DNA of 64,000 nt, taken from Telmatocola sphagniphila (GTDB lineage: Bacteria; Planctomycetota; Planctomycetia; Gemmatales; Gemmataceae). Every line of letters begins with the position of its first letter. Within the stretch, counting starts at the first letter, position 1. The notes beneath the pieces are model-generated. The model saw only the letters and a list, made by a program, of their open reading frames with translations. It was not told where the DNA came from and ran no database searches. Location of the stretch: contig NZ_CP074694.1 of the NCBI RefSeq assembly GCF_018398935.1, positions 1,208,846 through 1,272,845 of the forward strand, in the 5' to 3' direction. Position numbers and translations under genes: made by a program. This document shows, piece by piece, positions 1-64,000 of the stretch.

Positions 1-600
1 TTCGCATTTCTGAGAGGCTTTATACTTCTCGCCCGTACCAGCCGGGGGAGGTAATTCAATTTCAAAGTCGCGTTTCCAGGTAGCACCCATGGCCATTTCC
101 TTTTCAGGAAGCATGATCTTAAACGGCAGATCGATTTGAAAACCTTTGGCAGAGGTCTGCTTGGTTTCTTTCACTTCGGTAACGATACCCTTGGGGTTCA
201 CTACCACGACCGCCAGAGTCTGATTGATGAACTTTTTGAACTCAGCTTCGTTACTGGGGTTGGCAGGATCGGGTTTTTCGGAATCGAATACAGTAGGAGC
301 GTCCTTGCCATTACTGCGTTCGAGTCGCATCCGGCTTATCGACAGTTCCATGACCCCGGAACCATCTTTTAAAACATCGCGAACCTTCCAGTGCTTAAGA
401 ACCGAAAGTTTGCTTTGGAGTTTGTTGGTTACCGGTTTTTTGGTGTTCTCGTCAATGTTGGTATCTTCGATCTGAGTCAATTGCTCGATCTTGAACTGAT
501 ACTCATCCCCAATCTTGTATTTGAAGCTGGCGGGAGTCTGAGCCGACACCGTCGAAGCGACCGGGAAAAATACCAATCCTAGAAGAATGAATCGCAGCAT
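1..600 (-). CDS. Secreted or exported hypothetical protein, 5'-complete, truncated at the window edge. Start codon is the complement of 598-600.
   Basis: Reverse-complement of 541-600 reads MLRFILLGLVFFPVASTVSA QTPASFKYKIGDEYQFKIEQ..., a classic signal peptide followed by hydrophilic sequence. The frame continues open to position 1. Not in the ORF track because it is truncated. Confidence 0.5.
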   Translation of the reverse strand, partial: MLRFILLGLVFFPVASTVSAQTPASFKYKIGDEYQFKIEQLTQIEDTNIDENTKKPVTNKLQSKLSVLKHWKVRDVLKDGSGVMELSISRMRLERSNGKDAPTVFDSEKPDPANPSNEAEFKKFINQTLAVVVVNPKGIVTEVKETKQTSAKGFQIDLPFKIMLPEKEMAMGATWKRDFEIELPPPAGTGEKYKASQKCE

Positions 601-659
601 AGAATTTCCCCCAATTAAACTCTCTGGCTGAATATCACAGGGAGGAAAATGCCGCAAGA

Positions 660-1499
660 TTATCTGATCTGATCCAGAAACGATACCAACTCTGCATAAA
701 ACAGGTCGGGGATCAAGTCATTGTGCCGAGATCCCACCAAGGCGACGAACTTTTTAGGATTGTTCGCTGCTTCGAATAATTCCTGGCCGTGCTGGAAAGG
801 GACGAGTTGATCTCTCGTGCCGCTGAATAGGATCACGGGCACATGAAGTTGACCGATTTTGCCTAGATTATCGAACCGATTGGACATCAACGTGAATGTG
901 GGAAGCATGGGATAGAGGTTTTTCGCCGCGGCAGGAAGCGACGTGAATGTTTTTAACAAAACCAGCGCCCTTGGGGGAACAACCCGCGATTGTTCCACGG
1001 CTACGCCGCCACCCAGGGATTCGCCCAGATAGACTAGCTTGTTGGGATCGATCAGACCTCTTTGAATGTAGTCCTGAATGACGCTTGTCGCCGATTCGTA
1101 GCAACTTTTTTCGTCGGGGCTTCCAGTCGATAAGCCATAGCCGGGGTAATCGAAGACCATCGTGGAGGCCTTCAACAGTTCCGCGAAGCGAGCCATTCGG
1201 CTGCCATAGAAACTCAGGTTGCCGGCATTGCCATGAAAAATAACGATATGCCATCGGGCATTCGGGACGGGCATCCACCAGGAATGGATTTTGTTGCCGG
1301 AAGGCGTTTCGCAGAACGATTCTGCGATCCGCTCCTTGGGAATCGGCTCCATCTCCGAATCCCCGCGGAATACCAATTTCCGCTCTATGAATTGTTTGAA
1401 AGCAAAGAACATGATGAGAAAGAACCCGTAGAAGTAAACCCTTCGCCAGAACCAGTGTTTTTTCGAGCGACCGAACCAGGACATGATGGCTCCTGCCAC
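660..1499 (-). CDS. Alpha/beta-fold hydrolase (serine hydrolase)
   Basis: 279 aa with an N-terminal TM segment and the nucleophile elbow G-E-S-L-G-G (YLGESLGGGVAVE). Overall length and pattern are typical of alpha/beta hydrolases. Last gene of a minus-strand operon. Confidence 0.7.
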   Translation of the reverse strand: MAGAIMSWFGRSKKHWFWRRVYFYGFFLIMFFAFKQFIERKLVFRGDSEMEPIPKERIAESFCETPSGNKIHSWWMPVPNARWHIVIFHGNAGNLSFYGSRMARFAELLKASTMVFDYPGYGLSTGSPDEKSCYESATSVIQDYIQRGLIDPNKLVYLGESLGGGVAVEQSRVVPPRALVLLKTFTSLPAAAKNLYPMLPTFTLMSNRFDNLGKIGQLHVPVILFSGTRDQLVPFQHGQELFEAANNPKKFVALVGSRHNDLIPDLFYAELVSFLDQIR

Positions 1500-1503
1500 G
1501 GTT

Positions 1504-3198
1504 TTAAACTGCCTTTGCCCTAACGCGGCTCCAAATCAGGCAACCGAACAGGCAGAGGAAGCAAATCCCCGGTACCCAATCTCCGAATCGTACATAGATG
1601 GTTTTATCCGTCGCTGTGTCGTAAAGCTTTAGTGTGTCGGAAACAATTGCCTGCACTTTTTTACTGCTGGAATAGTTGTCGCCAGGAAGCTTTTTAACGA
1701 CACCGAATTCATCTATAACCGCAGAAATTCCCATGTTCACGGCCCGCACAACGGGACGCCGGGTTTCAATGGCGCGGAAGCGGCAAATAGAAAGATGTTC
1801 CTCGTGCTCGGAAGTGCCGTTGAACCAGCCGTCGTTCGATATGTTGACGAGGAAATCGAGCGGTTCGCCCGCATCAATCGAACGACTAACGGCTTCTCGG
1901 GCCATGGAAGCATCGGAGTCTTCGTAACAAATCATCACACCGAAATGGAAATCTCTATCTTCTTTTTTTAGATCAAACCGAGTCCAGGTTTCGCCCGGTT
2001 TGCAGCTATAGTCGTGATCGTAAGGAGTGAACATTTTCATCCAGGGAAAAGTCTGGCGGAGCGGCACGTATTCCCCGAACGGAACCAGATGCATTTTGTC
2101 GTACCGCTGATCCCGAGTTCCGTCTTCATTGAGGAATAAGGCGGAGTTGTACTTCCACTCGACTTCTTTCGATTCGTAAACGAGTCCGTTCAGCCCGACC
2201 AGAATATTCGAGTGAAACCGATTCGTCAGATACTCGCGCAGCATCGCCTGACGCTTGGAAAATTCAACAGGAAGCGAAGCTCTTTTACTTGGAGTTTCCG
2301 CATCCAACCATTCGTCCGGGCAGGTAGTCTCCGGCCAAATAATCAAGTCGGGGCGCTCTCGAGCCGCCGCATCTCCTAGGCTCAAAAATTGATGGAGCAT
2401 TTCGTCACCCCGGGCGTTCTTGATGTCCTGCGGAATGTTGGTTTGAATCAGTTTAACTTTTAGTTCGTGCGAAAGAGTGCTTTTGAGGGAGACTGCATCG
2501 TTAATTCCATCATTAATCGCAGAGAAATGAACCCCGATCACAACTAGAAGAGCACCCACTGTGGCTAGAATTAAACTTCGGCGATTGGAATAGACCATTT
2601 TTGAACTGGCGCTCAGATATCTTTGAATCCAAAGAGCCAGAACGCAATTGACCAGCACCAGGACCCAGGTCAAACCGTAAATACCCGTATACTTGGCGAG
2701 TTGACTGAAAAGAAAATTATCCCGTTGGCTATAGCCCAGGTGGTACCAGCCGAAGCCGACGTGCGTGCGAAATCCGATCGATTCCAGGAATGAAAACCCC
2801 GTCGGGAAATGACTTCGAATGTATTCCCCGAGCGTCCAGATCATCGGCAGAACGAACCAGAGAGGAAGCCCTTTTCGTACGAGCGAGCGGGTCAAAAGCA
2901 TCACTACAATCAGATAGAAAGTGCAGTAGAGTGCCAGTCCCAACCAGGTGGCGTACATGGCCGGATGAGCGACTCGCATCCATTGCAATACAGGAACGTA
3001 AAAGGCCAAACCGGCGAATAAAGAAGTGAGTATGGCCTGTCGACGCGTTTCACTATTGAGGACCGCAATCAGCAAGGGCACCAGAGCAACCCAACCCAGC
3101 ACCAGGCCCAAATTCAAAGGATAGAAACAGGCGTAGAGCATTAAACCGCTGAGGAGACTTAGGAGATTTCGCGTTCGGGAGCAGTTACAGTTCATCAC
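1504..3198 (-). CDS. lnt: Apolipoprotein N-acyltransferase
   Basis: 564 aa. Multi-TM N-terminus followed by a CN-hydrolase domain with Lnt-typical motifs (LIIWPETT, VGLNG, YDKMHLVPFGEYVP) and a C-terminal TM segment. Confidence 0.85.
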   Translation of the reverse strand: MMNCNCSRTRNLLSLLSGLMLYACFYPLNLGLVLGWVALVPLLIAVLNSETRRQAILTSLFAGLAFYVPVLQWMRVAHPAMYATWLGLALYCTFYLIVVMLLTRSLVRKGLPLWFVLPMIWTLGEYIRSHFPTGFSFLESIGFRTHVGFGWYHLGYSQRDNFLFSQLAKYTGIYGLTWVLVLVNCVLALWIQRYLSASSKMVYSNRRSLILATVGALLVVIGVHFSAINDGINDAVSLKSTLSHELKVKLIQTNIPQDIKNARGDEMLHQFLSLGDAAARERPDLIIWPETTCPDEWLDAETPSKRASLPVEFSKRQAMLREYLTNRFHSNILVGLNGLVYESKEVEWKYNSALFLNEDGTRDQRYDKMHLVPFGEYVPLRQTFPWMKMFTPYDHDYSCKPGETWTRFDLKKEDRDFHFGVMICYEDSDASMAREAVSRSIDAGEPLDFLVNISNDGWFNGTSEHEEHLSICRFRAIETRRPVVRAVNMGISAVIDEFGVVKKLPGDNYSSSKKVQAIVSDTLKLYDTATDKTIYVRFGDWVPGICFLCLFGCLIWSRVRAKAV

Positions 3199-3217
3199 AC
3201 GTCCTGCGTTAAGATCT

Positions 3218-4417
3218 TCAATTCATTCGGAAGGCAGTGACACGCTCACCGGGCGCTAATTTCACCGGGCCGGCGGGGACTGCTAATAGCACATTGGCTT
3301 CCTTGTACGCCAGCAGATTGGCCGATCCTGCCCAGGGAATCGGTCGAATCAATTCCATGCCTTCCTGAACGAGTAGGCGGCCTGGGAGGTAAGTCGGCCG
3401 GTCGTTATCCGTTATCAACGATTCAGACAGTGGGAGCAATACCTTTTTAGGCTCACACTCTATCTCTCCACGTAACTTTCTTAAAACCGGCTCGACGAAG
3501 AGAATGAAGCTGACCAGCGAACTGACCGGGTTTCCGGGAAGGCCGAAGACCAGACATTTGCCCAATTTACCAAAGAGTAGCGGCTTACCCGGCTTCATCG
3601 CTATTTTGTGAAAATAGATCTCGGTTGCGAGTTCGGCCAGAATTCTCGGAATCAGATCATGGCTGCCCATGGAAACGCCGCCCGAGATCAGAACAATATC
3701 CGCCCGTTCACTTCCCCGAGCAATTTCCGTTTTTAATTTTTCTTCCTCGTCCGGGATGATTCCCAGATAAGTGGCTTCGGCTCCCACTTGTTCGGCCAGT
3801 GCCGTGAGCATCGGTCCGTTGCTATTTCGAATCTGGCTTCCAACCGGTTGCTGGTGGGGTTCGACGATTTCATTTCCTGAGCTGAATACGCAAATCCGAG
3901 GTATGGGATAGCATGGGAGTTCCGTCTGACCAATACTGGAAAGCAATCCTACTACAGCCGGATTTAGGACGAGACCCTGGGGGAGTATGACATCGCCGCA
4001 CTTATATTCCGTGCCCCGTTTTAAGATGTTTTTGCCCGGTTTCGGAGGCGCGGAATTATTCCGAATTCGCCGGTTGGCCGATTCCGTCAGCACCTCTACT
4101 GGAATGACGGCATCTGCTCCGATGGGTACAGAGGCACCCGTCATGATTCGCATTGCTTGACCGGTTAGAAGCGTTCGTGGGAGAGAATCGCCGGCCAGGA
4201 TCGTGTTCGAAAGTTCATAATCTGGGCCCGGTTCGGAAGTATTAACTGCGATCCCATCCATCATCGATTTATCGAATGGAGGTGAGTCACGATCCGCAAG
4301 TAAATCTTCCGCAAGTACGAGCCCCAGAATCTCCCGACCCAGGTTGAATTGCACCGGTTTGAGACGGTGAGCCTGATTCAAAACAATTTGCAGAGCGTCA
4401 GAAACAGATAGCATCAA
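3218..4417 (-). CDS. moeA: Molybdopterin molybdotransferase MoeA
   Basis: 399 aa. Start MMLSVSDALQIVL...; MoeA/gephyrin-type motifs (GDSLPRTLLTGQAMRIMTGASVP, ISGGVSMGSHDL, MKPGKP). Confidence 0.85.
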   Translation of the reverse strand: MMLSVSDALQIVLNQAHRLKPVQFNLGREILGLVLAEDLLADRDSPPFDKSMMDGIAVNTSEPGPDYELSNTILAGDSLPRTLLTGQAMRIMTGASVPIGADAVIPVEVLTESANRRIRNNSAPPKPGKNILKRGTEYKCGDVILPQGLVLNPAVVGLLSSIGQTELPCYPIPRICVFSSGNEIVEPHQQPVGSQIRNSNGPMLTALAEQVGAEATYLGIIPDEEEKLKTEIARGSERADIVLISGGVSMGSHDLIPRILAELATEIYFHKIAMKPGKPLLFGKLGKCLVFGLPGNPVSSLVSFILFVEPVLRKLRGEIECEPKKVLLPLSESLITDNDRPTYLPGRLLVQEGMELIRPIPWAGSANLLAYKEANVLLAVPAGPVKLAPGERVTAFRMN

Positions 4418-4452
4418 AAATCTCCTCCGGGGGAGATTTTACCAAGGCTCGA

Positions 4453-6162
4453 TTAGAACTCCATGGTGTTTAGTCGTCGGATGCCGGCTCGCATGGGAAA
4501 ACCAAAGGCAATCCCAGCCATGATAATCCCAATCGGAAGGCCTGCGAAGGTCCACCAGGATTGAGCCTTTAACTGGGTGATAGCGGTGGATGCATATGCA
4601 ATGTGGTACGGGCCGCAGATCAGGGCCACACAGAGCACCATGTAACCGAAACCGGTGACCGTGAACATAGTTCCGCCGAAGCCAACGACGATTTTGGAGG
4701 GATCGGACTCGCGAAAGTTCGGCATCCAGGCGCTGATGCCAACTGCCATGCCGCACAAACCCACTACCATGATAAACATTGCGAACAGGTGAATGCCCAG
4801 GGCCGTCCAAGGCATATTGAGGACGAGATCGCTTAGCAGTACCATGCCTAAACCGAACAGGAGTGTTCCCGTTAAAGCGAAGGCAAACTTGCCCCAAAGC
4901 AATTTTTCCCTTTTCAATGGTAACAGACCGAGAATCCAGAACTTCCGACCTTCGAGACTGATCAACGGGTAGATGAATCTGCCCAGATAGGCGCAGATTA
5001 ATAAACCGGTCGCCGAGAGGTTCAGTAGGCTCAGGCCATGCTGATACGCAATTGGAATATCGGCTTTGAAAAACTGCCTCGAATTCATGACGCACATCAG
5101 CAGAAGCACGGCGAACAGACTGAGTTGACCGACTTGCGCAGGTTCCCGACGAAACGTTCTGAAATCCTTGATAATCATAGTCTTGGTCTGGGTATCCAGG
5201 AACCAGACGAACTTGAGCATAATCCGATCCAGGATCGACTCCCCATATTTTCGATGCGGTCCTCCGAGTGTCGAGATCCGATTATATCCGCGCCGATAAA
5301 CCTGTTTCGCCAGTGCGGCCGCCAGCAGAAATAGAAAAAGCCCATTGCTCCAGATTAAAGCGAGGTGATAGCCTGCTTCGGCCAGTTCCCCCCGGGCAAG
5401 TTCGAGAAGTCCCTTACTCATCCAGTGGCTGGGCATATAACGATTTCGGGCCAGCCAGAACATATCGAAAATCGATTGCAGGGCATCCCTATTGCCGCTC
5501 ACGCCCGTTCTCAGAGTAACGAACATCCGGATCAGCCAGATAACTACTCCGACTGATAAGATCACCAGACTCAAAATCAGAAAAAGCTTTTTTTGCCGCG
5601 GTAGGAGATTCACTATCCCCAAACAGACTAGGCTGCCAACGGCACCGGGGATGATAATGAACCCGCCGAGAAAGAAGGGGATGCCGAGAAAAAACCATAC
5701 GCTGACTTCAAAGGTGATCCCATAGGCAATCAGAATGGGCACCCCGAGTACCAGAAAAGCCCAGCTACTGAAGCCTATGGCACTTTGAAATTTCGTCGTG
5801 AAAATATGATCGGCACGAGCAGGTGTAGTCAAAAGATAGCGAGTTTCCACACCGGTAAACAGACTGGCATAGACGATCAATCCGGTGGAAAGGATGAGCA
5901 TCGTTCCGAGAGTGAAAAACAGACTGTCAAACAGTAGCTCCAGGATTCCGCCGGCCGCGGCGACTTTGTTCTGATTCACCAGAGTGAAGCCAGAATAACT
6001 CGCCCCGAATACGGCTCCCCAGACCAGAATTCCGCAGCTGATGATGGTGATGACGCGAATTCTTGAACTCGACAGGAGTTGCCGGCTAGAGTTGCGCAAC
6101 AACGTCAGCCGTAAACCCCGGAAGATGGCCGGTTGGGGCAGGGGGGTATGGGATGAAGTCAT
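4453..6162 (-). CDS. ABC transporter permease (ABC-2 type, large multi-TM)
   Basis: 569 aa, highly hydrophobic with many predicted TM helices. Its 3' end overlaps the start of the upstream ABC ATPase gene by 4 bp (translational coupling). Confidence 0.6.
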   Translation of the reverse strand: MTSSHTPLPQPAIFRGLRLTLLRNSSRQLLSSSRIRVITIISCGILVWGAVFGASYSGFTLVNQNKVAAAGGILELLFDSLFFTLGTMLILSTGLIVYASLFTGVETRYLLTTPARADHIFTTKFQSAIGFSSWAFLVLGVPILIAYGITFEVSVWFFLGIPFFLGGFIIIPGAVGSLVCLGIVNLLPRQKKLFLILSLVILSVGVVIWLIRMFVTLRTGVSGNRDALQSIFDMFWLARNRYMPSHWMSKGLLELARGELAEAGYHLALIWSNGLFLFLLAAALAKQVYRRGYNRISTLGGPHRKYGESILDRIMLKFVWFLDTQTKTMIIKDFRTFRREPAQVGQLSLFAVLLLMCVMNSRQFFKADIPIAYQHGLSLLNLSATGLLICAYLGRFIYPLISLEGRKFWILGLLPLKREKLLWGKFAFALTGTLLFGLGMVLLSDLVLNMPWTALGIHLFAMFIMVVGLCGMAVGISAWMPNFRESDPSKIVVGFGGTMFTVTGFGYMVLCVALICGPYHIAYASTAITQLKAQSWWTFAGLPIGIIMAGIAFGFPMRAGIRRLNTMEF

Positions 6163-6905
6163 GCTGCAGCCTCCTGCTCGTTTGTCGACTCCTCGGTGAT
6201 CTTGAGGAAGACCTCTTCCAGCGATCCCGCCAGGCTGGCTTGCTTGCGAAGTTCATCCAGGCTGCCGCAGCCGATCAAACGGCCATGATCCACAATTCCG
6301 ATGCGGTCTCCCAACTCCTGGGCCACATCGAGGGCGTGCGTGGAGAGGAAAACCGTCGTACCCCGACAAGCCTCCTCGCGGAGAAGGTCTTTCAGCAATC
6401 GAATCGATTTGGGATCGAGACCCACCGTCGGCTCGTCCACAATCAGGATTTTGGGCTGGTGGACCATCGCCGCGGCAAATACCGTCCTCTGACGCATGCC
6501 GTGAGAATAACGTTCGCTGAGATCGTCGACGAATTCCTGCATTCGAAACAGGGCGATCATCTCTTCGATTCGATCTGCCGATTGCGAACGCGGCATGCCG
6601 TATAAATCGGCGGTGAACGTCAGAAATTCCCGGCCCGATAATTTCTCGTAGAGATAGGGCTGATCGGGGACGTAGCTGATTAGTTGGCGGGCTTTGTCGC
6701 CATCTTTCTGTATTTCATATCCACCGATGTGGATGCTTCCGGAGCTGGGGAAAAGGAGCCCGCAGATCATCTTGATCGTGGTGGTCTTGCCTGCGCCATT
6801 GGGGCCCAAGAACGCGAAGAGTTCTCCGGCGGCAATGGATAGGTTCATATCTCTTACGGCGACTTTGTCACCGTAGAGTTTGCTGACATTTTTTAATTCA
6901 ATCAT
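6159..6905 (-). CDS. ABC transporter ATP-binding protein
   Basis: 248 aa. Walker A GPNGAGKTT, a divergent signature (YSHGMRQR), and Walker B ILIVDEPTVGLD. Confidence 0.85.
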   Translation of the reverse strand: MIELKNVSKLYGDKVAVRDMNLSIAAGELFAFLGPNGAGKTTTIKMICGLLFPSSGSIHIGGYEIQKDGDKARQLISYVPDQPYLYEKLSGREFLTFTADLYGMPRSQSADRIEEMIALFRMQEFVDDLSERYSHGMRQRTVFAAAMVHQPKILIVDEPTVGLDPKSIRLLKDLLREEACRGTTVFLSTHALDVAQELGDRIGIVDHGRLIGCGSLDELRKQASLAGSLEEVFLKITEESTNEQEAAA

Positions 6906-6923
6906 GGGAGAGCTCGATTTCCG

Positions 6924-7871
6924 TTAGTTGTCTCGTACGAGTTTCAGCTTCTCGCCAAAACCGGTGGCTTCCTGCTGTAATACTTTACCATCCGAGATGC
7001 GTACCCACGTCCGTCCGGTAACGCTGTCGTTGCGATATTCGATCACCTGGCAGTTCTCCTGGACATCCTTCCACAACAATTGTTGAGGTTCTGCCAGTAC
7101 TTCCGCAATTATCTCGGGGGCTTGTCGACTTTTCAGCGTTTCCAGGGGAAGTTCCAATTTCGCCTGCTTCGCAAGATTATTAAGCGTTTGGAAGGTCGCC
7201 TGGGAGATCGTTTCCGATACGGGATCAACGAGCGTCATCTTCCAGCTTCTTCCTGGGGTGAGCCCGAAGATGCGATCCTGAGGTTGCATGGGATTGAATA
7301 GATTGCCGCGCGTGACAGGAAACGGGGTCAGGTCGTTCTTGAATTCACCGAAAGGTGTTCTTAAAAAGCTTTGTCCCTGGAATTGTCCCTCCCGGACTTC
7401 CCCTTCCAGCTCCGCTTCGAAGGATAAAGATTGCGAAGAGTCCTGAGCTTGGGGGCCAATGTTGAAATAAATCTGAAACTTACCCGAAGTGCTCTGCTTG
7501 CGGAGTTGTCCGTTTCGATCGATAACGGAGACTGTTCGAATCGATGGGATATGGACTTCGAGGTTGTACTGAAGTATTCCCATTTTCACCACCATGCTCT
7601 GGAGGCGATTCTCTATTTCAAAAGCATCTTCTTTGCCGAGGAAGCTCAACTTGGAATTGAGATATCCCAGCTTTTTTTCACCCTGGAAGATGTTCCAACT
7701 GGTGATACGGGGGGCCGCTTCATCGGCCAGATCAACGGAAAATTCGGGACTGCTATCGCTGGCTAACCAGGACGGCAGGAATTCGCGTTTGACGAACCAG
7801 CCCACGGTAAAAAACCAGAACAGAATGATCATTAAGGTGACAAAGCGGGAGGGCATGATGGTAGACCTCAA
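6924..7871 (-). CDS. Hypothetical membrane-anchored protein, first gene of the ABC / moeA / lnt operon
   Basis: 315 aa with a single N-terminal TM helix (FVTLMIILFWFFTVGWFV) and a hydrophilic remainder. I recognise no family. Confidence 0.5.
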   Translation of the reverse strand: MRSTIMPSRFVTLMIILFWFFTVGWFVKREFLPSWLASDSSPEFSVDLADEAAPRITSWNIFQGEKKLGYLNSKLSFLGKEDAFEIENRLQSMVVKMGILQYNLEVHIPSIRTVSVIDRNGQLRKQSTSGKFQIYFNIGPQAQDSSQSLSFEAELEGEVREGQFQGQSFLRTPFGEFKNDLTPFPVTRGNLFNPMQPQDRIFGLTPGRSWKMTLVDPVSETISQATFQTLNNLAKQAKLELPLETLKSRQAPEIIAEVLAEPQQLLWKDVQENCQVIEYRNDSVTGRTWVRISDGKVLQQEATGFGEKLKLVRDN

Positions 7872-7969
7872 AAAGACATGTACCTTTTGTACGAAGACCG
7901 CTTCGAAAAGGTTTTCTCGGTGGTCGAGAATTCATTGGATACTAGCATAACGCAGTTAATTGAGAATTC

Positions 7970-9091
7970 TTGAGGGAAGATAGAGTCATGATTGTCGGAG
8001 TACCGAGCGAAATCAAGTCGGATGAGTATCGTGTAGCCATGATCCCAGTCGGAGTTGAAGAATTGACCCGAGCGGGGCATAAAGTTCTCGTTCAGGCCGG
8101 GGCAGGGACTGGCAGCGGTATCTCCGACGAACGCTATGCCGAGAGTGGGGCCGAAATCGTTCCGGATGCGGCGACGATCTGGAAGCGATCCGAAATGATC
8201 ATCAAAGTGAAAGAACCGCTTTCCGATGAGTGGCCGAGCATGCAGGCCGGGCAGGTGGTTTTTACTTACTTTCATTTTGCAGCCGATGAAAAGTTGACTC
8301 GCGCGGTACTCGAAAGCGGCATCACCGCCATCGCATACGAAACTATTAAAGATGTTCGAGGTAATCTTCCGCTTCTTACACCGATGAGCGAAGTGGCAGG
8401 CCGGATGAGCATTCAGGAAGGGGCCAAATATCTGGAACGTCCTTTCCAGGGACGCGGCATTCTATTGAGTGGCATACCCGGTGTTCCTCCCGCGGAGGTC
8501 GTCGTCCTGGGGGGCGGCATTGTCGGTGCCAACGCGGCCAAGATGGCGGCCGGGTTAGGCGCAAATGTCACTTTGTTGGACATCAATCTCGATCGGCTTC
8601 GTTATCTCGATGACGTAATGCCTAAGAATGTCACCACTGTTTTCAGCGATCGCCACAATATTCTTAAGGCCCTTGCACAGGCGGATTTGGTGATCGGCGC
8701 GGTTCTGATACCTGGTGCGCGCACTCCCATGTTGGTGCGACGCGAAGATTTGAAGAAAATGCCGCATCGTGCCGTGATCATTGATGTTGCGATCGATCAG
8801 GGGGGCTGCATCGAAACCTCCCGCCCGACCACTCACGCTCATCCGACTTACATCGTGGATGATATCGTTCACTACTGTGTGACCAATATGCCCGGGGCGG
8901 TAGGTCGAACCAGCACCTACGGACTCACCAACGTTACCCTTCCTTATGCTCTCCAACTCGCCAATAAGGGTGTGGAAAAAGCCTCGCGGGATAACATCGC
9001 TCTGGCGCAAGGTATTAACATTCATCAGGGGCGCGTTACCAATCAGGCTGTAGCCGAGACCTTTAAACTGGGTTACTCCTCCGCGTTTTGA
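7970..9091 (+). CDS. ald: Alanine dehydrogenase. The true start is probably the internal ATG at 7988 (MIVGVPSEIK...).
   Basis: MIVGVPSEIKSDEYRVAMIPVGVEELTRAGHKVLVQAGAG is the canonical AlaDH N-terminus. Rossmann motif VVVLGGGIVG is present. Confidence 0.9.
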   Translation: MREDRVMIVGVPSEIKSDEYRVAMIPVGVEELTRAGHKVLVQAGAGTGSGISDERYAESGAEIVPDAATIWKRSEMIIKVKEPLSDEWPSMQAGQVVFTYFHFAADEKLTRAVLESGITAIAYETIKDVRGNLPLLTPMSEVAGRMSIQEGAKYLERPFQGRGILLSGIPGVPPAEVVVLGGGIVGANAAKMAAGLGANVTLLDINLDRLRYLDDVMPKNVTTVFSDRHNILKALAQADLVIGAVLIPGARTPMLVRREDLKKMPHRAVIIDVAIDQGGCIETSRPTTHAHPTYIVDDIVHYCVTNMPGAVGRTSTYGLTNVTLPYALQLANKGVEKASRDNIALAQGINIHQGRVTNQAVAETFKLGYSSAF

Positions 9092-10356
9092 GAGAAGAAT
9101 GGATTTCCGTCTTTCTGGAAGTCCAAATTGAATACGCCATGACAGAATCCCAAGTACTGACTATTTCAGCAATTACGGCAACCATCAAACAGTTGCTGGA
9201 AGCGGGATTTCCCCAGGTGTGGGTGGCAGGGGAAATTTCCAACCTCAGTCGTCCGGCTTCCAAACATCTCTATTTTGCATTGCGGGACAGTCAGGCCCAG
9301 TTGAAATGTGTGATGTACCGCAGTTCTGCGGAACGCTGCCCGTTTGACTTACACGATGGCCTGGAGATTCTGGCTAAAGGCCGCATTACAGTTTATCCTC
9401 CCAGCGGCCAGTATCAACTGATCGTCGATGCCATCCAACCCAAGGGTATGGGTCTTCAGGAGTTGAAACTCCGGCAACTCAAAGAAAAGTTGCAGAAGCT
9501 CGGCTACTTCAGCTCGGAACGAAAACGCCCCCTGCCGAAGTTTCCACGTCGGATCGCTTTAGTGACGAGCCCGACTGGAGCAGCTATTCGAGACATGCTC
9601 GAGGTCTTTCGATCTCGCTGGCCGGTTGCGGAAATTCTTTTATTTCCCGTTCGGGTTCAGGGGGATACGGCTCCCGCCGAGATAGCTCGGGCCATCAGAA
9701 TCTCAAATGAAACTCCTCTGGCGGGATACCCCATCGACCTATTAATTGTGGGTCGGGGAGGAGGTTCCGCAGAGGATCTGTCTGCCTTTGATACGGAAAT
9801 CGTTGCGGATGCGATTTTTGAGTCGCGTATTCCGGTGATTAGTGCCGTCGGGCACGAAATCGATGTGAGTATATCGGATATGGTGGCCGATTATCGCGCA
9901 TTGACCCCCACCCAGGCCGCGGTGGCCTGCACTCCCGTTCGCGACGAATTATTAAGTAATCTGGAAGCGAACCTGTCGCGGTTGGGAGAGTTACTCCGGC
10001 AGAAAGCGGAGCGAATTCGCGTCAGACTTGATTCGATAGTGCGACACCAGGCGTTTAGAAGTCCTCTGGATGGCATTCGGGATCGCGAACAGCGTCTGGA
10101 CTTGCTGGCCGACCGACTGCTCCGAAACTGGCAGGACAGAAAATCCCGCTACCAAAATCAACTCGTCACCGCTTCCGCAAAGCTCGAATCACTGAGCCCG
10201 CTCAAAGTACTAAGTCGAGGTTACAGCCTCACCCAGGAAATAGAAACCTCTAAGATAGCTACAACGAAAGAATTGAAAATCGATCAGCGAATTCGAACGC
10301 GTCTGGCGGATGGGGAGATCATCAGCCGAATCGAAGAGGTGAAGCCAGCGTCATGA
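9088..10356 (+). CDS. xseA: Exodeoxyribonuclease VII large subunit. The start is probably the internal ATG near 9139.
   Basis: OB-fold N-terminus (LTISAITATIKQLLEAGFPQVWVAGEISNLSRPASKHLYFALRD), a catalytic core, and a C-terminal coiled region. Its stop overlaps the xseB start. Confidence 0.9.
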   Translation: MREEWISVFLEVQIEYAMTESQVLTISAITATIKQLLEAGFPQVWVAGEISNLSRPASKHLYFALRDSQAQLKCVMYRSSAERCPFDLHDGLEILAKGRITVYPPSGQYQLIVDAIQPKGMGLQELKLRQLKEKLQKLGYFSSERKRPLPKFPRRIALVTSPTGAAIRDMLEVFRSRWPVAEILLFPVRVQGDTAPAEIARAIRISNETPLAGYPIDLLIVGRGGGSAEDLSAFDTEIVADAIFESRIPVISAVGHEIDVSISDMVADYRALTPTQAAVACTPVRDELLSNLEANLSRLGELLRQKAERIRVRLDSIVRHQAFRSPLDGIRDREQRLDLLADRLLRNWQDRKSRYQNQLVTASAKLESLSPLKVLSRGYSLTQEIETSKIATTKELKIDQRIRTRLADGEIISRIEEVKPAS

Positions 10357-10679
10357 GTGAAACACCGAAAAGCCTATCCATGGAAGAATCGCTCGCGGAA
10401 CTGGAAGACATCCTTTCCGTCTTGGAAAGCAACACGACTTCCCTGGAAGAGAGCCTCTCTCAGTACGAAAGAGGCGTCAGCTTGCTCAAACAGTGTTACG
10501 CGACGTTGAGCCAGGCGGAATTGAAAATCCTGAAGCTCACGGGTTCCGAGGATGGCACTCTGAAATTTGAAAATTTTTCACACACGGCGTCCTCGGAAAC
10601 CCCCGCCGAGGAAGCGAAGCCAGCGACGCGAGCACGCCGGAAAGCGTCGAAAGCGGATAATGAAGAACTTCCTTTCTGA
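10353..10679 (+). CDS. xseB: Exodeoxyribonuclease VII small subunit
   Basis: 108 aa. EESLAELEDIL...LEESLSQYERGVSLLKQC is a typical XseB helical hairpin. Overlaps the xseA stop by 4 bp. Confidence 0.85.
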   Translation: MSETPKSLSMEESLAELEDILSVLESNTTSLEESLSQYERGVSLLKQCYATLSQAELKILKLTGSEDGTLKFENFSHTASSETPAEEAKPATRARRKASKADNEELPF

Positions 10680-10724
10680 GACGATTCTCTGGGAAATTTC
10701 CAAGTCTTTCATAACTCCATAATC

Positions 10725-11639
10725 ATGGCAAATTTTCAGGAATGGGCTAAGTCGCATCAGCAGTCGGTTGAGGAATATCTTCAGGTATGGCTCTCGGACC
10801 AGCTGAACGGCGCTCCGAAAATTCTCAAAGAGGCCATGCTTTACAGCCTGATGGCCGGCGGTAAACGTGTTCGACCGCTTCTGGTTTTCGCAGCTGTAGA
10901 AGCTTTAGGTGGGAATTCTCATCAGGCCCTGCCGGCGGCCGCGGCCGTTGAATGCGTTCACACCTATTCTTTGATTCATGACGACCTACCGGCGATGGAT
11001 GACGATGATCTTCGTCGGGGGAAGCCGACATCGCATAAAGTCTTCGGAGAAGCGCTTGCCATTCTCGCTGGGGATGCGTTGCTTACCTTAGCCTTCGAAA
11101 TCCTGGCCAAGGATTATTCCTCCAATCCCGCTCCGGTCCTCGCGCTGGCTTTGGGGGCAGGGCCAATAGGCATGGTCGGCGGTCAGGTCCTCGATTTAAT
11201 TGCCGATGGCCAGATCGCCGATGCCGAGTGTGATCGAGATAAGAACGACCAGCTCTTTCTGAAGAATATTCAGACCCGGAAAACCGGGGCACTCTTCCTG
11301 GCTTCCGTCCGATTGGGATACGAAGTCGCCTGTCTGGAAATGTCGCAAATCGAGGAATACTGGCAAAATCTCGAAATCTATGGGAATTCCTTCGGTCAGG
11401 CGTTCCAAATCACTGATGATCTGCTGGATTTACACAGCGATGAACAGACTGCGGGGAAAAAAACGAAAAAGGATGCGGGGCGAGGTAAGCTGACCTATCC
11501 CGGTTTGATCGGCATCGAGCAGAGCGAGTTGGAAGCAGAGAAGCATTTCAATCGCGGATTGAAGGCTATTGAAGTATTCGGCGAGAAGGCCTCCCCCTTA
11601 AAAGATTTGTTGCTCGCCCTAAGAAATCGCAAAAAGTAA
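10725..11639 (+). CDS. ispA: Polyprenyl (farnesyl/geranylgeranyl) diphosphate synthase
   Basis: FARM motif LIHDDLPAMDDDDLRRGKPT and SARM motif FQITDDLLD. Sits in the conserved xseB-ispA-dxs arrangement. Confidence 0.85.
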   Translation: MANFQEWAKSHQQSVEEYLQVWLSDQLNGAPKILKEAMLYSLMAGGKRVRPLLVFAAVEALGGNSHQALPAAAAVECVHTYSLIHDDLPAMDDDDLRRGKPTSHKVFGEALAILAGDALLTLAFEILAKDYSSNPAPVLALALGAGPIGMVGGQVLDLIADGQIADAECDRDKNDQLFLKNIQTRKTGALFLASVRLGYEVACLEMSQIEEYWQNLEIYGNSFGQAFQITDDLLDLHSDEQTAGKKTKKDAGRGKLTYPGLIGIEQSELEAEKHFNRGLKAIEVFGEKASPLKDLLLALRNRKK

Positions 11640-11729
11640 TTCGCTTGGCGTGCGAACAGACTATCATACCTTCGTAGAGGTATATACCTGTTAGCCGAGA
11701 GCAGGGCCGGGTTTGGAAAGGATTTAGTC

Positions 11730-13670
11730 TTGAAGGATTCCACAATGGGCTTGTTACTGTCTCAAATTGAATCTCCCGCGGACCTCAAGCGACTGTCGGA
11801 CGAACAACTCAATCAGTTGACGCAGGAAATTCGAGACGAGCTCGTGAGAATCATGAGCATTCGCCCCGCTCACTTCGCCAGCAATCTGGGCGTGGTCGAA
11901 CTCTGTCTGGCTTTGCATCTCACTTTCGATTTTTCCCGGGACCGCTTGATTTGGGACACAGGCCATCAGATTTACCCGCAGAAACTGATTACCGGCCGCT
12001 ATCGACAATTTAGTTCGATACGCACAAAAGGCGGTCTGATGGGATATCCCAATCCCAATGAGAGCATTTACGATCTATTCATGACCGGGCACGCCGGTAG
12101 CAGCGTCTCCACCGTTTCGGGGTTGAAAGCGGCCGATGATTTAATGGGTCAGAGCGAACGTAAAGCTGTGGCCGTGATCGGTGATGGCGCTTTCGTTTCC
12201 GGCGTGGTTTATGAGGCTATTAACAACATTTCCGGCATGGATCAGAATGTCCTGGTGATTCTCAACGACAACAAGATGTCGATATGTCCTCGTACCGGCG
12301 GTCTGGCCCGATATCTCGATAAAACCCGGATGACCGAATTCTACCAGGGATCCAAGAAGACCATTAGCAAAGTTCTGCACACCATTCCTTACATAGGCGA
12401 AAAAGCTCAGCATGCCCTGGAACATCTCCGCGATGGCATGAAAGGAGCAATTCTACGCGAGGGAATGCTGTTTGAAGAGATGGGTTTCCGCTATTTCGGC
12501 CCCGTCGATGGACACGACCTCAACAATCTACGAACGATCCTCGCGGATTTGAAAAATCAGAAGGGCCCGTTGCTGCTGCATGTGTTCACCAATAAAGGCG
12601 AGGGGGTTCCGGAAGCCAGTGCCGACCCCGTCAAGTTCCACACTCCCCCGGTGATCACGAAGCTCGGTCCAGAACGTACGGTCCTCGAGCTGAAAGCCGG
12701 GGGCGCGCGAGCTTACACCGATTCGATGAGTGATGCCATCCATCAGGCCATGGTTGCGGATGAAAAGGTGGCCATCCTCACGGCTGCAATGTGCCAGGGA
12801 AACAAACTGGAGAAGGTCCGCGAGAGTTTCCCCACCCGATTCTTCGATGTCGGAATCTGCGAATCGCATGCCGTCGCTTTCGCAGGCGGCATGGCCAAAG
12901 CAGGAATGAAGCCAATCGTGGATATCTACTCCACCTTCCTTCAGAGAGCTTTCGATCAGATCTTCCAGGAAGTGGCTCTTCAGAATCTCCCCGTTGTCTT
13001 CACCATGGATCGTGCGGGGCTTACCGGCCCAGACGGACCGACGCATCACGGCGTATTCGATATCCCTTACATGCGATTATTCCCGAATATGATCTGCATG
13101 GCCCCTGGGGATGAAACGGAAGTCGAGCCTATGCTGCAGTTTGCACTGCAGCAGAAGAGTCCCACTTCCATTCGATACCCCAAAACGAATCTGGAAAAGG
13201 TTGAGAGGCCCAAAGCTCCAATTCGACTGGGTAAAGCCGAGACCGTGCTGGAAGGCGTGGACGGGACTTTTGTGGCGTTTGGTGCCATCATGCCCTCCTG
13301 CTATCAGGCGGTTCTGAAACTGCGGGCCGAAGGAATGCAGATTGGTCTGATTAACGCCCGATTCGTGAAGCCGCTCGATTCGGAAACGATCCTGGGCGCT
13401 CTGAAGCACACGAAGTTCATACTCACAGTGGAAGAAGGCACTCTCGAGGGAGGTTTCGGGAGTGCTGTTTTGGAAGCCGCTAATCGAGCCAACTTGGATT
13501 CGCGAAAGATTATTCGGGTCGGCCTGCCAGATCGTTTCATCGATCATGCAGAGCGCCACGAACTCCTCGCGGAACTGGGCTTGGATGTCGAAGGGCTTTG
13601 TAAGTCGATGCGAAAGGCCAACGAGCAATTCACTGAATCCCACACCGAACTCACGGAATCGCTACGCTGA
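11730..13670 (+). CDS. dxs: 1-deoxy-D-xylulose-5-phosphate synthase
   Basis: 646 aa. N-terminal LLSQIESPADLKRL, TPP-binding GDGA...NDN motif, a transketolase-like middle domain, and a C-terminal domain. Confidence 0.95.
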   Translation: MKDSTMGLLLSQIESPADLKRLSDEQLNQLTQEIRDELVRIMSIRPAHFASNLGVVELCLALHLTFDFSRDRLIWDTGHQIYPQKLITGRYRQFSSIRTKGGLMGYPNPNESIYDLFMTGHAGSSVSTVSGLKAADDLMGQSERKAVAVIGDGAFVSGVVYEAINNISGMDQNVLVILNDNKMSICPRTGGLARYLDKTRMTEFYQGSKKTISKVLHTIPYIGEKAQHALEHLRDGMKGAILREGMLFEEMGFRYFGPVDGHDLNNLRTILADLKNQKGPLLLHVFTNKGEGVPEASADPVKFHTPPVITKLGPERTVLELKAGGARAYTDSMSDAIHQAMVADEKVAILTAAMCQGNKLEKVRESFPTRFFDVGICESHAVAFAGGMAKAGMKPIVDIYSTFLQRAFDQIFQEVALQNLPVVFTMDRAGLTGPDGPTHHGVFDIPYMRLFPNMICMAPGDETEVEPMLQFALQQKSPTSIRYPKTNLEKVERPKAPIRLGKAETVLEGVDGTFVAFGAIMPSCYQAVLKLRAEGMQIGLINARFVKPLDSETILGALKHTKFILTVEEGTLEGGFGSAVLEAANRANLDSRKIIRVGLPDRFIDHAERHELLAELGLDVEGLCKSMRKANEQFTESHTELTESLR

Positions 13671-13801
13671 GCACAAGTTGTTCCTATTCCGATTGACCAC
13701 CGATTGAGCTCCGATGATGGGCGACAGCAATTTGTTGCAGTATTTTAAGAGTCGGTGAAATTCTTGAATGTAAGCTTGTATATGCTGAATTTCTGAAAAA
13801 T

Positions 13802-14269
13802 TTGATGGGGATCCGAAAGGATTCTTGCTATACTGCGACGGAATTTGAGGATTCAGCAGAAGGATATTTCATGAGTACGACCGGCAATTCTGCAGAGCGG
13901 TATGCCAGCTCGGAAGACACGTTTCAGATCAAACGCTATGGTGATATTGCAATTATTATCCCTTCGTCCTCGATAGAAAGTTTACCCAGTAATCTGATCG
14001 AGCCCGCCGCGCAAATGGTTCTGGCTCCCCTTAAAGAAAATCCGCCCACTCATTTGATCGTCGATCTTTCCAATGTCAGCTACTTTGGCTCCGAATTTAT
14101 CACCTTCCTGCTTCGCTGCCATCTTCTGGTCAAGAAACGGGATAGTGAGTTGGTGCTGGCGGGATTGGGAGATCGGATTCGCGAATTGCTCCATCAAACT
14201 GCGCTGGATACGCTCTGGGCCATCTACGATGATCGGGCGACTGCGATTGCAGCGCTAAGCGGGGATTGA
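13802..14269 (+). CDS. STAS-domain protein (anti-sigma-factor antagonist-like). The start is probably the ATG at 13871.
   Basis: About 110 aa of STAS-like sequence (IVDLSNVSYFGSEFITFLL...ELVLAGLGDRIRELLHQTALDTLWAIYDDRATA). Confidence 0.6.
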   Translation: MMGIRKDSCYTATEFEDSAEGYFMSTTGNSAERYASSEDTFQIKRYGDIAIIIPSSSIESLPSNLIEPAAQMVLAPLKENPPTHLIVDLSNVSYFGSEFITFLLRCHLLVKKRDSELVLAGLGDRIRELLHQTALDTLWAIYDDRATAIAALSGD

Positions 14270-15414
14270 ACGTTGGCGTGAATATCTCCCAATTTCTCAG
14301 GCAAATCACGATTAGGGGAATTGAACCCTATTCTGATTATCCGCCTTCCCATTTCTTACGCGAGAAATCAATGGACTCTGAAAAGTCCGAAAATCCCGAA
14401 ATACCTCTGGAAATTCCGCCCTACGGCGGAAACCCGAAACGACGTCGGGATACTTCAAATTACTCGGTGGAAGATTTCGCCCGGGAAATCAAAGAAACGG
14501 CGGATAAACTCGTCAGCGATGGGGCTAACCGCGGAGACATCAAACTTATTTCGAGTGCACTGAAAGAACTTCGTTATTGCTTCAAGGTATTCAACAATTA
14601 CAAGGGTCGACCCAAGGTCACGATTTTCGGTTCCGCTCGAACTAAACCGCAGGAGAAACTTTATAAAGTTGCGGTCGATTTCGGCCGCGAGATTGTCAAA
14701 GCGGGCTACATGGTAATCACCGGAGCCGCCAGTGGCATTATGGAAGCCGGTCACGAAGGCGCGGAACGGGAAATGTCTATTGGCGTCAACATTCAGCTTC
14801 CTTTCGAGCAGTTTGCCAATCCGATCATACTCGGCGACCAGAAGCTGATGACCATGAAGTACTTCTTCACCCGAAAACTGATGTTCGTGAAAGAAACGGA
14901 TGCCGTGGTGTTATTCCCCGGGGGTTTTGGAACTCACGATGAAGGGTTTGAAGTTCTGACACTGATTCAAACGGGCAAAAGTCATATGTTCCCGGTTGTA
15001 TGTCTGGATGAACCGGGCGGGACCTACTGGAAATTATGGGATAATTTCATTCGCGAAGAATTGCTGGCGAAAAAAATGATTTCGCCCGCGGATCTTTCGC
15101 TGTACAGCGTTACAGATGACGTGAACGAGGCCGTTCGAGAAATTCAAACGTTTTACCGAGTGTACCATTCAATGAGATACGTTCGCGGTGAACTCGTTTT
15201 ACGCTTGAAACAATCGATATCTCCCTCCACCCTGGAAGATATTCGCGCGGAGTACGCCGATATCTGCCCTAGTGGCAATTTCGAGTTGACCAAGGCTTTG
15301 CCCGCTGAGGCCAATGAACCGGCCCTAGCCGATCTGCCGAGACTGAAATTCAAATTTGACCGCAGGGCTCACGGCCGGTTGCGCCAACTCATAAACCATA
15401 TAAATCGGGCTTGA
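14266..15414 (+). CDS. LOG family protein (TIGR00730 / cytokinin riboside 5'-monophosphate phosphoribohydrolase-like). An alternative ATG start is at 14371.
   Basis: VTIFGSARTKPQEKLYKVAVDFGREIVKAGYMVITGAASGIMEAGHEGA and PGGFGTHDEGFEVLTLIQTGK are hallmark LOG motifs. As drawn from 14266, the ORF overlaps the STAS ORF stop by 4 bp. Confidence 0.75.
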   Translation: MNVGVNISQFLRQITIRGIEPYSDYPPSHFLREKSMDSEKSENPEIPLEIPPYGGNPKRRRDTSNYSVEDFAREIKETADKLVSDGANRGDIKLISSALKELRYCFKVFNNYKGRPKVTIFGSARTKPQEKLYKVAVDFGREIVKAGYMVITGAASGIMEAGHEGAEREMSIGVNIQLPFEQFANPIILGDQKLMTMKYFFTRKLMFVKETDAVVLFPGGFGTHDEGFEVLTLIQTGKSHMFPVVCLDEPGGTYWKLWDNFIREELLAKKMISPADLSLYSVTDDVNEAVREIQTFYRVYHSMRYVRGELVLRLKQSISPSTLEDIRAEYADICPSGNFELTKALPAEANEPALADLPRLKFKFDRRAHGRLRQLINHINRA

Positions 15415-15502
15415 GTCTAACTTTCTGTTTCCTCTGTTCGTATTTTGAATAGTAAAATAAGTGTTTACGTAAATAATCGAATCTATTTCGCGGGAGCGTT
15501 CG

Positions 15503-16090
15503 ATGAAGCGGTTAACTGGTTTTCTGGTTCTCTTTCTCTGTTTCGGATCCTACGTATATGCCCAAGAGGCCAAATCGTCTCCTTTCTATCCTTTGAAGAA
15601 GGGGGCTTCCTGGACCTACAAGTCCAGTCAGGGTGGGGAAATTCTGGTGAAAGTCACTGGCACGGATAAAATCGGCGACAAAACGGGATGGAAGCTCGAA
15701 ACCACTGTGAACACAAAGTTGGCGGCCACCGAATTGATCGAGATTCGTGATGACGGATTCTATCGCTACTCCATCAATACCACGAAGGTGGACACGCCGG
15801 TGAAATTCTTCAAACTGCCTCCTGCCAAAGGCGACAGCTGGGATTTCGATTTCAAAGTTCAAAACCAGACCGTTAAAGGCAAATACGAGATTAAAGTGGA
15901 AGACGTGACCGTCAACGGGACACCCTATAAAGGGGCCTTTCTCGTTGAAGGCAAGGACATCACGATCGGCGATAAGAAAGCCGTTCTGAAGCAGTGGTTC
16001 GTGGAGAACGTTGGCATTGTCAAGATTCAGTTCTCCCTCGATGGCCAGGAAGGGATTCTGGAACTCGTAAAGCATGAACCCGGCAGCTGA
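15503..16090 (+). CDS. Secreted hypothetical protein
   Basis: 195 aa. Signal peptide MKRLTGFLVLFLCFGSYVYAQEA, then a beta-rich hydrophilic sequence. No family recognised. Confidence 0.55.
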   Translation: MKRLTGFLVLFLCFGSYVYAQEAKSSPFYPLKKGASWTYKSSQGGEILVKVTGTDKIGDKTGWKLETTVNTKLAATELIEIRDDGFYRYSINTTKVDTPVKFFKLPPAKGDSWDFDFKVQNQTVKGKYEIKVEDVTVNGTPYKGAFLVEGKDITIGDKKAVLKQWFVENVGIVKIQFSLDGQEGILELVKHEPGS

Positions 16091-16119
16091 GTAGTAGCTT
16101 CTGGATTTTGGCCTACGTG

Positions 16120-16152
16120 GGCTCACCCGGCTGTGGTGAGCCGTTTTATTTT
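16120..16152 (+). terminator. Rho-independent terminator after the secreted-protein gene
   Basis: GGCTCACC (16120-16127), 7-nt loop, GGTGAGCC (16135-16142), then GTTTTATTTT. Confidence 0.6.
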
Positions 16153-16163
16153 AGCGAGGTCTT

Positions 16164-17081
16164 TTGATGGCTCCAGCCACGTTCTCCGATCGTCTTTACA
16201 ATTCGATTCGAGAGAAAAACAGCGTTCTCTGTGTGGGACTCGATCCACGTTGGGAACTTCTGCCGCTCGACCTCCGAAATAGCTGCCATGGCTTGGGACT
16301 CGAAAAAATCGCCCGCAGTTATTCAAATTTTTGCTCTGAAGTCATCGATATCGTTGCGCCTTACGTTCCAGTGGTGAAACCGCAGAGTGCTTTTTTTGAG
16401 GCTTGCGGAGCCGCCGGGATTTTGGCGCTGGGTGCCGTGATCGATCACGCTCGTTCCAAAGGGCTGCTCGTGATTCTCGATGCGAAGCGGGGGGATATTT
16501 CGACGACCGGGGAAGCCTATGCGAAGACTGCTTTCACCGGAGCAGACTACGAAGGACAGCATTATTCGCTTTTCGCAGCGGACTCGCTGACGGTGAATCC
16601 CTACCTGGGCGAGGATTCCTTGGAGCCGTTTCTGACGGAAGCGGAAAAAGTGCAGGGCGGGATATTCGTACTTTTGCGGACGAGTAATCCCGGGTCGGGA
16701 CTATTTCAGAATCTGATCTGCGAAGGCAAGCCACTCTATTACCATGTGGCGGACGCTATCAGCCGATGGAACTATGTCACTATCCGTTCTCACGGTTACG
16801 GCAGCATCGGAGCCGTGGTTGGTGCCACCAATCCGAGGGATCTCAAAGAACTTCGCTCGTACATGCCAGGCGTCTGGTTCCTGGTACCGGGGTATGGTGC
16901 TCAGGGAGGGACTGCAGAGGATGTGCGAGAAAGCTTCGACGATAACGGATTCGGGGCGATTGTGAACAGTTCTCGAGGAATCACTTTTTGCTTCAAGCCG
17001 GACAGCAAGGATTGGAAAGCGGCCATTCGACTTGCAGTGGAAAAGACCAACCAGCAATTGAATGCGGTTCGTTCGCGCTAG
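16164..17081 (+). CDS. pyrF: Orotidine 5'-phosphate decarboxylase, long (type 2) form
   Basis: 305 aa. LCVGLDPRWELLP and ILDAKRGDISTTGEAYA are motifs of the type-2 OMP decarboxylase family. Confidence 0.8.
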   Translation: MMAPATFSDRLYNSIREKNSVLCVGLDPRWELLPLDLRNSCHGLGLEKIARSYSNFCSEVIDIVAPYVPVVKPQSAFFEACGAAGILALGAVIDHARSKGLLVILDAKRGDISTTGEAYAKTAFTGADYEGQHYSLFAADSLTVNPYLGEDSLEPFLTEAEKVQGGIFVLLRTSNPGSGLFQNLICEGKPLYYHVADAISRWNYVTIRSHGYGSIGAVVGATNPRDLKELRSYMPGVWFLVPGYGAQGGTAEDVRESFDDNGFGAIVNSSRGITFCFKPDSKDWKAAIRLAVEKTNQQLNAVRSR

Positions 17082-17216
17082 AGATATCGTTTTTCATCTC
17101 CCGCTTTCGCCCTCGTGCCTTCACCACTTTACGGCTTTTCCAAATCAAATCGCCAGCGATTTTGCTAAAATACTCTTTGTGAACCTACCTTTAGTCTCTC
17201 CCTTTCGGAGCACTTC

Positions 17217-18158
17217 ATGTTGAAACGCTGTATTGCCGTTTTATGTCTGTCGCTGTTCGCGGCGTCCGCTCTTCAGGCGGATGAAAAAACCAAAAAATTG
17301 CTGCTGATCACGGATTCCGGCGGATTTGTGCACGATTCCGTGGGCCTTGCGGAAAAACTGTTGACGGAGCTCGGACCCAAATATGGCTGGGAAGTAACCT
17401 GTTTCCGATATACTCGCGACCCGGAAGCCGTCGGGAAGTTCGAAAAACGGGATGAAAAAGGCCAAGTAGTGAAGGAAGCCGGTACAAACAAACCTCTAAT
17501 GGTTGAGCGTAAGATTCTCGATGAATACGCCGAGCGATTCGAGAAAATTACGAAAGTCCCAGTCGATAAGGCCCACATCGGCCGAATCAACAAGCAGACC
17601 CTGGCAAACTTCGACGCGATCCTTTTCTTCACCACGGGTAATCCGATGACGAAAGAAGAGACCAAAGAGCTGGTGGAGTGGGTCAAAGCCGGGCACGGCT
17701 ACGCGGGAACGCACTGTGCCACGGACACGCTGTATAACGAGCCGGAATATGGCGAACTGGTCGGCGGCTACTTCAACAGCCATCCCTGGCATCAGAAAAT
17801 CAAGTTGGTTGTCGAGGACGCCAAGCATCCCGCCGGTGCCCCGTTCGCGGGTTCCACGGAAATCACGGACGAGATCTATCAGTTCAAGACGCCCTATTCT
17901 CGCGAGCGTTTGCACATCATCCTGAGTGTGGATGTAAATACGATCGACTTGACAAAAAAGGACGTCAAACGAACTGACAAAGATTTCGCGGTTTCCTGGT
18001 GTCACGAAGTGGGTAAGGGCAAGGCCTTCTACACATCCCTCGGCCATCGCAAGGAAGTCTGGAGCGATCCGCGATTTCAGAAGCACCTCTTCGGAGGCTT
18101 GGATTGGGCTGTAGGTAGAATTGCCGCCGATGCCACACCCAGCCTGAGCAAACGATAG
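17217..18158 (+). CDS. Secreted ThuA-like protein (type-1 glutamine-amidotransferase-like fold)
   Basis: Signal peptide MLKRCIAVLCLSLFAASALQA. FDAILFFTTGN..., GYAGTHCATDT, and WCHEVGKGKAFYTSLGH match the ThuA family signature W..YGKGRVFYT.LGH. Confidence 0.55.
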   Translation: MLKRCIAVLCLSLFAASALQADEKTKKLLLITDSGGFVHDSVGLAEKLLTELGPKYGWEVTCFRYTRDPEAVGKFEKRDEKGQVVKEAGTNKPLMVERKILDEYAERFEKITKVPVDKAHIGRINKQTLANFDAILFFTTGNPMTKEETKELVEWVKAGHGYAGTHCATDTLYNEPEYGELVGGYFNSHPWHQKIKLVVEDAKHPAGAPFAGSTEITDEIYQFKTPYSRERLHIILSVDVNTIDLTKKDVKRTDKDFAVSWCHEVGKGKAFYTSLGHRKEVWSDPRFQKHLFGGLDWAVGRIAADATPSLSKR

Positions 18159-18970
18159 TCTTCGCGACTTCCAACGCACTTCAGAGATCGGCATACGTTC
18201 GATTTCTGAAGCTTCCTTTTTGAAATTTCACGGCAGACCCAGCCAAGCTTTCAAAAATCGCGATTCAGCTTGAGAACGCCGATCAGGCTTCGGAAATTAC
18301 GCCTACGCAAAATATTCTTCTGCTAGAGCAATCAAATTTCGCGCAAGTTCCAACTCGATTCCTCTGAGAAAATAGTTTTCTTTTTTTAGAATCATTCCTT
18401 TGAAAGCCCAAATATACCGTTCTACAGAAAATTATGTCCAGAATTTGGATAAGGTGTAGCGAATGTAAGATCTGCTTATGCGAAAACTCGAACGATCGCA
18501 ACGCGAATGACAATGCGCTGACCGAATCGAGACTATCAATGTTTCGAACGGTAATAACTCGGACGAGTTTCTCCTATCACTCAAAGGCTGGTAGGAAATC
18601 ATCGGAAAAATTGCTGACTGGTATTGTCCCTTTTGGGATCGAACGCTCAGGCAAATCTCTTTCATGCCTTTTCGCGTATTGAGGGAGAAGTGTATTGAAT
18701 AGACAATTAGTATATATATTTCCGTTGTGTGATATTTAATTACAAACCAGTTGCATCGTTATTCGACAATCCATGTTGTTTTGAGGAATTGAAAAAAGTT
18801 TCGATTAGTTCACGCTCATTTAGATCGTGTAGAGCGTAAGAGATGGGTACAGGGAAGACTTCGCAGAATCTCTTTAACTGCGACAAATAGTGTTATGAGT
18901 ATTTTCAATCGGAACTCTATCGATTTGAATGTCATCATCAGGAAAGTGGGGCATCAAAAGTGAAACCGAA

Positions 18971-19171
18971 TCAGGCAGAGTTTTTTGACGCGTTTTTTCT
19001 TTGATACTTTTTCGGTTGATCCCATCGCGGACTCTTGCATTTGGGGCAGACGTGTGGCCGTGAATTTCCGTGAGGAACCCATTCGTGACCGCAGCGACAT
19101 CGGCAGCCATTCACTAGCACCATACCTATCGGCTTGCTGGAATCGGAGTCGGAACCGGATGTTTTAGTCAT
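18971..19171 (-). CDS. Small zinc-ribbon protein (FmdB-like), inside an AT-rich island. The start is possibly the internal ATG at 19123.
   Basis: MVLVNGCRCRCGHEW...HVCPKCKSPRW carries two Cys pairs (C-x-C-G-H-E-W and CP-x-C-K-S) resembling the FmdB zinc-ribbon pattern MxxYxYxCxxCGHxFE...CPxCGS. It is short and sits in a low-GC region, so this is a low-confidence call. Confidence 0.3.
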   Translation of the reverse strand: MTKTSGSDSDSSKPIGMVLVNGCRCRCGHEWVPHGNSRPHVCPKCKSPRWDQPKKYQRKNASKNSA

Positions 19172-19550
19172 GATCGTTTCTAGAGTAAATTTATATAGCT
19201 TTAAACACTATATGGTTGGTATATACTTAAAGTAAATAGTTAGAGTATATATATTAGTCAGTTTTTTAATATAATCAATTTGTTTTGCCGGGCGCGAATC
19301 ATTTTGCGTCTAATCTTAACAATTATTGATCGCATTTGATAATTTGGTGCTTGAACTAGATGCAACATCTTTGGTTATAGAATGAAAAATAGCATAGTAT
19401 CTTTTTTTCAAATTATTATCTCTCACTACTCAAAAGCCATTCTATTTTTAAATGTGAACGACTCGGACGACTTGAATTAGTTGAATTGCGGTTTTTCTAA
19501 TAGTCATTCCACCGATTAAATTCAGTGCTCATATTTCGGAGTGATTAGAC

Positions 19551-21152
19551 GTGTTTTCAGTTCGAATTGGCTTCCTGGCTGCGATCCCGTTACTGACCGC
19601 ACTGCTTTGGTTCGTGCTGCCAGCGGATTTGAGATCGGAGAAGGGGATCTTTCTGACTTCCGGTCTAGCATCCATACTCATTCTTGCGTGCGGGCTCTTT
19701 TTGACCCGAACCGTAGAAACCTTTCGAACCTGGGTACAGAACGACGTTCTGAATGTTCCTGAAAAGAAAAGAGACCCGTTATTCGGTCCAGCGAAACTCC
19801 GTTACTTGGATTTAGTCCGAGATCGGGACCAGGCTTTGCAGGAGCGCCAGGTTGTTCTTGATGCTGTGGATTCCCATCTGATAGCCTTGAACCTTTTGAT
19901 GGGGGTGAAACAAAGCGCTGCACGAGGTCTGGATTCGCTGCCTGGGAGCTTGACCGAACTTCGTAACTTGCTTCAGACCCTGCGTTCCCGAATGCAGGTA
20001 AATCAGTCGCTGCTCCAGGGAATTCCCGTTCCAGTAGTCGTAACCGATGATCAAGGGCGGCTTTTATCGATGAACCAGCTGGGCGAAAAGTGTCTGGCAC
20101 TCAATCCCGGAAACATGGCCGCACGCAATATCGATGAATTCCTTGTGATGCCGAACGGAAAAGCGTCGGCTTTGGCTCGTTCGGAGGTACATACGGATCT
20201 TGCAGAACTTTCTCTTTCGGGTCAGAAGAAACCGATTCGGTTTTTCCACGGCAAAGTGCCCCACCCCGAGCGTAAAAATTTGTCGTGCTGGGTGATCACC
20301 GATCGTTCTCAGGAATTGGCCGAAAAAGATTCGATGGTTTCTAATGCGGCCAAGGAAGCCCGGCTTAGCACTCTTCAGCAGTTGATCCGAGATAACCTGG
20401 TGGCTGAACTTCCTCTGGCCGAGACACTTCAAGCGAAATGTCGATTAGCGCTCGGGGAAGTCAAACAGTCGGCTGATAAGAGCCAGTTGATTTCGCGGAT
20501 CGGCGGAATCCGGCAGGACCTGGATCAGTGGATGGGCCGTTTGCGACTCTGGGAGTCGCTCTATCGAGTCGAGTGGACGGAGTTGGATAGTCTTGATTTG
20601 AACGAAATCACCGCGGAGGAGGTTCTTCAGGATTCCATTCGTTCGCTTTCCAGCCTTACTAGCGCTAAACGAGTTACGATTCAAGTAGCGAATAAAGGCG
20701 CTGGTTGGCTCTGTGCCGACAGCTCCGGATTGTTCAACGCGCTTCGCGGCCTGCTTGAGTTTGCCATTCGGGCCAGCAGTGGTGAACGCGTGGAAGTGCG
20801 GGTAGATAAGCTTCCCGGGACTGCAGAATTGTCCGAGGGTTGGGTGGTTTATGAAGTTTTGGGAGAGTGGAAGAAAGATTGGCTGCCAGCCATTGCGGAT
20901 GGGGAATTCGATTGGGAATCGTTGCTAGTGGAGCAACCGGGAAGGGAAGCCTTACTCGGCTATCTGGTGGCAGCTAGAGTTTCCCGCACACTGAATGGCT
21001 TCCTACGAGCGGAGGAGTCCCCAGACGGCCGGAGAATTTTCGGTCTGTATGTCCCGACCCGACTGCCCGAGCAGAAAGTGGTGCAAGCAGGCTTGGAAAT
21101 CGGCCCGATCGAGGAGCTCTGTTTGGGTTGGAAGTTAGGTATGGCTGTTTGA
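19551..21152 (+). CDS. Membrane sensor protein: 2 TM, a PAS-like domain, and a degenerate histidine-kinase-like ATPase domain
   Basis: 533 aa with a GTG start. Two N-terminal TM helices. PAS-like stretch PVVVTDDQGRLLSMNQLGEKCLALNPGN.... C-terminal GHKL-like N-box (SSGLFNALRGLLEFAIRAS) with no recognisable H-box. Confidence 0.5.
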   Translation: MFSVRIGFLAAIPLLTALLWFVLPADLRSEKGIFLTSGLASILILACGLFLTRTVETFRTWVQNDVLNVPEKKRDPLFGPAKLRYLDLVRDRDQALQERQVVLDAVDSHLIALNLLMGVKQSAARGLDSLPGSLTELRNLLQTLRSRMQVNQSLLQGIPVPVVVTDDQGRLLSMNQLGEKCLALNPGNMAARNIDEFLVMPNGKASALARSEVHTDLAELSLSGQKKPIRFFHGKVPHPERKNLSCWVITDRSQELAEKDSMVSNAAKEARLSTLQQLIRDNLVAELPLAETLQAKCRLALGEVKQSADKSQLISRIGGIRQDLDQWMGRLRLWESLYRVEWTELDSLDLNEITAEEVLQDSIRSLSSLTSAKRVTIQVANKGAGWLCADSSGLFNALRGLLEFAIRASSGERVEVRVDKLPGTAELSEGWVVYEVLGEWKKDWLPAIADGEFDWESLLVEQPGREALLGYLVAARVSRTLNGFLRAEESPDGRRIFGLYVPTRLPEQKVVQAGLEIGPIEELCLGWKLGMAV

Positions 21153-21245
21153 ATTTGGATGCATTAGGCGTTTCGACGGCGTGTAAAGAGTGTTTCCGAT
21201 TCGGCTAAATGAGTTACTGGCGCGGTAACACCAAGGATAGATGCT

Positions 21246-22766
21246 ATGAAAAGAATTAAATTGCAGCCGCTGGGTGAAGATTTGGTCATGCAGACCGGCA
21301 CCACGGTGCTCTCTACTCTGTTAGCTAAGCAACTCAACGTCAAAATGTCCTGCGGTGGGCGCGGCCTTTGCGCGACCTGTCGCGTGACCGTGGAGAAGGG
21401 GGGCGATAGTCTCTCCCCCATGGAAAACCGCGAAAAGAAAACGCTGTCGCTCGTACAGGGCAGTACGCCTTCCTGCCGGCTGGCCTGTCAATCCCGAATT
21501 TACGGTGACGGCGTCGTCGTGCAGTTACCCAAGGGTATGTACATCGAAAAGGCGGAAGACCTTCTGAGCTTGTTGGGCACTCGCGCTCCCGAGAATATAC
21601 TCCACCCGATCTTCGGTAACGTGCTTATCCCCAAAGACAAAATCATCACTCGTACGCTTTTCGAACAAACCAAACTTCTTGAAAAAGAAGTCGAAAGAGT
21701 CCGAAATGCAAAAACGGGCGGGGGCGATTCCGAAAGTCAGCTGAACTCCTCGACGATTGGCAACGGCCGATTCCTGGCCACCGGTTCGGGTATTGCTCCC
21801 GCCTCGATGCAGGATACATTCTCTTCGACGGTGCTGCGGGCAACCAGTATCAACCCGATCAAAACCAAACCGAGTTATCTCAGCCCGAATATCCCACTCC
21901 CTCCGTCGACTAATCCGCGCAAGTTGGAACCAGGAGTTCAGATCGGCAAATTCCTTCTGATCGAGCAGATCGGGCGCGGAGCATCCGGTCTGGTTTTCCG
22001 AGCTTCCAACTTGAAATTGAAGTCCATGGTGGCATTGAAGTTTCTGCATCCGGATGCCCAGCACGATCGCGAAGCCCGCATCGAGAGATTTCGCAATGAA
22101 GCTCATTTGCTGGCCCAGATCAATCACCCCAACATCGTGCGCGTGCTCGACTTTGAAGATAATCCGATCCTGCCATTCGTGGTGATGGAATACGTTGAAG
22201 GATTGAGCGGCTTGGATCTGCTGAAACAAAATCGGGTTTTACCCGTGGACCGCGCATCGAATATCGTTCTACAAGCGGCCAAGGGGTTGCAGGCGGCTCA
22301 CAAGCTGGGGATCATCCATCGCGACGTCAAACCCGGGAACCTGTTAGTTTCACGGGACGATACTACACGCATCCTGGATTTAGGGCTGGCATTGAAAATT
22401 GAAGGGGATGGCGAGAACCCTTCTGCCTCAGGCGAAGGTACCGCGGCCTACATGCCGCCCGAACAGCTCATAGATGGTTCCCAGATCGATCATCGATCCG
22501 ATATCTACTCCCTGGGAGTGACCTTCTATCATCTGATCACAGGTAAGTTGCCTTATACCGCTGCCAGCCGCAAAGAGATGTTTATGGAACATATGAGTTC
22601 CAATCCTCCGAAACCGTCCAAGGTCCGGCCGGAGATCCCCAACGATTTGTCCAACTTTATTCTGGAAATGATGCACATGGATTTGGAAAATCGGCCCCAA
22701 TCCTACGATTCGGTCATTGAACGACTGACCGAATACGCCACGGATAATCAGTTGGTGACAGCCTGA
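21246..22766 (+). CDS. Fusion protein: N-terminal adrenodoxin-type [2Fe-2S] ferredoxin domain plus C-terminal Hanks-type Ser/Thr protein kinase
   Basis: N-terminus MSCGGRGLCATC...(35 aa)...CRLAC is a C-x5-C-x2-C-x35-C ferredoxin pattern. Kinase motifs: GRGASGLVF, VALKFL, HRDVKPGNLLV, DLGLA, GTAAYMPPEQ. Confidence 0.8.
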   Translation: MKRIKLQPLGEDLVMQTGTTVLSTLLAKQLNVKMSCGGRGLCATCRVTVEKGGDSLSPMENREKKTLSLVQGSTPSCRLACQSRIYGDGVVVQLPKGMYIEKAEDLLSLLGTRAPENILHPIFGNVLIPKDKIITRTLFEQTKLLEKEVERVRNAKTGGGDSESQLNSSTIGNGRFLATGSGIAPASMQDTFSSTVLRATSINPIKTKPSYLSPNIPLPPSTNPRKLEPGVQIGKFLLIEQIGRGASGLVFRASNLKLKSMVALKFLHPDAQHDREARIERFRNEAHLLAQINHPNIVRVLDFEDNPILPFVVMEYVEGLSGLDLLKQNRVLPVDRASNIVLQAAKGLQAAHKLGIIHRDVKPGNLLVSRDDTTRILDLGLALKIEGDGENPSASGEGTAAYMPPEQLIDGSQIDHRSDIYSLGVTFYHLITGKLPYTAASRKEMFMEHMSSNPPKPSKVRPEIPNDLSNFILEMMHMDLENRPQSYDSVIERLTEYATDNQLVTA

Positions 22767-22772
22767 ACCGAA

Positions 22773-23942
22773 CTAACGCTTGCCCAGCGATCGAATATCG
22801 AAATCCGCATCGTTCAGATGATTGCAGCGAAAATTCGAGAAGAGCATCGACTCGGCGTTTCGGCCGCCATTTTCCACGATGATGATTACGACCGGCAGAT
22901 TTAAGCTGGGGCTGCCTTCATCAACATCGAAATAGTACTGTCGCTTGCCTCCCTTGGGCAATTCCTTATCCCCGGGGGGCACATGTTCTTCAATCAGGCG
23001 TAATGGCCCTTTGTGATCGTTTCGTTCGGTCATCCCCTTGTCGTGCAGTCTCGAAGCGAATGTCTGCTGATTCCACAAGGAGAGCAAATGACGCACGACG
23101 TACCCTGGTCCCGCATCCCGAATATCGTGTTTGGAGCGACTCTTGAGAGTCGGATCGTCCGGAGGCATGCTCACTTGTTGAGGGCCTAATAAGGGAATGT
23201 CTCCCTTGGCCGTCAGCATTTGAATTTTGCCTTCGTATTTATTGGACACATACAGGATGTCGCGACCTTGAAACTGCTCGCCAATCCAGGTCATGTGAAC
23301 GGAATATGGGCTTTGCTTATGGCGAAAGCGAACGACCTCGGTCGGTTGCTGGACGCCCTCCTTGATATCTCGCATGATCATCTTCGATTCGAGAGTATCG
23401 ATCGACTTCAACCGATGGGAGGCGCTCGTCAGAAGAGTACCGATGTCGTTGACCGCGGGCTCAGTAGCACGAGGCAAATCGACGGAGCTGGCTCGTGCAA
23501 TCGGCTTGGTTTCGAGACTATCGTTATTGCTTTGAGGACCCAGTTTGGGAACTTGGGGAGTTGTTGGTGCGGGATCCTGCAGGGTCGGCAATATCGGAGC
23601 CGGGCTAGATGTCGCCGGGGCCGGGCTTGATGCCGTGGGAACTGCCGGGGATGTCAGGCCAGGAGTGGTATCTGCAGGTGTGTTGAGGGGTTTCGGTAAG
23701 GGAGGAAGATTCTTATTAGCAGTTGGCGTTGTAGCCGCATTTGCATTCGCCTGAGGGGGTGTCGCCGTTGGATCGGGTGCTTTCCGAGGATCCGGCAACG
23801 GTTTGTAGGTATCCAAAGGCGTGGCGGGTGTCGAACTGATCGCGCTTCGTTTCGGAGAGGAAAAGCATCCGATAGGGAAAACGATTGTCGTTAAAACGAA
23901 GGTGAAGCAGATCCAGCGAGCCAGTCGATTTTTGCCATGCAT
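22773..23942 (-). CDS. Hypothetical exported (lipoprotein-like) protein with a Pro/Thr/Ala-rich low-complexity linker
   Basis: N-terminal hydrophobic segment ending in ...FPIGCFSS, which could be a lipobox. About 120 aa of P/T/A-rich repeats (TPPQANANAATTPTANKNLPPLPKPLNTPADTTPGL...). Globular C-terminal domain. Confidence 0.5.
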   Translation of the reverse strand: MHGKNRLARWICFTFVLTTIVFPIGCFSSPKRSAISSTPATPLDTYKPLPDPRKAPDPTATPPQANANAATTPTANKNLPPLPKPLNTPADTTPGLTSPAVPTASSPAPATSSPAPILPTLQDPAPTTPQVPKLGPQSNNDSLETKPIARASSVDLPRATEPAVNDIGTLLTSASHRLKSIDTLESKMIMRDIKEGVQQPTEVVRFRHKQSPYSVHMTWIGEQFQGRDILYVSNKYEGKIQMLTAKGDIPLLGPQQVSMPPDDPTLKSRSKHDIRDAGPGYVVRHLLSLWNQQTFASRLHDKGMTERNDHKGPLRLIEEHVPPGDKELPKGGKRQYYFDVDEGSPSLNLPVVIIIVENGGRNAESMLFSNFRCNHLNDADFDIRSLGKR

Positions 23943-24083
23943 AATGGCCGCATCCTTGCGATTGAAAGAGCCGACACTTCGGCATTACAGGATGCGAACT
24001 TTAAACAATTTTTACTGAAACGCAATAGCGTTTTTAAAGTGCGGGATGCTGCCCGGAACTTCGGGCAGAATGTGGAAGCTGGG

Positions 24084-24752
24084 CTACTCGAGTTCTTCCG
24101 CTCGAATTCGGCCGAGTTGTTCCGTTGCTAATTTAGGGCCTTTGGGAGAACCAAAAATCGCTGTGCCCGCGACCAGAACATCGGCTCCGTGTCGAACGCA
24201 CACCGGTGCGGTTTGAAGATCGACGCCCCCATCCACTTCGAGTTCACAGCGAGGATTCAGTTTTTCGATGAGCTCTCGGAGTTTCTGGATTCGCTCCGGA
24301 CTTTCCGGCAGGAATGACTGTCCTCCAAAACCCGGCCACACGGTCATGCACAGCGCCAGATCAATATCGGTGATGTAATCCTTCAGGACATCAACGGAAG
24401 TCCCGGGATTGATCGCCAGACCCACTTTTCGACCTCGGCCGCGGATCTCTTGGATCAGCGGCAGAGGATCCGAGACAACTTCAAAGTGGACGATTAAAGT
24501 ATCTGCGCCGGCTTGTAGAAAGGAATCCACGAATCGGGAAGGATTATCGACCATCAGATGCACTTCCAGTGGAAGCTTGGTGATCGGGCGCAGCCCTTTC
24601 ACTACCACCGGACCCATACTCAGATTCGGAACGAAGTGGCCATCCATGACGTCGACGTGAATTCGGTTTGCTCCTCCCAGGTCGACCTGATGAACGAGTT
24701 CACCCAACTTGGAAAAATCAGCCGCCAAGATGGATGGAGCAATGGAAATCAT
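24084..24752 (-). CDS. rpe: Ribulose-phosphate 3-epimerase
   Basis: MISIAPSILAADFSKLGE...HVDVMDGHFVPNLSMGP is the canonical Rpe sequence. Confidence 0.9.
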   Translation of the reverse strand: MISIAPSILAADFSKLGELVHQVDLGGANRIHVDVMDGHFVPNLSMGPVVVKGLRPITKLPLEVHLMVDNPSRFVDSFLQAGADTLIVHFEVVSDPLPLIQEIRGRGRKVGLAINPGTSVDVLKDYITDIDLALCMTVWPGFGGQSFLPESPERIQKLRELIEKLNPRCELEVDGGVDLQTAPVCVRHGADVLVAGTAIFGSPKGPKLATEQLGRIRAEELE

Positions 24753-26035
24753 ACCGTAACCTCAACAACTTCGGGGGGCACCGTTTGTTTTACAGGATGA
24801 GGCGTTACGGCACTACGCAAAATCCGAACGAGGCCGATACTCAGCATGGCCACACCAGCAGACATAAATCCCACGGTGCCGTAGCCAATCAGTTCTTTCG
24901 TTGGGCCATCCGTTATGAATTGTCCGGAAACTACCGAGGCCAGACCCATTGTCATATGCTGCACGGCGGAATTCAAGCTCATGAAGGCCCCCCGTTCGTG
25001 CGGTTTAGCTACTCCGGTAATCAGCGCCTGGGCTGGCACCATTCGACCCGAAGTGAAGATCATGAAACAAGTGGTCACCAGGAAGATGGTGAACATGCCG
25101 ACTTCGGGAAGATGAGTCAGAATCAGGCTCATGATGGCCGCACAAACTGCTACGACATAGAAGACTTGCTTCTTACCGATTTTGTCGGAGAGCCGGCCAA
25201 TGATATTCGTAGTAAACAGGGTGCAGCATCCCGCGATCAGATAGACGTACTTCACCTGTTCTGGCGGCCGTTTGACGTTGTTCACCATGTAATCTGCGAG
25301 GAAAGGAATCACCAAAAATCCGCCCCCCACCACGGTAGCGCTAAACAGAAACGCTAGAAGGTAGTATTTGTTGCAGATCACATGACCGAACTGAATGAAC
25401 GGATCAATTTTACCGGGAATGATATGGCCGCGCAGACTAGGAAACTTGACCATAACCAGGCAAGTCAAGAGTAGCACCAGGACAGCCAGGGTGAGGAAAG
25501 GCGCCCCCATCCCAAATTCTTCCGATAGTTTGAGTCCAGTCGGGATGCCAATTACCGAAGCTGCGGCAAATCCCGACATAATAATCCCCATTGCGGTACC
25601 ACGCCTGGCATCGGCAAATAAGTCCCCGATGATTGTCATGACACATGAACCAAGTACTCCGCCGAAAGCCCCAGCGGCAATTCGTGAGGCCAGCATTCGG
25701 CTATAGGTATCGGATAATCCGCACGCGGCGGTGCTTAGACTGAAGCCGAGCAAAAGTGTTACTAGAACAGCTTTTCGATCAAATCGGTCGATGATCGAGG
25801 CCGAAAGTATCGCCGCGATCGCAGCCGATACTCCGTACGCGGCTACCAGTTGGCTAAATTCCCCGGAGAGAATGTCAAACCGGACTTTGATCGTGGGAGC
25901 GAGAGGAATCATCAACACGAAGTCGATGATGTTCGCAAACTGAATTCCGGCCAATATTAAGAGAATTAGCCACTCGCCGCGGCTAAATTTAATCGACTTT
26001 GAAGACTGCATGAAGTGCCCAACGCTTTTTTTCAA
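24749..26035 (-). CDS. MFS transporter
   Basis: 428 aa with about 12 predicted TM helices and MFS-like loop motifs. Overlaps the rpe start by 4 bp. Confidence 0.8.
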   Translation of the reverse strand: MKKSVGHFMQSSKSIKFSRGEWLILLILAGIQFANIIDFVLMIPLAPTIKVRFDILSGEFSQLVAAYGVSAAIAAILSASIIDRFDRKAVLVTLLLGFSLSTAACGLSDTYSRMLASRIAAGAFGGVLGSCVMTIIGDLFADARRGTAMGIIMSGFAAASVIGIPTGLKLSEEFGMGAPFLTLAVLVLLLTCLVMVKFPSLRGHIIPGKIDPFIQFGHVICNKYYLLAFLFSATVVGGGFLVIPFLADYMVNNVKRPPEQVKYVYLIAGCCTLFTTNIIGRLSDKIGKKQVFYVVAVCAAIMSLILTHLPEVGMFTIFLVTTCFMIFTSGRMVPAQALITGVAKPHERGAFMSLNSAVQHMTMGLASVVSGQFITDGPTKELIGYGTVGFMSAGVAMLSIGLVRILRSAVTPHPVKQTVPPEVVEVTV

Positions 26036-26200
26036 ACTCTAATCGTAGTACCCATCATAGAGAGTGATCTTTCAGTTCGTCCAAATGTTCAGGCACTTCT
26101 GAAAAAAAACTTTTCCGCTTTCGACCGGAACTGCCAATACCTTGAAATCGGTTAGCCAATTTAGCGACAATAGGGTATATCTTCGACTAGGCGGAATTTT

Positions 26201-28441
26201 ATGCTGCGACTGCTATTCCCGGTGGGACTGGTTATATCCCTTCTCGCGGCCATTCCCGCTTTGGTTTTACTGATTCTCGACGTGAGCGGACGCGAAGCGG
26301 AAACCAATGCCTGGCTCGAACAGAAAATTGGCGTCAGTCATCATTTTGCTTTATCGGATTGGGCCGCTTTTTTTCTAATTTCCCTTCCATTTTTGATTCT
26401 GATTTTCTATTTCCTGAAGCTGAAAAGAAATAGCTATCCAATTTCGAGTACGTTTCTTTGGAAAAAATCTGTTGAGGATCTGCATGTTAATCGCCTGTTG
26501 CAATGGCTGCGCCGAAATGTACTCCTGCTCCTGCAAATTTTGATCTCCCTTTTGCTGATTCTGGCCATTATGGGGCCGAGGCTTCACGGCATGGTCGGCG
26601 GAAACCGACACTACATCCTGATGGTCGATAATTCGGCCAGCATGAGTGCGACTGATATTCAACCGAATCGACTGGAGTGGGCGAAAAGAGAAGCTTTGAA
26701 GGAAATAGACGCTTCTACCGATGGTGATTTCGGGATGGTTATCGTTTTCAACGCCACCGCGGAGATTCGGCAGAGTTATACCTCAAATAGAACCCTCCTT
26801 CGAGCAGCGGTTGAGGCCATTCAGCCCACCCAGTGCCCAACGAAATTAGAGGAAGCCCTCAGTCTGGCCGAGAGTCTCGCAAATCCCGCCCGATCCACCG
26901 AAAATGAAGCAGTGCGGCCCGATAATCCAGAAAAAGGAAAGGAGCGGACGTACGCCGTTGTTGAGGGCATCGACACCCAGGTTCACCTTTTTTCAGATGG
27001 GCGTTTCGCCGATATCACCGATTTCTCGCTTGCTAATCTTCAGATGCAGTTGCATGTGCCTGAACATTCCCCGATTGGATCGGGGGATAATATCGGTATC
27101 ACGCGTTTCGATGTGCTTCGCTCCGAACTCGATCCCACCAAGATACAGGTCTTCCTGCGAGTCAACAATTTTCGCAATAAAGCGGCCAATGTATCGGTAT
27201 CTGTGGATGTGCTCGCGGAAGGCAAAAGATTGATGAATTCCCGTCAGCGTACGATCAATCTTCCCCCCCGGAAGTTAATTCCTCCTGAAGAAGAGGGGAA
27301 ACAGGCAAAAGATATTCCCGGAGAGTCCACGTTAGAGTTGGAGTTTTCGAACATCGCCGAGAATGCCGATATCGTACTTCATGCGAAGTTGAACGACTGC
27401 AAAGATAGTTTTCCACTCGATGACGAGGCTTGGCTGGTCCTCGGAGTGGTTCGGAAGGCGAAAATATTGATCGCAGGACCCGGTAATCAGGTACTGCAAT
27501 ACTTCTTTGAGAGTAACGCTGTCAAAAAGCTGGCGGATGTCACATTTATCACACCCGCCCAGCTAAAGGATTCCGCCTCTTATCTCGATCCCGCCCTCAG
27601 TGGCGTCTACGATCTGGTCATTTTTGATCGATGTGCTCCTTCGACTGAAAACGAGATGCCCCGAGCGCACACTCTGTTCATCGGCTATCCGCCGCCGCCC
27701 TGGAAAATCGATGGCAAAGGGGAGGATCGCCTGCTGGTGGAAAAAATCGAATTTCCTCAGGTGCGCGGTTGGAACGACCAGCATCCGGTGATGCGGGGCA
27801 TTACCGGTTGGCATGAAATGGAATTGGCTGAGGCGTTGAGATTCGAAAAACTCCCTCCTAAAACGCCTGTTTTGATAGAGGGGGATCGCGAACTGGCTCT
27901 ACTCTTCGCATTGTCTCGGGGATCTTACACCGATCTGGTTATGGCTTTTCCCCTGGAAACGCTCGATGGCAAGTGGAATACCCGTTGGTTTTTAAAGCCG
28001 GGATTTCCTCTGTTTTTCAGGAATCTCCTCTTGTTTATGGGTAACGTCCGGGATGCCAGCAGCGAAGAGACTATTAAGCCCGGTCAGGTGAAACTGATTC
28101 GACCAGGTGGTGGTGTTGCAGAAATTCAGGTGAAATCGCCTAAGGGAGAAATTGTTCGACTCGAGCGGGGCAATCGCAGTGATTTCAACTTCGGCAACAC
28201 AGTAGAGCAGGGGGTTTACGAAATCACCTGGAAAGACCAGATTCGTCGCTTTGCAGTGAATCTTTTCGATCTGAACGAGAGCAATATCGAACCCCGGGAT
28301 GCCATCCGAATTGGATCCGAGGACATCGCAGCTGGAGAAGCGCGCAAGCAACCCCGCGAACTTTGGCGCTGGGCGTTGCTGATAGGATTCGGCTTCGTGC
28401 TGATCGAATGGTTCATCTACAACAAGCGAATTGCTCTTTAG
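26201..28441 (+). CDS. BatA-like N-terminal double-transmembrane / von Willebrand factor A domain protein
   Basis: N-terminus LKLKRNSYPISSTFLWKKS between two TM helices is typical of the BatA / TIGR02226 N-terminus. VWA domain HYILMVDNSASMSATD with a MIDAS-like DxSxS. Long C-terminal region and a C-terminal TM. Confidence 0.75.
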   Translation: MLRLLFPVGLVISLLAAIPALVLLILDVSGREAETNAWLEQKIGVSHHFALSDWAAFFLISLPFLILIFYFLKLKRNSYPISSTFLWKKSVEDLHVNRLLQWLRRNVLLLLQILISLLLILAIMGPRLHGMVGGNRHYILMVDNSASMSATDIQPNRLEWAKREALKEIDASTDGDFGMVIVFNATAEIRQSYTSNRTLLRAAVEAIQPTQCPTKLEEALSLAESLANPARSTENEAVRPDNPEKGKERTYAVVEGIDTQVHLFSDGRFADITDFSLANLQMQLHVPEHSPIGSGDNIGITRFDVLRSELDPTKIQVFLRVNNFRNKAANVSVSVDVLAEGKRLMNSRQRTINLPPRKLIPPEEEGKQAKDIPGESTLELEFSNIAENADIVLHAKLNDCKDSFPLDDEAWLVLGVVRKAKILIAGPGNQVLQYFFESNAVKKLADVTFITPAQLKDSASYLDPALSGVYDLVIFDRCAPSTENEMPRAHTLFIGYPPPPWKIDGKGEDRLLVEKIEFPQVRGWNDQHPVMRGITGWHEMELAEALRFEKLPPKTPVLIEGDRELALLFALSRGSYTDLVMAFPLETLDGKWNTRWFLKPGFPLFFRNLLLFMGNVRDASSEETIKPGQVKLIRPGGGVAEIQVKSPKGEIVRLERGNRSDFNFGNTVEQGVYEITWKDQIRRFAVNLFDLNESNIEPRDAIRIGSEDIAAGEARKQPRELWRWALLIGFGFVLIEWFIYNKRIAL

Positions 28442-30252
28442 TCGGGAATATCGTCACGATTCGACTCGGGACGTCGTATACCGTGCTTGGCGAGTTTGCG
28501 ATAAAGGGTATCCCGATTAAGTCCTGTAATTAGTGCTGCGCGAGCCATATTCCAGTTGGTTTTCTTAAGAGCCTGTTCGATTGCTAGGATTTCCAGCTTT
28601 TCAATATTCAGCTCTGGCAGATCCAGGATTTGGCCGTATTCCTCATCTAAGTGATTCCTCACCAAATCCCCGTTAATCACCATATCAGCCGCATTGCAGT
28701 AGATTCGATCGAGAGTATTCCGCAATTCGCGAATGTTGCCGGGCCATGTGTGCTGCTGGAGTGCCTCCCAGCCCGATTCGTCGATCCGTAACTCGACGTC
28801 GCTATTTTTTTTTGCGAAATGCTCGATCAGCAGCGGGATATCGGACAACCGTTCACGCAACGGAGGAACGATAACTCGCAAAACATTCAACCGATAGAAC
28901 AGATCCGCGCGAAATCGCTTCTGATCCTTCATTTTCGCAAGATCCGCATTGGTCGCCGCGATGATTCGGACATCGACCTTTTCATCTTGGGATCCGCCCA
29001 CCGAGCGAATGGTTCCCTGTTCGAGGACTCGCAGCAATTTAGCCTGGCAGGCGTCTGACATCTCCCCCAATTCATCGAGAAACAGAATTCCATCGTCTGC
29101 TTCCCGAAAGACTCCAATGTGTTTTTTAGTGGCCCCGGTGAAAGCCCCGATCTCATGACCGAATAAATGCGATTCGAGTAATCCATCTGGAATGGCGGCA
29201 CAATTCACGGGAACGAAGCCTCGTCCCGCCCGCAAACTCAGCTTGTGGATTTCGCGAGCGACGAGTTCTTTACCGACGCCACTCTCGCCAAGTATCAAAA
29301 CCGATTTTTCATGACGGCTTACATTTTTTATCTGCCGGAGTAACTCCTGCATCGGGGGACTTTGGCCGACCATGACATAACTGGAATCGGCCGAGTCCTC
29401 AACTCTTTGCCCATAAAGAGCCTCGCTTTGCTCCTGAAATTGATTGATGCGCCCAATCAGAAACGGAAGTGCAATCTCGAAGATGGACTTGTCCCGGGAA
29501 GTGAACTCTCTTTCGTGAGAATAGACGTGGAGAGTGCCGAATTTTTTGTCGTTGTACACCAGGGGAGCACACAAAGCGTCTTTGAAATCCGCAAGACTCG
29601 CACTGTCGAGTTCAACACTTCGGCTGCGCAATTGAACGGTTCCGCCTTCCACGGTTGCCCACCGGGATAACTTCTGGCTGAGTTGAATGTCGAGACTGTG
29701 ATTTCGAGGTATTACCAGTTTCGGTTCGCTGAGTATGGGATCGCTTCTTAAATAGCCGATGACATTAGCTCGCAGCATGACTTGAAGGTATTCCATTGCC
29801 AACTCCAGGAATTTCTTCAAATCCACTTCCTTGGAAGTTTGGCTGATGAATGCGTGGAGTTGCTTAATTTCATCCTCGAATCGCATCGTACTCTGTGCAG
29901 AGGTATCCTCTGAGCGATCCGGGGAGGGACCCGCTTGCACCAGAGTGAATTTGAAACGATTGTTGATGATCTGGATTTCGCTGGAATTCTCGAGCTGACA
30001 TATCTTGTCTTCGCGATCGTAACGCTTGCCGTTGACGAGAGTGCCGTTCTGCCCTTCATTTTCCAAAAACCAGCGGATCCCTTCATTGTAAATCCGCGCA
30101 TGAGTACTCGAGACATAATCATCAGCCAGCACCATCATCGCTTTTTTTTGACTTCGACCGAGAATCAACTGCTCTCCGCGACTAATTTCAAAAACTCGAG
30201 GGGTGACATTACCTTCCACTACGACGAGTCTGGCGCGCATAAAAAGGACCAT
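28438..30252 (-). CDS. Sigma-54-dependent transcriptional activator with N-terminal FHA and GAF domains and a C-terminal Fis-type HTH
   Basis: FHA-like start VVEGNVTPRVFEISRGEQLILGRSQ...SSTHARI. AAA+ motifs GESGVGKELVAREIH, the GAFTGA loop (EIGAFTGATK), and ESHLFGHE. C-terminal HTH. Confidence 0.85.
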   Translation of the reverse strand: MVLFMRARLVVVEGNVTPRVFEISRGEQLILGRSQKKAMMVLADDYVSSTHARIYNEGIRWFLENEGQNGTLVNGKRYDREDKICQLENSSEIQIINNRFKFTLVQAGPSPDRSEDTSAQSTMRFEDEIKQLHAFISQTSKEVDLKKFLELAMEYLQVMLRANVIGYLRSDPILSEPKLVIPRNHSLDIQLSQKLSRWATVEGGTVQLRSRSVELDSASLADFKDALCAPLVYNDKKFGTLHVYSHEREFTSRDKSIFEIALPFLIGRINQFQEQSEALYGQRVEDSADSSYVMVGQSPPMQELLRQIKNVSRHEKSVLILGESGVGKELVAREIHKLSLRAGRGFVPVNCAAIPDGLLESHLFGHEIGAFTGATKKHIGVFREADDGILFLDELGEMSDACQAKLLRVLEQGTIRSVGGSQDEKVDVRIIAATNADLAKMKDQKRFRADLFYRLNVLRVIVPPLRERLSDIPLLIEHFAKKNSDVELRIDESGWEALQQHTWPGNIRELRNTLDRIYCNAADMVINGDLVRNHLDEEYGQILDLPELNIEKLEILAIEQALKKTNWNMARAALITGLNRDTLYRKLAKHGIRRPESNRDDIPD

Positions 30253-30388
30253 CCGTAAGGTATTTCTGGACGATTCGAACCATGAAAATTATGAACTGAT
30301 CTTCAATTATCTTTTGTATCAACCAGTCAAGTCAATTGGATAGCTATAAATTCGCTGCGAGAATCCACTTTTCCATATCAAATTTGGT

Positions 30389-33300
30389 ATGCACAGAGAA
30401 ATTGAACATGCCGGCGAAATATTCGAGCGTCCCAAAACGCTGGGCATCTATCTGTTCACATCCTTATTGCTCCTGTTGCTTTTGGCCGATATCTGGGTTC
30501 CATTCTCCGCATGCTTGTCTGCCACGTTCGGTACTTCTCTGCCCTCCTGGCGATCGCAGGAAATTTACGGCTTTCGGCTGGCTCAAATCGCTGCGATTCT
30601 GGGAGGGGCTCGGGTTCTCTTTGGATCTCTGGAAAAACTGTTTGCGGGTAAGATCAGTGCCGATCTCGCCACGGCCATAGCCTGTATAGCGGCCATAGCG
30701 ATGAACGAACCGCTCATCGCCGCGGAAGTTATCGTCATCGGTCTGGTGGGCGAATGTCTGGAGATCTGGACCTTCGAAAGAGCCCGCCAAGGGGTTCAAA
30801 AACTGATCGAAGTCTTTCCACTTCGCTGTTGGAAACTGGTCGATGGGCAGGAACAAAGAGTTTTTACCTCCGAACTTGCAGTTGGGGATACCATTCTGGT
30901 CAAACCCGGCGGCAAAATTCCGGTTGATGGTACGATTCTCGAGGGGACTTCTTCGATCGATCTCAGCGCCTTGACCGGAGAAAGTCTTCCGGTGGATAAA
31001 AAGGCCGGAGACATAGTCCTCGCGGGAAGCGTCAATCAATTTGGCGCTCTGACGATCCGGGCAGACCAAGTTGCCTCGGCCACGGCCGTCGGACATATGA
31101 TTCTGCAAACGGCACAGGCGTTGAAAAACAAAGCCCAGGTGGAAAGACAAGTCGATCGACTGGCAACCTGGTTCCTACCCGCACTTCTGGCCGTAGCGTT
31201 CGCGGTCTTTGCTTTGAATGTTTTTGTCCTCACCGGGCCATGGAAGGCGATCGAGTCTCGATTGAATCTTGCCGCGGCGGCACGACAAAGCTTATATCCC
31301 ACTCTGGGTGTGCTGGTCGTGGCGTGTCCTTGCGCCTTACTTCTTGCCACACCTGCGGCTGTGATTGCGGCGTTGGGGCGTCTGGCAGGCACTGGAATTG
31401 TTATTAAAGGGGGAGCAGTAATCGAAAAACTGGCCTCGATTCGGGCATTGGCTTTTGACAAAACGGGGACACTCACTCAGGCGAAACTAAAGCTTCGCAT
31501 CATCAAACCGATCGGTTCTGTATCGGAATCCGACATTTTGAGACTCGCAGGGGCTATTGAAAAATTCAGTGAACATCCCATCGCCGCTTGTATTCTCGAG
31601 GAAGTAAAAAGCCGAAATCTCGACCTGCCCTCAGCAACTGAATTTCAAGCCTATCCCGGCGCCGGGGCCAGCGGCCTCGTAGATGGACAAAAAGTTCTGA
31701 TCGGAAATGGTAGATTTCTTCAGTCCGAAGGTGTGCCGATCCTGGACATTTCTGAGGAATGGGAGAAGGCTTCTGAAGCCAGTGCGACAATTCTCTATGT
31801 CGCGGTGGACTCCCGATTAATCGGAATTCTAGGAGTGCAGGATACTATCCGCCTGGAAGCGGCCGATGTTCTCGCAGCCTTACGAGCTGATGGTATCGAT
31901 CGCTTTGCCATTTTGACGGGGGATCGCTCCAACGTGGCAGGCGAAATCGGTCATGCATTGAACATTTCAGATGTTCACGGAGAGCTTTTCCCTCAGCAGA
32001 AGGCCGATTGGCTAAAACTCCACCCCGACTATGCCTATATCGGAGACGGAATCAATGATGCTCTGGCCTTGGCCACGGCCCCTGTAGGATTAGCCATACG
32101 GCATCCGCAATCCGATTCAGCCGCCGAGGCCGGGGATGTCATTCTCTACGGTGATCCGCTGGGACATCTGCCGCTGTTGATGCGTTTGTCCCGCGAAACG
32201 GTAAAAGTCATCCGCCAGAATATCCTGGTCTTTGCATTCCTCGTCAATCTGATTGGGGTTGTTCTTGTCGGTTTGCTGTGGCCTTTGATTTTCGGCGGCG
32301 GACCCGTCTATGAAAAATCCCCACTCGTCGGAGTTATTTATCACCAATTTGGATCTCTCGCGGTACTCCTAAATTCGCTCCGACTCTTGTTCTTTGAACG
32401 AAAATCCTCCGCGCTGGGATTCTTTAAAATCAAAATCGCGTTGAAGTCTTTCGATATTTGGGTAGACCGCTATTTCAATTTAGATCATCTGATCCACGAG
32501 ATCACTCATCATGCCAATAAACTTACCGCAGGCTTGGCGGGATTGCTGTTGGTACTCTGGGCACTTTCTGGACTAGTTCAAGTTGGACCCGATGAGATTG
32601 GAATTTGCAAGCGTTTCGGTCATATAGAGGAACTTCTAGAACCTGGCTTGCACCTTCGTTATCCCTTCCTCGTCGAGGAGACGATTAAGCTCAAACCCAA
32701 CGCCGTACGCAATGTCGAACTAGGATTTCGGGTGAATCTGAATTCAACGGGAAGTCGTATTCTTGCACCCAAATCTGAGATGGCTCTTTCCTGGACGAAC
32801 TCTCATACCGAAGATCTTTACCGAATCTCGGACGAAAGCCTGATGCTGACTGGGGACGGGAACCTGGTGGATGTGCTGGCGAGCGTTCAATATATCGTTG
32901 ACGATCCGGCTGCTTATCTGACCACCTGCGAGGACACGGAAAGGCTCGTCCGGCTGACATTTGAATCTCTACTGCGGGAGCGATTGGCGGGAGAGGCCTT
33001 TCTGGATTTGTTGACGATTCGCCGCAATCAATTGGTAACCGAGCTATTACTGGCTTTGAATGAACGATTGCAATCGATCCATCCTCAGAAATTGGGGATA
33101 GAACTGGTCGGAATGACATTACCTGATTTGCATCCTCCTACTAGCGTCGTGCCGGCCTACCACGACGTGGCTCGGGCGATTCAAGGACGCGATCAGCAAA
33201 TCAATCAGGCCTTGGCCGAGTCGATTCGTAAGCGTAGTCGAGCCGAGGAGGATGCCGGTTATCTAACTCGTATCGCCGAAGCTGCCGCCGCGGAAAAAGT

Positions 33301-33613
33301 TCGTCAGGCCGAAGGGGCTCGGGATGCTTTTCTCGCTTGGGTGAAATTCCGTAGCCAGATTACTGAGGATGAGGAACGGGCCATTCAAACTCAAATAGCA
33401 GAGCCACAACAGCGTGAGAAAGCCCGGGCCGAATTGCTGACAATGAAGCGACAGCTGACAGAATTCCGCCTGTCCTTGGAAGCAGCCGTGCAATTTTTGA
33501 AGGGTCGGGATAAAGTATTGATCGATGCGGATAAGGTGCCGGGAAAGCGAAGTTTCTTTCTGCTTGATCCGGAGGTATTGAAGGTGATAATGCCCAGCGA
33601 TCCCAAACCGTAA
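30389..33613 (+). CDS. Fusion protein: P1B-type heavy-metal P-type ATPase (no N-terminal metal-binding domain) plus C-terminal HflK/HflC-like SPFH (band 7) domain
   Basis: ATPase half: TGES, CPC in TM6 (VVACPCALLLATP), DKTGTLT, SEHPIA, GDGINDALAL, and two C-terminal TM helices ending ...NSLRLL. Then a TM helix and an SPFH domain (IGICKRFGHIEELLEPGLHLRYPFLVE..., LTGDGNLVDVLASVQYIVDDPAAYL) with a coiled-coil tail. A single 1074-aa open frame. Confidence 0.8.
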   Translation: MHREIEHAGEIFERPKTLGIYLFTSLLLLLLLADIWVPFSACLSATFGTSLPSWRSQEIYGFRLAQIAAILGGARVLFGSLEKLFAGKISADLATAIACIAAIAMNEPLIAAEVIVIGLVGECLEIWTFERARQGVQKLIEVFPLRCWKLVDGQEQRVFTSELAVGDTILVKPGGKIPVDGTILEGTSSIDLSALTGESLPVDKKAGDIVLAGSVNQFGALTIRADQVASATAVGHMILQTAQALKNKAQVERQVDRLATWFLPALLAVAFAVFALNVFVLTGPWKAIESRLNLAAAARQSLYPTLGVLVVACPCALLLATPAAVIAALGRLAGTGIVIKGGAVIEKLASIRALAFDKTGTLTQAKLKLRIIKPIGSVSESDILRLAGAIEKFSEHPIAACILEEVKSRNLDLPSATEFQAYPGAGASGLVDGQKVLIGNGRFLQSEGVPILDISEEWEKASEASATILYVAVDSRLIGILGVQDTIRLEAADVLAALRADGIDRFAILTGDRSNVAGEIGHALNISDVHGELFPQQKADWLKLHPDYAYIGDGINDALALATAPVGLAIRHPQSDSAAEAGDVILYGDPLGHLPLLMRLSRETVKVIRQNILVFAFLVNLIGVVLVGLLWPLIFGGGPVYEKSPLVGVIYHQFGSLAVLLNSLRLLFFERKSSALGFFKIKIALKSFDIWVDRYFNLDHLIHEITHHANKLTAGLAGLLLVLWALSGLVQVGPDEIGICKRFGHIEELLEPGLHLRYPFLVEETIKLKPNAVRNVELGFRVNLNSTGSRILAPKSEMALSWTNSHTEDLYRISDESLMLTGDGNLVDVLASVQYIVDDPAAYLTTCEDTERLVRLTFESLLRERLAGEAFLDLLTIRRNQLVTELLLALNERLQSIHPQKLGIELVGMTLPDLHPPTSVVPAYHDVARAIQGRDQQINQALAESIRKRSRAEEDAGYLTRIAEAAAAEKVRQAEGARDAFLAWVKFRSQITEDEERAIQTQIAEPQQREKARAELLTMKRQLTEFRLSLEAAVQFLKGRDKVLIDADKVPGKRSFFLLDPEVLKVIMPSDPKP

Positions 33614-33641
33614 GTTCAGGAATCGCTGAGATTCACTTCTT

Positions 33642-34484
33642 TTACTTGTCAAGGAGTTTGCGAGAGTTCATCCATTTGATAAGTTCGTCGGGCCATTTTG
33701 AAAATGGGAGGTCTTTTACCGTGTTACCAAGCCCCAGGCCGTGTTGACCTTTCTCATAGGTTACCAATTGGACTGGTACGCCGTGCTTTTCGCAGGCTTC
33801 CTTGAAGAGCTTGCTGTTATCCACTTTGACGGCTTTGTCTTCTTCGGTGTGTACCAGGAATGTCGGAGGCGTATCCTTGGTCACCTGCTTCTCGTTAGAG
33901 TAAAATTCCACGAGCTTAGTATCCGGTTTGTTCCCAATTAAGTTGGTACGGCTACCGCCGTGCGTGACAGGGCCCATGCTGATAACGGGATAAGCCAGAA
34001 TTGCAAAATCTGGACGACTGCTGACCTGATCAATGGGATCTTTGGCTTCTTTATTTCCGGAATCGAAATGCGTGGCGGCCGTCGAGGCCAAATGCCCACC
34101 CGCAGAGAATCCCATGACGCCAATTCGCTTGGGATCTATGCCATAATCTTTTGATTTGAATCTCGCCCAGCGAATGGCTCGTTGGACGTCCAGCATCGGT
34201 GCGGGCTCGATGGGACCTTTCAAATTTTTATCAGCGATACGATATTTCAACACGAAAACAGTCACGCCGTGCTGGTTAAGAAAGTTCGCGACTTGCTTGC
34301 CTTCATGATCCATAGCCAGAAAGCCATAACCTCCACCGGGGCAAACTACTACGGCGCAACCATTCTTTTTATCTTTGGGGGCTTCGTAAGCATAAATGCC
34401 AGGCATGCCCTCTTTACCCGTGGGCATCGGGCCGGGCATCCTATCGCCCCAGATAGGGAGGAGCATCATAACCAAAAGAGCCAT
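33642..34484 (-). CDS. Alpha/beta hydrolase (esterase / lipase, acetyl-esterase-like)
   Basis: 280 aa. HGGG-type oxyanion region (VVVCPGGGYGFLA) and nucleophile elbow GFSAGGHLAS. Confidence 0.7.
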   Translation of the reverse strand: MALLVMMLLPIWGDRMPGPMPTGKEGMPGIYAYEAPKDKKNGCAVVVCPGGGYGFLAMDHEGKQVANFLNQHGVTVFVLKYRIADKNLKGPIEPAPMLDVQRAIRWARFKSKDYGIDPKRIGVMGFSAGGHLASTAATHFDSGNKEAKDPIDQVSSRPDFAILAYPVISMGPVTHGGSRTNLIGNKPDTKLVEFYSNEKQVTKDTPPTFLVHTEEDKAVKVDNSKLFKEACEKHGVPVQLVTYEKGQHGLGLGNTVKDLPFSKWPDELIKWMNSRKLLDK

Positions 34485-34619
34485 TTTTCATTCCTCGGAG
34501 AGTAAAACCGACATTGAGTTAAAACACGCTAAGAGAATAACATGACCCAGCTTGATTGGAAAGCTGGGAACAAACGATATAACAGAAATTTTTAGCGAAT
34601 TTCCGCGAGAAGGCGCACG

Positions 34620-35453
34620 ATGTCCAACCACAATGGTGGATCGGAAATGAAGATCATCCATGAACCCAGCGTTTACGTCGTGGGGCGTCAGTATCTCGAC
34701 GACGGGGAACTAAATCGTTTCCTGACCGATCATGGTGTGACCTGGCAAAGCGATAGCGAAGTTGCTGCGGAAGTGTTGACCGAGTCGGCCGGCCGCATCT
34801 GCTATATGTCTTTTGCTAAACCTCGGCCGGGCGGTAACAGCACTTATCTCAAACACATCAAAGAAGTTGGACACGGTTCTGTACTGGAACATGCCGTTTG
34901 GAATCTGGTGTTCACCGGTGTCTCGCGAGCGCTCACGCACGAATTGATCCGGCACCGGGCCGGGATGGGATACTCCCAGTTGAGCCAACGTTACGTGGAC
35001 GAATCGGTAGCCGAATATGTCGAGCCCAAGATCATTGCATCTGACCCGGAACTGCATCAGATCTGGCAGGATGCAGTTCGTCAGATGCATGAAGCCTACT
35101 TGAAGTTATCGGAAGGCTTGAACATAAAATTGACCGATCCGAAGTTGGCGGCGGAAGCCGGATTGCCGCCGGATGCAGACCGGACCACCCGGCGCAAATC
35201 TGCCCGCCAAGCCGCGCGGAGCGTGCTGCCAAATGCTACGGAAACCAAGATATTCGTAACGGCAAATGCTCGGGCGATTCGCCACTTTCTGGAAATGCGG
35301 GGATCTGCGGCGGCGGACGTCGAGATTCGTCAGCTCGCCAATAAGGTGCTGGAAGTTATGCAGAAAGAAAGCCCGAATCTCTTTGGGGATTACGAGAGAA
35401 TCCCGCTACCGGATGGAACGTTCGAGATCACCACTGCTTTTAGAAAAGTGTAA
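34620..35453 (+). CDS. thyX: FAD-dependent thymidylate synthase
   Basis: RHRAGMGYSQLSQRY matches the ThyX signature RHRxxxxxQxSxRY. Length 277 aa. Confidence 0.9.
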   Translation: MSNHNGGSEMKIIHEPSVYVVGRQYLDDGELNRFLTDHGVTWQSDSEVAAEVLTESAGRICYMSFAKPRPGGNSTYLKHIKEVGHGSVLEHAVWNLVFTGVSRALTHELIRHRAGMGYSQLSQRYVDESVAEYVEPKIIASDPELHQIWQDAVRQMHEAYLKLSEGLNIKLTDPKLAAEAGLPPDADRTTRRKSARQAARSVLPNATETKIFVTANARAIRHFLEMRGSAAADVEIRQLANKVLEVMQKESPNLFGDYERIPLPDGTFEITTAFRKV

Positions 35454-35788
35454 GTGTTGAACCTACGCCAAAGGCTGAGATGGCAATTCTGCGGGAAAAA
35501 CGATTTTTTTTGCGAAATTGACTTTGCACTTGCCAAGAGCTGTATTATGGTGTTAACTGTACTGAAGACACGAGTAAATGCACCCCGTGTTATACCATCG
35601 CCCAATTCGTTCCTACGCCAACCCTGCTTCACGCTAGTAATCAACTCGCCCCGATCTAGTGCTTTGTTTGGGTGTTGAAAGAATCTCAAAAGTTGACACT
35701 ATCTAGTAATTTATCCTACTTGGGACGGTGATTTCCGTTCTGTCCGGGCCTATTCATTTGCATATCGAATCAGCCGGACACACTGTTT

Positions 35789-36922
35789 TTGGAAAAGGCA
35801 ATGAGCCAAACGATCGACCAGACGACTACTCAGGGTGTTCTCGAACTTCACCAAAAAGGCTACGGATTTCTTCGCAATCCCCAGCGATTTTATGCCCCTC
35901 AGCCGACCGACGCTTACGTTTCACAAGAATTAATTCGCAAACACAAACTCCGGGAAGGTTCGCTTCTCATGGGTCCCGTGGGACAACCGCAGAAAGGGAC
36001 TGGGTCCGGGCCGAGACTGACGGGAATTGAACGGATAGAAAACTTTGAACTCGAACTGTTCCGCCAACCCGATTGGGACGAACTGACGGCAATTGACCCT
36101 CGCGAAAAAATCAAACTCGAGACGGGGGCTCAACCTCTGACGACCCGAGTCATGGATCTCTTTACGCCATTGGGTAAAGGTCAGCGTGGGTTGATCGTCG
36201 CCCCGCCCCGAACCGGTAAAACAGTGCTTCTGCAGCACATCGCGCAAGCTGTTTCGGTCAACCATCCGGAAATGCATCTGATGGTGCTTCTCGTTGATGA
36301 GCGGCCGGAAGAAGTGACCGAGATGAGACGAACTATCCGTGGAGAAGTGGTCGCCAGCTCCTCCGATAAAGATTCAGCCAATCATATCCGAACGGCCGAA
36401 TTGGTGATGGAACGGGCCAAGCGATTGACTGAACAGGGTAAAGATGTTTTCGTGCTACTGGATAGCCTGACACGATTAGCCCGCGCCTATAACAAGGCGA
36501 CGACAGGCGGTCGGACGATGTCGGGCGGGCTGGACAGCCGGGCCATGGAACTCCCCAAGAGACTGTTCGGCGCGGCCCGGGCTTTGGAAGAAGGCGGCAG
36601 TCTGACGGTCGTCGGCACCGCGTTGGTTGAAACCGGCTCCCGGATGGATGATGTGATTTTTGAGGAATTCAAAGGTACTGGTAACATGGAACTTGTTCTG
36701 GATCGCAAGCTCAGCGATCGCAGAATTTACCCGGCTATTAATCTGGCGGAATCGGGGACTCGTAAAGAAGAGCGATTGCTAACAGAAGAAGATTATCGCC
36801 GTGTCTCGCTGATTCGACGCCACCTGGTGGATCTACCTCCAGTTCAGGCCATGGAAAATCTGCTGAAACACATGAGTAAAACTGAAAATAATCAGGCCTT
36901 TCTGGATAAGATGAAAGTCTAA
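35789..36922 (+). CDS. rho: Transcription termination factor Rho (short form lacking the N-terminal helical subdomain). The start may be the ATG at 35801.
   Basis: GYGFLRN (equivalent to E. coli GFGFLR), Walker [19 protein letters not shown] and R loops, and a near-identical C-terminal half ([24 protein letters not shown]). 377 aa versus 419 aa in E. coli. Confidence 0.9.
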
Positions 36923-36956
36923 TTTCTAAAGTACTTCGTCCAGTTTTTTTCGATAG

Positions 36957-38786
36957 ATGGGGGCAATCCTCATGTGGACCCCAACCGCCGACGAGATCAA
37001 GAAAACTCATATTCAGCAGGCTCTCGAATCTCATCACCTCGATTCTTACGAGCAGCTCCATGCCGATTCCGTCCGGAACTGGGAATCGTTTTGGCAAAGT
37101 ATGATCGCCCAGTTTAAGGTTCGATTTTTCAAATCTCCGGCTGCAACCGCTGACATTTCTCAGGGCATAGAACGAATCTCCTGGCTACCTGGTGCGGAAT
37201 TAAATATTGCCGCGAGTGCACTGGAATCTCGGGAGCCCGAATTAAAAGCGATTGAATTCCAGCGGCCGAATGGTTCGCGGGAGAGTTGGAGCTACGCCGA
37301 ACTCAATCAAAAATCCCGGCAGGTGGCCGAAGGTTTGAAGCGGCTTGGGCTGCAAAAAGGGGACGCCATCGCCATTGATATGATGATGACGGTTGAATCT
37401 GTCGCCATCTATCTCGGCATCATCCTGATGGGTGGCGTCGTTGTCTCCATAGCGGATAGCTTCCCAGCCGAAGAGATTGCCAAGCGACTTCGGATCAGCA
37501 ACGCCAAGTTGATCTTCACACAGGATTTCCTTCTCCGAGGCGAGAAAACTTTCCCCTTATTCGAGCGTATAGTTGCGGCGAATTCTCCGCCAGCAATCGT
37601 ACTATCCCTGCGGGAAAAAGGAACAGTTTCTCTACGATCTGGGGACCTATTTTGGAGTGAGTTCCTGCCACAGGAGGAGCTAAAAGAGGCTGCGAAATGC
37701 CTGGCGGAAGATCCGATCAACATTCTTTTTTCCTCCGGCACCACTGGGGATCCCAAGGCGATTCCCTGGAATCACACGATACCGATCAAAGCTGCGTCCG
37801 ATGCTTTCTGGCATCACAATTTGCAGGAGGGGGATATTGTCTGCTGGCCAACCAATCTGGGATGGATGATGGGACCTTGGCTGATTTTCGCGAGCCTTCT
37901 AAATCGTTGCACAATCGCGCTTTTTGAGGGATCTCCGTTGGAGCGTGAGTTCTGTGAATTCGTCGCGGATTCCCGGGTAACAATGCTCGGGGTCGTTCCC
38001 AGTCTGGTTAAAAATTGGAGGAAGAATAAGCTTCTGGAAGCAGTCGACTGGTCCAACATCAAATGTTTTAGTTCGACGGGCGAGGCGAGCAGTCCGGAAG
38101 ATTACACTTGGCTGATGTCCGCCGGGCAGAAGCCGAATGTCACCAAGCCGATTCTGGAATACTGCGGCGGAACTGAAATCGGCGGAGCATATATATCGAG
38201 CGCTCTTACCAAACCCAATGAACCGAGTATCTTCAACGCCAAAGTGATGGGAGTGGACTTCGTTGTGTTGAATGATTTGGGGCATCCTTGCTCTCAGGGT
38301 GAAGTCGGCGAGGTATTTCTGAAAACCCCTTCAATGGGGCTTTCAACCCGGTTGCTCAATCGAGATCATCACAAAATTTATTTTGAAGGATGCCCCAAGG
38401 GCCTTCGCAGGCATGGCGATCGTTTACGCATTCTAGGAAGCGAACGATATTGCTCGGATGGCCGAGCAGATAACACAATGAATCTGGGCGGTATAAAAAC
38501 GAGTTCTGCAGAGATCGAAGCGGCCTTACGAGGGATACCAGAGATTCTGGAAGTCGCCGCAGTCGGAGTTCCGCCAAAGGCGGGCGGACCCGATCAATTA
38601 ATTCTCTATGTCGTTTTGAAACAGCCTTCGGACCTTATTGAACTCCAGGGAAAATGCCAGAAAAGCCTCTCCGCCAATCTCAATCCGCTATTCCGAATCC
38701 ACGAAGTTCGGCTTTTGGAACATCTGCCGCGAACCGCTTCCAATAAAGTCATGCATCGCGAGTTGCGAGATAGAGCACGTTGCTGA
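36957..38786 (+). CDS. AMP-dependent synthetase / ligase (acyl-CoA synthetase superfamily)
   Basis: AMP-binding motif I FSSGTTGDPKAI. C-terminal motifs around GGIKTSSAEIE. Length 609 aa. Confidence 0.8.
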   Translation: MGAILMWTPTADEIKKTHIQQALESHHLDSYEQLHADSVRNWESFWQSMIAQFKVRFFKSPAATADISQGIERISWLPGAELNIAASALESREPELKAIEFQRPNGSRESWSYAELNQKSRQVAEGLKRLGLQKGDAIAIDMMMTVESVAIYLGIILMGGVVVSIADSFPAEEIAKRLRISNAKLIFTQDFLLRGEKTFPLFERIVAANSPPAIVLSLREKGTVSLRSGDLFWSEFLPQEELKEAAKCLAEDPINILFSSGTTGDPKAIPWNHTIPIKAASDAFWHHNLQEGDIVCWPTNLGWMMGPWLIFASLLNRCTIALFEGSPLEREFCEFVADSRVTMLGVVPSLVKNWRKNKLLEAVDWSNIKCFSSTGEASSPEDYTWLMSAGQKPNVTKPILEYCGGTEIGGAYISSALTKPNEPSIFNAKVMGVDFVVLNDLGHPCSQGEVGEVFLKTPSMGLSTRLLNRDHHKIYFEGCPKGLRRHGDRLRILGSERYCSDGRADNTMNLGGIKTSSAEIEAALRGIPEILEVAAVGVPPKAGGPDQLILYVVLKQPSDLIELQGKCQKSLSANLNPLFRIHEVRLLEHLPRTASNKVMHRELRDRARC

Positions 38787-38788
38787 GA

Positions 38789-40054
38789 TTATTTTGCGGC
38801 CAGTTCTTCAAGTACCGCTTCTGCCGTTCTTCGACCCGAGACGAAAGCCCCTTGAATAGAAGCCGTGTCTCGATGGTCGCCACAAACGTAGAGTCCCTTT
38901 TTCAATCGCACTTCCCGTTGCGGTTTCTCCAACACGGCCGCGGGCTGCGAGGGAAGCGCGAAAGGTATCTGGTAAGTTTTCAAATGACGCCAGGTTTTCA
39001 CCTGGTCGCCGAACCAGCGTTCCATCTGAGCGAGTACTTCCAATTCCAGCGCCTCGAATGGCTGCATCCCACCATTTATTACTGTGATCGAGATCAGATT
39101 CTGACCAGTCGGGGCATATTCCGGAGCTACCAAATTCGGTACACACAAATTATTTACCGGTCCACTCCCTTCGCCGTTGAGAACGAGTATGGGTTTATGA
39201 ATCGGAGCCTGTGGGGATGCATAATAGAGACAAGTCACACCCTGGGGATGCGTGTGGAAGTCCCCGTTCAGCAATTTATTAGCGGCGGGGGCTTCGGTAG
39301 CGACGACGATGACCTTCGAGGGGATTTTTTCGCCAGACTCAGTCACAATCAGGCCCGAATCGAGATCATCGACGCGGGTCGAGAGTCGAATGCTCGATCT
39401 CGGCAAGTTCTTCGCTAACTGATCGGGAATGGCCTGCATACCTTTAGCGGGGAGGCAGGCGCGACCGAGCGAGAACATTTTGAACACAAACTCAAACATT
39501 CGACTTGAGGTTTGGAGCGCAGGATCCAGAAAAATACCGCCGAGGAATGGCTTAAAGAAGGTATTTGTTATCGAGGAACTGAAACCCCGGTTCACAAGAG
39601 CCTGTTGTGTGGTGGTGTTCGCACGCTGAAATAAGTTCTCAATTGAGGCGTTCTTCACGGCCGACCGAAGACCAGCGACTTTCCATTTATCCCTAAAAGT
39701 GCCTATCGGGGCAAAAAGGGATCTCAGTCCACTCAGAGGCTTTCGCCAGGGATCGGCGAAAAGGTGAAATTTTTCTTTGTGACGAATCAGAGCACCCGGT
39801 TCGAATGCTCGCAGATTCAATTGGGAATAATCGAGAATTTTTTGAGCTTCGGGATAAGCATCGAGGAACACTTGAAAGCCTCGATCGAGCTGGAATCCGT
39901 CAACTCGATCGGTAGCAATACGGCCGCCGACGCGATCTGACGCTTCCAGAATCTGAAAGGATTTGCCGGCTTCCTGAAGATGCCGAGCACAGCTCAGGCC
40001 GGCCAACCCTGCACCGATTATCGTGATTTCCGGAGTCATAGATGAATCCGACAA
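38789..40054 (-). CDS. FAD-dependent oxidoreductase (flavin amine-oxidase / desaturase-like)
   Basis: N-terminal dinucleotide-binding motif [17 protein letters not shown]...[12 protein letters not shown]. 421 aa. Last gene of a four-gene overlapping operon. Confidence 0.75.
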
Positions 40055-41176
40055 TTAAAGCACTCTAGCCAACTGGCAATCGATTTTTCCATTCATGAAC
40101 TGGTGCTTTTCCAGCACTTTGAGCTTCGTAGCCCTTAAAAGATTGCGATTCCCGGTAAAGATCCAGCATTTCCAGCCTGTGCAGCGAGTCTTGATGATCT
40201 TTCCAATTTGCTGATATAGCTCTATCAGGTCTTCCTCTTCCCCAATACGCTCCCCATAGGGGGGATTCATCAGAATCGTTCCTGGCTTACCTTCAGACGG
40301 CACAAATTTATACAGCCCCTGGGCTCTCAATTCCACGAGATGACCTACACCGGCCGCATTAGCATTCTTAGACGCCAATTCGATCACGTCGACCCGTTCG
40401 TCGTAGCCGATGATTGGGGCCAGGAGTGCTTTCTTCAAGTCGTTTCGGGCTTCATCCCGCACGTTTGCCCACTCACCTTTGTCGTAGTCCAGCCAACCCA
40501 TGAAACCGAAATGTTTTCGAGTCAAACCAGGAGCACGATTCAGAGCCATCCAACTCGCTTCGATCGGCAGAGTTGCGGATCCGCACATCGGATCGCAAAA
40601 GGGCTCATCCGGTTTCCACCCCGTTTGCAGGATCAAGGCTGCGGCGAGAGCTTCATTCAAGGGAGCGATTGTTTGGATCGGGCGATAGCCCCGCTTGTGT
40701 AATGATTCGCAGGAGCTATCCAGACTGATCGATGCTTCGTTTCGAAAGATGTGCAGATTAAACTGCACCATCGGCTCGCGCAGATTCACGCTCGGCCGTT
40801 TACCGCAACGTGCGATGAATTGATCACAAATGGCATCTTTCACTCGCTGCGCGGCGAACAGGGAGTGTGTGATGGCCGAGTCGCGAACATTGCAATCGAT
40901 GGCGAAAGTATGCTCCAAAGTGAGATATTTTTCCCAGTCGATGGTCTGCGCGGCCTGATAGAGTTCGTCGGTACTTTGAACGGGGAATGTCCTTAACGGT
41001 TGGAGAACCCGCACGGCCGTTCTAAGATGCAGATTCGACTTATAGAGAACTCGTCGGTTTCCCTGAAAGTGAACACCGCCTCGTCCAGGTTGAATGTCCG
41101 AAGCAGCGATTTTTTCGAGTTCGCGGGCGAGAAAAGGTTCAAATCCTCGTGCACACGTCGCAAAAAAAGACGTCAT
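40055..41176 (-). CDS. THUMP-domain class I SAM-dependent RNA methyltransferase (RlmL / m2G-methyltransferase-like)
   Basis: N-terminal THUMP-like region. MTase motifs DPMCGSATLPIEA (motif I) and NPPYGER (motif IV). Confidence 0.8.
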   Translation of the reverse strand: MTSFFATCARGFEPFLARELEKIAASDIQPGRGGVHFQGNRRVLYKSNLHLRTAVRVLQPLRTFPVQSTDELYQAAQTIDWEKYLTLEHTFAIDCNVRDSAITHSLFAAQRVKDAICDQFIARCGKRPSVNLREPMVQFNLHIFRNEASISLDSSCESLHKRGYRPIQTIAPLNEALAAALILQTGWKPDEPFCDPMCGSATLPIEASWMALNRAPGLTRKHFGFMGWLDYDKGEWANVRDEARNDLKKALLAPIIGYDERVDVIELASKNANAAGVGHLVELRAQGLYKFVPSEGKPGTILMNPPYGERIGEEEDLIELYQQIGKIIKTRCTGWKCWIFTGNRNLLRATKLKVLEKHQFMNGKIDCQLARVL

Positions 41177-42375
41177 TCCGCAGCCACCGGCGGCTCGAGT
41201 CGCGCACGCAGCTTATTCAGAGTCTTGGTGGCTTGATCGCGAACCTTCACATCGGTGTCGTTCGAAACCATGTCCTCGAGGGAATTCAAAGCGGAAAATG
41301 CCGGGGCTCCCATTTGACCGAGATTGAATGCGGCCATAAGTCGAACGCTGGCGTCTCGATCCTCCAATGCCCGGGTCAAAGCGTCGGCGACATCCTTGGA
41401 TTCTTTACCCAGTACCATCATGGGACGGATGAGCTGGTAATCTCGAGTCAGGCCACCGCGCTCAAAAGCCTCGATCAGCTCCGGCAAAGCCGATTTGGCA
41501 ATATCGCCCATACCGGCCAGAGTGTCTGCGATTTTGCGTCGGAAAGGGGCATCCGCCGCCAGCTTGATACCGAGTTTTAAGATCGGCAGGGAATCGGGGC
41601 TAATTTCGCCGTAATCGTTCCTGCCTTCATCGAGAAGTTTTTCAACTGCTTTGATTACCGGGCCGCCACGATCGGTCTTCTTACCACCCGATTTTTCCTG
41701 TAGCTTGGTCAAGGCTGCCTGCATGTCCAGTTTATAAGCGATCTGGAAGCTTCGACTTTCGGGGCTCAAAGTCGGCCAGAGATCGGGCAGGATATCCTTC
41801 CCGAATGCGGGCAACGCGAGTTCCAGCATAGCCAGGTAAACCGGGGCAGTTTTCTTCTCACTTAAGGCCTGCAGATAGATCTGAAGCAATCGAAGGTCAG
41901 TAATGGTCCCGTCATTGTTGGTCGATTCCAACATGGTGATCTGTTCTTCGGGCTTGACGCGCTTGGCAAACGGTCGAGATTCGGGAACCAGGGCATACAC
42001 AGCCTGTGTCAGCATCGGAGTCGACCAGGAGGGGCCCGCTTCGAATTCTTCGAGTTCACCGGGAACGTTCACGAAGAGGTTTTTCACTTCGGCGAGGTGG
42101 ATCTGGTCGATGGTTTCCAGAATTGGCCAAACAATCTCATCCTGATCGGCCTCGTGGATGGATTTGAGGCTGGCGACAACATTTTCGGGTAGATCTTCTG
42201 ACACTTTCGCAGACACTTGCTCTTTAAGGTGCGAAAGATCAGCCTGATCGATACCGGTCGCCAGGACGGTAGCCAGTTCGTTATTCAGATTCGTGAGCGT
42301 CGTGTTGGCCATATTTTCAAACTCCCGAATGCCGGGTTTAAATATCGATGTCGAAACCTCAGAATAATAACTCAA
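41173..42375 (-). CDS. HEAT-repeat protein of unknown function
   Basis: C-terminal PBS-lyase/HEAT-like repeats (LPELIEAFERGG..., LEDRDASVRLMAAFNLGQMG..., DTDVKVRDQATKTL). Overlaps both neighbours by 4 bp. Confidence 0.6.
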   Translation of the reverse strand: MSYYSEVSTSIFKPGIREFENMANTTLTNLNNELATVLATGIDQADLSHLKEQVSAKVSEDLPENVVASLKSIHEADQDEIVWPILETIDQIHLAEVKNLFVNVPGELEEFEAGPSWSTPMLTQAVYALVPESRPFAKRVKPEEQITMLESTNNDGTITDLRLLQIYLQALSEKKTAPVYLAMLELALPAFGKDILPDLWPTLSPESRSFQIAYKLDMQAALTKLQEKSGGKKTDRGGPVIKAVEKLLDEGRNDYGEISPDSLPILKLGIKLAADAPFRRKIADTLAGMGDIAKSALPELIEAFERGGLTRDYQLIRPMMVLGKESKDVADALTRALEDRDASVRLMAAFNLGQMGAPAFSALNSLEDMVSNDTDVKVRDQATKTLNKLRARLEPPVAAE

Positions 42376-43808
42376 ACACCAATTTTCAGATGGTGCTTGG
42401 GCGTGATCATAGCGAGGGGATAAGCAATAATTTGCTTTCCACTCACCGCCAGCCGCACCAGAAGAGCCGGAGATTCAGATCGCAGCATCGCAGCCGCCCG
42501 CTTGAAGTTGAACAGGTGTGAGTAGTCTTTTCGGCGGTCGCGAAGTTCGAGCCGGCCGCCGTTAGAATCTTCCACAACGACCTTATCGTTGACCTTCCCC
42601 AACTTGGCACATCGAAGCAGTAATACCGCTTCTGTAGGCGCGAAAGGTTTCTCGAGCTGACTCCGGAATTCGTCAATGACCGGTTCGAATTCGGGTATGG
42701 CATGTCCATAAGTGGCTTCCAGAGCTTCCGAACTCGATACGCCGGTCGTTTCACTGTTCTTTTCCCAGCGCACCCGGCGATTCAGGGAGCCGGGATAGAG
42801 AACTGCATCGGGAACATGAATCGGAGTCGTATAACTGACCTGTTCAGGAATGGGAGTCAGTCCTTTGAACGGCCGGTAAGCGACTGACTGGTGCAGTTCA
42901 CCCGTATTGAGATCGAGAAGGTTGCTGACTTCCATACGTGTTGCACGACCTTCATCGTCCAGCCTTTCGTAGGCCAGTTCGAAGAGCGAAAGATCGGTTT
43001 TCCCGTAGCCGCGGGCCTTCAGGTCGGAAATCGACCAGTGCATATCGAGGAACTGCTCCAGCAGATAATCCTCTTCGCTGGGTTTGCTGGTATCGGTTCC
43101 CAGGAAATGGATGGTCTTCTTGAGTACAGCTTCGCAATTTGCGAGGGCGGAGGCTCCCAGGAGATTCTTCTCCGGATCTTTCAACCCTTTTTCTTTGCCG
43201 ACCAGAGCCACCCGCTTGAATTGGGCTGCGAGAGAAGGCAATGAGGCCTCATTCAGCTGTTTGCAAAGCTTTTCGAATTGCTCGGCCCGGTTCTCGCTGA
43301 ACCAGTTTCCTTTAGCGGCCAGATCGACTAGCATATGATTGGCGGCTTCGAGTGCCTCTAATCGCAGAAGTTGCTTCTTCTCTTCGTCCTTCTTACCACC
43401 CTTCTTCGCAAATACCCCCTTTTTCCGCTCTTCCGCGGCCAGCACCTTTTCCCGTCGGGCAAGGAGTTCGATGGATGGGGATTTTACGCCGAAAGAATCC
43501 GGATTATGAGCATATTTCAGCAGCATACCGAGTGTATATTTATCGGGATGATATCTGCTGGGGCTGGTACTTTGCAAAACAGGCTGATTCGGGATGTGGA
43601 AATCGGCCGATAGCTTATACGGAGCCGGTCCCATTCCAGTAAACTCGCCTAACATCCAGGTACCGTCGCTGGATGTCCCCAAGTTCTGCAGCCGAGAGCT
43701 TTGGCTGATTTCCGACGCAGCTTTAAAGCTGGCTTCATCCGGGGCCAGGGTTCGAACAAAATCTTCGGTTAGCGGGGCATTCAGGGGCATACCGGTCCCA
43801 CCTTCCAC
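42372..43808 (-). CDS. Hypothetical protein (478 aa), first gene of the operon
   Basis: Long hydrophilic ORF in the same orientation, translationally coupled to the HEAT-repeat gene. No recognisable catalytic motifs. Confidence 0.5.
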   Translation of the reverse strand: MEGGTGMPLNAPLTEDFVRTLAPDEASFKAASEISQSSRLQNLGTSSDGTWMLGEFTGMGPAPYKLSADFHIPNQPVLQSTSPSRYHPDKYTLGMLLKYAHNPDSFGVKSPSIELLARREKVLAAEERKKGVFAKKGGKKDEEKKQLLRLEALEAANHMLVDLAAKGNWFSENRAEQFEKLCKQLNEASLPSLAAQFKRVALVGKEKGLKDPEKNLLGASALANCEAVLKKTIHFLGTDTSKPSEEDYLLEQFLDMHWSISDLKARGYGKTDLSLFELAYERLDDEGRATRMEVSNLLDLNTGELHQSVAYRPFKGLTPIPEQVSYTTPIHVPDAVLYPGSLNRRVRWEKNSETTGVSSSEALEATYGHAIPEFEPVIDEFRSQLEKPFAPTEAVLLLRCAKLGKVNDKVVVEDSNGGRLELRDRRKDYSHLFNFKRAAAMLRSESPALLVRLAVSGKQIIAYPLAMITPKHHLKIGV

Positions 43809-44034
43809 CTAAGGATGCTTCGCAAGAAGTAAATCTAATAAGCAGAAATTATATGAAGAGTTGGGTCAATTGAGAGAAAATTGAGTCGGATTCTTCATTA
43901 CATTGACGTAATTGCAATTCAAACCGGTAATCTAGGCAAAACCAACGTCACTCTGGCCGTTCAAACTCCGGACGGGAGTGAATTTTTGTTTATCGAAGCC
44001 TTATAGTGCGCTTAAAGTGTCTTCTCACAAGACT

Positions 44035-44298
44035 TTACCAGCCCAATTTCTCCCGCAGTTCCTGCAGTCCCCCGGTGAAAGCGGCATTGGAAGTTTGGTA
44101 TGTCAGGCCGCCGTCCAAACGCTTGCCATTGTTGGTTTGCGTAATGGAACAGGTGAAGTTGCCTTTGGCCGGTTTGGTCACCAGTCTGTATTGCGGATGT
44201 TCGTTCAACAGTACCAGCCAGGTCGTATCGTTCAAGCCTGCGCGTAAGTTGCCGTCTCGCAATTTCAACCAATCGGGAACATTCATCGTAAGTCTCAC
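44035..44298 (-). CDS. Small hypothetical protein (about 83-87 aa), translationally coupled to the upstream MFS gene
   Basis: Its start ATG overlaps the MFS stop in an ATGA arrangement. Sequence MNVPDWLKLRDGNLRAGLNDTTWLVLLNEHPQYRLVTKPAKGNFTC.... An alternative-frame ORF (44012..44359) also exists, so this call is uncertain. Confidence 0.3.
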   Translation of the reverse strand: MRLTMNVPDWLKLRDGNLRAGLNDTTWLVLLNEHPQYRLVTKPAKGNFTCSITQTNNGKRLDGGLTYQTSNAAFTGGLQELREKLGW

Positions 44299-45710
44299 TC
44301 TGGCAGAGGTTTGCCCTTAGTTTCGGGAAGGAAGAATATGGCCACAAAGCCCAGCGCAAAGACCGAACACATGGTCATGGCCGCCTGTCGCTGAGGCTCC
44401 GCGAATCCTTCATTTTTATAGTAGGTTCTGATGGGGATCAGTAGCAGTGGTCCCGCCGCGGCCACAAACCTTCCGACATTGTAGCAGAAGGAAGTTCCAG
44501 TACTCCGCAATCGAGTGGGGAAGAGTTCGGGGAGGTAGATAGCGTAGCCACCGAACAGTGCCAGCTGGCAAAAACCCATTAAAGGCACCATCCAGAAAAT
44601 ATCGCTTTTCGTTTCCAGTTTCCAGAAGACAAGTATGGTGCTCATAGCAGCAGCAACAAAAGCGATGGCGAAGGCAATTCTTCTGCCGGTGTAGTTAGTC
44701 AGCCAGCTGAAAGATAGCATGCCGAAGAGTGCACCGATATTCATCACAATACCGGTGATACCTCCCCAGGTCATCACCTGACGATCCACTTCAGCCGGAG
44801 ACATTCCTTGCTCCGTAAAAGATTTTCTTATAACAGTCTGCGTCAAATCGGTGCTGAAAAATCCAATTCCCCAGAGGCCAACCACGCCCGAAAATGCAAG
44901 TAGGGCTCCCAAAAGGGCGTGTCGTCTCCAGCGTGGATCTTCAAAAAGGTCCCGATATGAACCGACTCGGGGATGATCCTTGCCCTCGCGTTGCAACCGC
45001 TTCGCTTCGAGCCAACTTTCCGGTTCTTTCAATCTCGTTTGGATGAATATCACCAGGATTGCAGGGACAATTCCGACCAGAAACATGATTTGCCAAGCAG
45101 ACAACGGCTTAAGACTTTCTTGATCGACGTTTCCCAGACCAATAAACAGAAGCCCTGCGGAGCAGTTTCCTACCGTCGAGAACGACTGCAACATGCCGAG
45201 CGTATAGGGCCGTGCCTGAGCCGGAATGGTCTCAGCGAGAAGTGCCACGGCCACAGCAAAGACTCCTCCCACACCTAAACCGGTAAGAAATCGGTAGAGT
45301 GCAAAATCCCAAACGCTAGTTGAGAAAGCACTAAGGCCAGTAAAAATGGAGTAGAGGATAATTGTCCACTTCAAAGTTTTGACTCGGCCTATGCGATCCC
45401 CCATGACCCCGAAGGTGAGTCCTCCTGTGGCCCAGCCGATCAGGAATATCGAAGTGGTAATGTCCGAGAAATCTTTTACAGCTTTATCGAACGCTTCTTT
45501 TTTGGATTCATCTTCCCGCAATTCGGAAGGTAACAAGCTTCTAATGGCCTTTTGCCTGGCCATCACGAACAGCTGTTGATCCATGCAATCCGCCATCCAG
45601 GCTGTGGCGACCACAAAAAACACAAACCAGTGGTATCGATTGAGTTGCCGGAGTGACCCCCAGCCCGCATTGGAGGCCTGAGGCATTGAAGAACCATCGA
45701 CGAGAGCCAT
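44295..45710 (-). CDS. MFS transporter
   Basis: 471 aa, 12 predicted TM helices, MFS motifs (GDRIGRVKT, sugar-porter-like loops). Confidence 0.8.
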   Translation of the reverse strand: MALVDGSSMPQASNAGWGSLRQLNRYHWFVFFVVATAWMADCMDQQLFVMARQKAIRSLLPSELREDESKKEAFDKAVKDFSDITTSIFLIGWATGGLTFGVMGDRIGRVKTLKWTIILYSIFTGLSAFSTSVWDFALYRFLTGLGVGGVFAVAVALLAETIPAQARPYTLGMLQSFSTVGNCSAGLLFIGLGNVDQESLKPLSAWQIMFLVGIVPAILVIFIQTRLKEPESWLEAKRLQREGKDHPRVGSYRDLFEDPRWRRHALLGALLAFSGVVGLWGIGFFSTDLTQTVIRKSFTEQGMSPAEVDRQVMTWGGITGIVMNIGALFGMLSFSWLTNYTGRRIAFAIAFVAAAMSTILVFWKLETKSDIFWMVPLMGFCQLALFGGYAIYLPELFPTRLRSTGTSFCYNVGRFVAAAGPLLLIPIRTYYKNEGFAEPQRQAAMTMCSVFALGFVAIFFLPETKGKPLPE

Positions 45711-45868
45711 TCGAAATCCTGTTTCAAAGTGGATTTTGGCGGGAAAGCTGGTTCAAATCATACCGTCTACCTCAGGAATTGCCAATAATATCCGCTTTTG
45801 AACGGGATTCGCTACAATACTTAATCCAATATTTTTTTGAAGAGTATGCAGTGGCAGATTCTCTCAAT

Positions 45869-46672
45869 TTGAAGTGCGGATTCATAGGTGCTGGGCAAAT
45901 GGCAACTGCCCTGGCACTGGGCTGGATTCGCGCGGGCTTCTTTAAGCCTTCTCAAATTGTCGGAAGTTCTCGCACTGAAAGGTCCCGTAAAAAATTCGAG
46001 CAGGGCACGGGTAGCAAAACTTCGCACGATAATGCCAAGATTGCCCGGACGAGCGATCTTCTGGTTTTGTCTGTCAAACCGAAATTTCTCGCGGATGCGA
46101 TGGATTCGATTCGGGAGAGCCTTAAGCCGGAAGCTTTGATCGTTTCCGTGGTGGCGGGAGTGCCTATCTCGAAAATTGCTGAAGGTCTAGGTGACAAACG
46201 AGCCATCGTTCGGGTGATGCCGAATACGCCGTGTCTGGTCGGCCAGGGAGTTTCCGGAATCGCCTTTGGTCCTCACGTTTCGGATGGCTTTCAACAACTG
46301 ATTTATCAACTGTTCAGTTCCGTAGGCATGGCTAACGTCGTTCCGGAAAATCTGATAGATGCGGTGAATGGAATCAGTGGTTGCGGGCCGGCTTACGCAT
46401 TTTTGATGATCGAAGCACTCGCGGACGGTGCAGTCAAAATGGGAATTGCACGCGATATGGCGATTTCCATGGCCGCTCAGACTCTTCTGGGAGCCTCGAA
46501 AATGGTTCTCGAAACTCAGCAGCACCCTGCCGCCTTGAAGGATGCCGTTTGCAGCCCGGCCGGGACGACCATCGCCGGAATTCACGAACTGGAAAAAGCG
46601 GGAGTGCGAGCCGCATTGATGAATGCCGTCCAGGCCGCCACCCATCGCGCCCATGAATTAGGGAAACAATAG
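45869..46672 (+). CDS. proC: Pyrroline-5-carboxylate reductase. Start assigned to the in-frame TTG at 45869; the ORF track runs from 45653, but the conserved N-terminus begins at [11 protein letters not shown].
   Basis: [18 protein letters not shown] Rossmann motif, [15 protein letters not shown], and [14 protein letters not shown] are ProC hallmarks. Confidence 0.85.
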
Positions 46673-46674
46673 GC

Positions 46675-48216
46675 ATGAACCAGGAACCGATCCTGATTTT
46701 CGATTTTGGCTCTCAGTTTGCACAATTGATCGCTCGGAGGGTACGCGAACTTAACGTTTTCTGCCAGCTGGTGCGACACGATTTGCCTGCGGCCCGAGTG
46801 CGAGAACTCAACCCCAAAGGCCTCATTTTCTCAGGCGGACCAGCCAGCGTTTATGAGAAGAGCGCCCCAAAATGCGATCCCAAAATTTACGATCTGGGAA
46901 TTCCCATTCTGGGAATTTGTTATGGGATGCATCTGGTCTCACACGATCTGGGCGCGAAGGTTGATCCGGCGCATAGTCGCGAATTTGGCCGAGCCATTCT
47001 GCACGTTCATTCCGCGACCGGTTTTTTGGAGGGGCTACCTGATAAATCGACGGTATGGATGAGCCATGGCGATCAGGTGAATCAAAGTTCGAACGACTTC
47101 GAAATGCTGGCCTCAACGGATACTTGCCCTTGGGCGGCGGTTCGGCATAAAACCCGGCCGATCTATGGCATTCAATTCCATCCTGAAGTCAATCACACCG
47201 AGCAGGGGCGATTGATTCTCAAGAATTTTCTGATGAACATCTGCGGCTGTCATGCCCTTTGGAAAATGCAGACATTCATCGACCGGACAATTTCCGAAAT
47301 TCGCGAAAAAGTTGGCAATAATCGGGTGATTTGCGGACTTTCCGGCGGGGTAGATTCCTCGGTGGTGGCCGCCCTACTCCTGAAGGCCATCGGGCCGCAG
47401 GCTGCCTGCATCTTCGTCGATAACGGGCTATTGCGGATGGGAGAAGCCGATGCAGTTCGAAAAATGTTCAGCGAATGGTATAAAGCCGATCTTCATATGG
47501 TCGATGCGGAGAAACGTTTCCTGGATGCTCTGAAAGATGTCTCAGATCCTCAATTGAAGAGAAAAACTATCGGATATCATTTCATCGAAGTCTTCAAGCA
47601 GGAAGCTCGTAGTATCCCAAACGCGAAATTCCTAGCTCAAGGGACTCTCTACCCGGATGTGATCGAAAGTGGCGGAGCTGTCGATGGACCCGCGGCCACC
47701 ATCAAGACTCACCATAATGTCGGAGGATTACCCAAGGAACTCGGATTTGAACTGATTGAGCCGCTGAGGGACCTGTTTAAAGACGAGGTGCGACGATTGG
47801 GCGTTGAACTCGGTTTGCCCGAAGAATTGGTTTGGCGGCATCCTTTTCCCGGCCCAGGTCTGGCGGTACGATGTCTCGGAAACATTACCAAAGATCGGCT
47901 CGAAATCCTTCGCAAGGCGGACAAGATTTTCCTCCAGGAACTTAAAGAGTCGGGTTGGTACAAAAAAACCTCTCAAGCCTTTGTAGTGCTCCTCCCGGTC
48001 CAGTCGGTGGGTGTGATGGGAGATGGCCGGACGTATGAGAATGCCGTCGCCCTCCGAGCCGTTCAAACCGACGATTTCATGACGGCCGACTGGTCGCACT
48101 TGCCGCATGATTTCCTGGCGAAAATTTCTACCCGTATCATCAATGAGGTCCGGGGTGTTAATCGCGTGGTTTACGATATCAGCAGTAAACCACCAGCTAC
48201 CATTGAGTGGGAATAA
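46675..48216 (+). CDS. guaA: GMP synthase (glutamine-hydrolysing)
   Basis: Class-I glutamine amidotransferase domain ([10 protein letters not shown], the catalytic Cys context), ATP-pyrophosphatase SGGVDSSV, and C-terminus ...PPATIEWE. Confidence 0.95.
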
Positions 48217-48220
48217 GACG

Positions 48221-49057
48221 ATGAAGTTTACCAAGATGCAGGGTGCTGGCAACGATTACGTTTATGTCGATTGCTTCCGCGAGAAATTCCCGGCAGATCC
48301 TGCGAAACTTAGCAGGGCGGTCAGCGACCGGCATTTCGGTATCGGTTCGGACGGAATGATTCTGATCTGTCCTTCCGAAAAAGCCGATGCACGCATGCGG
48401 ATGTTCAATAGCGATGGTTCCGAAGGTGAAATGTGCGGTAATGGCTTGCGCTGTGTCGCCAAATATGTTTACGATCATGGAATCTCTAAGAACGAGACAC
48501 TGAAACTGGAAACGGGGCGCGGAATTCTGACAGTCGATTTGCTGATAGAGCAGGGTAAAGTTCATCGCGCAAAAGTGAATATGGGCGAGCCGATTCTCCT
48601 ATCCGAAAAGATTCCCACGACTCTCCCGGGAGATCCTCCCAAGAATGTCCCTTTGAATATTGAGGGAACCAATCTAGAAGTCACCTGCGTCTCCATGGGA
48701 AATCCCCATTGCGTCATATTCGTTCCCGAAATCACAGATCATCAGGTTCTCTTGCTCGGCCCCCAGCTCGAAAAGCATCCCGCTTTTCCCCGACGAATTA
48801 ACGTGGAATGGATCCAGGTTTTGAGCCGATCAGAAGCACGCATGCGAGTCTGGGAACGCGGGAGTGGAGAGACCCTGGCCTGTGGCACTGGAGCCTGCGG
48901 AGCCACTGTGGCCGGTATTTTAACGGGGCGTTTCGATCGATCCGTAAAAATGCATCTGTTGGGGGGAGATCTCGAATTGCACTGGTCGGAAAAGGACAAT
49001 CATGTTTATATGACAGGACCCGCCGCGGAAGTTTTCAGCGGTGAATGGCCAACATAA
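48221..49057 (+). CDS. dapF: Diaminopimelate epimerase
   Basis: [17 protein letters not shown]..., catalytic [10 protein letters not shown] and ACGTGACG motifs. Confidence 0.9.
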
Positions 49058-49079
49058 GCGGATGGAAGGAAAGGATTCC

Positions 49080-49793
49080 ATGAAGATTCGCAATCCTCTC
49101 GTTATTAAAGCCATTGGTTTTCTGGGCGCGGGCATTATTCGCGCCTGGATGTCCACCATCCGAATCGATTATGAAATCTGCGATAAGGAATTGAATCCTT
49201 GGAATCCCAAGGGGCCTTCCGGTGCGGGTATTGGTACTTTCTGGCACGAAAATATTCTTGGCCCCGCTTTCTTTTTTCGCAATTGTCGGGCTTCAGTACT
49301 GATCAGTTCCCATGCCGATGGCGAAATGATAGCCCGCGTCATTACCCGTTTGGGATTTGGTTTGGTCCGCGGTTCAACGACCCGGGGCGGTGTCAAAGCA
49401 ATACGAGAACTGGTTGCATCGGGTAAATTAAATCATCTGGCGATTACGCCGGATGGCCCGCGCGGTCCGCGAAGGGTATGCCAGCAAGGAATTGGCATGG
49501 TTTCGATTATGACGGGTCTGCCCGTTTATCCGATTGGAATAGCTTACCGAAGTGCTTGGTACGCCCGGAGTTGGGATCAGTTTGGAATTCCGAAACCTTT
49601 TAGCCGCTGCTGTGTAATTTTAGGCCCTGCGGTCCGGCCCGATAATTATCGCCTTTCGCAGTTGGAACTGCACACCGCGGAAATTCAGAAGGCCATGGAA
49701 ACGATCACGGCTCGGGCGGAATACTGGCGTATCCATGGCCATTTTCCATCTGATACTGGCGAGACAGAGATTTCCCTTGCGAAGGCCGCTTAA
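49080..49793 (+). CDS. DUF374 / lysophospholipid-acyltransferase-like protein
   Basis: About 238 aa. FWHENILGPAFFF..ASVLISSHADGEMIARVITRLGFGLVRGSTTRGG matches the DUF374 family often associated with Kdo / lipid A genes. Confidence 0.6.
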   Translation: MKIRNPLVIKAIGFLGAGIIRAWMSTIRIDYEICDKELNPWNPKGPSGAGIGTFWHENILGPAFFFRNCRASVLISSHADGEMIARVITRLGFGLVRGSTTRGGVKAIRELVASGKLNHLAITPDGPRGPRRVCQQGIGMVSIMTGLPVYPIGIAYRSAWYARSWDQFGIPKPFSRCCVILGPAVRPDNYRLSQLELHTAEIQKAMETITARAEYWRIHGHFPSDTGETEISLAKAA

Positions 49794-49805
49794 TACTCTG
49801 ATGGA

Positions 49806-51344
49806 ATGATTCGGTCACTCAAAGCGATCTTCCGCTCTACAACTGTACGATTAATTTCCGCCTGGCTTCTGGCGATCACTTTTATTCTTATCCGTCAGAT
49901 CAATTGTCGTTTGTCATTCGATGACGACAAGAGTTGGTTCTGGGATCGCGTGAGGCCCTATGTTCCTGAAGTTTGGCCCTTCCCACTACCCACGGGAAAA
50001 CCCAAATTCACCGACCCCGAGCAAACACCCCGCCGCGATAATAACGATGCTCATAAACAGATCGACTTCGGTGGCCAGTGGGTGTTAGCGAGAATGCTGA
50101 CCACCGGGCATGGAAATTCGCTGTATAATCCCTTAATCCAGCGCGAAATCATCAGCGCGGCCTACCCGATCAGTAATGAAAGCCCCACTCAGAAGACGCG
50201 GGATTCCGACGATCTCTACGATTCCTTCGTAGCTCTCCAGGCGGGAGATCCGCCTCATGAAATTCGCGGTCCGCTTTATCCTCCTTTACTCGCTTTCTTT
50301 CTGGCCCCTTACGCAATTGATAACGATCCACAGAGAGCCTATTTTGTTCATCAGTACTTTCTGATGGGATGTACGATATTTGGAGCTTTGGGCATTTCTC
50401 TGATCACGCGTCGACGCATCTGGTGGCCCGTCGCGATCTGCCTGATTCTCGTTTTTCCCGGGTCGCGCGCCTGTTTTGAACTGGGCCAGAATGCTTTAGT
50501 GACGCTGCTGATTCTCATTTGGGGCTGGGTATTTCTTACTCGCGATAAGCCGGTAATCGCGGGAATAATCTGGGGCTTATTGGCTTACAAGCCGGTCTGG
50601 GCAATGTCCTATTTCTTTGCATTAATTCTGTTGCGTCATTACCGGATGGCTCTGGTGATGGTGATAACTGGGATAGTCCTGGGTTTGGCAACACTTCCTG
50701 TCGTTGGAGTACAGAGCTGGCTGGATTGGTTGAAAATTGGGGGACGAGCGTCCGAGATGTACGGTATCGATGCGGCGTGGATCCCACTTAGCCGGGATCT
50801 GTTCGGCCTGCCGCGCCGATTTTTGACTCCTTTTCATTTGCCGCAGGAGGAAAGATGGACACTGGCTGGCTTCCTGGCAGGTTGGGGGCTATGGGTGTTT
50901 GTCTTTCAGGTTTCGCTGCAACTGTATTACTGGAGGAGTGCATCCGCATTGCGAGTGCCGTTCATTTTGCTAGCCTCCTGGATGCTGACTTATCATTTCG
51001 TCTATTACGATGCGGCTATTGCAGCCTTCCCTTTTTTGCTGCTGATCGATGCTCAAAGAATGGTGGGAAAGAGCGGTCCCACCATGACCAGTGGTGTGCG
51101 ACCGCTCTATTTCTACTTCGGATTACTATTTGCCTTCGAAAATGTGCTTTATCCCTTGCGCATCCGAAGCACTGTCGTCGCAGAACGTTTTGCGGAACTC
51201 ATACCGATTCCGGGAGGATCTGCAGAATATTATCCCCGCCTGATCATTACCACCGATGAATGGACTGCCTGGCCGACGATCTTTCTGCTCGCCGTCTGGT
51301 TATGGTGCGCCCGTGAAATGATTCGTTTTGGGAAGCCCCAGTAG
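49806..51344 (+). CDS. Polytopic membrane protein, probable GT87 / DUF2029-type glycosyltransferase
   Basis: 512 aa with more than 10 TM helices. Conserved-looking loops (QNALVTLLILIWGWVFLTRDKPVIAGIIWGLLAYKPVWAM) resemble the DUF2029 / GT87 family. Confidence 0.5.
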   Translation: MIRSLKAIFRSTTVRLISAWLLAITFILIRQINCRLSFDDDKSWFWDRVRPYVPEVWPFPLPTGKPKFTDPEQTPRRDNNDAHKQIDFGGQWVLARMLTTGHGNSLYNPLIQREIISAAYPISNESPTQKTRDSDDLYDSFVALQAGDPPHEIRGPLYPPLLAFFLAPYAIDNDPQRAYFVHQYFLMGCTIFGALGISLITRRRIWWPVAICLILVFPGSRACFELGQNALVTLLILIWGWVFLTRDKPVIAGIIWGLLAYKPVWAMSYFFALILLRHYRMALVMVITGIVLGLATLPVVGVQSWLDWLKIGGRASEMYGIDAAWIPLSRDLFGLPRRFLTPFHLPQEERWTLAGFLAGWGLWVFVFQVSLQLYYWRSASALRVPFILLASWMLTYHFVYYDAAIAAFPFLLLIDAQRMVGKSGPTMTSGVRPLYFYFGLLFAFENVLYPLRIRSTVVAERFAELIPIPGGSAEYYPRLIITTDEWTAWPTIFLLAVWLWCAREMIRFGKPQ

Positions 51345-52109
51345 TTGGTCCAGAGCTTCTCCGATATCGGGTGAACGCATGAGAGATTCTCCAACCAAGA
51401 CGGCTTTCGCTCCCGCATTCTCCAGAAGTCGCAAGTCGGCAGAGGTGCGGATACCGCTCTCACTGACTACCAGTCGATCGTGAGGGATCTTCGGAATCAA
51501 ACTCAACGTCGTCTCCAGGCGAGTTTCAAAACTTCGAAGATCTCGGTTATTGATGCCGATGAGCGGGCAACCGGTATCCACTACGCGATTCAGCTGGTCC
51601 ACGTCGTGAAATTCGATGAGAGTATCCAATCCTTGTTGAGTCGCGAAGTCGTACAAATCTTTCATTTGCGAGCCCGGAAGACATTCGGCGATCAGGAGCA
51701 CCGCATCCGCCCCTGCAAATCGAGCTTCAAGAATCTGATAAGTATCGATGATGAATTCTTTTCTCAAAAGTGGAATTTTGACTTCCTTCCGGATCGCTTT
51801 CAGGTAGTCCAAGTCCCCTTGAAAGTACTCCTTATCCGTGAGGACGCTAATGCAATCGGCCCGATGCCGAGCGTAAATTTTCGCAATCTGGACAGGATCG
51901 AAATCTGCTCGAATCACTCCGGCCGAAGGGGAAGCTTTCTTAACTTCCGCGATTATCCGAATACCCGGCTCGCTGAGCGCCTTCAGGAACGATTTCGATC
52001 GGATTGGAGGTACGAGGTGGTCTTCCAGTACTTTCTGCGGCAGCAGAGACTTGGCTCTTTCAATTTCAATTCGCTTCGTCTGAACGATCTGGTCGAGGAT
52101 CGTACCCAT
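51300..52109 (-). CDS. trpC: Indole-3-glycerol phosphate synthase
   Basis: IIAEVKKASPSAGVIRADFD and LIGINNRDLRSFE are canonical. 269 aa. Confidence 0.9.
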   Translation of the reverse strand: MGTILDQIVQTKRIEIERAKSLLPQKVLEDHLVPPIRSKSFLKALSEPGIRIIAEVKKASPSAGVIRADFDPVQIAKIYARHRADCISVLTDKEYFQGDLDYLKAIRKEVKIPLLRKEFIIDTYQILEARFAGADAVLLIAECLPGSQMKDLYDFATQQGLDTLIEFHDVDQLNRVVDTGCPLIGINNRDLRSFETRLETTLSLIPKIPHDRLVVSESGIRTSADLRLLENAGAKAVLVGESLMRSPDIGEALDQLLGLPKTNHFTGAP

Positions 52110-52238
52110 ATTTGCACGTAGCCCAGTCCAAGGGATTCTCGTATTTTTTCAGAGCAGAGTATTTTAGAGAATGTTACCGAATTTCACGGGATTGAAATCC
52201 AGATCGCCGGTCTACCAGAGGCTCAAGGAGACAAAAAT

Positions 52239-53291
52239 TTGATTTTGTTCAGCGCGGCGCCTCCCGACGATGTGGCCGATATCAGTTCGTCCTGGTCTAG
52301 TATGCTCGCGCTGATGGTCTGTTACCTGATCGTGCTCCTGCTGGCTGCAATTCCACTCATCTGGCGAGCAGTATTTCGACACGGACCGATACCAACTCAA
52401 TCCGACATTCATCTAGTTCAACAAAGAATGCTGCCTGGCGGCGTAATTACACTGCTGGCGATGGCTTTGATTCTTATCCCGATATTAACTGCTCAATTGG
52501 TGGGGGGATTCCAAAAAAATCCCTCCACAGGGGATCCCGCCGAGATTTCTAATCGAGAGACTTTGGCGATGCTTGTGGCGTTTCCCTTGCAGTTTTTCTG
52601 CCTGGCTGCGTTTCAGATGTTTTTCAGCATCTGGAGCGCTCAGGCCGTGGGAATGACTCGTGGTTCTTATCAGCGCGCTTTCTGGATCTGGTTAGTGGTC
52701 ACACCCGTGGTTTTTATAATATTTCAAATTACATTAAGCTTTTTTTCGGATGCGGATGTTCACCCGATTGCGAAAAAACTTTCTCAACTGGACGTTCTGG
52801 GGAAGATTGTCCTCTCCCTGCAACCGGTGCTTTTCGCTCCACTGATGGAGGAGTGGTTCTTTCGGGGAATTCTTTTGAAATGGCAGCTGCAGCAGGATAG
52901 TTCAAACTCAAACGCAGAAACCATACCTTATGCGGTGGAGATAATCTTTCTGATTGCTTTCGTATTTGGGGCTCTCTGTGATCAGAAGGCCGGAATGGTG
53001 GGGATGATTGCCGGTGTTTATATCGTAATGCAACTCCTGAGTCGCTCCAGCTGGTTTGTTCGAAAGTGCAAACTTTTGAATTCCGGATGGGTGAAGATCA
53101 TCTTCGCGAATTCGATTCTCTTCGCGGCCATTCATGCGACGGTGTGGCCAACGCCGATTCCGCTCTTCTTCTTATCTCTCGCTCTGGGTTGGGCGGCACT
53201 TCGTTGCCAGGGTTTCTGGGTCGCGTTTCTGATCCATGCCCTGTTTAATTCGGTTTCTACCGTGATGCTCTTTTTTTCTAAGCTTTATTGA
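52239..53291 (+). CDS. CPBP-family intramembrane metalloprotease (CAAX protease-like)
   Basis: Multi-TM protein with EEWFFRGILL (motif 1 EExxxR) and FAAIHA (FxxxH) motifs. Confidence 0.7.
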   Translation: MILFSAAPPDDVADISSSWSSMLALMVCYLIVLLLAAIPLIWRAVFRHGPIPTQSDIHLVQQRMLPGGVITLLAMALILIPILTAQLVGGFQKNPSTGDPAEISNRETLAMLVAFPLQFFCLAAFQMFFSIWSAQAVGMTRGSYQRAFWIWLVVTPVVFIIFQITLSFFSDADVHPIAKKLSQLDVLGKIVLSLQPVLFAPLMEEWFFRGILLKWQLQQDSSNSNAETIPYAVEIIFLIAFVFGALCDQKAGMVGMIAGVYIVMQLLSRSSWFVRKCKLLNSGWVKIIFANSILFAAIHATVWPTPIPLFFLSLALGWAALRCQGFWVAFLIHALFNSVSTVMLFFSKLY

Positions 53292-54763
53292 GCCAGCCAC
53301 TTCGACATCAGGAATTGGTAGGTATTTGACCAGTTCTCCAGATAATCCTCAACCGGTTCGAGTTCAGAGTGAGATAAGATAGGTCGAGGCGTACCTAGTG
53401 TCAGATTCTCGTCGATCAGTTCGTTATTAGCGAGTTCAACTCTGTAACTCAAGAGGAGAATATCGCAGTTGATTTCTTTCCGCAGATTCAGGATTTTTTC
53501 GTTGAGAAGATTTGGAGCTACCTCCTCAAGCTGAACGGCCCCTCGCTGAATTCCATCCCGCTGCAAAATTTGGAGCAGCTCTCTTTCGGGCTGGAGTTCC
53601 AGGGGTTCTTCAGAGCGAAGAAAAAGCAGGTGAAAGTGCAGGGCATCCTGGGCCAATCTCTCAGTCAGTTTCTGGAGGATTGCATCCACAAGGGCCAGCG
53701 CGAGGATCAACCTCTGAACGGGAGCGCCGTCATCTTTCAAGCGGGCATTTTTCAAATCTTCCGCAAATACAAAGATGAACTTCCGCCTTTGGCGCAGAAA
53801 AATGTTCTCATCCCGGGAATAGTAAAACAGTTCCTCGCGAAGGAATTTCAAATCGAAGGTGTCGGGCTTTTCGGATCGATCGGGGGACATGTAAGCCAGC
53901 TGAGAATGCAACAGGCTTTCAAATGTTCCCTTATTGGAGATGGAACTATAGCCGCCGATGGGATACTGGTCTTCATTACGAATATTGGACGACACTCGTC
54001 GAGTTCGCGTTGCCAGGGGAGGCGATTTTATTTCCATTTGCTGAAAAAAGAGGCTGTTCTCGACAATCTGGCGATGGGCCAGATACTTGGCCAGAGGCAT
54101 GAGAGCCGTCTTTTGTTCCAGTGCCTGCAAATCGGCCGAGTTCAAGAAGGAATCGCAGCTTCGGAAGATCTCCAAGGTTTTATCAAAGAGGAGCTTCGAA
54201 ACGTCCGATGGCTCTCCGGGCAGTTGCTCCGGCTCTCCAATTTCGGGGAGAGCAACTTCGTATTGATCGAGTAAACCGCGAATGATCCCGGCAGAGATAT
54301 TGACTGCAGGCAGATTTAATCTCTCCTGAATGCGGTGCAGCAGGAAGGCCGCGGCGGCCGGTATTTTGTCCTCCGGTTGCCCGAAAATCGCTTCGGATGC
54401 CCGCTCCAGCAGAGGATCCATCAGAAATTTTCCGATAATCCGATCTTCATAGATACGGATCCGGGCTGAAGGTTGAGGCTGTCCGCGCTTGGACAGAAAC
54501 GCTTGGCTGTCATTATTTTGGAGTAGCTGGAAGAAATCGAAAATCAGGCTGGGTAGGGGGACTGGGCGATTCTCGCAAACTAGTTCGTAAATAACTTTGA
54601 TGCCCTCAAGAAAAGCAGTTTTTGAGTCACGGCTGATGCAAATTTGGAAGTTCTCCAGGATCAAATTGGCAACTTCTGAGGTGTCGCGAAATGCCTGATC
54701 TAATCGATTTTCCCTAATTTCCATCTTTCCCGTTATTTCCCGTACAATCGTTACGCTCAGCAA
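53285..54763 (-). CDS. Hypothetical protein (492 aa)
   Basis: Long soluble ORF convergent with the CPBP gene. Charged and Leu-rich. No family recognised. Confidence 0.5.
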   Translation of the reverse strand: MLSVTIVREITGKMEIRENRLDQAFRDTSEVANLILENFQICISRDSKTAFLEGIKVIYELVCENRPVPLPSLIFDFFQLLQNNDSQAFLSKRGQPQPSARIRIYEDRIIGKFLMDPLLERASEAIFGQPEDKIPAAAAFLLHRIQERLNLPAVNISAGIIRGLLDQYEVALPEIGEPEQLPGEPSDVSKLLFDKTLEIFRSCDSFLNSADLQALEQKTALMPLAKYLAHRQIVENSLFFQQMEIKSPPLATRTRRVSSNIRNEDQYPIGGYSSISNKGTFESLLHSQLAYMSPDRSEKPDTFDLKFLREELFYYSRDENIFLRQRRKFIFVFAEDLKNARLKDDGAPVQRLILALALVDAILQKLTERLAQDALHFHLLFLRSEEPLELQPERELLQILQRDGIQRGAVQLEEVAPNLLNEKILNLRKEINCDILLLSYRVELANNELIDENLTLGTPRPILSHSELEPVEDYLENWSNTYQFLMSKWLAQ

Positions 54764-54885
54764 GAACCGAATAGGCGTTAAATCTTCTCAAGTTTGGTAA
54801 TTATACGTCCGATAACCTCTCTGGGTGCGATTACCGGCGTAGAGGCGGAAAGTCCCTGCAATGGTGAACGGGGGAGATTGCAGCT

Positions 54886-55758
54886 ATGAAATTTTACTTG
54901 AGCATAGTGGGCCTGGGGTTGCTGAGCATTGGTTCGATAAAGGCTCAAACTCCTGCAACGATACCGAATGCTTTGCCGACAGATGGAACTATTACCCAGC
55001 CTCTAGCGACTCAGCCTCCCGCTACGCAGCCGCTTGTACCGCCACCGGCGAGTTCGCCTGCCTTGTCGATTTCCAAACCATCCTCAGTCGAGAATTGGCA
55101 AGGGAACCTGGAAAATCATCCGGCTTATACCGATCCTTTCAATCGCACGTTAATCGGAACGGAACTCTACTTCCGTGCGGGCCCCAGCTTTATTCTGGGC
55201 GGCGGCATTCTGCGTTCCCAATTGAATACTACCGGAGCTTCAGTTGAAGGGGGCGGGCGATCGCTGTTCTTCAATTCCGATGGATCTTCAGCGTGGGTCG
55301 TCGATCTCGGTTTGAGCTATAGCTATAACCGCGGTCAACTAAACCCCAATAATGTGATTACTGTGATCGGAGATACCGGCTACATTCGAGCTTTGGACCG
55401 AACCGCTGCTCAAATAGCCCTCGGCAAAGAATGGTATCCCGTCGGTAGTGCCGATGTGACTGCACACAAGTCTTCCTTCTGGAAATATGGAGTTGATGCA
55501 GGACTGCGTTGGGGCACCGGTCATATCGACTACACCAGTGTTCCGATGATTGCCACACCACTCATCCGTCACCAGGATGTGTTTGGGGGCACTTTTATCG
55601 GAGCCAACGCGGATCTGGAAGTACCTCTGGGCGGAACTTGGAGTTATCTGTTCGGATTCCGAGTGGAAGTGGGTTACACATTTAGCAGTCTGGTACCAGG
55701 CTACAACAGCAGCCTGTACGATATCGGATTACTCTTTGAAACTGGCCTACGGTTCTAA
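54886..55758 (+). CDS. Putative outer-membrane beta-barrel protein
   Basis: Signal peptide MKFYLSIVGLGLLSIGSIKAQ. A Pro/Thr-rich linker, Gly/aromatic-rich alternating strands, and a C-terminus ending ...GLRF (terminal Phe, typical of OMPs). Confidence 0.5.
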   Translation: MKFYLSIVGLGLLSIGSIKAQTPATIPNALPTDGTITQPLATQPPATQPLVPPPASSPALSISKPSSVENWQGNLENHPAYTDPFNRTLIGTELYFRAGPSFILGGGILRSQLNTTGASVEGGGRSLFFNSDGSSAWVVDLGLSYSYNRGQLNPNNVITVIGDTGYIRALDRTAAQIALGKEWYPVGSADVTAHKSSFWKYGVDAGLRWGTGHIDYTSVPMIATPLIRHQDVFGGTFIGANADLEVPLGGTWSYLFGFRVEVGYTFSSLVPGYNSSLYDIGLLFETGLRF

Positions 55759-55797
55759 ATTCGTAACGCGAAGCGGCTGAATTTGGACGCGTTCATT

Positions 55798-56961
55798 TCA
55801 AGCCGCGTTCTTGATGATGGTCTCGGGAATACGATTCTCCCGTAAAGTGCCAATAATGCAATTTGCCGCTCGATCGCAGGCCCCTGATTGAGCTATTTCT
55901 GATTTTAAAGCCGCCAATTGAGTGGTGACCGAGTTTTCCGATGAGGGTTTAGTCAGCCAATCGGTAACGATACTGCTGATTTCAATGGCTGCGTTGTGAT
56001 CGGTAAGAAATTCCGGGAAGATTTCCTTTCGAGCCAGCAGATTCACCAGAGTGATATACTTCACCTTCATGAAAGCTTTGCCGACTCGGAGGGCGATGCG
56101 ACTGAGCCTGTAAACGACCACGGCCGGCTTGAGATGATACATGACTTCGAGGCTGACGGAACCGGAAACCATTATGCAGCATTCAGCGGATTCGATGATT
56201 TCGGAGGTTCTACCAACCTGAACGTCGATAGGCAGGTCGCGTCCGATAATTTTCTTTCGCGCGACCTCGGCTTGGGTATCGTTGTAGGAAGCAACCAAAA
56301 ATCTCGTATTGGGCACTTCGCGATAAACGCGACAGGCCGCATCCAAGATATCAGAGAAGTTGCGAGTGACTTCCTGCGTGCGTGATCCCGGCAGGATCGC
56401 AACAATGCGACCCGGTCGCTCCTTCTGTCGAGAAAGGAAATCCTGATCCAGAATTTTCTGCTCGAGGTTGTCGTAGAAAGGGTGACCGATAAATTCACTG
56501 CGAACGCCATTTTGCAAGTACCACTCGTGTTCGAACGGCAGGGCACTCAAAACGCAGTCGACACTATCTTTCATTTTCTGCACACGCCAGGCTCCCCAGG
56601 CCCACAACTGCGGAGGGACGAAGTAGAAGACGGGAATACCCTCTCGTTTGGCTCGGTACGCTAGGTGCCAGTGAAAGCCGGGGAAGTCGATCAGGATGAC
56701 CGCATCCGGCTTTTCGCGTTGGAAGAATTCGGTCGCTTGACTGCGAAGTCTCAAAAAAGTGATGATGTTCAGGAAGACCCGTAGGAACCACATCACCGAT
56801 AGATTGCACAATGGGTAGAGAAGGTGGCAGCCGACGGAACGCATTTGGTCTCCGCCGAAGCCTGAGAATCGGGCTGTGGGATCTTTTTGCCGAAGTGCTT
56901 TGATGAGATTGTGGCCATGAATATCGCCACTCGGTTCGCCCGCGCTCACAAAGTAATGCAT
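55798..56961 (-). CDS. lpxB: Lipid-A-disaccharide synthase
   Basis: MHYFVSAGEPSGDIHGHNLIKAL is the canonical LpxB N-terminus. 387 aa. Confidence 0.85.
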   Translation of the reverse strand: MHYFVSAGEPSGDIHGHNLIKALRQKDPTARFSGFGGDQMRSVGCHLLYPLCNLSVMWFLRVFLNIITFLRLRSQATEFFQREKPDAVILIDFPGFHWHLAYRAKREGIPVFYFVPPQLWAWGAWRVQKMKDSVDCVLSALPFEHEWYLQNGVRSEFIGHPFYDNLEQKILDQDFLSRQKERPGRIVAILPGSRTQEVTRNFSDILDAACRVYREVPNTRFLVASYNDTQAEVARKKIIGRDLPIDVQVGRTSEIIESAECCIMVSGSVSLEVMYHLKPAVVVYRLSRIALRVGKAFMKVKYITLVNLLARKEIFPEFLTDHNAAIEISSIVTDWLTKPSSENSVTTQLAALKSEIAQSGACDRAANCIIGTLRENRIPETIIKNAA

Positions 56962-57061
56962 AGAACAACCATCCTGGTTATCGGGAAAAATCGATCCATC
57001 GATTATAGCAATACGCTTCCACGTACTGCTATCCGAATCTTAGACTGAAGACATAAGAGAA

Positions 57062-57406
57062 TTAGAGAGCTTTGTTGATCGGTTCCCGGCGGCCAGTCGG
57101 AAGATCGGTCTCTTCAGCAACCCGTCGGTATCCCAGAGAATAAAGCACTTCGAGCACTTCGCTCCAGGTGGGGAAAGGACGGCGATTTTCGCGCTTGTAG
57201 CGTTCCATCGCCTTCATGAAAACTGTTTCTTCGTCAGTGTAGTCGCGTTCGCAAGTCGTCGGGTCGATCAGACGTCGGCGTTCGCTCGTGCGGCGTTTTT
57301 CCGCTGCATTGGCTGCCCTTCGTTTATCGACTGCCACAGGAATATTTCGCTTGCGACGATCAGACATACCAACGGTGGGATCAGCATCTTCGGAAATTCC
57401 GCTCAT
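57062..57406 (-). CDS. Small basic hypothetical protein upstream of lpxB. Start taken at MSGISED; the ORF track extends to 57430.
   Basis: Lys/Arg-rich N-terminus (DRRKRNIPVAVDKRRAANAAEKRRTSERRR) and a conserved-looking C-terminus (FMKAMERYKRENRRPFPTWSEVLEVLYSLGY). Confidence 0.4.
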   Translation of the reverse strand: MSGISEDADPTVGMSDRRKRNIPVAVDKRRAANAAEKRRTSERRRLIDPTTCERDYTDEETVFMKAMERYKRENRRPFPTWSEVLEVLYSLGYRRVAEETDLPTGRREPINKAL

Positions 57407-57772
57407 AATACACTCTCGATGAGGAACCAATGGAGGACCTGTTGATGATCGTAAGTGATGGGATCATCTTTATTTGTAATAATTACAGCGTAACCTGATT
57501 GCCATTCCAGTCAAGTTCAGACTGAGTTTCTTGAAGGAAAACAAGAAATTTCCCGAGACTCTTTACCGGTTAATGGGAACTTTTCAGGTTAGAGCGGAAA
57601 AATGGTTTTCACTCACCTTTCTGCACTACATCCTACGCTTCAATGACCTGTAGGAGAAACGGAGACGCACTTAAAAATCCGAATAATCCGAGTTTAAGAG
57701 ATAAAACCACTACGCCCGGGGTATTTTGACAAACGATAAAAGGCACTGAATCGGAAAGAATATACCCTCTAG

Positions 57773-58408
57773 ATGGCTATGCACGAATACCTGTCACTTA
57801 ATTTGATCAATGTTTTTACGTTCTACCTGTGGGCGGCATTTTTCCTCAGTATGTGCCGACGGCTAAGCCAGTACCGCGATTTCGCACAATTGGCCGTGAA
57901 CATGCCGAATCGCTGGCCTAAGGTACTTCGAAACATGCAAAAGCATGGCGTTCTTTTCATGACTTGGGCGACGATACGTCCGGCCGGCGTTGCCCTGGTT
58001 CTGATTTGTCTCCAGATGATTTGTTCCAAGGTGATTTGGCCCCGAGCAATAATTAATGGCCACGATCTGCTGAGCGAGTGGTGGGTGCTTCCGATTTTGG
58101 GGCTATGTGCGCTGCTGATGGTTTCTGTCGATGGTTATGGGATTTTTCGAGTTGGCAAGATTGATCGTAAAGAGACAGAGAAATATCTCGATGAAGCCGA
58201 GCATTGGCTCTCGTCCTGGAAAGCTCCGCTGATTCAGACTGTGACTTTTGGATACATCAATCCCCGGGTGATGGTCGACACGGAGGTCCGCAAGGCTATG
58301 GAGCAGGGCAATACGCTCCTGCAAAGCACATTCTGGTGGATGTCCTTGCAATCGGGAGTGCGCTTGCTCTTTGGCATCTGTCTTTGGACGTGCTGGGCCA
58401 TGCTGTAA
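57773..58408 (+). CDS. Hypothetical integral membrane protein
   Basis: 211 aa with 4-5 predicted TM helices. No family recognised. Confidence 0.45.
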   Translation: MAMHEYLSLNLINVFTFYLWAAFFLSMCRRLSQYRDFAQLAVNMPNRWPKVLRNMQKHGVLFMTWATIRPAGVALVLICLQMICSKVIWPRAIINGHDLLSEWWVLPILGLCALLMVSVDGYGIFRVGKIDRKETEKYLDEAEHWLSSWKAPLIQTVTFGYINPRVMVDTEVRKAMEQGNTLLQSTFWWMSLQSGVRLLFGICLWTCWAML

Positions 58409-58573
58409 TCGACAGGGTTTTTCATTGGAACGCCATGAAGATCCCATGTGACAATTTGGAAAATTACAAAACTGGGATATTCTCATAGGAACCGGTTGTG
58501 ACGAAACCTGTTCAGCCGATATTCTGATCGATGGTCGATAAACGAAGGATTTGATTCTTTTATTCTTCCTAGA

Positions 58574-59254
58574 GTGAGCTCTTTTTTGTCTCAGCAGCCG
58601 ACTACGGCCGTACAGGATTATCTGAAAGCGATTCACAGGCTTGGTGGAACGGACCAGCTGGTATCGCCGATAGATATCGCAAACTTATTGAAGGTTCGCT
58701 CCCCTTCCGTAACGGGTATGCTCAAGAGGCTCGCGGATTCCAAATGGATCGAGTATGCCCCGGGTAGTGGGGCTCGATTGACGGAAACGGGGCTCCAGGA
58801 GGCCTTAAGGGTCATTCGTCGGCACCGCCTAGTCGAGTTATTCCTTACAAAAGTCCTGGGCCTCGATTGGAGCGAAGTAGATCGCGAGGCGGAATTGTTG
58901 GAACATGTGATTTCTCCTCGCTTGGAAGAAGCGTTAGCCCGTTATCTCGGAGAACCGGACGAGGATCCGCACGGTCACCCGATTCCGACCTCCTCGGGTC
59001 AGATTCGAAATCGGGAACTTCGACGTTTATGCGACTTCCAAAAAGGCGAGAATGTGATTGTCAGGGAAGTTCAGGATGATAATCCGGATCGGCTCAGAAG
59101 ATGGCAAGAATTAGGGCTTATTCCGGGCGCCAAAGTTCACATTCAGAGTCATGAGCCCTTGGACGATCTTTTTGAGCTGGCTGTCGGCGGTCGGATTATT
59201 CGCGTAGGGAGCGAAGGGTTATCGGGCCTGCGTGGAGAATTTCTGGCCGAGTAG
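58574..59254 (+). CDS. DtxR / MntR-family metal-dependent transcriptional regulator with a C-terminal SH3 / FeoA-like domain
   Basis: VQDYLKAIHRL...SPIDIANLLKVRSPSVTGMLKRLADSKWIEY winged HTH, metal-binding and dimerisation region (RHRLVELFL...EAELLEHVISP), and a C-terminal FeoA-like domain. Confidence 0.85.
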   Translation: MSSFLSQQPTTAVQDYLKAIHRLGGTDQLVSPIDIANLLKVRSPSVTGMLKRLADSKWIEYAPGSGARLTETGLQEALRVIRRHRLVELFLTKVLGLDWSEVDREAELLEHVISPRLEEALARYLGEPDEDPHGHPIPTSSGQIRNRELRRLCDFQKGENVIVREVQDDNPDRLRRWQELGLIPGAKVHIQSHEPLDDLFELAVGGRIIRVGSEGLSGLRGEFLAE

Positions 59255-59408
59255 AAACTCGGGAAAAAATGCCCCTTTTCTTTGAATTTTCTCGCTTTCA
59301 ATTCGCACGAATCAAATCTAGGTTTCGTTCGTAAGGACGAAAAGTCAGGCCGTCGAGGTGTCGGATAGCTTTTCGTCTCCCTAAGGCTCTAGTGACGGAG
59401 GGTTGCGT

Positions 59409-59558
59409 ATGCCCGAATTGATTCCTTGTTCCATGGCTAGTTTAGCCATCGCGTCGCTCTACTACACTTGGAGAGAGCGGATTCGTCCCAAATCTCTTCC
59501 TGCCACTCTACTTCGACAGCGAGTAGCCTACATGATGTGGGTGGCCGCTCGTCAATAA
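59409..59558 (+). CDS. Possible small ORF (49 aa), immediately followed by a terminator
   Basis: ATG...TAA reading MPELIPCSMASLAIASLYYTWRERIRPKSLPATLLRQRVAYMMWVAARQ. It is below the ORF-track size cutoff and is speculative. Confidence 0.15.
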   Translation: MPELIPCSMASLAIASLYYTWRERIRPKSLPATLLRQRVAYMMWVAARQ

Positions 59559-59572
59559 GTTTCTCTCTCCGG

Positions 59573-59608
59573 GGAACGATTCTCAAGCGGATCGTTCCTC
59601 TTTCTTTT
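59573..59608 (+). terminator. Rho-independent terminator
   Basis: GGAACGAT, a tctcaagcg loop, ATCGTTCC (an 8-bp perfect stem), then TCTTTCTTTTC. Confidence 0.5.
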
Positions 59609-59719
59609 CAAATCCGATTCAAGTCTAATTGGTAAAGTCTTTTGTTGACCAGACACCTCACAAGGTTTAAAATTCATAAAGAATAACCTCGAACCTGTTT
59701 TGTGAAACCAAATAGCTTC

Positions 59720-60499
59720 ATGCTGACTAAAAGGATCATTCCCTGTCTCGATGTCGAAAAAGGTCGAGTGGTCAAAGGTGTGAACTTCGTTGGACTGCAG
59801 GATGTCGGCGACCCGGTGGAAGTGGCACAGCGCTACGAATCCGAAGGCGCGGATGAACTCGTTTTTCTCGATATCACGGCCAGCCACGAAGGGCGGGAAA
59901 TTCTCGCAGGTATCGTGCGGCGGGTGGCGGAAGTCATTTTCATGCCGTTCACTGTTGGGGGGGGAATTCGCACGCTGGAGGACGCGACCCGTCTAATTCA
60001 GGCGGGGGCCGAGAAAATCAGCATCAATTCCGCTGCGGTAAAAACTCCAGAACTGATTTCAGAGGTTTCCCGTAAATTTGGTAGTTGCGCCACCGTGGTG
60101 AACATCGATCCGAAGCGGGTACAACGAAATGGCGAGGAGTTTTGGGAAGTCTTTATCAACGGCGGGCGGGTTCCGACTGGGCTGGAAGCCGTCGCCTGGG
60201 CGAGAGAAGTGGAGCGTTTAGGTGCTGGAGAAATCGTTCTAACCTCCATGGATTCGGACGGTACGAAAAAAGGTTACGACCTACCCATCCTCAAGGCAGT
60301 CACTCAAGCGGTCAGTATTCCAGTGGTTGCCAGTGGTGGGGCCGGTTGTGCCGAGCATTTCCGGGAAGCGTTCGTTTCCGGAGCGGATGCGGCGTTGGCC
60401 GCGAGTATATTCCATTACCAGGAAACCAGTATTCCAAGAGTTAAGAGCTATTTGGAACAGCACAATATTGCGGTCCGCAGACATTTCAATCTGAATTAG
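59720..60499 (+). CDS. hisF: Imidazole glycerol phosphate synthase cyclase subunit. The ORF track starts at 59702; the conserved N-terminus is [12 protein letters not shown].
   Basis: [29 protein letters not shown], and GGGIR are canonical HisF. Confidence 0.9.
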
Positions 60500-60520
60500 G
60501 TTTAAAAGGGAGTAACTTTC

Positions 60521-61711
60521 ATGTCGTCGATATCAACTCAAGATTCTCTTACGGCCGCCCGGGATCTCGTCGTCGAAAACAGCATTGCGGATAATCTCGA
60601 AAAAGCTCCTTTGGAAGCCAAGCGGGAACCGGAAGTCAATAAGCTTTTTCGCATGGTGATGAAGCACAATGCTTCCGACTTGCATCTGAAAGTGGGTCAA
60701 CCCCCCATGATGCGTATGCGAGGGGATATTCAGCGGGTCAAAGCCCCGCCGATGACGCAGGAGGAGATGGAGCGTTTGCTTCTCCCTCTGCTCAAGCCGG
60801 ACCACCGCAAGATTTTAGATAACGAAGGGGGCGTTGACTTTTCCTACGTCATCGGGGCCGACGAGTGCCGTTTCCGCGTCTCCTTGTTCAAACAACGCGG
60901 TAAACTCTCTCTGGTTTCCCGCCGCGTGAACAGCGACATCCCGAGTTTCAAAGGCCTGGGACTTCCGGACTCCATCGAATTGCTCTGTAATTTCAACGAA
61001 GGTTTGGTGATTCTGGCCGGGGTGACCGGTTCGGGTAAGTCGACGACGATCGCTTCGATGCTGAATTTCATTAACGAACGCGAACCGCTGCACATTTTGA
61101 CGATTGAAGACCCGATTGAATTCACGTTTACCGATGCCAAGTCCTATATCAATCAGCGGGAAATCGGCCTCGATAGCCGAGACTGGCACAAGGCCTTGAA
61201 GGATGCGGTGCGACAGGACCCGGATGTGATGCTGATCGGTGAGTTGCGCGATATCGAAACATTCGAAGCTGCCGTGCACGCCGCTGAAACGGGTCACTTG
61301 GTATTCGGGACGATTCACGCCTCTAGTGCGGCCACTACGATTAACCGTATTCTCGACTTGTTCCCACCAGAAAAGCATGGTGCGATCCGGAAAGCGCTCG
61401 CGAATAACCTGAAAGCCGTGGTTGCTCAGAAATTGCTCAAGGGATTGAAGAAGCCGCGTATTCCCACCAATGAGATTATGATCGTCAATCCGACCATTCG
61501 CAAGCTGATTGGCGAAGGGGAGGACATGAAAATTCAGGATGCCATCAAGCTCTTCTACAACGAAGGTATGATCGACTTCACGGAAAACCTCCGTCAATTA
61601 GTTGATAGAGGGGATTGCGATAAAGCCACAGCTCTGGAATATGCCCCTGACCCTGAGAAACTGAAGATGGCTTTCAAGGGCATCAAGGTGGCAGCGGCTG
61701 GGATTCTGTGA
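60521..61711 (+). CDS. pilT: PilT/PilU-family type IV pilus retraction ATPase
   Basis: ASDLHL, Walker A VTGSGKSTT, Asp box/Walker B LIGELRD, and His box. 396 aa. Confidence 0.85.
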   Translation: MSSISTQDSLTAARDLVVENSIADNLEKAPLEAKREPEVNKLFRMVMKHNASDLHLKVGQPPMMRMRGDIQRVKAPPMTQEEMERLLLPLLKPDHRKILDNEGGVDFSYVIGADECRFRVSLFKQRGKLSLVSRRVNSDIPSFKGLGLPDSIELLCNFNEGLVILAGVTGSGKSTTIASMLNFINEREPLHILTIEDPIEFTFTDAKSYINQREIGLDSRDWHKALKDAVRQDPDVMLIGELRDIETFEAAVHAAETGHLVFGTIHASSAATTINRILDLFPPEKHGAIRKALANNLKAVVAQKLLKGLKKPRIPTNEIMIVNPTIRKLIGEGEDMKIQDAIKLFYNEGMIDFTENLRQLVDRGDCDKATALEYAPDPEKLKMAFKGIKVAAAGIL

Positions 61712-61844
61712 TTTTTTGCTCATTCTCAAGAAGACGGCTTCCAAACGCTGGCGAATTCGTGTTTACTAACTAAAACAAGCTTCACTGTCCGCTCAATTCC
61801 GTGCGAACAGTTTTCAGCGCCTGGAAGGCTTGGAGTAGGTTCGT

Positions 61845-63554
61845 ATGCTCGCTCCTTTGATCGCGGATCTGAACGATCTTACGGGGCTACTTTCCACTTT
61901 TATGCCTCGGGGAGATGGAAATCTCTTATTCCATCCTGGCAAGATCATTTTTATCACGCTAATTTTTTTAGCCTGGGTCTCGACGGTCAAATGGATCGAT
62001 CAGGACTGTAATCGTGTCAGTCTCAATCGGCAGTTGTGGTCGGTAGCCAGTCTGGCGGGATTTGCACTGGGGATGGTCGCCGTCTCCATGATGCCCCACT
62101 ACGGGCTAAGCATTATCCTGCTGATTTTACTTTACCTGTCTCCGACGTTGATTTACGTGAGTAAGCGCAACGAAATCGTTCCTCCGCAACTTAAAGTGTT
62201 GACGCGGGCTCACATAAGAAATCTCATCAAGAGGCGTCTAGGAGTGGATGTGGGGGCTGGCGGCAAAGGCGATGAGGGGCCACTACCTTCTATTCAATTC
62301 ATAGCCAAGAACTCGACCCAGGATGATATCGACGAAGCCCGCCTCTCGAAAGCAGTTGATTCGCCCGGCTATCGTGCCGCACTCGAACTGGTTCAGGACG
62401 CTATCAACCAGAGGGCGACCGATATCCATTTGGAACCGACGCGGGATGAAATGACCATTCGATTTCGCGTCGACAGTATTATGAACTCCGTGCCCTCGTT
62501 CGCTCGTAGCCGTGGTGATTCGGTCATCAACGTATTCAAAGTGCTCGCCGGCTTGGATATTACTGAAAAACGTAAGCCCCAGGATGGTAGTTTCGGGGCG
62601 GAAGTCGAAGGTCGCAAGGTCGATTTCCGCTTGGCAACGGCGGGAAGTCTGAATGGCCAGAAGATGGTTATTCGTATTCTTGATGCCTCGAGGCAGGTCA
62701 CCACACTCAACAGTCTTGGCTTGCGTGCCCAACTTCGGGAAAAAGTCGAAACCGTCTGCCAGCAATCCTACGGTATGATGATTACCTGCGGCCCGACCGG
62801 GGCCGGGAAAACGTCCACTCTTTATGCATGTTTAGGCGAAATTGATCGATTCCAACGCAACGTCATCACTCTGGAAAATCCCGTTGAATACCAGATGGAT
62901 AACGTAACGCAGATTGAAGTGAATCCTAAGGCCGGCAAGACTTTTGCTGGCGAGCTTCGCAGTATTCTTCGACAGGATCCGGATGTTATATTGGTGGGTG
63001 AAATTCGAGATGCCGAAACGGCCGAAATCGCCTGTCAGGCCGCTCAGACCGGTCACATGGTCTTCACCACCGTACATGCGAACGATGCCGTTACCTCGGT
63101 CGGTCGACTAATCGACTTAGGCGTAAAACCCTTCATGATTGCCAGTGCCCTTTCTGCCGTGCTCGGCCAGCGTCTGGTACGGTTGCTCTGTCCGAAATGC
63201 AAGATAGGTTACAGTCCGTCGGACGACATGCTGCGAAAATTGAAGATCAAGCCCGCTCCCGATCGGAAAATTACCTTCTACAAACCGAAGGTTTTGAATC
63301 CCGATGATTCGAATGCCGACGTACGAAATCGCTGCGAAAAATGTAAAGGCACCGGCTACCTCGGTCGAACCGGTATTTTCGAATTACTGATGATCACGGA
63401 TGAAATCAAAGAGTTGATTCGGGCGAACCCCGACCTGGTGGCCATCCGCCAGTCCGCGCTGAAAAATGGTTTCCAAACGCTCTTCGAGGACGGGCTGCGA
63501 AAAGTCATTGAGGGTAAAACTTCGCTAGAAGAAATTCAGCGAGTGGCGAAATAA
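61845..63554 (+). CDS. GspE/PilB-family secretion or pilus-assembly ATPase with an unusual N-terminal transmembrane region
   Basis: N2 domain (LVQDAINQRATDIHLEP...IRFRVD), Walker A CGPTGAGKTSTLYA, ILVGEIRD, and a tetracysteine Zn motif (CPKCK...CEKCKGTGY). The first ~120 aa carry 2-3 hydrophobic helices instead of the soluble N1 domain. Confidence 0.8.
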   Translation: MLAPLIADLNDLTGLLSTFMPRGDGNLLFHPGKIIFITLIFLAWVSTVKWIDQDCNRVSLNRQLWSVASLAGFALGMVAVSMMPHYGLSIILLILLYLSPTLIYVSKRNEIVPPQLKVLTRAHIRNLIKRRLGVDVGAGGKGDEGPLPSIQFIAKNSTQDDIDEARLSKAVDSPGYRAALELVQDAINQRATDIHLEPTRDEMTIRFRVDSIMNSVPSFARSRGDSVINVFKVLAGLDITEKRKPQDGSFGAEVEGRKVDFRLATAGSLNGQKMVIRILDASRQVTTLNSLGLRAQLREKVETVCQQSYGMMITCGPTGAGKTSTLYACLGEIDRFQRNVITLENPVEYQMDNVTQIEVNPKAGKTFAGELRSILRQDPDVILVGEIRDAETAEIACQAAQTGHMVFTTVHANDAVTSVGRLIDLGVKPFMIASALSAVLGQRLVRLLCPKCKIGYSPSDDMLRKLKIKPAPDRKITFYKPKVLNPDDSNADVRNRCEKCKGTGYLGRTGIFELLMITDEIKELIRANPDLVAIRQSALKNGFQTLFEDGLRKVIEGKTSLEEIQRVAK

Positions 63555-63572
63555 CCAAATAAGAGATATCGC

Positions 63573-64000
63573 ATGATTATGCTTGCTTGCGTTTTGGTTA
63601 TGCTGATCATCGCATACACGTCCATGCGCGATGGCCTGATCCCAGCTTTTGCTAACCTGGTTATCAGCCTTCTAGCCATCATCGTGGCATTCACCATCTG
63701 GCCTTACGTTGCGTTTTCCATTGAAACGGATGTTCGCGGCGGCATGATGGACGCTTTCGAAGACTCCATCCCTCTGATTCTCGGTTTTACTCTGACTGTT
63801 TTGGCTTTGCGATTTCTGAGTCAATCGATTCTGAAGGATTACAATTTCGGATTTTCCGATCTATTCAATCGAGGGGGAGCCTTCGTGGTAGGTCTCATCA
63901 CGGGATATTTTGTTAGCGGTTTTTTAGTCCTGGTACTCCAGACAATACCCTGGGATGAGAACTTCTTGGGTTTCCAACCTGAAAAACAGGGTGTCTCCGG
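63573..64000 (+). CDS. CvpA-like small membrane protein, 3'-truncated at the window edge
   Basis: ATG at 63573. MIMLACVLVMLIIAYTSMRDGLIPAFANLVISLL... and later FGFSDLFNRGGAFVVGLITGYFV resemble the CvpA family topology and loops. Confidence 0.45.
   Translation, partial: MIMLACVLVMLIIAYTSMRDGLIPAFANLVISLLAIIVAFTIWPYVAFSIETDVRGGMMDAFEDSIPLILGFTLTVLALRFLSQSILKDYNFGFSDLFNRGGAFVVGLITGYFVSGFLVLVLQTIPWDENFLGFQPEKQGVS

What the first reader, a model, noticed from the sequence alone, without database searches (positions are those of the whole stretch)
21246..22766. Adrenodoxin-type [2Fe-2S] ferredoxin domain fused to a Hanks-type Ser/Thr kinase
The N-terminal ~100 aa carry the C-x5-C-x2-C-x35-C ligand pattern of vertebrate-type/adrenodoxin ferredoxins. 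A ~130-aa Ser/Pro-rich linker follows, then a complete eukaryotic-like kinase domain (VALK, HRD, DLG, PPE). An Fe-S cluster fused directly to a protein kinase suggests a redox, oxygen or iron-sensing kinase. I do not recognise this architecture as a described family.
Basis: partly seen in the sequence, partly recalled or inferred. Interest (0 to 1): 0.6.

Follow-up and report, generated by a model that had tools for sequence, protein, structure and literature searches.

The report
Fed5-type ferredoxin fused to kinase
This Telmatocola gene really does join an iron-sulfur ferredoxin to a eukaryote-like protein kinase; the ferredoxin is the kind that sits beside such kinases in bacterial bilin-pigment gene clusters, so the fusion suggests the ferredoxin is a signalling part and not only an electron carrier.

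Summary
ORF 21246-22766 (+) encodes a 506-aa protein, 100% identical to a Telmatocola sphagniphila (Gemmataceae) protein annotated only as "protein kinase". It has an adrenodoxin/ISC-type [2Fe-2S] ferredoxin fold and a PknB-like Hanks kinase with every catalytic residue. The ligands C36, C42, C45 and C81 are invariant in 44 fused homologues.

Two corrections apply. The conserved N-module is about 158 aa: a ferredoxin core plus a conserved 60-aa extension. The disordered linker is only about 65 aa.

The N-module belongs to the Fed5 (Slr0148) family, the "Fe-S protein" of the pre-PcyA/BBAG clusters (heme oxygenase, two V4R proteins, phycobiliprotein-like globins). In other Gemmataceae the fused kinase closes such a cluster. 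One relative carries the same module on a PP2C phosphatase. A Hanks kinase lies within 6 kb of Fed5-like ferredoxins in 29 of 39 well-flanked loci. In Synechocystis, Fed5 phosphorylation depends on the operon's kinase SpkG.

Telmatocola keeps only a membrane PAS/pseudo-histidine-kinase gene plus the fusion; the bilin genes are absent from the window and probably from the genome.

Best reading: the ferredoxin is a redox-responsive input, and possibly a cis-substrate, of Ser/Thr signalling. This is inferred, not shown. I found no paper describing the fusion. I rate it a new variant of a known kind.

The parts
21246..21539 (+). Ferredoxin core (aa 1-98). It has the beta-grasp adrenodoxin/ISC-type [2Fe-2S] fold. 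The ligands are C36, C42, C45 and C81.
   Evidence: Pfam Fer2 scores 32.8 bits. The PDB profile search hits 1i7h at 2.7e-17. Foldseek gives 1i7h at rmsd 1.3 A and TM-score 0.79 relative to the target. The four Cys are invariant in 44 fused homologues and 35 stand-alone homologues.
21540..21719 (+). Conserved 60-aa C-terminal extension of the ferredoxin module (aa 99-158). Its hallmarks are the motif MYIEKAEDLLSLLGTRAPENILHP and the invariant residues D105, G111, H120, P121, K132, T135 and R136. This extension is the signature of the Fed5-like family. Its function is unknown.
   Evidence: It aligns end to end with stand-alone 155-160-aa ferredoxins. It has no PDB sequence match. It is modelled as a short helix, short strands and a long helix (aa 136-157), with pLDDT 73-86. 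It is 67% identical to P0051, more conserved than the kinase domain at 56%.
21720..21920 (+). Disordered Ser/Thr/Pro-rich linker (aa 159-225). It varies in length and sequence among homologues. It is a candidate region for autophosphorylation.
   Evidence: pLDDT is 29-37 over aa 159-222. Identity to homologues other than the closest one is 3-19%.
21921..22766 (+). PknB-like Hanks-type Ser/Thr kinase domain (aa 226-506 plus the stop codon). I call this lineage 'PKa'.
   Evidence: Pfam Pkinase scores 175 bits. The residues G243, G245, G248, K265, E285, H358, R359, D360, K362, N365, D378, G380, P405, D419 and R483 are invariant. The nearest PDB entry is M. tuberculosis PknB at 4e-42. It is 45% identical to the stand-alone PKa of the unfused cluster L002 and 29-32% identical to the SpkG-type PKb.
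19551..21152 (+). Upstream partner gene 'UP' (533 aa). It consists of N-terminal hydrophobic, putative transmembrane segments (judged by eye; no TM prediction was run), a weak PAS domain, a DHp-like helix with no conserved His, and a degenerate HATPase_c. It ends in a conserved C-terminal tail EELCxGW(K/R)LG. It is probably co-transcribed with the fusion gene.
   Evidence: The PAS match is weak. Homologues occupy the 5' end of the Gemmataceae clusters that end with the fused gene: L001, L004, L005, L011, L032, L048, L085 and L087. The alignment shows no conserved His and a missing N-box Asn. A 93-bp spacer separates it from the fusion gene and no terminator-like site lies between them.

Best explanation
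What it is (well supported). The gene encodes a Fed5-family [2Fe-2S] ferredoxin module joined by a ~65-aa disordered linker to an active PknB-like Hanks kinase. The module comprises an adrenodoxin-type core plus a family-specific 60-aa extension.

The family arose in Gemmatales inside the pre-PcyA/BBAG bilin cluster. That cluster holds heme oxygenase, a Fe-S protein, two V4R proteins and phycobiliprotein-like globins. It often has a bacteriophytochrome beside it and sometimes an FDBR. One copy of the cluster's ferredoxin became fused to one of the cluster's two kinases.

In Telmatocola the genes that lie between UP and the fusion in relatives are missing: V4R-A, V4R-B, two globins and heme oxygenase, plus a stand-alone ferredoxin in most. 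What remains is a two-gene unit: the membrane PAS/pseudo-histidine-kinase 'UP' followed by the ferredoxin-kinase.

How it most likely works (inferred):
1. The ferredoxin module holds a redox-active [2Fe-2S] cluster.
2. It serves as the input domain of Ser/Thr phospho-signalling.
3. Its redox state or cluster occupancy changes how the module and its extension contact the kinase. Occupancy would reflect electron supply, O2/ROS or iron.
4. That change sets kinase activity, with autophosphorylation of the module or linker as a likely step.
5. The signal goes to partner proteins, of which the co-transcribed UP protein is the prime candidate.

In cluster-bearing relatives this would couple bilin synthesis or sensing to the redox state. 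In Telmatocola the module would work as a free-standing redox-responsive kinase.
For: Identity of the protein:
- Pfam Fer2 and Pkinase both match.
- PDB profile and fold matches are to ISC ferredoxin, putidaredoxin and adrenodoxin.
- Ligand Cys and kinase catalytic residues are invariant in 42-44 homologues.
- The model shows two confident domains and a disordered linker.

Fed5 family and cluster origin:
- The first 160 aa match stand-alone 155-160-aa ferredoxins end to end.
- Those ferredoxins sit in V4R-BBAG-V4R-Fer2-BBAG-Fer2-TPR-Pkinase operons that match Synechocystis slr0144-slr0152 gene for gene (PMC4284462).
- Fused genes close UP-Fer2-V4RA-V4RB-BBAG-BBAG-HO clusters in L001, L004, L005 and L048; Zavarzinella L085 has the same cluster without the stand-alone Fer2.
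- L086 adds a phytochrome and Fe_bilin_red.
- This is the cluster defined in PMC10151467.

Signalling role:
- A Hanks kinase lies within 6 kb of the Fed5-like ferredoxin in 29 of 39 loci that have at least 5 kb on both sides. That is as frequent as V4R, at 31 of 39.
- The same module, at 55% identity with its Cys intact, is fused to a PP2C phosphatase at the same position in a homologous cluster, L087. Recurrent fusion to opposing Ser/Thr-signalling enzymes is typical of an input domain.
- In Synechocystis, Fed5 phosphorylation disappears in a spkG mutant (PMC11863333, PMC10651672).

Independent function in Telmatocola:
- No HO, V4R or BBAG is found in the 64-kb window.
- No Telmatocola V4R-A appears among the best 120 of 475 hits, although other Gemmatales genomes do.
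- Yet the ferredoxin core (70% identity) and the extension (67%) are more conserved against the closest homologue than the kinase domain (56%).
Against: - No biochemical fact about this protein exists. Cluster binding, redox potential and kinase regulation are all inferred.
- The AlphaFold full-length model gives no confident interdomain packing (pTM 0.57), so there is no structural hint of how the ferredoxin would control the kinase.
- In Zavarzinella (L085) the fused ferredoxin is the only ferredoxin of the cluster and sits just after heme oxygenase. That fits an electron-donor role at least as well as a sensor role.
- The absence of the bilin cluster from the rest of the Telmatocola genome rests on a truncated hit list, not on a genome search.
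- Telmatocola and its closest homologue have replaced the otherwise near-invariant His46 and Ser77 by Arg and Cys. The module may therefore behave differently from the rest of the family.
Confidence: 0.55

Rival explanations
1. Tethered substrate / gated electron donor. The ferredoxin domain is still a working electron carrier for heme oxygenase (and an FDBR where present). The kinase is fused to it in order to phosphorylate it in cis, as SpkG is thought to do to Fed5 in trans. Phosphorylation would switch electron delivery, and hence bilin synthesis, on or off. The information would flow from kinase to ferredoxin, not from ferredoxin to kinase.
For: - The fused gene lies immediately downstream of heme oxygenase in L001, L004, L005, L048, L085 and L006.
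- Zavarzinella L085 has no other ferredoxin in the cluster.
- In unfused clusters the order is PKa-HO-Fer2 (L002, L007, L009).
- Fed5 phosphorylation depends on SpkG (PMC11863333).
- Thr17 (39 of 42), Thr66 and Thr135 (both invariant) are conserved hydroxyl residues in the module.
Against: - Telmatocola has no heme oxygenase or bilin genes near the gene and probably none at all. Even so, the ferredoxin module is the best-conserved part of the protein.
- Most Gemmata-type clusters keep a second, stand-alone ferredoxin that could serve as the donor.
- The fusion of the same module to a PP2C phosphatase is compatible with substrate tethering, but it is equally expected for an input domain.
Confidence: 0.27
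2. Docking module only. The ferredoxin-plus-extension module is a protein-protein adaptor that brings the kinase (or PP2C) to partner proteins such as V4R proteins, BBAG globins or the UP protein. The cluster would be merely structural, with no redox signal involved.
For: - The family-specific 60-aa extension has no known catalytic or cofactor role and is strongly conserved.
- The module recurs on different enzymes and on a WD40 propeller protein, P0301, in which the third Cys is Gly.
Against: - All four ligand Cys are invariant in every kinase and PP2C fusion examined.
- The core keeps the complete adrenodoxin-type cluster loop.
- P0301 is a single sequence that may contain errors.
Confidence: 0.12
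3. Artefact. The ORF is two neighbouring genes (a ferredoxin and a kinase) merged by a sequencing or assembly error, or it is a decaying pseudogene left after the cluster was lost.
For: - Unfused ferredoxin and kinase genes are neighbours in related clusters.
- Telmatocola has lost the rest of the cluster.
Against: - At least 44 homologous proteins from independent genomes and metagenomes have the same continuous architecture.
- About 14 of the top 17 representatives at 50% identity are such fusions.
- The reading frame is open through a linker that varies in length among homologues.
- All catalytic and ligand residues are intact.
- The public protein record is identical to the window's translation.
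Confidence: 0.01

Closest known systems
Fed5 (Slr0148) and SpkG (Slr0152) of the Synechocystis slr0144-slr0152 operon
   Same: The ferredoxin family is the same: an adrenodoxin-like [2Fe-2S] core plus a ~60-aa extension, 42-48% identical over about 150 aa to cyanobacterial orthologues. Orthology is supported by nine-gene synteny in L074. A Hanks kinase belongs to the same operon, and Fed5 phosphorylation depends on it (PMC11863333, PMC10651672, PMC4284462).
   Different: Here the ferredoxin and kinase form one polypeptide. The fused kinase belongs to a different lineage: PKa, 29-32% identical to SpkG-type PKb, and without the C-terminal propeller-like region. The organism is a non-photosynthetic planctomycete. 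The V4R, globin, Fed4 and TPR genes are absent from the window.
Fe-S protein of the pre-PcyA / BBAG bilin-biosynthesis clusters (Rockwell, Martin & Lagarias 2023, PMC10151467)
   Same: Homologues of the fused protein and of its N-module lie in clusters with heme oxygenase, V4R clades A and B, BBAG globins and, in L086, an Fe_bilin_red FDBR.
   Different: That paper treats the Fe-S protein as a stand-alone core gene. It set aside the kinase-containing neighbours (slr0150-slr0152) for lack of evidence of conservation. It mentions no kinase other than in a reference title. The kinase fusion, the PP2C fusion and the 29/39 kinase linkage are not part of that description.
Mycobacterial PknG (rubredoxin domain + Hanks kinase + TPR)
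   Same: It is a Hanks-type kinase carrying an N-terminal iron-binding, Cys-ligated domain that is held to modulate kinase activity (PMC8546545, PMC4401782; mechanism from general knowledge).
   Different: PknG has a mononuclear Fe(Cys)4 rubredoxin packed onto the kinase lobe. Here the metal domain is a [2Fe-2S] beta-grasp ferredoxin on a flexible ~65-aa linker, with no rubredoxin or TPR match. The two are not homologous in the sensor part.
ISC ferredoxin (Fdx), putidaredoxin, adrenodoxin
   Same: The fold and ligand spacing are the same. The best structural match is E. coli Fdx 1i7h (rmsd 1.3 A, 30% identity).
   Different: The score is below the NCBIfam fdx_isc equivalog cut-off (52 against 132 bits). 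The protein has an extra 60-aa extension. It is not in an isc or P450 context. Telmatocola has Arg in place of the CxxCH histidine.

Membership tests
Adrenodoxin/ISC-type (vertebrate-type) [2Fe-2S] ferredoxin, Pfam Fer2 PF00111 | Sequence match above the curated threshold | tested here: met
   Fer2 scores 32.8 bits against a cut-off of 21, aa 10-85. The profile of the family hits 1i7h at 2.7e-17 and also hits putidaredoxin and adrenodoxin.
Adrenodoxin/ISC-type (vertebrate-type) [2Fe-2S] ferredoxin, Pfam Fer2 PF00111 | C-x5-C-x2-C-x35-37-C ligand pattern, conserved in homologues | tested here: met
   C36, C42, C45 and C81 are present. They are invariant in 44 fused and 35 stand-alone homologues.
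Adrenodoxin/ISC-type (vertebrate-type) [2Fe-2S] ferredoxin, Pfam Fer2 PF00111 | Beta-grasp ferredoxin fold | tested here: met
   The AlphaFold model has pLDDT 82. Foldseek gives 1i7h_A at E 3.5e-09, rmsd 1.3 A and TM-score (target-normalised) 0.79.
Adrenodoxin/ISC-type (vertebrate-type) [2Fe-2S] ferredoxin, Pfam Fer2 PF00111 | Actually binds a redox-active [2Fe-2S] cluster | not testable with these tools
   This needs anaerobic expression and UV-vis/EPR.
ISC-system ferredoxin Fdx (NCBIfam TIGR02007 equivalog) | Score above the equivalog cut-off | tested here: not met
   The score is 52.4 bits against a cut-off of 132.1. It is not an ISC Fdx orthologue.
Fed5 / pre-PcyA-cluster Fe-S protein family | Ferredoxin core plus the conserved ~60-aa C-terminal extension, homologous end to end | tested here: met
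   Identity to stand-alone 150-172-aa members is 41-60% over 77-99% of the 160-aa query. Invariant residues G111, H120, P121, G124 and K132 are shared by both groups.
Fed5 / pre-PcyA-cluster Fe-S protein family | Encoded with V4R-A, V4R-B and BBAG globins (with or without HO and FDBR) | tested here: not met
   The feature is met for homologues. It is not met in this window: tblastn finds no HO, V4R or BBAG in 64 kb, and no Telmatocola V4R-A is among the best 120 hits.
Fed5 / pre-PcyA-cluster Fe-S protein family | Stand-alone small protein (~155-160 aa) | tested here: not met
   Here the module is the N-terminal part of a 506-aa kinase. I therefore file it as a fused variant derived from the family, not as a plain member.
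Hanks-type (eukaryote-like) Ser/Thr protein kinase, Pfam Pkinase PF00069 | Domain match above threshold and all catalytic motifs present (Gly loop, VAIK Lys, alphaC Glu, HRD, N, DFG/DLG, APE/PPE) | tested here: met
   The score is 175.3 bits against a cut-off of 31.7. G243, G245, G248, K265, E285, H358-D360, N365, D378, G380 and P405 are invariant, and E406 is conserved in at least 90% of the 42 sequences. The nearest PDB entry is PknB at 4e-42.
Hanks-type (eukaryote-like) Ser/Thr protein kinase, Pfam Pkinase PF00069 | Phosphotransfer activity | not testable with these tools
   This needs an in vitro autophosphorylation or substrate assay.
SpkG orthologue (cluster kinase 'PKb') | Kinase domain closest to the SpkG-type kinases that end cyanobacterial slr0144-0152-like operons, with their long C-terminal region | tested here: not met
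   Identity to PKb (L2_PK661, L3_PK629) is 29-32%, against 45-47% to PKa kinases. There is no C-terminal region beyond the kinase domain.
PknG-like rubredoxin kinase | Rubredoxin CxxCG pairs N-terminal to the kinase and a TPR domain C-terminal to it | tested here: not met
   Pfam gives no rubredoxin or TPR match at E up to 1. The Cys pattern is that of a ferredoxin.
Stk1/PknB PASTA kinase (NCBIfam NF033483) | Score above the equivalog cut-off, with PASTA repeats | tested here: not met
   The score is 251 bits against a cut-off of 450. The match is confined to the kinase domain, aa 235-501.

The most novel reading that the evidence does not exclude
The Fed5-type ferredoxin module would be a dedicated [2Fe-2S] input domain for bacterial Ser/Thr phospho-signalling. 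It would be used in cis on Hanks kinases and PP2C phosphatases in Gemmatales, and in trans with SpkG-type kinases in cyanobacteria and other phyla.

If so, the widespread HO/V4R/BBAG ('pre-PcyA', slr0144-0152) clusters are at heart redox- and bilin-linked signalling systems rather than pigment-synthesis or photosystem-assembly operons. The Telmatocola protein would then be the minimal, cluster-free form of a new class of iron-sulfur sensor kinase.
Probability: 0.35. Interest if true: 0.75.

Novelty: new variant of a known kind. Interest (0 to 1): 0.6.

Why it matters
Three reasons make this worth a follow-up.

1. Iron-sulfur or iron-Cys control of eukaryote-like kinases is known essentially only from PknG's rubredoxin. 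A [2Fe-2S] ferredoxin input would be a different solution, and one that can be tested.

2. The role of the Fe-S, V4R and globin genes is an open question. These genes are shared by the bacterial pre-PcyA clusters and the cyanobacterial slr0144-slr0152 operon. They have been linked both to the origin of phycobiliproteins and to photosystem assembly. The published analysis deliberately left the kinases out. The kinase fusion, the PP2C fusion and the 74% kinase linkage found here act as a 'Rosetta stone'. They say that ferredoxin and Ser/Thr phosphorylation belong together, and they give genetic and biochemical handles for testing this.

3. Telmatocola is cultured and has a complete genome. It offers the simplest version of the system, with two genes and no bilin machinery.

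Tried and rejected
1. Deletion by recombination between the stand-alone and the fused ferredoxin copies, which would leave a chimeric ferredoxin. The Telmatocola module resembles the fused/HO-adjacent type along its whole length, with no switch point. The idea is not supported.

2. The 533-aa protein next to the Oscillatoria kinase as a homologue of the 533-aa upstream ORF. There is no similarity; the equal length is a coincidence.

3. A search for HO, V4R, BBAG or phytochrome in the window. None was found.

4. An Rfam scan of 17.5-24.5 kb at E up to 0.1 found nothing. The promoter and terminator scan was no better than shuffled sequence.

5. Reading Angeleri et al. 2018 (FEBS Lett 592:411) for the Fed5 phosphosites. 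The paper is not held, so I make no claim about which residues are phosphorylated.

6. A Foldseek search against AFDB50. The library was unavailable.

7. Literature searches for the Fer2-Pkinase fusion. No relevant paper turned up.

8. The full-length AlphaFold model as a guide to interdomain contacts. Its pTM is 0.57 and the linker is disordered, so it is uninformative.
Full report
**1. The observation**

The ORF at 21246-22766 (+) is real and 506 aa long. It starts at an ATG preceded by an AAGGA Shine-Dalgarno-like element. Its translation is 100% identical over the full length to a protein of Telmatocola sphagniphila, annotated only as "protein kinase", on a 6.59 Mb contig. Telmatocola belongs to the Planctomycetota, order Gemmatales, family Gemmataceae.

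Cys residues lie at 36, 42, 45, 77 and 81. This gives C-x5-C-x2-C-x35-C with C81 inside the adrenodoxin-like motif (S/C)RLACQ.

Pfam finds Fer2 (aa 10-85, 32.8 bits, cut-off 21) and Pkinase (aa 239-485, 175 bits, cut-off 31.7). NCBIfam's best ferredoxin model is the ISC ferredoxin TIGR02007. At 52 bits it is far below the equivalog cut-off of 132.

**2.

- In 44 homologues with the same architecture the four ligands sit at identical positions (C36, C42, C45, C81). C77 is Ser in 40 of 42 aligned sequences.
- A profile of the N-module hits E. coli ISC ferredoxin 1i7h (2.7e-17), FdxB, putidaredoxin and adrenodoxin.
- An AlphaFold model of aa 1-165 has mean pLDDT 82. It superposes on 1i7h with rmsd 1.3 A over 100 columns.
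- The kinase has every catalytic residue invariant across the family: the Gly loop, K265, E285, HRD 358-360, N365, D378-x-G380 and P405. Its nearest solved relative is M. tuberculosis PknB at 4e-42.

**3. Correction of the anatomy**

The first 160 aa match a family of stand-alone ferredoxins of 150-172 aa end to end, at 41-60% identity over 77-99% of the query. Residues 99-158 are not linker. They are a conserved extension with the motif MYIEKAEDLLSLLGTRAPENILHP and the invariant residues D105, G111, H120, P121, K132, T135 and R136.

The extension has no PDB sequence match. It is modelled with moderate confidence as a short helix, short strands and a long helix. Only aa 159-222 is disordered (pLDDT ~30), and that stretch is barely conserved.

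**4. What the N-module is**

Contigs carrying homologues gave the key. L001 reads:

PAS protein - Fer2 (155 aa) - V4R - unknown - V4R-like - two phycobilisome-like globins - heme oxygenase - Fer2::Pkinase.

L002 reads:

Pkinase - heme oxygenase - Fer2 (157 aa) - V4R - unknown - globin - V4R - Pkinase.

This is the pre-PcyA/BBAG cluster of Rockwell, Martin and Lagarias (PMC10151467). It holds heme oxygenase, an Fe-S protein, V4R clades A and B, and bilin-biosynthesis-associated globins. Its cyanobacterial descendant is Synechocystis slr0144-slr0149.

In Synechocystis, slr0148 is Fed5, the only "adrenodoxin-like" ferredoxin of that organism (PMC4284462). The last gene of the operon, slr0152, is the Hanks kinase SpkG. 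Fed5 phosphorylation is lost in a spkG mutant (PMC11863333; PMC10651672).

I could not fetch Slr0148 itself. However, locus L074 (Hydrococcus rivularis) reproduces the nine-gene operon: V4R, hypothetical, globin, V4R, Fer2 of 160 aa, globin, Fer2 of 104 aa, TPR, Pkinase of 611 aa. By synteny, the 160-aa ferredoxins are Fed5 orthologues and the terminal kinase ("PKb") is SpkG.

**5. Comparative survey**

A scan of one genome per species gave 80 loci with this ferredoxin. I classified their neighbours by tblastn.

| Group | Loci | Gene order |
|---|---|---|
| Gemmataceae, canonical | L001, L004, L005, L048; partial L011, L032 | (kinase) - UP - Fer2 - V4RA - V4RB - BBAG - BBAG - HO - Fer2::PKa |
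| Zavarzinella | L085 | Same order, without the stand-alone Fer2 |
| Metagenomic contig | L086 | Bacteriophytochrome - Fer2::PK - HO - Fer2 - V4R - unknown ORF - BBAG - V4R - PKb - two ParA-like genes - Fe_bilin_red |
| Unfused | L002, L007, L009 | PKa - HO - Fer2 - V4RA - ... - PKb |

Further points:
- L005 and L048 have a bacteriophytochrome immediately downstream of the fused gene.
- The fused kinase domain is 45-47% identical to the stand-alone PKa but only 29-32% identical to PKb/SpkG-type kinases.
- Among 39 loci with at least 5 kb on both sides, 29 have a Hanks kinase within 6 kb of the ferredoxin. V4R is present in 31.

The kinase is thus about as faithful a neighbour as the "core" genes. 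The 2023 paper had set the kinase-containing neighbours aside for lack of evidence of conservation.

**6. Size and breadth of the fused family**

The word-indexed search lists about 44 clusters at 90% identity with Fer2 plus Pkinase. Named sources are Telmatocola, Gemmata, Zavarzinella, Thermogemmata, Fimbriiglobus and Gemmataceae MAGs.

The exhaustive search of 1.84 billion representatives at 50% identity finds 20 proteins at E up to 1e-30. Most of the best 17 are kinase fusions.

Three further results came from that search:
- More divergent ferredoxin-kinase fusions exist: P0296, P0311 and P0316.
- One protein, P0292 (637 aa), carries the same module fused to a PP2C phosphatase. The module is 55% identical over aa 1-155 and its Cys ligands are intact.
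- The contig of P0292 (L087) is a Gemmata-type cluster with the phosphatase where the kinase normally sits: Pkinase - UP - Fer2 - V4R - small ORF - V4R - BBAG - BBAG - HO - Fer2::PP2C.

**7. The Telmatocola locus**

tblastn with HO, both V4R clades, BBAGs and phytochrome finds nothing in the 64-kb window. Only the upstream ORF (UP, 19551-21152) and the fusion gene are shared with the clusters. The arrangement equals the Zavarzinella cluster minus its five internal genes.

A profile search with V4R-A returned 475 hits. The best 120 reach down to 51% identity. They include Frigoriglobus, Tuwongella, Isosphaera and Zavarzinella, but no Telmatocola. The bilin cluster is therefore probably absent from the genome. 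The caveat is that this is a truncated list, not a genome search.

The ferredoxin module is nevertheless under strong constraint. Against the closest homologue P0051, identities are 70% (core), 67% (extension), 42% (linker) and 56% (kinase).

Telmatocola and P0051 alone share two substitutions, H46R and S77C, at positions that are His and Ser in the other 40 sequences. From memory, these positions correspond to the His56-Ser88 hydrogen-bonded pair of bovine adrenodoxin, which links the cluster loop to the interaction domain. That correspondence is a recollection, not a tested result.

**8. The upstream gene**

UP homologues start the Gemmataceae clusters. Their parts are N-terminal hydrophobic (putative transmembrane, not predicted with a tool) segments, a weak PAS domain, a DHp-like helix with a conserved K-Q-(S/T) where the phospho-His would be, and a HATPase_c-like domain lacking the N-box Asn. 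They end in a conserved C-terminal tail EELCxGW(K/R)LG.

UP looks like a pseudo-histidine kinase. It is separated from the fusion gene by 93 bp, with no terminator-like site between them. It is the obvious candidate partner or substrate of the kinase.

**9. Mechanism**

Shown:
- The fold of the N-module.
- The conservation of the Cys ligands.
- An intact kinase.
- Family membership of the module.
- The cluster context of homologues.
- The recurrent physical and genetic linkage of this ferredoxin to Ser/Thr kinases and to a phosphatase.

Inferred: that the module binds a redox-active cluster and that its state controls the kinase.

I favour the input-domain reading (confidence 0.55) for two reasons. 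The same module is fused to opposing signalling enzymes. It is also retained under strong constraint in a genome that seems to have lost all its presumed electron acceptors.

The main rival (0.27) is that the ferredoxin remains an electron donor to heme oxygenase and is the kinase's cis-substrate. This fits the HO-adjacent position, the Zavarzinella cluster without another ferredoxin, and the SpkG-Fed5 precedent. The two readings are not mutually exclusive. A pure docking role (0.12) and an artefact (0.01) are less likely.

**10. Novelty**

Each domain is a member of a known family, and the ferredoxin-kinase partnership has a genetic precedent. The covalent fusion, its PP2C counterpart and the strength of the kinase linkage are not described in any paper I could find. 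Database names are only "protein kinase" or JGI's automatic "ferredoxin / Bud32".

I rate it a new variant of a known kind, with interest 0.6.

Noticed in passing
L087:9374-11287 (protein P0292): The same Fed5-type ferredoxin module is fused to a PP2C phosphatase instead of a kinase. It sits at the same end position of an otherwise identical UP-Fer2-V4R-V4R-BBAG-BBAG-HO cluster, which has a separate 399-aa kinase upstream.
   Followed up: partly
window 19551-21152 (+), and homologues in L001, L004, L005, L011, L032, L048, L085, L087: The upstream 'UP' protein family looks like a membrane-anchored PAS/pseudo-histidine kinase. It has no conserved phospho-acceptor His (K-Q-S/T instead) and lacks the N-box Asn. 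It ends in a conserved C-terminal motif EELCxGW(K/R)LG of unknown meaning.
   Followed up: partly
window 21381-21383 (R46) and 21474-21476 (C77): Telmatocola and its closest homologue P0051 alone carry H46R together with S77C. The other 40 aligned fusions have His and Ser. The pair may correspond to adrenodoxin His56-Ser88 (from memory), so the change could be a compensated alteration of the redox-transmission contact.
   Followed up: partly
window 18200-19550: This is a 1.4-kb AT-rich stretch (about 43% GC against ~51% elsewhere) with no ORF of 100 aa or more. Its only plausible gene is a 66-aa zinc-ribbon-like ORF (CxC...CPKC) at 18971-19171 (-). There is no Rfam match. In Gemmata-type clusters a kinase gene occupies the position upstream of UP.
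   Followed up: partly
L005:11774-15919, L048:~11915-15850, L086:6002-9877: Bacteriophytochrome-type sensor kinases lie directly beside the fused ferredoxin-kinase in three clusters. They have PAS_2-GAF-PHY domains and, in L005 and L048, a conserved Cys before the EPIH motif. This links the system to biliverdin-based light sensing. None is present in the window.
   Followed up: partly
L004-L083 (80 loci from the genome scan): A Hanks kinase lies within 6 kb of the Fed5-like ferredoxin in 29 of 39 well-flanked loci, as often as V4R (31 of 39). A second recurrent cyanobacterial arrangement is GvpL/F-like - 533-aa unknown - PKb, divergent from the ferredoxin (for example L003, L033, L069, L070).
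   Followed up: partly
protein P0301 (758 aa): A Fed5-like module is followed by a WD40 beta-propeller. The third ligand Cys reads Gly (CATGH), so this may be a degenerate module or a sequence error.
   Followed up: no
window 22773-23942 (-), 24084-24752 (-), 24749-26035 (-): The downstream neighbours are on the opposite strand and look unrelated to the system. They are a DUF1571 protein with a long Pro/Thr/Ala-rich N-terminal region, ribulose-phosphate 3-epimerase, and an MFS transporter.
   Followed up: yes

Follow-up and report, generated by a model that had tools for sequence, protein, structure and literature searches.

Fusion of a P1B-type metal pump with an HflK-type SPFH module in Telmatocola sphagniphila and bacteria of several phyla

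We found that one gene of Telmatocola sphagniphila encodes a P1B-type metal pump joined in frame to an HflK-type SPFH module. The gene lies in a stretch of 64,000 nucleotides (hereafter the window) and is a real, widely conserved gene. The protein probably serves as the subunit of HflK type in an HflK/HflC-type SPFH cage, with a complete CPC-type P1B pump in place of the N-terminal tail that would tie metal transport to the SPFH/FtsH compartment. No published description of a pump::HflK fusion was found in the literature that we searched. The preliminary description of this DNA had called the architecture unfamiliar, which holds within that literature, though public databases contain hundreds of copies, annotated inconsistently (as "cation-translocating P-type ATPase family protein" or as "FtsH protease activity modulator HflK").

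Results

The pump and the SPFH module form a single, conserved gene

The gene is one continuous frame encoding 1074 aa (Table 1), and a protein record of identical sequence exists for the 6.59-Mb chromosome of T. sphagniphila. A Pfam search of the protein matched the three domains that the preliminary description had expected: E1-E2_ATPase (aa 144–333, 1.8e-49), Hydrolase (aa 351–564, 2.9e-21), and Band_7 (aa 731–944, 1.9e-16). Its claim of a single-ORF fusion is borne out by the same architecture in more than 220 protein clusters, and the comparison of orthologues that it suggested shows the fusion kept in 120 of the 120 best matches, so full-length fused homologues number at least 120. The 119 next-best clusters are 45–63% identical over 95–100% of the sequence and 1053–1146 aa long. 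Because they share all three Pfam domains at this coverage, a missed stop codon or frameshift between the ATPase and the SPFH parts is excluded.

That a lost stop, a frameshift, or a chimeric assembly merged two genes is scarcely credible, given that over 220 independent clusters, drawn from many assemblies and phyla, have the same continuous ORF, that the linker, ninth transmembrane (TM) helix, and junction are kept in frame among homologues, and that composition is level across the junction (GC 0.53 versus 0.50, GC3 0.53 versus 0.52). Nothing speaks for such a merger; some homologues do look split (P0253, P0255, P0471, L064, L067, and L072), but every one of them belongs to a long-read assembly rich in indels, with adjoining genes fragmented as well.

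The clusters belong to the Planctomycetota, Verrucomicrobiota, Kiritimatiellota, Acidobacteriota, Sumerlaeota, and Abditibacteriales. When the pump half of a Sumerlaeota member was the query, 106 of 119 matches were fusions, and the named taxa span at least five phyla. The pump half goes down to ∼37% identity and the HflK half to ∼29%, and the ACPC and H(Q/E)xxS signature is retained throughout. The pump::HflK fusion belongs to an old, multi-phylum lineage.

Table 1. Features of the pump::HflK gene and protein (nucleotide positions are those of the window).
Feature	Residues (aa)	Position	Strand	Evidence or remark
Whole gene, P1B-type metal pump::HflK-type SPFH subunit	1074 aa + stop	30389..33613	+	ORF and translation, three Pfam domains
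N-terminal region	1-90	30389..30658	+	MHRE start, helix MA (~19-37), amphipathic helix MB with Gly-Gly pair
P1B ATPase core (M1-M6 and A, P, N domains)	92-666	30662..32386	+	TIGR01525, CopA 3rfu alignment
TGES, actuator domain	196-199	30974..30985	+	Near-invariant in family
CPC metal-site motif, helix M4	313-315	31325..31333	+	Motif scan
DKTGT phosphorylation motif	357-361	31457..31471	+	Kept in all fused representatives
SEHP (HP motif, N domain; family-wide)	394-397			Motif scan
GDGIND hinge motif	552-557	32042..32059	+	Conserved across family
M6 signature HQFGS...N..RLL	652-667	32342..32389	+	H(Q/E)xxS marks fused pump lineage
Cytoplasmic linker, two short helices, H703-x3-H707 pair	669-710	32393..32518	+	AF2 helices 6-26, 29-38
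Ninth TM helix, counterpart of HflK membrane anchor	711-734	32519..32590	+	Hydropathy 2.14, AF2 helix
SPFH/Band_7 domain	731-944	32579..33220	+	PF01145 61 bits versus cut-off 23.6; Foldseek to HflK
LSWTNSH (W802, H806) inside insertion loop (aa ~783-812)	800-806	32786..32806	+	Alignment columns
Arg855, column of E. coli HflK Arg185 (FtsH contact)	855	32951..32953	+	Alignment mapping
Two long helices, similar to HflK/C coiled-coil wall CC1, CC2	921-989, 1006-1039	33149..33505	+	AF2 252-320, 337-370
C-terminal motif KVLIDADKVPGKRSFFLLDPE, like E. coli HflK KVLVNDKGGNLMVLPLDQ	1042-1062	33512..33574	+	Direct comparison; kept in family consensus

The pump half is a complete P1B ATPase of mixed subgroup character

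The pump half scored 496.9 bits against TIGR01525, the NCBIfam model of heavy-metal P1B ATPases (cut-off 346.25), with aa 92–666 covering profile positions 2–560 of 560. It also passed TIGR01512 (374 bits, cut-off 313.5) and fell under the cut-off of the Cu-type model TIGR01511 (327 bits, cut-off 397). Legionella pneumophila CopA (3rfu) aligns with aa 111–666, from M2 to M6 (E 2.5e-88). Together with the TGES, CPC, DKTGT, HP, and GDGIND motifs, the TIGR01525 match upholds the earlier claim of a complete CPC-type P-type ATPase core, and the claimed absence of an N-terminal CxxC metal-binding domain agrees with the Pfam search, which gave no HMA match in the 1074-aa protein. The intact catalytic and metal-site motifs suggest that the pump is catalytically competent. 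At the N-terminus, the residues MHR are at least 98% conserved among 120 homologues and the following E at least 90%.

The predicted MA/MB/M1–M6 core of the fused pump and its A, P, and N domains are shared with the solved P1B pumps CopA (3rfu), sCoaT (7qbz), and Shigella sonnei ZntA (4umv), as are its TGES, CPC, DKTGT, SEHP, and GDGxND motifs. The fused pump is about equally similar to these Cu-, Co/Cd-, and Zn-type structures, respectively, but it lacks their N-terminal metal-binding domain and adds a C-terminal TM helix and a 400-residue SPFH module.

Among 30 diverse fused representatives, 29 have ACPC and the remaining one CSC. In M6, HQ (in rare cases HE) is universal among the fused members, whatever their phylum, whereas the closest pumps that are genuinely unfused show H(N/H) there and end 0–29 aa past M6. 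The H(Q/E)xxS of M6 resembles the HEGxT of P1B-4 pumps. Combined with CPC in M4, it leaves the fused pump without a clean fit to any classical P1B subgroup. Precedent for an extra C-terminal domain on a P1B pump exists in the P1B-5 ATPases, which carry a hemerythrin-like domain; that domain is soluble and cytoplasmic, whereas the module added here would cross the membrane and act as an oligomerizing scaffold.

A ninth helix is predicted to place the SPFH module in the periplasm

A hydropathy scan detected MA, the M1/M2 hairpin, M3, M4, M5, a weak M6, and a strong extra helix at aa 711–734; the resulting count of eight plus one helices leans partly on the P1B alignment, since the amphipathic MB stayed under threshold and M6 was weak in this crude scan. 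The extra helix is the one that the preliminary description had placed after TM8; its counterpart in E. coli HflK is the TM helix, with which it aligns from residue 84 on. The pump would end in the cytoplasm after its predicted eight TM helices, and the ninth helix, reached through a linker of 40 residues, would cross the membrane; therefore the SPFH domain, the wall helices, and the cap motif are predicted to be on the periplasmic side, as in HflK. All 120 Gemmataceae-type members have H703 in the linker between pump and anchor, and 115 of the 120 have H707; among the diverse representatives, only about half do.

The SPFH module is of HflK type

In the PDB sequence search only HflK was matched, the alignment beginning at the HflK TM helix, and the plasmid matches that carry an annotation are all named hflK. 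An AF2 model of the HflK half (mean pLDDT 84.5, above 90 over wall helices 252–320 and 337–370) matched HflK structurally. Its five best Foldseek matches are HflK chains, E. coli on top (E 1.3e-15 to 1.2e-11), and HflC, erlin, stomatin, and prohibitin rank below HflK. In trees, HflC was split from all HflK-like modules with a bootstrap of 100/100, and the fused module averages 28.9% identity with classical HflK and 17.8% with HflC. Thus, the SPFH half is specifically of HflK type, neither HflC nor a generic SPFH protein, by sequence, fold, and the FtsH-contact arginine described below. This narrows the earlier assignment to an "HflK/HflC-like" domain, and the coiled-coil tail that had been proposed corresponds to the two long helices of the model.

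Branching inside the HflK-like groups is weak: a grouping of fused plus classical HflK against HflK2, a pump-less HflK paralogue, had 2% bootstrap. The NCBIfam hflK equivalog TIGR01933 gave 118.9 bits with the whole protein (aa 732–982) and 123.5 bits with the C-terminal half, below the cut-off of 159.4. The strict NCBI equivalog rule would thus leave the fused module out; other criteria make it a paralogue or orthologue of HflK type. Gene order, mean identities, and Arg185 lead us to view it as a putative orthologue of classical HflK. PADLOC defense-protein models matched neither the fusion nor HflC nor HflK2.

E. coli HflK (7vhp, 7vhq, 7wi3, 9cz2, and 9paw) is the best match of the module in both sequence and fold. 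Features common to both are a single TM anchor (N-in), an SPFH domain on the periplasmic side, a pair of long wall helices, and, in a segment that we take to form the cage cap in HflK/C structures, the C-terminal motif KVL..D....L.LD. They differ in that the ∼80-residue cytoplasmic tail of E. coli HflK is swapped for a pump (∼670 residues) and a linker, that the fused module has a ∼30-residue periplasmic insertion with an invariant Trp and His, that Glu142 is not kept and the score lies below the NCBIfam HflK cut-off, and that its operon has HflK2 as a third SPFH paralogue.

The module has an arginine at an FtsH-contact position and carries a W-x3-H insertion

E. coli HflK contacts FtsH through Arg141, Glu142, and Arg185 (PMC13220708). 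Arg occupies the Arg185 column in 5/5 classical HflK, 28/33 pump-fused, and 17/20 CDF-fused modules and in no HflK2 or HflC. The Arg141 column is also kept in the fused module but has no discriminating power.

Equivalents of W802 and H806 are present in 34/34 pump-fused and 19/20 CDF-fused modules, and both residues occur in all 30 diverse full-length fused representatives. The H806 column is gapped in 24/24 HflK2, 14/14 HflC, 5/5 classical HflK, and the ArsP fusion; the W802 column is gapped in 24/24 HflK2 and 4/5 classical HflK. Judged by these columns, the W-x3-H insertion is common only to the pump- and CDF-fused modules, and is absent from ordinary HflK. The AF2 model is of low confidence over the loop that holds it (aa ∼783–812).

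Other metal(loid) transporters carry a module of the same HflK clade

Modules of this clade are also fused to Zn-type CDF exporters and, in one case, to an ArsP-type permease. CDF proteins are exporters from the cytoplasm. The fused CDF partners have HxxxD in TM2 (17/17) and in TM5 (16/17) and no cytoplasmic C-terminal domain; the ArsP fusion has an ArsP_1 permease. In both, the N-terminal transporter is a secondary carrier and not an ATP-driven pump. CDF::HflK proteins, such as P0294 of 'Candidatus Alcyoniella australis' and L082 of a Desulfobacter MAG, where a CDF::HflK–HflC–HflK2 operon is found, share the clade, the odd-TM topology, and the W-x3-H insertion with pump::HflK, and the two kinds of module have a mean identity of 31.9%. 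By hydropathy, the number of TM helices is odd in every fusion type (pump, CDF, and ArsP).

The fusion is commonly followed by hflC and HflK2

Directly 3' of the fusion, loci L001 and L003 have an hflC gene that scores above the NCBIfam curated cut-off. Of 63 informative Gemmatales hflC loci, 47 (∼75%) have the fusion directly upstream of hflC, with gaps of −6 to ∼180 nt, and HflK2 comes next in 49 of 62 loci. The pump::HflK–hflC–HflK2 operon also occurs in Bryobacteraceae and Kiritimatiellaeota. We found no other SPFH gene, hflC included, in the 64,000-nt window; the Telmatocola HflC orthologue (P0177) is encoded elsewhere on the chromosome. No ftsH was found among the called genes or recurrent neighbors of the operon loci examined. 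The upstream region of the fusion has sigma-70-like promoters only, with no Zur-like operator or riboswitch. The nearest unfused pumps adjoin CsoR/RcnR- and TetR-family genes, which we take to be typical neighbors of efflux genes.

Discussion

Taken together, these results favor a protein that is both a metal pump and an HflK-type cage subunit. From homology and the conserved operon, the HflK half would assemble with HflC into a ring or cage, its partner being the next gene in most relatives and encoded elsewhere in Telmatocola; HflK2 probably joins the assembly too. The cage probably binds FtsH via the retained HflK contact arginine. Because the HflK half would assemble into a cage, each fused subunit would anchor one pump at the rim of an SPFH-delimited membrane patch. 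With less certainty, the pump may export a thiophilic divalent metal, guessed from its motifs to be of the Zn/Co/Cd type, from the cytoplasm at this compartment, and the cage may set the pump's location, its metal recipient, or its lifetime. A coupling of the module to metal transport is favored by the CDF and ArsP fusions of the same clade, by the W-x3-H insertion of the pump- and CDF-fused modules, and by the odd TM number of every fusion type, and the hmtA locus of Pseudomonas aeruginosa offers an independent precedent.

Several observations bear on this picture. The metal is read from motifs only (CPC, H(Q/E)xxS, and N), and the reported importer role of P. aeruginosa HmtA counts against it. 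A 24-mer may lack the room for twelve bulky pumps, and the principal subunit of HflK type could be HflK2. The score below the HflK equivalog cut-off and an hflC that is not adjacent in the window also count against our explanation. Clustering or quality control of the pump via the SPFH module, as first proposed, is plausible and compatible with the data, as are other functional readings.

In line with the quality-control idea of the preliminary description, the fusion could serve mainly to hold the pump beside FtsH for fast removal as metal status shifts, the cage gating access. FtsH binds the cage only via HflK (PMC13220708), and the fused module still has Arg at the contact position 185. The P-type ATPase MgtA has been cited as a known FtsH substrate, and current models have HflK/C concentrating substrates around the protease. 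However, a permanent covalent tether to the protease cage would be an odd way to regulate a substrate, and such a role leaves unexplained both the periplasmic W-x3-H insertion common with the CDF fusions and why metal(loid) transporters alone are fused. The operon loci examined also have no ftsH among their called genes or recurrent neighbors, and we consider turnover unlikely to be the main purpose.

Alternatively, an HflK/HflC/HflK2 ring could cluster and immobilize the pumps in a lipid microdomain and tune their activity, much as SPFH proteins of the stomatin type act on channels and transporters, independently of FtsH. The operon carries three SPFH paralogues of its own, and the same module is joined to transporters of three unrelated families. 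A channel-bound SPFH cage is also known: in the complex of human stomatin with aquaporin-1 (PDB 9zd2, in our fold-search list), an SPFH ring is bound to a membrane transport protein, although this association is non-covalent, involves another SPFH subfamily, and has no protease partner. We doubt such a role for the fusion, as its module is HflK-like and not stomatin-like and still has the FtsH-contact arginine, which is gone from HflK2.

The P. aeruginosa locus PA2434/5–PA2439 combines the P1B ATPase gene hmtA with three HflK/HflC-family genes under Zur control; it is induced by zinc depletion, its promoter is bound by Zur, and HmtA has been described as a Cu/Zn importer. Compared by locus description alone, it has the same kind of gene content as pump::HflK–HflC–HflK2, but its genes are separate and annotated as two HflC-like and one HflK-like. 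The Zur-regulated hmtA–hflK/C cluster is a possible, candidate unfused counterpart of the fusion.

If so, the fusion might be an importer for zinc starvation, moving Zn or Cu inward under Zur, with HmtA and its HflK/C neighbors as the separate version. The content and zinc response of the hmtA locus and the description of HmtA as an importer speak for this. Against it, the sister fusions are CDF exporters and an ArsP-type permease, the nearest unfused pumps have the efflux-type neighbors noted above, and the upstream region of the fusion has no Zur-like operator or riboswitch. Moreover, the likeness to HmtA is by locus description alone, and hmtA mRNA itself was unresponsive to Zn in one paper. 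An import role thus seems quite improbable.

A bolder version of the cage reading, which we offer as speculative and rather unlikely, makes the cage a periplasmic metal-handling compartment: P1B or CDF pumps built into its wall would discharge Zn-type metal in or beside it, and the W-x3-H loop would be the first acceptor or a gate. If this were true, a scarce or toxic metal could be passed to clients in the cage or stopped from diffusing off, and the Zur-induced hmtA–hflK/C cluster of P. aeruginosa would be the same machine with its parts unfused; the induction of an "exporter-type" pump by zinc starvation would then be explained. On our preferred reading, that of a pump-bearing HflK-type subunit, the pump::HflK gene would be a natural case of a cage of the FtsH-surrounding type with a built-in transporter.

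Domain organization and integrity of the fused gene

The preliminary description read the gene as a single-ORF fusion of a P1B-type ATPase to an HflK/HflC-like SPFH domain, and both halves are indeed encoded in one frame (see table). Pfam returned the three expected families, all far above their gathering scores: E1-E2_ATPase (aa 144–333), a HAD-type Hydrolase (351–564) and Band_7/SPFH (731–944). It returned no HMA domain, in agreement with the claim that the pump has no N-terminal metal-binding domain. The TGES, CPC, DKTGT, SEHP and GDGIND motifs lie where they had been placed, and the further transmembrane (TM) helix reported after the pump was seen in a hydropathy profile as a strong helix (711–734) besides the usual P1B helices. 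When NCBIfam models were used, the heavy-metal P1B model TIGR01525 matched over its whole length (aa 92 to 666; 497 bits, cut-off 346), the "Cd family" model TIGR01512 scored above its cut-off and the copper model TIGR01511 below. The C-terminal part scored 119 bits with the hflK model TIGR01933, under the equivalog cut-off of 159.

Positions of the fusion gene, its neighbors and features at related loci (window coordinates unless a locus is named)
Feature	Position	Strand	Remarks
BatA/VWA protein	26201-28441	+	ordinary neighbor
FHA-GAF-sigma54-activator-HTH gene, 604 aa	28438-30252	-	divergent, upstream of fusion gene
Fusion gene	30389-33613	+	one open reading frame, 1074 codons
N-terminal MHRE (aa 1-4)	30389-30400	+	within fusion gene
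Linker (aa 669-710)	32393-32518	+	within fusion gene; His-rich
Alpha/beta-hydrolase gene	33642-34484	-	BD-FAE, Abhydrolase_3 and DLH matches; convergent with fusion gene, 28-nt gap
ThyX thymidylate synthase	34620-35453	+	ordinary neighbor
Rho-like protein	35789-36922	+	ordinary neighbor
Homologue of the FHA-GAF-sigma54 activator	L091:2137-4044		Bryobacteraceae; two genes upstream of fused operon
FHA-GAF histidine kinase (example)	L022:13442-15088		Gemmatales
Small gene after HflK2, 150 aa	L091:10885-11337		Acidobacteriota
Small gene after HflK2, 162 aa	L092:8482-8970		Kiritimatiellaeota
FUR-family regulator gene (PF01475)	L086:13175-13663	-	about 3 kb downstream of fused operon
Second P-type ATPase, 813-aa ORF	L012:12844-15282	-	convergent, just downstream of HflK2

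The identical protein is on record for Telmatocola sphagniphila (Gemmataceae, Planctomycetota), encoded on a 6.59-Mb chromosome, and GC and GC3 are even on both sides of the pump::SPFH junction. We aligned 120 sequences and found the fusion conserved in frame, from the MHRE start through the catalytic motifs, the linker and the ninth TM helix (TM9) to the SPFH core. The 119 next-best clusters listed (45–63% identity, 95–100% coverage, 1053–1146 aa) all contain the same three domains. This conservation of the fused architecture rules out a sequencing or assembly artefact as the source of the fusion. No genuine split version was found in the pump::HflK lineages examined: the apparent stand-alone HflKs and 700-aa pumps near the family are not natural splits, because all come from indel-rich long-read assemblies in which the neighboring genes are also fragmented. 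In the long-read metagenome assemblies of loci L064, L067, L072, L086, L087 and L088, frameshifts break the fusion gene, hflC and hflK2 into several ORFs, which accounts for the spurious "stand-alone" HflK and 700-aa pump entries in database clustering.

The fusion extends well beyond the Gemmataceae. With the pump half of a Candidatus Sumerlaeota protein (P0336) as the query, 106 of the 119 further clusters among the matches listed were fused proteins of at least 950 aa, with Verrucomicrobiae, Kiritimatiellaeota, Bryobacteraceae, Thermoguttaceae and Planctomycetaceae among the named sources; Abditibacteriales also carry fused proteins. NCBI names them either "cation-translocating P-type ATPase family protein" or "FtsH protease activity modulator HflK", and either name conceals the other half of the protein.

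The MHRE start is almost invariant in the Gemmataceae-type family, and many distant fused members also start with MH, giving a conserved His 2 on a pump that has no metal-binding domain. Typical Gemmataceae-type operons were also present on contigs recorded as "Bacteroidales bacterium" or "uncultured Alcaligenaceae bacterium" (loci L025, on JAIXLE010000120.1, L008, L009, L020, L042 and L076); these contigs are probably from mis-binned or mislabelled MAGs.

The pump half

We compared 30 representatives at the 50% identity level, among which identity falls as low as 37% for the pump half and 29% for the SPFH half. The M5 Asn and the M6 motif P...H(Q/E)xxS...N..RLL are kept in all 30, and the M4 ACPC in all save one, which has CSC. 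The nearest genuinely unfused pumps (610–646 aa) end 0–29 residues past M6 and have H(N/H)xGS in place of H(Q/E)xxS. In the two contexts examined, such pumps (P0522 and P0517) adjoin genes of the TetR or CsoR/RcnR families, and the vicinity contains no SPFH genes. Three seemingly unfused pumps with the HQ signature turned out to be broken fusions, in which C-terminal stubs of 83–174 residues remain. Judged by these sequence signatures, the fused pumps are one dedicated pump lineage. A search of a plasmid collection returned only generic P1B pumps of ≤39% identity.

What does the pump transport? The pump half resembles the solved Cu-, Co/Cd- and Zn-type structures to about the same degree, and its M6 motif, which we take to resemble the HEGxT of P1B-4 pumps, is here combined with CPC. 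Our best guess for the substrate is therefore a thiophilic divalent metal.

The linker between the halves is His-rich (DHLIHEITHH). H703 is present in 120/120 and H707 in 115/120 Gemmataceae-type members, whereas only about half of the diverse representatives retain both. In this lineage the linker may serve as a cytoplasmic site for metal binding or regulation.

The SPFH half is of the HflK type

A sequence search of the PDB with the C-terminal half retrieved E. coli HflK chains only (E about 1e-17), with alignments that start at the HflK TM helix, cover the SPFH domain and reach into the first long helix. In the AlphaFold2 model of aa 670–1074 (mean pLDDT 84.5), the linker forms two helices and is followed by the TM helix, an alpha/beta SPFH core and two long helices, the first of 69 residues. 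Foldseek ranked HflK chains of FtsH-HflK/C cryo-EM structures as its best five matches (E 1.3e-15 to 1.2e-11), followed by erlin, HflC, stomatin, prohibitin, QmcA and flotillin. Every annotated match to the HflK half in the plasmid collection is hflK, the closest (Chondrinema) belonging to a classical hflK-hflC pair whose genes overlap. Near the C terminus, the motif KVLIDADKVPGKRSFFLLDPE is similar to KVLVNDKGGNLMVLPLDQ of E. coli HflK. When E. coli HflK and HflC served as references, HflC was split from all HflK-like modules in 100/100 bootstraps. Mean identity of the pump-fused module was 31.9% to CDF-fused modules, 28.9% to classical HflK, 24.8% to HflK2 (a pump-less HflK paralogue) and 17.8% to HflC. 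A neighbor-joining tree set fused and classical HflK apart from HflK2, but with a bootstrap of 2% we do not retain this grouping. By sequence and fold, the C-terminal half is thus of the HflK type.

P1B pumps have both termini in the cytoplasm, and alignment to solved P1B structures is consistent with this topology here. Because one more TM helix follows the pump, the SPFH module is predicted to be periplasmic, as in HflK, and the pump would in effect stand in for the cytoplasmic N-terminal tail of HflK. By a crude count, the number of TM helices is odd in every fusion type (8+1, 6+1 and 8+1).

In most related loci the fusion lies in an operon with hflC and hflK2

Of the first three distant loci, two have HflC as the next gene after the fusion (154.5 and 151.8 bits against the curated NCBIfam cut-off of 134.4); it overlaps the fusion by 4 nt at one locus and starts after a 26-nt gap at the other. 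We then scanned species genomes with an HflC alignment and obtained 80 loci, none of them from Telmatocola, of which 63 were informative Gemmatales-type loci. The fusion lies directly upstream of hflC in 47 of these 63 (gaps of -6 to about 180 nt; 7 of the 47 are contig-truncated or frameshifted copies), and hflC occurs without it in the other 16. HflK2, a stand-alone HflK-like third gene, follows hflC in 49/62 loci. The pump::HflK-HflC-HflK2 operon, with overlapping stops and starts, is also present in one Bryobacteraceae and one Kiritimatiellaeota genome. In Telmatocola, the 64-kb window holds no other SPFH genes; an HflC orthologue (66% identical to the HflC of the related locus L001) is encoded on the same chromosome.

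None of the BatA/VWA, ThyX and Rho-like genes recurs beside the fusion at other loci. A window scan revealed no convincing promoter or terminator for the fusion gene. Control by the divergent FHA-GAF-sigma54 activator was considered and rejected: no -24/-12 promoter was found upstream of 36 fusion genes, many of which have sigma-70-like TTGAC-N17-TAGCCT elements instead. A metal riboswitch was rejected for lack of an Rfam match, both in the region of the window and at six operon loci, and a defense-system reading for lack of a PADLOC match. A fourth conserved operon gene was also dismissed: a candidate occurs at L091 and L092 and is absent from Gemmataceae loci. These two small genes after HflK2 are 39% identical to each other, and their products have an N-terminal hydrophobic segment and weak SnoaL_3/DUF6459 (or SnoaL) matches.

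Several other neighbors deserve mention. The L091 homologue of the FHA-GAF-sigma54 activator is full length (33% identity over 576 aa, E 7e-68), and an FHA-GAF histidine kinase lies near the operon in 11 Gemmatales loci, mostly downstream. A dienelactone-hydrolase gene sits directly upstream of the fusion at L091 and an Abhydrolase_3 gene nearby at L002. The window and L091 hydrolases show no similarity by BLAST, so this co-occurrence may be coincidence. The regulator gene at L086 belongs to the FUR family, of which Zur is a member; it stands alone and does not recur at other loci. The second P-type ATPase at L012, in one Fimbriiglobus MAG, is only distantly related.

A predicted FtsH contact and a shared insertion

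FtsH touches the HflK/C cage only via HflK, and alanine substitution of HflK Arg141, Glu142 and Arg185 lowers the FtsH pull-down (2026 study, PMC13220708). We asked which of these residues the fused modules keep. The Arg185 column is Arg in 5/5 classical HflK, 28/33 pump-fused (plus 3 Lys) and 17/20 CDF-fused modules and is never Arg in HflK2 or HflC. Its equivalent in the fusion protein, Arg855, is invariant in a 44-sequence family alignment. Arg141 is kept but does not discriminate among the groups, and Glu142 is not kept. Judged by this contact residue, the subunit able to bind FtsH is probably the fused module and not HflK2.

Immediately behind the Arg141 column, pump- and CDF-fused modules have an insertion with a W-x3-H motif (LSWTNSH in the fusion protein, with W802 and H806). 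Both the Trp and the His are present in 34/34 pump-fused modules, 19/20 CDF-fused modules and 30/30 diverse full-length representatives. At the His position, 24/24 HflK2, 14/14 HflC, 5/5 classical HflK and the ArsP fusion all have a gap. The loop has low confidence in the AlphaFold2 model. An invariant, predicted periplasmic His that is confined to fusions with metal-cation transporters suggests more than passive tethering.

Sister fusions to other transporters

We searched 1.84 billion representatives exhaustively with the HflK half and obtained 96 matches below 1e-30. The best 150 matches, sorted with local profiles and Pfam, comprised fused pumps (full-length or as fragments), 19 Cation_efflux (CDF)::Band_7 representatives of about 550–620 aa, and one ArsP_1 permease::Band_7. 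The CDF partners have HxxxD in TM2 (17/17) and TM5 (16/17), which we take to be a Zn-type site. In five CDF fusions scanned, Pfam found only Cation_efflux and Band_7, so the cytoplasmic C-terminal domain of CDF proteins is absent. A CDF::HflK-HflC-HflK2 operon is present in one Desulfobacter MAG.

Discussion

That the pump is built into an HflK-type cage subunit pairing with HflC is well supported. We propose that the pump would export a metal of the Zn/Co/Cd type at the edge of a membrane patch that is bounded by SPFH proteins and probably contains FtsH; the cage would then set the destination of the metal, the activity of the pump or its lifetime. Regulated proteolysis of the pump is one option, and FtsH-independent clustering of pumps, a periplasmic metal-handling chamber and a zinc-starvation role like that in Pseudomonas are others.

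The closest published parallel, judged by locus description, is the hmtA locus of P. aeruginosa (PA2434/5-PA2439), in which separate genes encode the P1B ATPase HmtA and three proteins of the HflC/HflK family (PMC4542158). Its transcripts rise 5.6- to 14.4-fold upon zinc depletion (PMC4542158), its proteins also increase (PMC11761036), and HmtA has been described as a Cu and Zn importer (PMC8456098). None of these papers accounts for the SPFH genes. By analogy, the hmtA locus may be an unfused form of the pump::HflK system.

The preliminary description knew of no such architecture, and our literature search, with subscription journals mostly outside it, likewise contained no description of a P-type ATPase::SPFH or a CDF::SPFH fusion. 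The component families are known. Their combination is new as far as we can tell, and so are its operon, its wide distribution and the insertion that the fused modules have in common.

It has long been asked how SPFH cages (HflK/C, prohibitin, stomatin, flotillin, erlin) act on their clients, most of which associate transiently and are difficult to trap. In the fusion protein, evolution has joined a client covalently to the cage subunit (a complete metal pump, or in sister lineages a CDF or ArsP-type permease) and has retained the arrangement across several phyla, along with a dedicated HflC partner and another HflK paralogue. With the client welded to the cage, the question becomes directly testable: the complex is predicted to have its own assayable activity, metal-dependent ATPase and transport, and it offers conserved sites to mutate, the candidate coupling element W802/H806 and the predicted FtsH-contact residue R855. 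The fusion would tie metal homeostasis to the FtsH/HflKC system and could explain why hmtA and HflK/C-family genes are co-regulated in the Pseudomonas zinc regulon, for which an explanation has been lacking.
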